Source of the DNA: a virus
Taxonomy: Duplodnaviria > Heunggongvirae > Uroviricota > Caudoviricetes
Length of the DNA: 5,852 bases
Virus record (IMG/VR): IMGVR_UViG_2713896785_000010
Strand: one strand, 5' to 3'
Shown: positions 1 through 5,852 of the stretch, one piece after another
How the letters are laid out: each line of letters begins with the position of its first letter
Numbering within the stretch: the first letter of the stretch is position 1
Translations under genes and position numbers: made by a program
Notes under the pieces: model-generated
What the model was told of the DNA's origin: nothing
The model's database searches: none
Seen by the model: the letters and a program-made list of their open reading frames with translations, nothing else

Positions 1-7
1 CAACCTC

Positions 8-202
8 ATGTCAACGAAGAACAGAACCCGCAGAACAACAACCCGCAACATCCGCTTTCCTAACCAAATGATTGAACAAATTAACATCGCTCTTGAGCAA
101 AAAGGGTCCGGGAATTTCTCAGCCTGGGTCATTGAAGCCTGCCGTCGGAGACTAACGTCAGAAAAGAGAGCATATACATCAATCAAAAGTGATGATGGAT
201 GA
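8..202 (+). CDS. ylcI: Small ribbon-helix-helix (Arc/MetJ-like) DNA-binding protein, YlcI/DUF3950-type, 64 aa
   Basis: Complete ORF in the track. The pattern RNIRFPNQMIEQINIALEQKGSGNFSAWVIEACRRRL fits a beta-strand followed by two helices, as in RHH repressors. From memory it matches the 64-aa DLP12 prophage protein YlcI; this is recall, not a search. It is convergent with the late genes. Confidence 0.6.
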   Translation: MSTKNRTRRTTTRNIRFPNQMIEQINIALEQKGSGNFSAWVIEACRRRLTSEKRAYTSIKSDDG

Positions 203-389
203 ACATCCCGGTTTCTTCCACCATCGCACCGGAAAAGCGACTATGAGGGTAACCCTGCGTCTGTCAGCACAGTAAAACCCGGTGTGCATCGTTTTTGATT
301 ATTCCCGCACACTCACGCAGAAGGAATTCCCCGTCGGGCTACGGTCATGGTTAATGCGGGAATACGGCGACGATACAGCGCATAATGTG

Positions 390-938
390 TCAGGCTTGAA
401 TACCTTTATCGAATCCCGGTAATAAAAACTGTCCCTGTCTCTCCAGACGTTCCAGCTTTGCAAGCAATTGAGGTTTTTTCGTTCTCCCCCAGCGATTGAG
501 CAGACGGCCTGACATGCTGGCGACATCCTTCTCTTTCATGTACTCCAGCATTACGGCGTTACGTTCTGCTTCATAACTTTCGCTGTACTTACGGAGTTCT
601 GCTGACATCCAGTTAAACGCATTGATATAGGCTTCTTTAACAGCATCGGCTTTTGCCCCGTTAAATCCCATAACCAGCATAACGAAGCCACTAAAGTCCA
701 TGCGGTAGTAAATCTGTTTCTTGTCAAAAATACCTAAGTCATTGATTTTCTCGACGGCCCAAAAATGGGTTGTCGAGAATTCCTCAGAACATCTCAAACA
801 TTTAATAGCCCTAATCACATGCTGATGGCGTTTACCAAATGCCCTGGCAATCTGGAAGGTGTCAGTTACCGGTTGACCTTCTGCTGCGGTAACTAACTGG
901 CGAAAGTCGAAGTCATGATTCGCAATTAATTCATTCAT
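390..938 (-). CDS. Rha-family phage regulatory protein (putative antirepressor), about 182 aa
   Basis: The track ORF 390..1007 begins at a GTG. I prefer the internal ATG at 938..936 (MNELIANHDF...), which has a weak purine-rich stretch upstream. The N-terminal motif GQPVTDTFQIARAFGKRHQHVIRAIKCL resembles the conserved core of the Phage_pRha domain as I recall it. The start codon is uncertain (938 or 1007). Confidence 0.65.
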   Translation of the reverse strand: MNELIANHDFDFRQLVTAAEGQPVTDTFQIARAFGKRHQHVIRAIKCLRCSEEFSTTHFWAVEKINDLGIFDKKQIYYRMDFSGFVMLVMGFNGAKADAVKEAYINAFNWMSAELRKYSESYEAERNAVMLEYMKEKDVASMSGRLLNRWGRTKKPQLLAKLERLERQGQFLLPGFDKGIQA

Positions 939-1156
939 GGCGTTGCCTGCTTCTTTGAAATGAACCTTTGCCGCACAGGAAACCAGCCCACCGAGGCTCG
1001 CCAGCACTAACTGGTATCCTCAAAGGCCCATTCCAAAGGGTCAGGTTCGGTGTTTATTGTGCGCTGCGGTGCGCGGTGAAATACCGGTACAAAAATGCCC
1101 CGCATCTGCGAGGCATTTTCCTGAAAGTCACTTGTTAAATTTCAGTGAAATTAAAA

Positions 1157-1594
1157 TTATTTTAAGCACTGCGTCCTGATGTANTCCTGCANGTAGTTAA
1201 CCTGCGCGGTTATCNTGTCGATTCCACNTCGGAGACGGTAATAATTGAGTTCAGCATCTGCTGTAAGTCCTGGGCTTTCTCCATCGCCCATGCCGCTGGC
1301 TCCGGTCTTTGACTTTGCACAGGAGGCGGCGACTTGCAGCCGCTTACGCCCAGCAGAAACATCATCACGGAGACTTTCGATAGTCGCGTTAGCATCAGCA
1401 AGCTCCTTTGTATATCTGGCATCGAGTTCTGCTACATCACGTTGACGCTTCTGCATATCAGCGATGATGGATGTGGCTTTATCGCGCTGGTCTTTGTAGG
1501 CGATAGCGTTATCACGGTAATGATTAACAGCCCATGACAGGCAGACGATGAGGCAGATGACCAGAACGTAGATAATCGCGGTTACTCTGCTCAT
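1157..1594 (-). CDS. Rz: Rz i-spanin (inner-membrane spanin subunit)
   Basis: The protein [31 protein letters not shown]...[11 protein letters not shown] aligns closely with lambda Rz as recalled (N-terminal TM anchor, coiled-coil periplasmic domain). The ATG at 1594..1592 overlaps the endolysin stop in an ATGA arrangement; the track's upstream start at 1606 is an alternative. Four single-N positions (1183, 1192, 1215, 1228) leave ambiguous residues near the C-terminus. Confidence 0.85.
1210..1395 (-). CDS. Rz1: Rz1 o-spanin (outer-membrane lipoprotein), embedded in the +1 frame of Rz
   Basis: Track ORF 1210..1422. I chose the internal Met that gives a lipoprotein signal peptide [20 protein letters not shown] (lipobox VSGC), followed by a proline-rich mature region [17 protein letters not shown], as in lambda Rz1. 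It lies entirely within Rz in another frame. The start is inferred and the C-terminus contains N-derived ambiguity. Confidence 0.7.
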
Positions 1595-2137
1595 TGTTGC
1601 CCCCACAAACAGACTTCACGCTCAATCTCACGGCGAGTCATCAGCCCTTTCCATTGCTTACCGCCAGCGTATGTCCAGCGCCGTAGCTGATCACATGCGC
1701 CTTTGATATCGCCCTGGTTTATTTTGCGAAGAAGCGTCGATGTTCTGAAATTGCCAGCGCCCACGTTGTAAACGAACGAGTAAAGAGCGCCGCGCGTTGT
1801 TTCCGGTATATCGACTTTGATGTACGGGTTTATTTGTCTGGCGACCGTGGCAAGGTCTTTATTCAGGAGGGCTTTGCATTCTGCTTCGGTATACGTTTTA
1901 CCGGGCATGATGTCTTTTCCGGTGTGTCCNNNNNNNNNNNNNNNNNNNNNNNNNNNNNNNNNNNNNNNNNNNNNNNNNNTGACATACAGTCCATACGCCA
2001 ACGATATCTTCGTATGGTATGTAGCTGACACCTTCCAGGCCATCGTCACCACTCGGACCAGTGATGAGCACAGACGCTATGGCAACAGCCCCACCACCAA
2101 TAGCAGCAGCAACGGCTTTTCGTAATGATGGAGGCAT
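1591..2137 (-). CDS. R: SAR endolysin (T4-lysozyme-like muramidase, GH24; phage 21 R / DLP12 RrrD type), interrupted by an N-run
   Basis: Two track ORFs (1898..2137 and 1591..2052) are the N- and C-terminal parts of one protein split by the 50-N run at 1930..1979. The N-terminal part [30 protein letters not shown]... is a signal-anchor-release domain. The C-terminal part GHTGKDIM...[96 protein letters not shown] matches RrrD as recalled. The start ATG at 2137..2135 overlaps the holin stop. The flanking real sequence (158 + 339 nt) is 1 nt short of the 498 nt expected for a 165-aa protein, so the N-run is a placeholder of unknown true length. Confidence 0.85.
1930..1979. other. Run of 50 N (assembly gap or masked bases) inside the endolysin gene
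   Basis: Seen directly in the sequence. The neighbouring ORFs change frame across it, consistent with a fixed-length placeholder. Confidence 0.95.
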
Positions 2138-2306
2138 TATTCACCTCTCGCAGCCTTGCGCTTATCTTCTTTAATCTTGAAATAAAGGTTTGTCAGATAC
2201 GTCAGCAGGCCAAACAGCAGNNNNNNNNNNNNNNNNNNNNNNNNNNNNNNNNNNNNNNNNNNNNNNNNNNTGACACACCTGTTGTGATTTTTTCCATCTG
2301 GTACAT
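2137..2306 (-). CDS. S: Class II holin (pinholin, phage 21 S21 / DLP12 EssD type), interrupted by an N-run
   Basis: Reverse-complement reading gives an N-terminus [12 protein letters not shown] (ATG at 2306..2304, second in-frame ATG at 2297..2295, i.e. a dual-start motif) preceded by a GGGAG Shine-Dalgarno. After the 2221..2270 N-run the C-terminus reads ...[27 protein letters not shown] then TAA, matching the S21/EssD C-terminus as recalled. The TAA overlaps the endolysin ATG (TAATG). The internal sequence is missing, so length and frame across the gap are not verifiable. Confidence 0.75.
2221..2270. other. Run of 50 N (assembly gap or masked bases) inside the holin gene
   Basis: Seen directly in the sequence. 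The holin N- and C-terminal segments flank it. Confidence 0.95.
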
Positions 2307-2406
2307 ACCCCGTCTCCCGTTATCCGGAAGCTGACAACAATAAAAAGCCACCAGTTAATTCCTGATGGCCCTGATGCATAAACGTCATAATACCTGACTG
2401 TTATGA

Positions 2407-2441
2407 TTGACAATAATGATAATGTTTATATAGAAAGGTTC
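2407..2441 (+). promoter_or_regulatory. Candidate sigma70 promoter on the plus strand (perfect TTGACA -35, about 16-bp spacer, TATAGA -10-like)
   Basis: TTGACA at 2407..2412 and TATAGA at 2429..2434, in an AT-rich context. The -10 matches consensus at 4 of 6 positions and lacks the final T. Predicted from sequence only. Confidence 0.3.
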
Positions 2442-2485
2442 CCGATGTGTGTTACATATCATTTCTCCACGGGGAATATCCCCAC

Positions 2486-2536
2486 GCCAGCGCAGACTCT
2501 TTTACCCGTTCTCTTCTGCGCTGGCTCTTTTTTATT
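2486..2536 (+). terminator. Intrinsic (Rho-independent) terminator on the plus strand
   Basis: A perfect 11-bp stem, GCCAGCGCAGA (2486..2496) pairing with TCTGCGCTGGC (2515..2525), with an 18-nt pyrimidine-rich loop, followed immediately by TCTTTTTTATT. A 5-bp GGGGA/TCCCC hairpin lies just upstream (2472..2484). The loop is long for a canonical terminator. Confidence 0.5.
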
Positions 2537-2714
2537 ATGCTGCTGCATTTACCTCTGGCACCAGGCTTTCTATCTCAACACAATACGTGGTACTTCTTGT
2601 AACCAATATCATAACGATTAATCGACATAGAATTTCTCCCGTGTACAGGAACAGAGTTAAAAAGCCGGAACCGGAATCAAATCACAGGATGACCATCTGC
2701 CAGTGGCAGGTCAT

Positions 2715-2741
2715 AAAAAAAAGGCCGCGCCATGCGCAGCC
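2715..2741 (-). terminator. Strong intrinsic terminator on the late (minus) strand, proposed tR' equivalent
   Basis: On the minus strand: GGCTGCGCATGGCGCGGCC, an 8-bp GC-rich stem with one G-U pair and a 3-nt loop, followed by eight Ts (the A8 run at 2715..2722 on the plus strand). It is the first clear terminator downstream of pR' on this strand. A second 5-bp hairpin (2697..2709) follows. Confidence 0.65.
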
Positions 2742-2927
2742 AGAACTCACAAGGAAAATGATAGAAGGAAATAACATTAGTGATGTACGCATGGCGCCTC
2801 CCGCTAAGTTCTGCAATGATCAAACAGAACTCGCTACGTGCCCTTAAAACTCGATCATTTAGCCCCTCCAAGGAGGATTCACCATGCGGTTGGTTTTTTA
2901 ATAAACAGTAAACAAAAAAGTCAAGAA

Positions 2928-3038
2928 TTATTCATTCTGTTCTTTCATCATCGGCCACAGCAATACCACAATGCCGCAGACCAGAGCGCCATCAGTCAGT
3001 ACCAACATTATCCTGCTGGTGAAATCCATCATCACCAT
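2928..3038 (-). CDS. Possible small hydrophobic membrane peptide, 36 aa (MVMMDFTSRIMLVLTDGALVCGIVVLLWPMMKEQNE)
   Basis: Hand-translated minus-strand ORF below the track's length cutoff: ATG at 3038..3036, TAA at 2930..2928. It has a single predicted TM helix and a charged C-terminal tail. No convincing Shine-Dalgarno upstream, and three in-frame ATGs within the first four codons. It is on the same strand and downstream of the 252-aa membrane protein, upstream of tR'. Confidence 0.3.
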   Translation of the reverse strand: MVMMDFTSRIMLVLTDGALVCGIVVLLWPMMKEQNE

Positions 3039-3171
3039 CACTAAAAGCAGGATCACAACAGCAAGCAGACACAGTTTATAAAACAATGTTCAGAAAACGC
3101 ATTCAGCATGCCTAAGGTTCTATTCCTACGAATAGCCAACTTGCAACTTAAAATATTATTTATGCAGCCAA

Positions 3172-3930
3172 TTAAATTCTGGTCCTTACAATATCAACCT
3201 GAAGATTCTTATCTTGTGCTGATTGATAAATCACAAACCTTTTACTACCTGCATTGAAAGAAGTAGACAAAACCAGACAATTATCATAACGAGCAAGAAC
3301 ATAATACCAACCATCATTATAATTAATCATTTCATATTCTTTCTTAAACTGTGGTTTGTAATATCCTGTCAGAAATGAAAAAAGCCAGAAATATGCCACA
3401 AAAGCAATCATCACAATCTCAAAAAAATGTTTTTTTATAAATGGCTTATCATAGAAGCATGATACCGATAAAAATCGCCCATAAGATCTTATCGAAATTG
3501 TAACCGCCAGCGCAATCGCTGCTGACAGTAGCAAAAGAGGTACCTGAATCTTCTGTCTCAATATAGAAAACTCAATAATTGCCGGCACAAACAATAATTC
3601 CACAGCAAAATAAAGGCGAAATACATTTAGCTCTTGCATAGAATGTTTTCTTTTCACTGCGAAAAAGAATACAACACCAATACCCCAACCGATAAGAAAT
3701 ATAGCAATGACGATAACTGCAAAAAATAAACTTCTGGCAACATCATCAACACCTGCACCTACAATCCACCATGGGAAGCCGTAGTAAAAAGAAGTACCCC
3801 ATCCATAGAAATAAGCACTCCCCCATCCAAGGCATCCCATGTAGGCAATAAAAAGTGAAGAACTCCTGAGCAGCGCACCATCCTTCATAACCACCCCAAT
3901 ACAAGATGATAACATTGGCTTACAACTCAT
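3172..3930 (-). CDS. Uncharacterised polytopic inner-membrane protein, 252 aa (about 5 predicted TM segments plus a roughly 60-aa soluble C-terminal domain); moron between Q/pR' and the lysis cassette
   Basis: Long ORF with no overlapping alternative. Hydrophobic segments include LFFAVIVIAIFLIGWGIGVVFFFAV, VFRLYFAVELLFVPAIIEFSIL, VPLLLLSAAIALAVTISI and FFEIVMIAFVAYFWLFSFLTGYY, with a Gly/aromatic-rich N-terminal region. Spot counts of 60-nt stretches give roughly 27-35% GC here against about 52% in Q. No family recognised from memory. The first ATG (3930) lacks a Shine-Dalgarno; ATG at 3888 (MKDGALL...), preceded by GGGGTGG, is an alternative start. Confidence 0.75.
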   Translation of the reverse strand: MSCKPMLSSCIGVVMKDGALLRSSSLFIAYMGCLGWGSAYFYGWGTSFYYGFPWWIVGAGVDDVARSLFFAVIVIAIFLIGWGIGVVFFFAVKRKHSMQELNVFRLYFAVELLFVPAIIEFSILRQKIQVPLLLLSAAIALAVTISIRSYGRFLSVSCFYDKPFIKKHFFEIVMIAFVAYFWLFSFLTGYYKPQFKKEYEMINYNDGWYYVLARYDNCLVLSTSFNAGSKRFVIYQSAQDKNLQVDIVRTRI

Positions 3931-4077
3931 AACAAAAGCAATTCAATGCCGTCAAGAGGTTACAGGCTAAAAAAACTCTATTACATTGCAGTCAGCATGT
4001 TTACTACACAAATACAATTCAGAGCATAAAAACTACTCGGCGGCAGGTTATTGAGACTCATCAATGACATGTAAAAA

Positions 4078-4125
4078 ACGCCCATTATTGGTGTCAAGTT
4101 TCCCCAAAGTTATTCAAAAAGTCAA
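4078..4125 (-). promoter_or_regulatory. Late promoter pR' with Q-utilisation (qut) site and promoter-proximal pause element
   Basis: The minus-strand sequence TTGACTTTTTGAATAACTTTGGGGAAACTTGACACCAATAATGGGCG is nearly collinear with the lambda pR' region as recalled (TTGACTTATTGAATAAAATTGGGTAAATTTGACTCAACGATGGG). The -35 TTGACT is at 4120..4125 and the -10-like GAAACT at 4097..4102. A -10-like AATAAT at 4084..4089 sits in the early transcribed region, consistent with a sigma70-dependent pause. Similarity to lambda ends a few bases after ATGGG. Confidence 0.65.
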
Positions 4126-4167
4126 TATTATGCCGTTAATATGTTGCCATCCGTGGCAATCATGGCG

Positions 4168-4791
4168 CTAACGTGTGATCGCATTCAAAATGTTGTCTGC
4201 GATTGACTCTTCCTTGTGGCATTGCACAACCAGAGCGTCATACAGCGGCTTAACAGTGCGTGACCAGGTGGGTTGGGTAAGGTTTGGGATTAGCATCGTC
4301 ACAGCGCGATATGCGGCGCTTGCTGGCATTCTTGAATAACCGACGCCTTTACATCTTCCGCACTCTTTCTCAGCAACTCTCCCCAATTGCTCTGTTTTTG
4401 ATATATCAACCGCACGGCCTGTACCGTGGCAATCTCTGCATCTTGCGCCCGGCGTCGCGGCACTACGGCAATAATCCGCATAAGCGAATGTTGCGAGCAC
4501 TTGCAGTACCTTTGCCTTAGTATTTCCTTCAAGCTTTGCCACACCACGGTATTTCCCCGATACCTTGTGTGCAAATTGCATCAGATAGTTGATAGCCTTT
4601 TGTTTGTCGTTCTGGCTTAGTTCATGCTTACCGCAGAATGCAGCCATTCCGAATCCGGCTTGTGATTGCGCCATCCCCATAGCAGCCATCACATCAGTAC
4701 CGGAAAGAGAGTCAGAAGCCGTGGCCCGTGGTGAGTCGCTCATCATCGGGCTTTTTGGCGAATGAAATTTAGCTACGCTTTCGAGTCTCAT
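4168..4791 (-). CDS. Q: Late-gene antitermination protein Q (lambda Q type), 207 aa
   Basis: The protein [28 protein letters not shown]...[36 protein letters not shown]... matches lambda Q as recalled, including the zinc-binding Cys motif. It is followed by a pR'-like promoter. Confidence 0.95.
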
Positions 4792-5453
4792 GCGCCTTCT
4801 CCCTGTACCTGAATCAATGTGAGGTTTCCGCAGAACACTGCGCCGGTATCTATATACATCTGGTTGGCAAACTTGAGTGGTTTCACTGCTGGCGTATGAC
4901 CAAAGATGAACGTGTCCGCGCCTTTGATTTCTTTCACGATCCCGTCTTGTGAGTTGCTGATTCGTTCGCGGTTCCAGATTACCTGCTGATGATCAACTGG
5001 CTTTCCAAACTCGTATTTATCACAAGGATAATCGGCATGGCAGATGACATATTTTTTTCCTTTACTCACCAGTTCGATGATTAACGGAAGTTCATCTGCT
5101 TTATGGGCAAGAGCTTTAGCCAGAATTTCTTTGTCGTAATCGAGATTAAAGAACCAGCCACCGCCATTAAGCAGCCAGTGATTGACGTTTCCACGCTCTG
5201 ATAAGCCATCAATCATCATTTGCTCATGGTTTCCACGTACAGCTCTGAACCAGGGGAATGTGATTAATTCCAGGCATTCTACGTTCTCTGTACCGCGATC
5301 AACCAAATCGCCCACCGAGATAAGCAGGTCTTTTTTGGTGTCGAATCCTATCGTCTCCAGTTTTTTCATCAGGTTCGTGTAGCATCCGTGCAGATCGCCA
5401 ACTACCCAAATATTTCGGTATTTGCTGCCATCAATTCTTTCGTAGATATTCAT
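4788..5453 (-). CDS. ninI: Ser/Thr protein phosphatase (lambda ORF221 / NinI, PPP-family metallophosphatase), 221 aa
   Basis: Contains the metallophosphatase motifs GDLHG, GDLVDRG and GNHE. It is near-identical to the lambda phosphatase as recalled apart from N-terminal substitutions. Its ATG overlaps the ninG stop (ATGA) and its stop overlaps the Q start. Confidence 0.95.
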
Positions 5454-5852
5454 GCAACCTCACTTCTGCTGTTTCGCAGTTTTTTAAGTTTCTGTTGATA
5501 CTCCGCCTTGATGGCCCTGCACTCTTCGACAGTCCAGCGATAGCGGTTATGGTTTGATTCGATTTCCTCTACTGCTTCCTGCCCGATGCGGCTAATCAGT
5601 TCGACGCGATACGGAACGAGATTTCCGCTTTTGTGCTGGTTGCACACCACGCATTGCTTGTGAATATTGCGTTCATCAAATCGGAGTTGAGGTGCCGCAG
5701 CAGTTGTCCGGTAATGTCCGGCATCCCACTGAGCAGACGTGAGCGTTCCGCACGAGATACATGGTAAGTCGCGGTCTCTTTCTCTGATGAAGGCGTTTAC
5801 GGCTTGTTGGGCTTGTTTAATCCAGTAACTGCGGGGCTTTAAGGCGAGTTTT
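5450..5852 (-). CDS. ninG: NinG/Rap recombination-associated endonuclease, C-terminal part (5' end lies beyond the window)
   Basis: Hand translation of the minus strand from the window edge gives ...[133 protein letters not shown], which matches lambda NinG as recalled. The track's 66-aa ORF (5450..5650) is only its C-terminal portion, starting at an internal GTG. Confidence 0.85.

Follow-up and report, generated by a model that had tools for sequence, protein, structure and literature searches.

A lambda-type late promoter with a decayed proximal terminator precedes a membrane-protein cassette that is probably transcribed in lysogens

The late promoters of lambdoid phages are the textbook example of 'always firing, always terminated' control. 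The locus described here raises the question of what becomes of this control when a cargo gene lies between such a promoter and the first terminator that it meets. In the window, i.e., the whole stretch of 5,852 nt that was analysed (IMG/VR record IMGVR_UViG_2713896785_000010; Caudoviricetes), all late-control features are located on the minus strand in the order Q, late promoter pR', leader, cargo gene of the PF27470 family, DUF3927 gene, an element resembling STnc100/EcOnc06, and a terminator at 2741–2715. A first-pass annotation had placed the cargo, a moron, in the slot of the lambda 6S RNA and predicted its Q-independent expression in lysogens. If this is true, one late promoter can express cargo in lysogeny without altering lytic control, and the state of the terminator, intact or decayed, becomes a simple sequence criterion for Q-proximal cargo expression in uninduced pathogens. 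Should the share of pR' prove small, the locus would be no more than an ordinary moron, and the finding would carry little weight.

The late antiterminator gene Q (4168–4791, minus strand) is of the lambda type. Its 207-aa product matches the Pfam family Antiterm (PF03589, E = 8e-56) and is identical to lambda Q at 202 of 207 positions (98%). As in lambda, pR' (4097–4125, minus strand) adjoins Q on its downstream side; it was located by alignment with lambda, 2B8, and 434, and the module is also present in HK97, HK022, and Kapi1. The promoter comprises a −35 hexamer TTGACT (4125–4120) that is the same as in lambda, a 17-nt spacer carrying the predicted Q-binding element TTTTGAATAACTTTGGG, and a −10 hexamer GAAACT (4102–4097) in place of lambda TAAATT. 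Spacer identity amounts to 13 of 17 positions with lambda and to 15 of 17 with HK97, HK022, and Kapi1. Positional homology to AACGAT+GGG of lambda defines a predicted start and pause region (4073–4090, minus strand). Transcription is predicted to start at C4090/A4089, and AATAAT (4089–4084; +1 to +6) followed by GGG (to 4081) aligns with the lambda motif as a −10-like σ70 pause element, whose presumed role in pausing is borrowed from lambda. A T6 tract (4078–4073) coincides with the σ-dependent pause expected at +16/+17. All class A variants have kept either AATAAT or AACAAT, the A at position 2 and the T at position 6 being invariant, and the −35 hexamer, the spacer, and the pause element are conserved over 71 related loci. 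The alignment with lambda thus agrees with the earlier placement of pR' near 4090, and similarity to lambda indeed stops just past the initial transcribed region, i.e., at 4088–4081, also when other phages with a lambda-type Q are compared. That pR' fires constitutively had been a premise of the first-pass annotation and is supported by the literature on lysogens (PMC7547250).

The leader between pR' and the cargo gene comprises about 200 nt and is untranslated and AT-rich. A consensus scan found no terminator between pR' and the cargo gene. Likewise, the best value in a scan of the leader with a hairpin/T-tract discriminant was −15.7, as compared with +15 for lambda tR', +32 for the leader terminator of phage 434, and +52 for the hairpin at 2741–2723; the discriminant follows d'Aubenton-Carafa (1990), and these controls are its sole validation. 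The two scans, the second one with positive controls, bear out the claim that no terminator separates pR' from the moron.

A decayed terminator relic, overlooked in the first-pass annotation, is nevertheless recognizable in the leader (4028–4046, minus strand). Its homologue in phage 434 is the leader terminator CCCGCTGCCGAGTGGG-T8, from which it differs by three substitutions and the loss of 4 nt over a length of about 25 nt. What is left is a 4-bp stem CUGC/GUAG (4046–4033) followed by U5 (4032–4028) with a folding energy of −2.2 kcal/mol (z = −0.69 against shuffles) and a discriminant score of about −29, whereas the intact 434 copy folds with −11.2 kcal/mol. Since its stem is no more stable than shuffled sequence, the relic does not qualify as an intrinsic terminator. 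The leader copy of Escherichia albertii (L119) is intermediate (−4.4 kcal/mol). A chromosomal relative with 57% identity (L138) possesses a copy with a GC-stem and T7 (−5.2 kcal/mol, no better than shuffles). Because 434 is intact, E. albertii is intermediate, and the chromosomal relative retains GC-stem and T7, we take the intact terminator to be the older state.

The relic hairpin with its U5 could retain some termination activity, and a second candidate is provided by a weak hairpin with T7 at 3994–3969 (T7 at 3975–3969; z = −0.01, score −16). If these signals, or else Rho or H-NS, ended most pR' transcripts early, the product would be a short RNA similar to 6S or StxS, and expression of the cargo from pR' would depend on Q. 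Compatible with such non-canonical termination are the location of the U5 and T7 tracts, each after a weak hairpin, changes of the type C4046–G4033 to U4045–A4034 that preserve the 4-bp relic stem in a compensatory manner, and the untranslated, AT-rich nature of the leader. We consider it unlikely, however, given that both hairpins match shuffles in stability and score negatively where all controls are positive, that the T7 tract stands 7 nt away from its stem, and that no covariation for structure was detected. A Rho loading site is unlikely because C is below G throughout the leader (15% C, 22% G, no window with C > G). The fold of the whole leader is no better than that of shuffles (z = +0.26), and we reject a conserved structure or attenuator in the leader, since the alifold covariation term is 0.02 with a single compensatory pair.

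Past pR', no positive discriminant score is obtained before +1349, which substantiates the earlier assignment of the first strong terminator to 2715–2741 (minus strand). The site spans +1349 to +1367 (2741–2723) about 1.35 kb downstream of pR', with a T8 tract reaching to 2715, and was identified by consensus scan, discriminant score, and fold energy. It combines an 8-bp GC stem, a loop of three, and T8 (−15.2 kcal/mol; z = −3.6), and is found at constant distance in both cassette classes. A second terminator-like hairpin with a T tract (2339–2369, minus strand; consensus scan, score +19.9) is located directly upstream of the holin gene. Judged by its sequence, the late-control region is a lambda-type prophage module whose pR'-proximal terminator is gone, with the terminator at 2741–2715 presumably serving the phage as its effective tR'. 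The likeness to the pR'-6S-tR' unit of lambda thus extends from Q over the −35 hexamer and the 17-nt spacer with its Q-binding element to the pause element and to the site after Q. By contrast, transcription in lambda ends at about +190 to yield 6S RNA. Homology of the window to lambda extends to about +9 only, and polymerase would have to pass two protein genes and a region resembling an sRNA before meeting a credible terminator at about +1350. Lambda, HK97, HK022, and Kapi1, the four other phages with a lambda-type pR' that were compared, all have a terminator within +30 to +190 (phage Dewey was left out because the promoter pattern mislocated its pR').

The cargo gene (3172–3888, minus strand) encodes a 238-aa inner-membrane protein with about five transmembrane helices and a small C-terminal β domain. 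It was assigned to Pfam PF27470 (TfpB; 'STM1630 family' in RefSeq) on the basis of its homologues, 108 of 108 of which carry this domain. Scans with local copies of NCBIfam and of Pfam, the latter being without the PF27470 model, returned no match. The start of the moron had been placed at 3930; yet ATG 3888 is the start in all 21 aligned homologues (237–238 aa), and the ATG at 3930 falls within a promoter-like hexamer. In the alignment of 22 sequences, 44 columns are invariant. The literature retrieved with the name 'TfpB' deals with type IV pili and is unrelated to the cargo protein.

As to function, the protein belongs to PHROG 1521 ('unknown function'), its AlphaFold model is mediocre (pLDDT 66), and a Foldseek search of this model against the PDB returned nothing below E = 0.09. 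PADLOC defence models matched neither the cargo protein nor the DUF3927 protein at E ≤ 0.1. With no PADLOC match and an uninformative fold search, the proposal of a defence gene found no support. The neighbours of family members and the induction of STM1630 in macrophages rather suggest a role in host interaction or in the envelope. The small ORF after the membrane-protein gene exists as annotated before, but it is not a 36-aa ORF: it corresponds to a DUF3927 gene for a small membrane protein of 52 aa with a TTG start (2928–3086, minus strand), which is labelled 'TciB-like' and annotated in 434, 2B8, and RefSeq (Pfam PF13064, 53 bits versus a cut-off of 25; PHROG 1470). A literature search for 'TciB' yielded nothing relevant.

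Classical lambdoid morons are units of promoter, gene, and terminator, lambda bor and lom being examples. The cassette resembles them in being AT-rich (29–38% GC versus 46–53% in the flanks), in its patchy occurrence among related phages (present in 434 and 2B8, missing from lambda, HK97, and HK022), and in being equipped with promoter-like elements and its own strong terminator. A consensus scan and conservation across contexts delimit an own promoter-like region (3906–3955, minus strand) with two pairs of hexamers, TTGACG (3955–3950) and TATGAG (3931–3926), and TTGTTA (3935–3930) and TGtTATCAT (3914–3906), both with 18-nt spacing. Relative to the start codon, TTGACx occupies −67 to −70 in five contexts. 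TTGTTr occurs at −47 in three, where a good −10-like hexamer follows after 17–18 nt, and at −57 in the Stx-like prophage L125. The L120 junction starts about 20 nt upstream of TTGACG. These elements persist in contexts devoid of any pR', namely on plasmids of ETEC and on chromosomal islands. Moreover, STM1630, the Salmonella member of the family, has its own mapped transcription start site and −10 box. Thus, the cassette seems to carry its own conserved promoter. A CII-site consensus over the cassette promoter, flagged by the annotators of 434, was set aside, as it is not conserved in the ETEC relative and its spacing to the −10 hexamer differs from that of lambda pRE.

Based on these features the locus might be regarded as an ordinary self-contained moron in which the promoter at 3955–3906 and the cassette's own terminator suffice and the share of pR' is small, be it because pR' is weak, stalled at the pause element or T6 tract, or damped in the AT-rich leader. 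Loss of the proximal terminator would then be neutral decay, and the divergence of the relic is similar to that of the adjacent 52 nt (about 15%), as drift predicts. The hexamers keep fixed distances to the start codon where pR' is absent, STM1630 is provided with its own start site, and in 434-type phages the cassette functions downstream of an intact terminator. Phage 434 (OL657226) carries a 98.4%-identical cassette in which promoter-like region, DUF3927 gene, and downstream terminator are all represented; its Q is of the Q82 type, its pR' is of another type, and its leader terminator is intact, whereas the window combines a lambda-type pR' with the relic only. The −10 hexamer of pR' points in the same direction. 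Relatives display GAAACT, TAAATT, or TAAGTT at this position, with GAAACT in most class A loci; since it matches the consensus at only three of six positions and lacks the −12 T, and is thus further from consensus than that of lambda, pR' may be weaker than its lambda counterpart. On the other hand, the arrangement in phage 2B8 is identical to that of the window and the GAAACT promoter is its only late promoter, which requires the latter to have reasonable activity, at any rate in the presence of Q. The conservation of −35 hexamer, spacer, and pause element likewise argues against a negligible role of pR'. Finally, the terminator-less allele is present in 71 of 112 viral contigs and in 572 of 5426 complete E. 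coli genomes (about 1 in 10), including prophage Sp17 (ECs3500) of O157:H7 Sakai and other EHEC serogroups. Given that four of four other phages with a lambda-type pR' keep the proximal terminator, it is unusual for a lineage carried by about 10% of E. coli genomes to have lost it. We therefore regard a purely self-contained moron as a doubtful explanation, if one to be taken seriously. Classical morons are shielded from phage transcription during lysogeny. The cassette described here, by contrast, is directly exposed to a constitutive phage promoter, as its upstream insulator has decayed.

The explanation that we favour, with a probability of roughly 55%, is that the terminator was lost and that the cassette is fed both by read-through from pR' and by its own promoter. 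Without Q, polymerase starting at pR' (about 4089) would not be stopped in the leader and would yield a cassette transcript of about 1.37 kb ending at 2715–2723, while the terminators at 2741–2715 and 2369–2339 would still hold the lysis genes off. Upon induction, Q-modified polymerase would pass both of them. Expression in lysogens would thus have two sources, with read-through from pR' adding to the own promoter rather than being the sole driver. The cargo gene is probably transcribed in dormant lysogens, and this is to be expected with or without read-through from pR' because the own promoter elements are conserved and STM1630 has its own start site. The geometry behind the 6S-slot proposal has therefore held, i.e., the cargo resides between pR' and the first convincing terminator, but the step from geometry to expression is weakened by the own promoter elements and by a −10 hexamer further from consensus than that of lambda; Q-independent expression in lysogens is likely, yet it need not depend on pR', whose contribution is a prediction.

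A comparison with Stx phages (Sy et al. 2020, PMC7547250) is instructive in this respect. They share with the window a constitutive late promoter, cargo at the moron site between Q and the lysis genes, and sRNA elements 3' of the cargo. Their tR', however, is located 258 nt from pR' and upstream of the cargo, yielding the sRNA StxS and leaving stx2 dependent on Q (PMC7547250), and the window is without such a terminator ahead of its cargo. StxS also illustrates that a short terminated late RNA can itself be a regulator. By analogy with Stx2, the cargo might be silent in lysogens and expressed as a late gene after induction only, read-through from pR' and the internal promoter both being ineffective. 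In addition to the common 'moron insertion site', such a model could invoke H-NS, which often silences AT-rich acquired genes. Stretches as AT-rich as the cassette typically attract H-NS, which in its bridged form can halt elongating polymerase; this also weighs against read-through from pR'. We judge silence in lysogens very improbable because no terminator shields the cargo from a constitutive promoter and the promoter elements are conserved. Furthermore, the family has been kept on plasmids and chromosomal islands that lack phage late control, and Sp17, a decayed prophage, still has an intact and identical cargo gene.

Within the favoured explanation of terminator loss plus two promoters, it is tempting to speculate that loss of tR' was adaptive. 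The eroded insulator would have turned a pR' poised for Q into a promoter for lysogenic conversion, and the RNA of about 1.37 kb would supply every lysogen with the TfpB protein, the DUF3927 protein, and a 3'-processed, Hfq-binding sRNA of the STnc100/EcOnc06 type. pR' would possibly override H-NS silencing of the AT-rich cargo, with the cassette terminator taking over the role of tR'. We put this forward tentatively. An equivalent solution may have evolved separately in Yersinia, there downstream of a different type of Q. Regarding the range of these comparisons, a protein-pattern scan of genome contigs recovered three close relatives only, and the distant contexts stem from a separate search for encoding contigs.

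Prophage Sp17 of O157:H7 Sakai (ECs3501, Q; ECs3500, cargo) is identical to the window from Q through leader, cargo, and DUF3927 gene; Sakai prophage Sp4 does not possess the cassette. Adding 3,483,727 to a window coordinate gives its counterpart on the minus strand of NC_002695.2, which puts the predicted start at the Sp17 pR' at about 3,487,816–7. No mention of ECs3500 or ECs3501 was found in the searchable literature. Convergent sRNAs are arranged 3' of the moron in Sp17 as they are in the window. The publication that covers Sp17 (Tree et al. 2014, PMC4104026) does not discuss the missing tR'; ECs3499 and EcOnc06 are among the entries of its supplements, ECs3500 is not. In keeping with the favoured explanation, RNA of the late strand is plentiful 3' of the cassette in uninduced Sakai in the form of EcOnc06, and 128,136 antisense versus 14 sense Hfq reads were recorded for ECs3499 (Tree et al. 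2014, PMC4104026). EcOnc06 is a discrete RNA of about 177 nt, however, and may have its own promoter (TTGACT, 2924–2919), so its abundance is no proof of read-through.

The corresponding non-coding 3' region of the window (2712–2917, minus strand) matches a probe for this Hfq-bound sRNA. It also yields a sub-threshold match to Rfam STnc100 (RF02076; 37.5 bits, gathering score 47), as compared with 144.7 bits for the Sp17 counterpart. The 3' regions of the two prophages have diverged, a canonical STnc100 and AgvB2 in Sp17 facing sub-threshold STnc100-like and Esr41-like sequences in the window. To judge from its position and partial sequence match, 2712–2917 is a diverged relative of STnc100. 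The terminator at 2741–2715 belongs to this STnc100/EcOnc06-like element, an association that had been overlooked in the first-pass annotation.

All relevant genes lie on the (-) strand, in the order NinG-like, NinI-type phosphatase (4788–5453), Q (4168–4791), AT-rich cargo region, class II holin, endolysin, Rz and Rha-like. The Q protein is identical to lambda Q at 202 of 207 positions, and alignment with lambda places the late promoter pR' directly 3' of its gene. The −35 hexamer TTGACT (4125–4120, (-) strand) is the same as that of lambda, the −10 element is GAAACT (4102–4097, (-)) versus TAAATT in lambda, and the 17-nt spacer reads TTTTGAATAACTTTGGG versus TATTGAATAAAATTGGG; in lambda the spacer region is where Q binds, and the window carries its aligned counterpart. 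The -10-like hexamer AATAAT followed by GGG (4089–4081, (-)) matches the position of the lambda σ70 pause inducer (AACGAT plus GGG). Homology to lambda and about 20 other phages with a lambda-type Q ends at 4088–4081. Both the position of pR' and the end of lambda similarity had thus been placed correctly in the first-pass annotation. A T6 tract (4078–4073, (-)) coincides exactly with the predicted σ70-dependent pause at +12 to +17 from A4089; a tract of five to six T residues is kept across all leader variants of this class (lambda-type pR' plus a decayed terminator), and lambda has GGGTTAATT there.

In lysogens pR' is constitutively active, and transcription is normally halted at tR' (PMC7547250). 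In the window, a consensus scanner detected no terminator-like site on the (-) strand from 4090 to 2741. In a second scan all T-rich tails along the transcript were scored by a hairpin-energy/T-tract discriminant of the d'Aubenton-Carafa form, whose validation consists solely of our own positive controls: lambda tR' (+15) and the leader terminators of phage 434 (+32), HK97 (+21), HK022 (+5) and Kapi1 (+9). The top score in the leader, i.e. between the pR' start and the cargo gene, was −15.7, and the first positive-scoring site was found at +1349 to +1367 (2741–2723 plus T8; score +52, ΔG −15.2 kcal/mol). These scans bear out the earlier proposals that no terminator separates pR' from the cargo start and that the first strong one is located at 2715–2741. 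In every other lambda-type pR' locus examined the terminator was located at +30 to +190, which makes the window a real outlier. The low C content of the leader (15% C, 22% G; no stretch with C>G) argues against a Rho loading site, and no conserved secondary structure was found across eight leader sequence variants (covariation term 0.02).

Phage 434 (OL657226) shares the cassette at 98.4% identity, but its upstream Q is of the Q82 type. Its annotated terminator, ACCCGCTGCCGAGTGGG-T8 (ΔG −11.2 kcal/mol, z = −3.7), sits precisely where homology to the window starts. The counterpart in the window, ACCTGCCGCCGAGTAG-T5 (4046–4028, (-)), differs by three substitutions and a 4-nt deletion; the remaining 4-bp stem (−2.2 kcal/mol) is no more stable than shuffled sequence. 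An intermediate stability (−4.4 kcal/mol) was obtained for an E. albertii prophage, and ACCCGCTGCCGGGCG-T7 is still present upstream of a chromosomal family member with only 57% protein identity, although its stability (−5.2 kcal/mol) does not exceed that of shuffles. Based on this intermediate and the upstream copy of the distant relative, the ancestral cassette most likely had an upstream terminator, which was eroded in the lineage of the window. Three viral contigs (L018, L065, L100) have recombinant leaders, lambda-type through the relic terminator and 434-type immediately downstream, which shows exchange inside the leader itself.

Given the sequence evidence, read-through from pR' is the most likely picture for the cassette. 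Without Q, transcripts initiated at about 4089 would cross the leader and the cassette and end at 2715–2723, and the lysis genes would still be shielded by the terminators at 2741–2715 and 2369–2339, both of which would be read through by Q after induction. This is a prediction whose biological weight is lowered by the putative promoter that the cassette carries along. Two overlapping promoter-like units, TTGACG-18-TATGAG (3955–3926, (-)) and TTGTTA-18-TGtTATCAT (3935–3906, (-)), precede the cargo gene. Five contexts, namely the window, phage 434, an ETEC plasmid, a chromosomal island and a Stx-like prophage, share TTGACx at positions −67 to −70 relative to the start codon. Three of them also have TTGTTr at −47, followed 17–18 nt further on by a good -10-like hexamer; in the Stx-like prophage (L125) TTGTTr is at −57. 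The junction of one relative starts about 20 nt upstream of TTGACG. In 434-type phages the cassette evidently functions behind an intact terminator. Hence Q-independent expression in lysogens, which the first-pass annotation had derived from the location of the gene inside the constitutive pR' segment, probably does occur, but for reasons beyond pR' geometry alone: the putative cassette promoter would also drive transcription, independently of pR'. How much pR' contributes would depend on the strength of its GAAACT −10, on escape from the pause at the T6 tract, on any activity left in the relic terminator and on H-NS acting on the AT-rich cargo. The sequence TTGTtatgagTTGT (3935–3922, (-)) fits the CII-site consensus marked over the cassette promoter by the 434 annotators; the ETEC relative does not conserve this match, and less sequence separates it from the −10 than is the case in lambda pRE.

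The terminator-less allele is natural, widespread and cleanly defined. An exact 32-mer from the 5' flank of the cassette matched 112 viral contigs, 71 with lambda-type pR' plus relic and 41 with Q82-type pR' plus intact terminator, a few of the contigs being recombinants. With ≥80% of its length covered, the lambda-type junction is present in 572 of 5426 complete E. coli genomes, mostly at ≥99% identity and including many O157:H7, O26, O103, O111 and O145 strains. Phage 2B8 has an arrangement identical to the window, GAAACT included. In O157:H7 Sakai the arrangement resides in the decayed prophage Sp17 (ECs3501, Q; ECs3500, cargo gene), with identical sequence from Q through the DUF3927 gene. 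Sp17 (L131, 16100–40292) lacks annotated repressor, N, O and P genes and contains several IS elements as well as genes for T3SS effectors; Q and pR' are nevertheless retained intact, as is the cargo gene, all of them identical to the window. While lambda-type Q/pR', the moron site between Q and lysis genes, STnc100/EcOnc06 and the 434 cassette are already known, our literature search returned no account of a late promoter of lambda type with a proximal terminator so decayed that cargo falls into the constitutive transcription unit.

All full-length homologues of the cargo protein comprise 237–238 amino acids and start at the methionine encoded at 3888, so that the gene spans 3172–3888 (-); the ATG at 3930 initially chosen as start lies inside a promoter-like hexamer. 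The family (Pfam PF27470, 'TfpB'; RefSeq 'STM1630 family') is confined to enterobacteria. A model of moderate confidence (pLDDT 66) predicts about five transmembrane helices and a small C-terminal β domain, and searches yielded no structural and no defence-system match. Salmonella STM1630 was studied for its up-regulation in macrophages, and its own transcription start site was mapped. Horizontally acquired virulence loci are recurrent neighbours of TfpB relatives (L121–L124, L128, L132–L135). On ETEC plasmids these are the LT (eltAB) and STb toxin genes, in Salmonella it is sseJ, and in Citrobacter rodentium as well as in prophages it is lpxR. Another context of the family is a Stx-like late region, after tRNA genes. 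In Yersinia enterocolitica (L136, 1844–2501; L137) a 45%-identical TfpB gene is located 280 nt behind a third Q type (PF06530). The intervening gap contains a promoter-like site, TTGACC-18-TATATT, and no terminator scoring above zero; the locus may represent an independent instance of what is seen in the window. The small ORF of the cassette encodes a DUF3927 protein (annotated 52 amino acids, 'TciB-like').

Further downstream, masked N runs (2220–2269, 1929–1978) are located within the genes for holin and endolysin, and single ambiguous bases in the Rz region (about 1180–1230); hence the integrity of the lysis genes can be checked only partly in the window sequence. The strong terminator (2741–2715) is part of a 206-nt element resembling Rfam STnc100 below threshold (37.5 versus 47 bits). 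At the corresponding position Sakai has a clear STnc100 element (145 bits), which is convergent with AgvB (96 bits) and matches the northern probe for EcOnc06, an Hfq-bound sRNA of about 177 nt seen in uninduced cells. According to Tree et al., the layout is that of a moron insertion site with convergent sRNAs on either side. On the strand opposite the late operon, the window has an Esr41-like element (2446–2535, (+)), whose score of 32 bits is far under the gathering threshold; it contains a long hairpin and a T6 terminator, converges with the STnc100-like element and takes the position of AgvB in Sp17. Both sRNA-like elements are overlapped by a RefSeq 'hypothetical protein' of 132 amino acids (2449–2847, (+)), which is probably spurious like ECs3499 over the Sakai element, for which Hfq reads numbered 128,136 antisense versus 14 sense. 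The sequence TTGACT-18-TAAAAA (2924–2895, (-)) immediately precedes the STnc100-like element. A start about 5–9 nt past it would make the RNA about 177 nt long, which is the reported size of EcOnc06, so that the STnc100-like sRNA may have its own promoter.

Follow-up and report, generated by a model that had tools for sequence, protein, structure and literature searches.

A TfpB/STM1630-family membrane protein gene in a moron-like cassette between the late promoter and the lysis genes of a lambdoid phage

The window, by which we mean the whole stretch of 5,852 nucleotides that was analysed (Caudoviricetes record IMGVR_UViG_2713896785_000010), contains on its minus strand an open reading frame (ORF) of 252 aa at positions 3172–3930. 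Upstream of this ORF lie the genes for NinG, for the NinI phosphatase and for a Q of lambda type (4168–4791; Pfam Antiterm, E = 8e-56). Directly downstream of Q follows a late promoter pR' of the lambda type together with its qut region (4097–4125, minus strand), which we located by transfer from the HK544 annotation of pR'/qut and read in the sequence; HK544 is 96.9% identical to the window over positions 4093–5444. On the downstream side are found the gene for a 'TciB-like' small membrane protein of 52 aa (2928–3086, minus strand; Pfam DUF3927, E = 3e-14; PHROG 1470), and those for a class II holin, a lysozyme and Rz. The ORF and the genes for holin, endolysin and spanin share one direction of transcription, and the ORF is located directly upstream of these genes and downstream of pR', so that its position between Q/pR' and the lysis cassette, as stated in the initial annotation, is borne out by the genes on either side.

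The protein encoded at this locus is most likely shorter than the 252 residues originally assigned to 3172–3930, and starts at M15 of the ORF, with the ATG at 3888, giving a product of 238 aa. Homologues from at least six genera are 236–238 aa long and align from M15, the first residue of PHROGs 14371 and 17164 corresponds to residue 15 of the window ORF, and in Escherichia sp. MOD1 a deletion of 1 nt places the upstream ATG out of frame. The alternative starts giving 252 aa and 247 aa were rejected on account of the M15 starts of the homologues together with the frame break in MOD1, and the segment containing these in-frame upstream ATGs (3889–3930, minus strand) is most likely 5' leader or promoter and not coding. 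Direct reading of the sequence further reveals a Shine-Dalgarno-like GGGGTGG at 3891–3897, ahead of the ATG at 3888.

Comparison of the window ORF with copies of 86% and 83% identity yields dN/dS values of 0.05–0.09. Hence, the ORF is not a chance reading frame but a real protein gene under strong purifying selection. Its base composition deviates from that of the surrounding genes, as the GC content is 36.3% compared to 50.3% for Q, 45% for ninI and 50.7% for R and Rz, and GC3 is 30.5% compared to 48%. The initial annotation had estimated about 30% against 50% GC; the gene is indeed richer in AT than its neighbours, but the figure for the ORF is 36.3%, and 29% is reached only as the minimum of local 300-nt windows.

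The ORF is part of a mobile cassette of 1.45 kb (2604–4049, minus strand), the boundaries of which were determined by blastn and which is 97.9% identical to phage 434, 98% to phage 2B8, 86% to an E. albertii prophage and 83% to an Escherichia sp. prophage. In phage 434, the corresponding gene CPT_434_68 (UMO75332.1, 'putative membrane protein') is 100% identical over all 252 codons, and a gene annotated as 'Phage protein' in 2B8 is 98% identical. In both phages the same 1.45-kb cassette, including the DUF3927 gene and a terminator, lies between the gene of the late activator and those for lysis. In phage 434, the cassette is preceded by an activator of the Q82 type and a terminator that is intact, and followed by a SASA/NanS-p esterase gene, while the window has the lambda-type Q/pR' and a degenerate terminator upstream, and its cassette adjoins the holin region. 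The same cassette thus occurs behind two unrelated Q types. HK544, HK446, mEp234, mEp213 and Sf101 contain the same NinI-Q and R-Rz genes without the segment 2604–4049, and only about 430 bp separate Q from the holin gene in HK544. The gene is therefore variably present between conserved flanking genes of lambdoid phages and deviates from them in base composition, both of which are expected of a moron in the Hendrix/Juhala sense, and the proposal that it had been added horizontally at the Q–S junction is supported. Among 5426 complete E. coli genomes, the ORF is found in 692 (about 13%) at 1224 places, with up to three prophage copies per genome, compared to 1361 genomes and 2015 places for the Q allele of the window; it is present in just 3 of 50,697 phage records. 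The DUF3927 gene and the ORF occur together only in the window, at loci L001 and L016, in 434 and 2B8, and in E. albertii, where a frameshift is found. Judged by this distribution, the DUF3927 gene appears to be a cassette member in E. coli prophages only and not an obligate partner of the ORF; a literature search for TciB/DUF3927 returned nothing relevant.

A consensus scan of the region ahead of the gene (3906–3955, minus strand) identified promoter-like elements, consisting of TTGTTA-18-TATCAT with a TG extension at 3935–3906 and a conserved TTGACG at 3955–3950, although the number of promoters predicted in this region does not exceed that in shuffled sequence. This region has almost the same sequence in 434, E. 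albertii and Escherichia sp. MOD1, and upstream of the ETEC plasmid homologue of 59% identity the hexamers are kept, so that about 95 nt with sigma-70-like hexamers are conserved upstream of the ORF, ETEC plasmids included. At the upstream edge of the cassette (4022–4049, minus strand), homology to 434 and folding reveal the degenerate remains of an intrinsic terminator of which that phage has the intact form: the predicted hairpin has a folding energy of −13.3 kcal/mol (z −4.2) in 434 compared to −5.1 kcal/mol (z +0.2) in the window. On the other side, a terminator scan and folding identified a strong intrinsic-terminator-like hairpin followed by U8 (2723–2741, minus strand; −15.2 kcal/mol, z −2.5), which is located inside a 36-aa ORF (2682–2792). 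This is the first strong terminator-like site downstream of both pR' and the ORF, and the equivalent position is annotated as a terminator in 434; in all, two strong terminators are predicted between the ORF and the holin gene. Since a conserved promoter-like region lies upstream and a strong predicted terminator downstream, the sequence features fit those of a self-contained moron cassette between pR' and the lysis genes, with the ORF as its cargo.

The initial annotation could not place the protein in any family. Contrary to this, P0001, a protein of 100% identity, and each of the 103 homologues hit carry the precomputed Pfam model PF27470 'TfpB', the window ORF matches PHROG 1521 (listed under 'unknown function') with E = 2e-154, and identical E. 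coli copies bear the PGAP name 'STM1630 family protein'. Our local Pfam-A and NCBIfam scans of the ORF, which used releases older than the PF27470 model, gave no significant match, Pfam scans of 29 diverse family members returned only noise, and a literature search for the accessions or PF27470 found no paper mentioning them. The protein further resembles M. bovis TfpB and STM1630 over its full length and exhibits the architecture of the family, which comprises a length of about 240 aa, an aromatic/Gly motif near the N-terminus, five helices and, at the C-terminus, a beta domain. Residues A25, Y26, W30, W40, G175, Y195 and F218 are invariant in alignments that span Enterobacteriaceae, Pasteurellaceae and Neisseria. 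By sequence, the window protein is thus a full-length member of the PF27470 TfpB / PHROG 1521 / PGAP STM1630 family, and we annotate 3172–3888 (minus strand) as the coding sequence of an inner-membrane protein of this family based on the ORF, the conserved start, PF27470, PHROG 1521, the AlphaFold2 model and dN/dS. The sequence is, moreover, already known, as it has been deposited in phage 434 and catalogued in Pfam and PHROGs.

An AlphaFold2 model built from a diverse alignment (pLDDT 80.5, pTM 0.72), which supersedes one built from close homologues only (pLDDT 59), together with hydropathy analysis places helices at residues 4–36, 47–78, 89–111, 116–136 and 155–181. In the model, these are followed by a five-stranded, all-beta C-terminal domain of about 55 aa (184–235), in agreement with the about five transmembrane helices and soluble C-terminal domain proposed at the outset. 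Counts of lysine and arginine amount to 2.9 and 4.3 for loops 2 and 4, but to 0 and 0.9 for loops 1 and 3. The C-terminal domain is itself basic (about 10 K+R) and three lysines stand directly after helix 5, both of which count against a C-out orientation. We nevertheless assign the protein, with moderate confidence, to the inner membrane with the N-terminus inside and the C-terminus outside. The best-conserved parts appear to be the aromatic/Gly motif at the turn between helices 1 and 2 and the linker between helix 5 and the beta domain, both of which would face the periplasm. Since no conserved polar catalytic set or catalytic motif is evident in alignments across distant family members, we read the protein as a non-enzyme. 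A profile search of PDB sequences gave no matches at E ≤ 10, and the structural-neighbour search suggested for the model returned nothing significant (Foldseek best E = 0.47 against PDB and 0.04 against BFVD); matches to MscS and SH3-like folds in PDB were weak and were discarded.

The only family member with experimental data is STM1630 of Salmonella Typhimurium (P0075), which is 46% identical to the window protein (E = 1e-70, 94% coverage) and has the same length of 238 aa. We equate P0075 with STM1630 because a published deletion primer encodes the N-terminus of P0075 and because the gene has steB and sseJ as its neighbours. Like the window gene, STM1630 is an AT-rich, horizontally acquired single gene, but it resides in a chromosomal islet between these two effector genes rather than in a prophage, and its upstream region is unrelated. 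It possesses its own promoter and is bound by H-NS, with expression in both SPI-2-inducing medium and macrophages (PMC6785131 S1 Text). The phenotypes in the literature are weak or inconsistent and comprise no growth defect and a modestly increased intramacrophage replication in strain 4/74. Hypermotility of an STM1630 mutant was dismissed as a functional clue, as a clean deletion failed to reproduce it.

The founding member of PF27470 is TfpB of Moraxella bovis and M. lacunata, which has the same architecture. At an M. bovis locus (L033), tblastn aligns residues 9–236 with 27% identity (E = 2e-19), and the Moraxella TfpB and the window protein have the motifs W-x-x-A-Y-x-Y-G-W-G and Y-G-[FY]-P-W in common. 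The Moraxella protein differs in its length of 261 aa and in its location inside an invertible type IV pilin segment beside piv. The M. bovis tfpB ORF is flanked by inverted pilin segments, the founding tfpB is directly downstream of one pilin cassette and co-oriented with it, and pilin genes adjoin tfpB in all five Moraxella loci; both M. lacunata copies are truncated to 195 aa. Further homologues are found on 106 Shigella pINV plasmids, beside eltAB on ETEC Ent plasmids, at the cdt locus of Glaesserella, on STEC and EPEC prophages, and as solitary copies between housekeeping genes in Pasteurellaceae and Neisseriaceae. Between eltA and the ETEC homologue, we looked for leftovers of a phage and found only an IS110-family fragment. 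Most family members are located outside prophages, namely as solitary chromosomal genes, on virulence plasmids or in the Moraxella pilin-inversion segment, and all-against-all ORF clustering of 27 loci revealed no conserved partner gene beyond within-genus synteny. The family is made up of genes that are solitary, rich in AT and horizontally mobile, and its hosts are animal-associated Enterobacteriaceae, Pasteurellaceae, Neisseriaceae and Moraxella.

We consider it most probable, at roughly 55%, that the window gene is a TfpB/STM1630 moron encoding a lysogen-expressed, non-enzymatic accessory protein of the envelope. The protein would be made in the lysogen and would benefit the host cell, not phage replication or lysis, and its action would more likely consist in binding or perturbing another envelope component. 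Expression could start from the promoter-like region of the gene itself, and the cassette of the window could also be read from constitutive pR' transcription. Such read-through into the cassette is possible because the 434-type terminator upstream is degenerate and the next strong terminator follows only after the cassette. The position of the ORF downstream of pR' would also fit Q-dependent late expression.

A rather unlikely alternative is that the protein confers superinfection exclusion or abortive infection and would block entry of an incoming genome or collapse the membrane upon infection. Exclusion would then depend on the surface facing the periplasm, much as with HK97 gp15, P22 SieA or T4 Imm. 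Superinfection exclusion (Sie) proteins are typically single inner-membrane proteins that act without partners, and the absence of a needed partner gene, the probable periplasmic domain predicted by the model, the variable presence at a prophage moron hotspot and the multiple prophage copies in one genome would all be in line with such a role. The window gene shares its niche and moron logic with these proteins and with the Q–S morons stxAB, nmpC, nanS-p and LT-II, yet no sequence, profile or fold similarity to any of them was detected. Neither does the protein match a described defence family (0 families in PADLOC-DB v2 at E ≤ 1), and PHROG 1521 carries no function. Induction of STM1630 under SPI-2 and macrophage conditions would be unusual for a defence gene, the ORF is rare among phage records, and the predominance of the family outside prophages, from STM1630, pINV and the ETEC plasmids to the solitary and Moraxella copies, weakens a phage-specific reading.

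It is quite improbable that the protein is an accessory factor of type IV filaments, which would associate with pilins or pseudopilins in the inner membrane and influence the assembly of the pilus or of type II secretion, so that the prophage copy might alter piliation of the host. This idea draws on the pilin-adjacent position of the founding member and its Moraxella relatives, and to our knowledge all host taxa of the family possess type IVa pilus or competence-pilus genes. Outside Moraxella, however, none of the examined loci, that is the window and the enterobacterial, Pasteurellaceae and Neisseria loci, has pilin or pil/gsp genes alongside, and the truncation of both M. lacunata copies likewise speaks against it. 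A function for Moraxella TfpB is not known to have been established, and our literature search found none published. When compared by description to TfpY, TfpX and TfpZ (FimB-like) of Pseudomonas aeruginosa, which are pilin-adjacent, polytopic inner-membrane proteins, the window protein shares the predicted cytoplasmic N-terminus, odd number of transmembrane helices, periplasmic beta-rich C-terminal domain and non-enzymatic nature; TfpY-like proteins bind major and minor pilins and have no enzymatic role (PMC11841053). They differ, however, in having three transmembrane helices and a mixed alpha/beta domain, compared to the five helices and all-beta domain of our model.

A late-phase function, in which the protein would be made only after Q antitermination and adjust the envelope so as to time lysis or release progeny, acting for instance as an antiholin or a membrane protein that modulates lysis, is very unlikely: although the gene's orientation and place between pR' and the lysis genes would suit it and the intact terminator before the cassette in 434 means that expression there could depend on Q, the ORF is dispensable, being missing from related phages with the same lysis genes and from the viable phage 434B, in which the whole region is replaced (PMC9119081), plasmid and chromosomal family members have no lysis genes nearby, two strong terminators are predicted before the holin gene, and a protein of 238 aa with five helices is unlike a holin or lysis protein of about 70–150 aa with 1–4 transmembrane helices and an obligate link to an endolysin.

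Returning to a lysogen-expressed envelope protein, the arrangement in the window is a simple illustration of a way in which a lysogen could express cargo that has no regulation of its own, since pR' is intact, the upstream terminator is degenerate and a strong terminator follows only after the cassette. We regard as unlikely, yet worth stating, a wider reading in which the family is a mobile single-gene envelope module that binds the machinery of type IV filaments or some other entry route in the inner membrane. If true, it would change piliation, uptake of DNA or phage, or toxin export in the carrier cell, and would explain why the gene has repeatedly travelled with horizontally acquired virulence DNA of mucosal pathogens, namely the Moraxella pilin switch, the Q–S toxin slot, the eltAB plasmids, pINV, the sseJ/steB islet and Glaesserella cdt. 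The prophage copy would then represent a novel type of lysogenic-conversion or exclusion factor, with constitutive expression from pR' owing to loss of the terminator in between.

The window sequence in itself is ordinary, as it is deposited, covered by Pfam and PHROGs, and found in about one in eight complete E. coli genomes. The family to which it belongs merits attention for its strong purifying selection, its carriage by 434, a founding model phage, and its repeated occurrence on the chief mobile elements associated with virulence in enteric and respiratory pathogens, namely STEC and EPEC prophages, Shigella pINV, ETEC LT plasmids, the SPI-2-co-expressed islet of Salmonella and the pilin switch of Moraxella. 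A phenotype for any single member would annotate thousands of genes.

The initial annotation could not place the membrane-protein ORF at 3172–3930 (minus strand) in any family, but PF27470 'TfpB', PHROG 1521 and the PGAP family 'STM1630 family protein' all apply to it. The ORF has no match in older Pfam and NCBIfam releases. PF27470, named 'TfpB' in the contig tables, is precomputed on all 103 of 103 homologues, including one that is 100% identical to the ORF product (P0001); PHROG 1521, of unknown function, matches with an E value of 2e-154, and the newest PGAP label on identical E. coli copies is that of the STM1630 family. The Salmonella homologue P0075 (46% identity) adjoins sseJ and its N-terminus is encoded by the published STM1630 deletion primer, which identifies it as the namesake STM1630, a 717-bp gene flanked by steB and sseJ. 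When one genome per species was scanned with a degenerate pattern, 27 loci were recovered, including Moraxella bovis, M. equi, M. lacunata and M. oblonga. In M. bovis, a 261-aa ORF lies on a 1.9-kb contig (L033) between two inverted pilin C-terminal segments, and in M. lacunata the homologue has piv on one side and a complete type IV pilin gene on the other; the Moraxella ORF is the classical tfpB of the pilin-inversion region. M. lacunata NCTC10359 carries two pilin–tfpB loci, and both M. lacunata tfpB copies (L035, L036) appear truncated, since they stop at 195 aa versus 261 aa in M. bovis.

The family is small, with 72 clusters at 50% identity among 1.84 billion representatives, and its named members occur only in animal-associated Enterobacteriaceae, Pasteurellaceae, Neisseriaceae and Moraxella. 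Among 50,697 phage records, the only ones with the gene are those of wild-type phage 434 (CPT_434_68, 'putative membrane protein', 100% identical) and phage 2B8 (98% identical); the phage 434 genome paper assigns CPT_434_68 no function (PMC9119081). Of 5426 complete E. coli genomes, 692 carry the allele, some of them up to three times; nearly all of the copies, which occupy 1224 places in total, are at least 99% identical, and O157:H7, O26, O103, O111, O121, O145 and O127:H6 strains are among the carriers. In E. coli OkiPb01684 (NZ_AP042519.1, 1167345–1168838; matches H1/H94) the ORF is split by an IS1A element, a natural knock-out that could serve for strain comparison. A 3-kb contig assigned to a 'Veillonella sp.' MAG (L016, JAIITD010000172.1) matches the E. 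coli cassette, DUF3927 gene included, with 100% identity and almost certainly represents mis-binned Escherichia prophage DNA. We are highly confident in classifying the product as a full-length TfpB/STM1630-family inner-membrane protein encoded on a moron cassette. As gene and family are already catalogued, the sequence feature as such is not new.

A 252-aa reading frame had been proposed, and it exists, but translation almost certainly begins at its third ATG (3888), giving a product of 238 aa. Homologues of 236–238 aa from Escherichia, Citrobacter, Cronobacter, Klebsiella, Enterobacter, Salmonella and Yersinia align from the methionine at 3888, residue 15 is the first residue of two PHROG fragment families, the homologue in phage 2B8 is annotated with 717 bp, and a 1-nt deletion in Escherichia sp. 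MOD1 puts the upstream ATG out of frame. Judged by dN/dS values of 0.053 and 0.086 against copies of 86% and 83% DNA identity, respectively, the ORF is a real gene and a chance ORF is ruled out. Its GC content is 36.3% (GC3 30.5%; 300-nt local windows down to 29%), compared with 50.3% for Q, 45% for ninI and 50.7% for R and Rz; the earlier estimate of 30% against 50% thus had the right direction but slightly overstated the difference.

The window represents the late-region junction of a lambdoid prophage. Along the minus strand, NinG (5450–5650) is followed by a NinI-type phosphatase (4788–5453), a lambda-type antiterminator Q (4168–4791; Pfam Antiterm, E 8e-56), the late promoter pR' (4097–4125), the ORF, a 52-aa DUF3927 protein (2928–3086), a class II holin, lysozyme and Rz (1157–2313, partly N-masked) and Rha (390–1007); a YlcI/DUF3950 protein is encoded on the plus strand (8–202). 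The pR' position was transferred from the annotated pR'/qut of phage HK544 (96.9% identity over 4093–5444). The ninG stop overlaps the ninI start at 5450–5453, and NinH, which sits between NinG and NinI in HK544 (L043, 3602–3808), is absent from the window and phage 434. Since 50-nt N blocks at 1930–1979 and 2221–2270 break the lysozyme and holin genes and single Ns occur at 1184, 1192, 1215 and 1228 within the Rz/Rz1 region, the lysis genes are not fully readable in the window.

The initial annotation was correct in its observation of the ORF at the Q–holin junction, and its view of the gene as a moron is substantiated by an insert that lacks a counterpart in related phages and differs in GC from its neighbours. 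HK544, HK446, mEp234, mEp213 and Sf101 have the NinI–Q and R–Rz genes in common and all five lack the insert; the Q-to-holin distance is about 430 bp in HK544 versus about 1.85 kb in the window. The unit common to the window, 434, 2B8, E. albertii and Escherichia sp. spans 2604–4049; besides the ORF and the DUF3927 gene it includes a 36-aa ORF and a strong terminator (2723–2741, −15.2 kcal/mol); in phage 434 it comes after a Q82-type activator. The window's Q allele occurs at 2015 places in 1361 complete E. coli genomes, more than the ORF, and the cassette is hence variably present. The DUF3927 gene, directly 3′ of the ORF, encodes a small membrane protein of PHROG 1470 ('TciB-like inhibition of cell division or resistance to colicin'), is annotated TciB in phage 434 and frameshifted in E. 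albertii, and is found together with the ORF in no context other than the E. coli prophage cassette. The 36-aa ORF (2682–2792, minus strand; MRTSLMLFPSIIFLVSSGCAWRG...) carries a signal-peptide- and lipobox-like 'SSGC' and has no Pfam match; the terminator hairpin is embedded within its coding sequence, and phage 434 annotates a longer 62-aa 'putative membrane protein' at this position. WP_012578864.1, a 132-aa RefSeq 'hypothetical protein' antisense to the cassette 3′ end (2449–2847, plus strand), is possibly a spurious call: no Pfam family matches it, and both the terminator and the small ORF of the opposite strand overlap it.

Elsewhere, family members occupy diverse surroundings, and no neighbouring gene is common across genera among the examined loci. 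STM1630 lies in the Salmonella steB–sseJ islet (L003). On Ent plasmids of ETEC such as pUMNK88_Ent (L012–L015, L046) the homologue is divergent from eltAB and about 870 bp upstream of it, in the vicinity of STb and EAST1, and 106 Shigella pINV plasmids carry the gene, among them pWR100 (L045), where IS remnants surround it. A Klebsiella-labelled contig combines it with IS elements, an AraC-type regulator, DsbA and STb, a further homologue is found on a Rep3 plasmid-like contig, and in Yersinia the gene is directly 3′ of a Q-like antiterminator. In Pasteurellaceae and Neisseriaceae it is solitary between unrelated housekeeping genes, its GC usually below that of the locus; Aggregatibacter has two homologues per genome, and the gene adjoins cdtA and cdtC in Glaesserella parasuis (L023) and an HlyB/HlyD-type exporter in Mesocricetibacter (L021). 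This recurrent proximity to toxins and effectors is striking, but a common fate of imported AT-rich DNA may be all that lies behind it.

Hydropathy and an AlphaFold2 model agree on five long helices (residues 4–36, 47–78, 89–111, 116–136 and 155–181), and the model adds a five-stranded all-beta domain (184–235), in line with the predicted polytopic protein of about five helices and a small C-terminal domain. The model was obtained from a diverse alignment (pLDDT 80.5, pTM 0.72); close homologues alone gave a poor one. On average, family members have 2.9 K+R residues in loop 2 and 4.3 in loop 4 but 0.9 in loop 3 and none in loop 1, which favours an N-in/C-out topology that would place both the C-terminal domain and the conserved YYGFPWW turn on the periplasmic side; our confidence in it is only moderate because the C-terminal domain is basic and three lysines follow helix 5. 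The residues invariant across Enterobacteriaceae, Pasteurellaceae and Neisseria (A25, Y26, W30, W40, A51, G175, Y195 and F218) are all aromatic or small. No conserved Asp/Glu/His/Ser/Cys set is visible in this alignment, which leads us to propose that the protein works by binding or scaffolding and is not an enzyme.

The roughly 95 nt that precede the start codon are conserved and, by consensus match, promoter-like, with TTGACG (3955–3950) and TTGTTA-18-TATCAT with a TG extension (3935–3906); these hexamers are kept upstream of the 59%-identical ETEC plasmid homologue, although in the same scan promoter-like sites in the region were no more numerous than in shuffled sequence. In phage 434 an intact intrinsic terminator precedes the cassette (L002, 3878–3905; −13.3 kcal/mol, z −4.2, U8), and the E. 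albertii version is weaker (−9.3 kcal/mol). In the window, recombination with the lambda-type pR' region (joint at 4022–4049) has removed the 5′ half of this hairpin, and the remnant (4022–4047; −5.1 kcal/mol, z +0.2) does not fold better than shuffled sequence. Lambda pR' fires constitutively and its transcript ends at tR' unless Q acts. As the terminator is degenerate and the terminator scan found no other such site between pR' and the ORF, we predict that in the lysogen, transcription from pR' could run through the ORF and the DUF3927 gene up to the terminator at 2723–2741. The degenerate terminator provides an easy handle for an expression test.

STM1630 is the only family member with experimental data. 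The S1 Text of PMC6785131 describes it as of unknown function, absent from S. Typhi, bound by H-NS, to which its lack of transposon insertions is attributed, and transcribed from a promoter of its own that is inactivated by two SNPs in ST313. According to the same text its expression is seen both in SPI-2-inducing medium and within macrophages, its deletion causes no growth defect and modestly increases intramacrophage replication in strain 4/74, and in calves and chicks signature-tagged mutants reportedly showed attenuation (Morgan 2004, cited therein). Hypermotility from a screen was not among the seven phenotypes confirmed by a clean-deletion study. For Moraxella TfpB nothing was found in the literature searched.

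We favour, with a probability of roughly 0.55, a non-enzymatic envelope accessory protein that would be made in the lysogen and use its conserved, periplasm-facing surface to act on a further component of the envelope, to the benefit of the carrier cell rather than of phage replication. Superinfection exclusion or abortive infection, as initially suggested, is plausible for a prophage membrane protein, but fits poorly with a mostly non-phage family and finds no defence-database or fold match; we regard it as unlikely. Still less probable is an accessory factor of a type IV filament system: the Moraxella pilin context and an analogy with TfpY-like pilin accessory proteins speak for it, whereas loci outside Moraxella show no pilin linkage and TfpY-like proteins differ in helix count and type of C-terminal domain. 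A late lysis-associated role is highly improbable, as the ORF is dispensable, terminators intervene and homologues occur without lysis genes nearby. The remaining interest lies in a widespread family that is tied to virulence-associated mobile elements.
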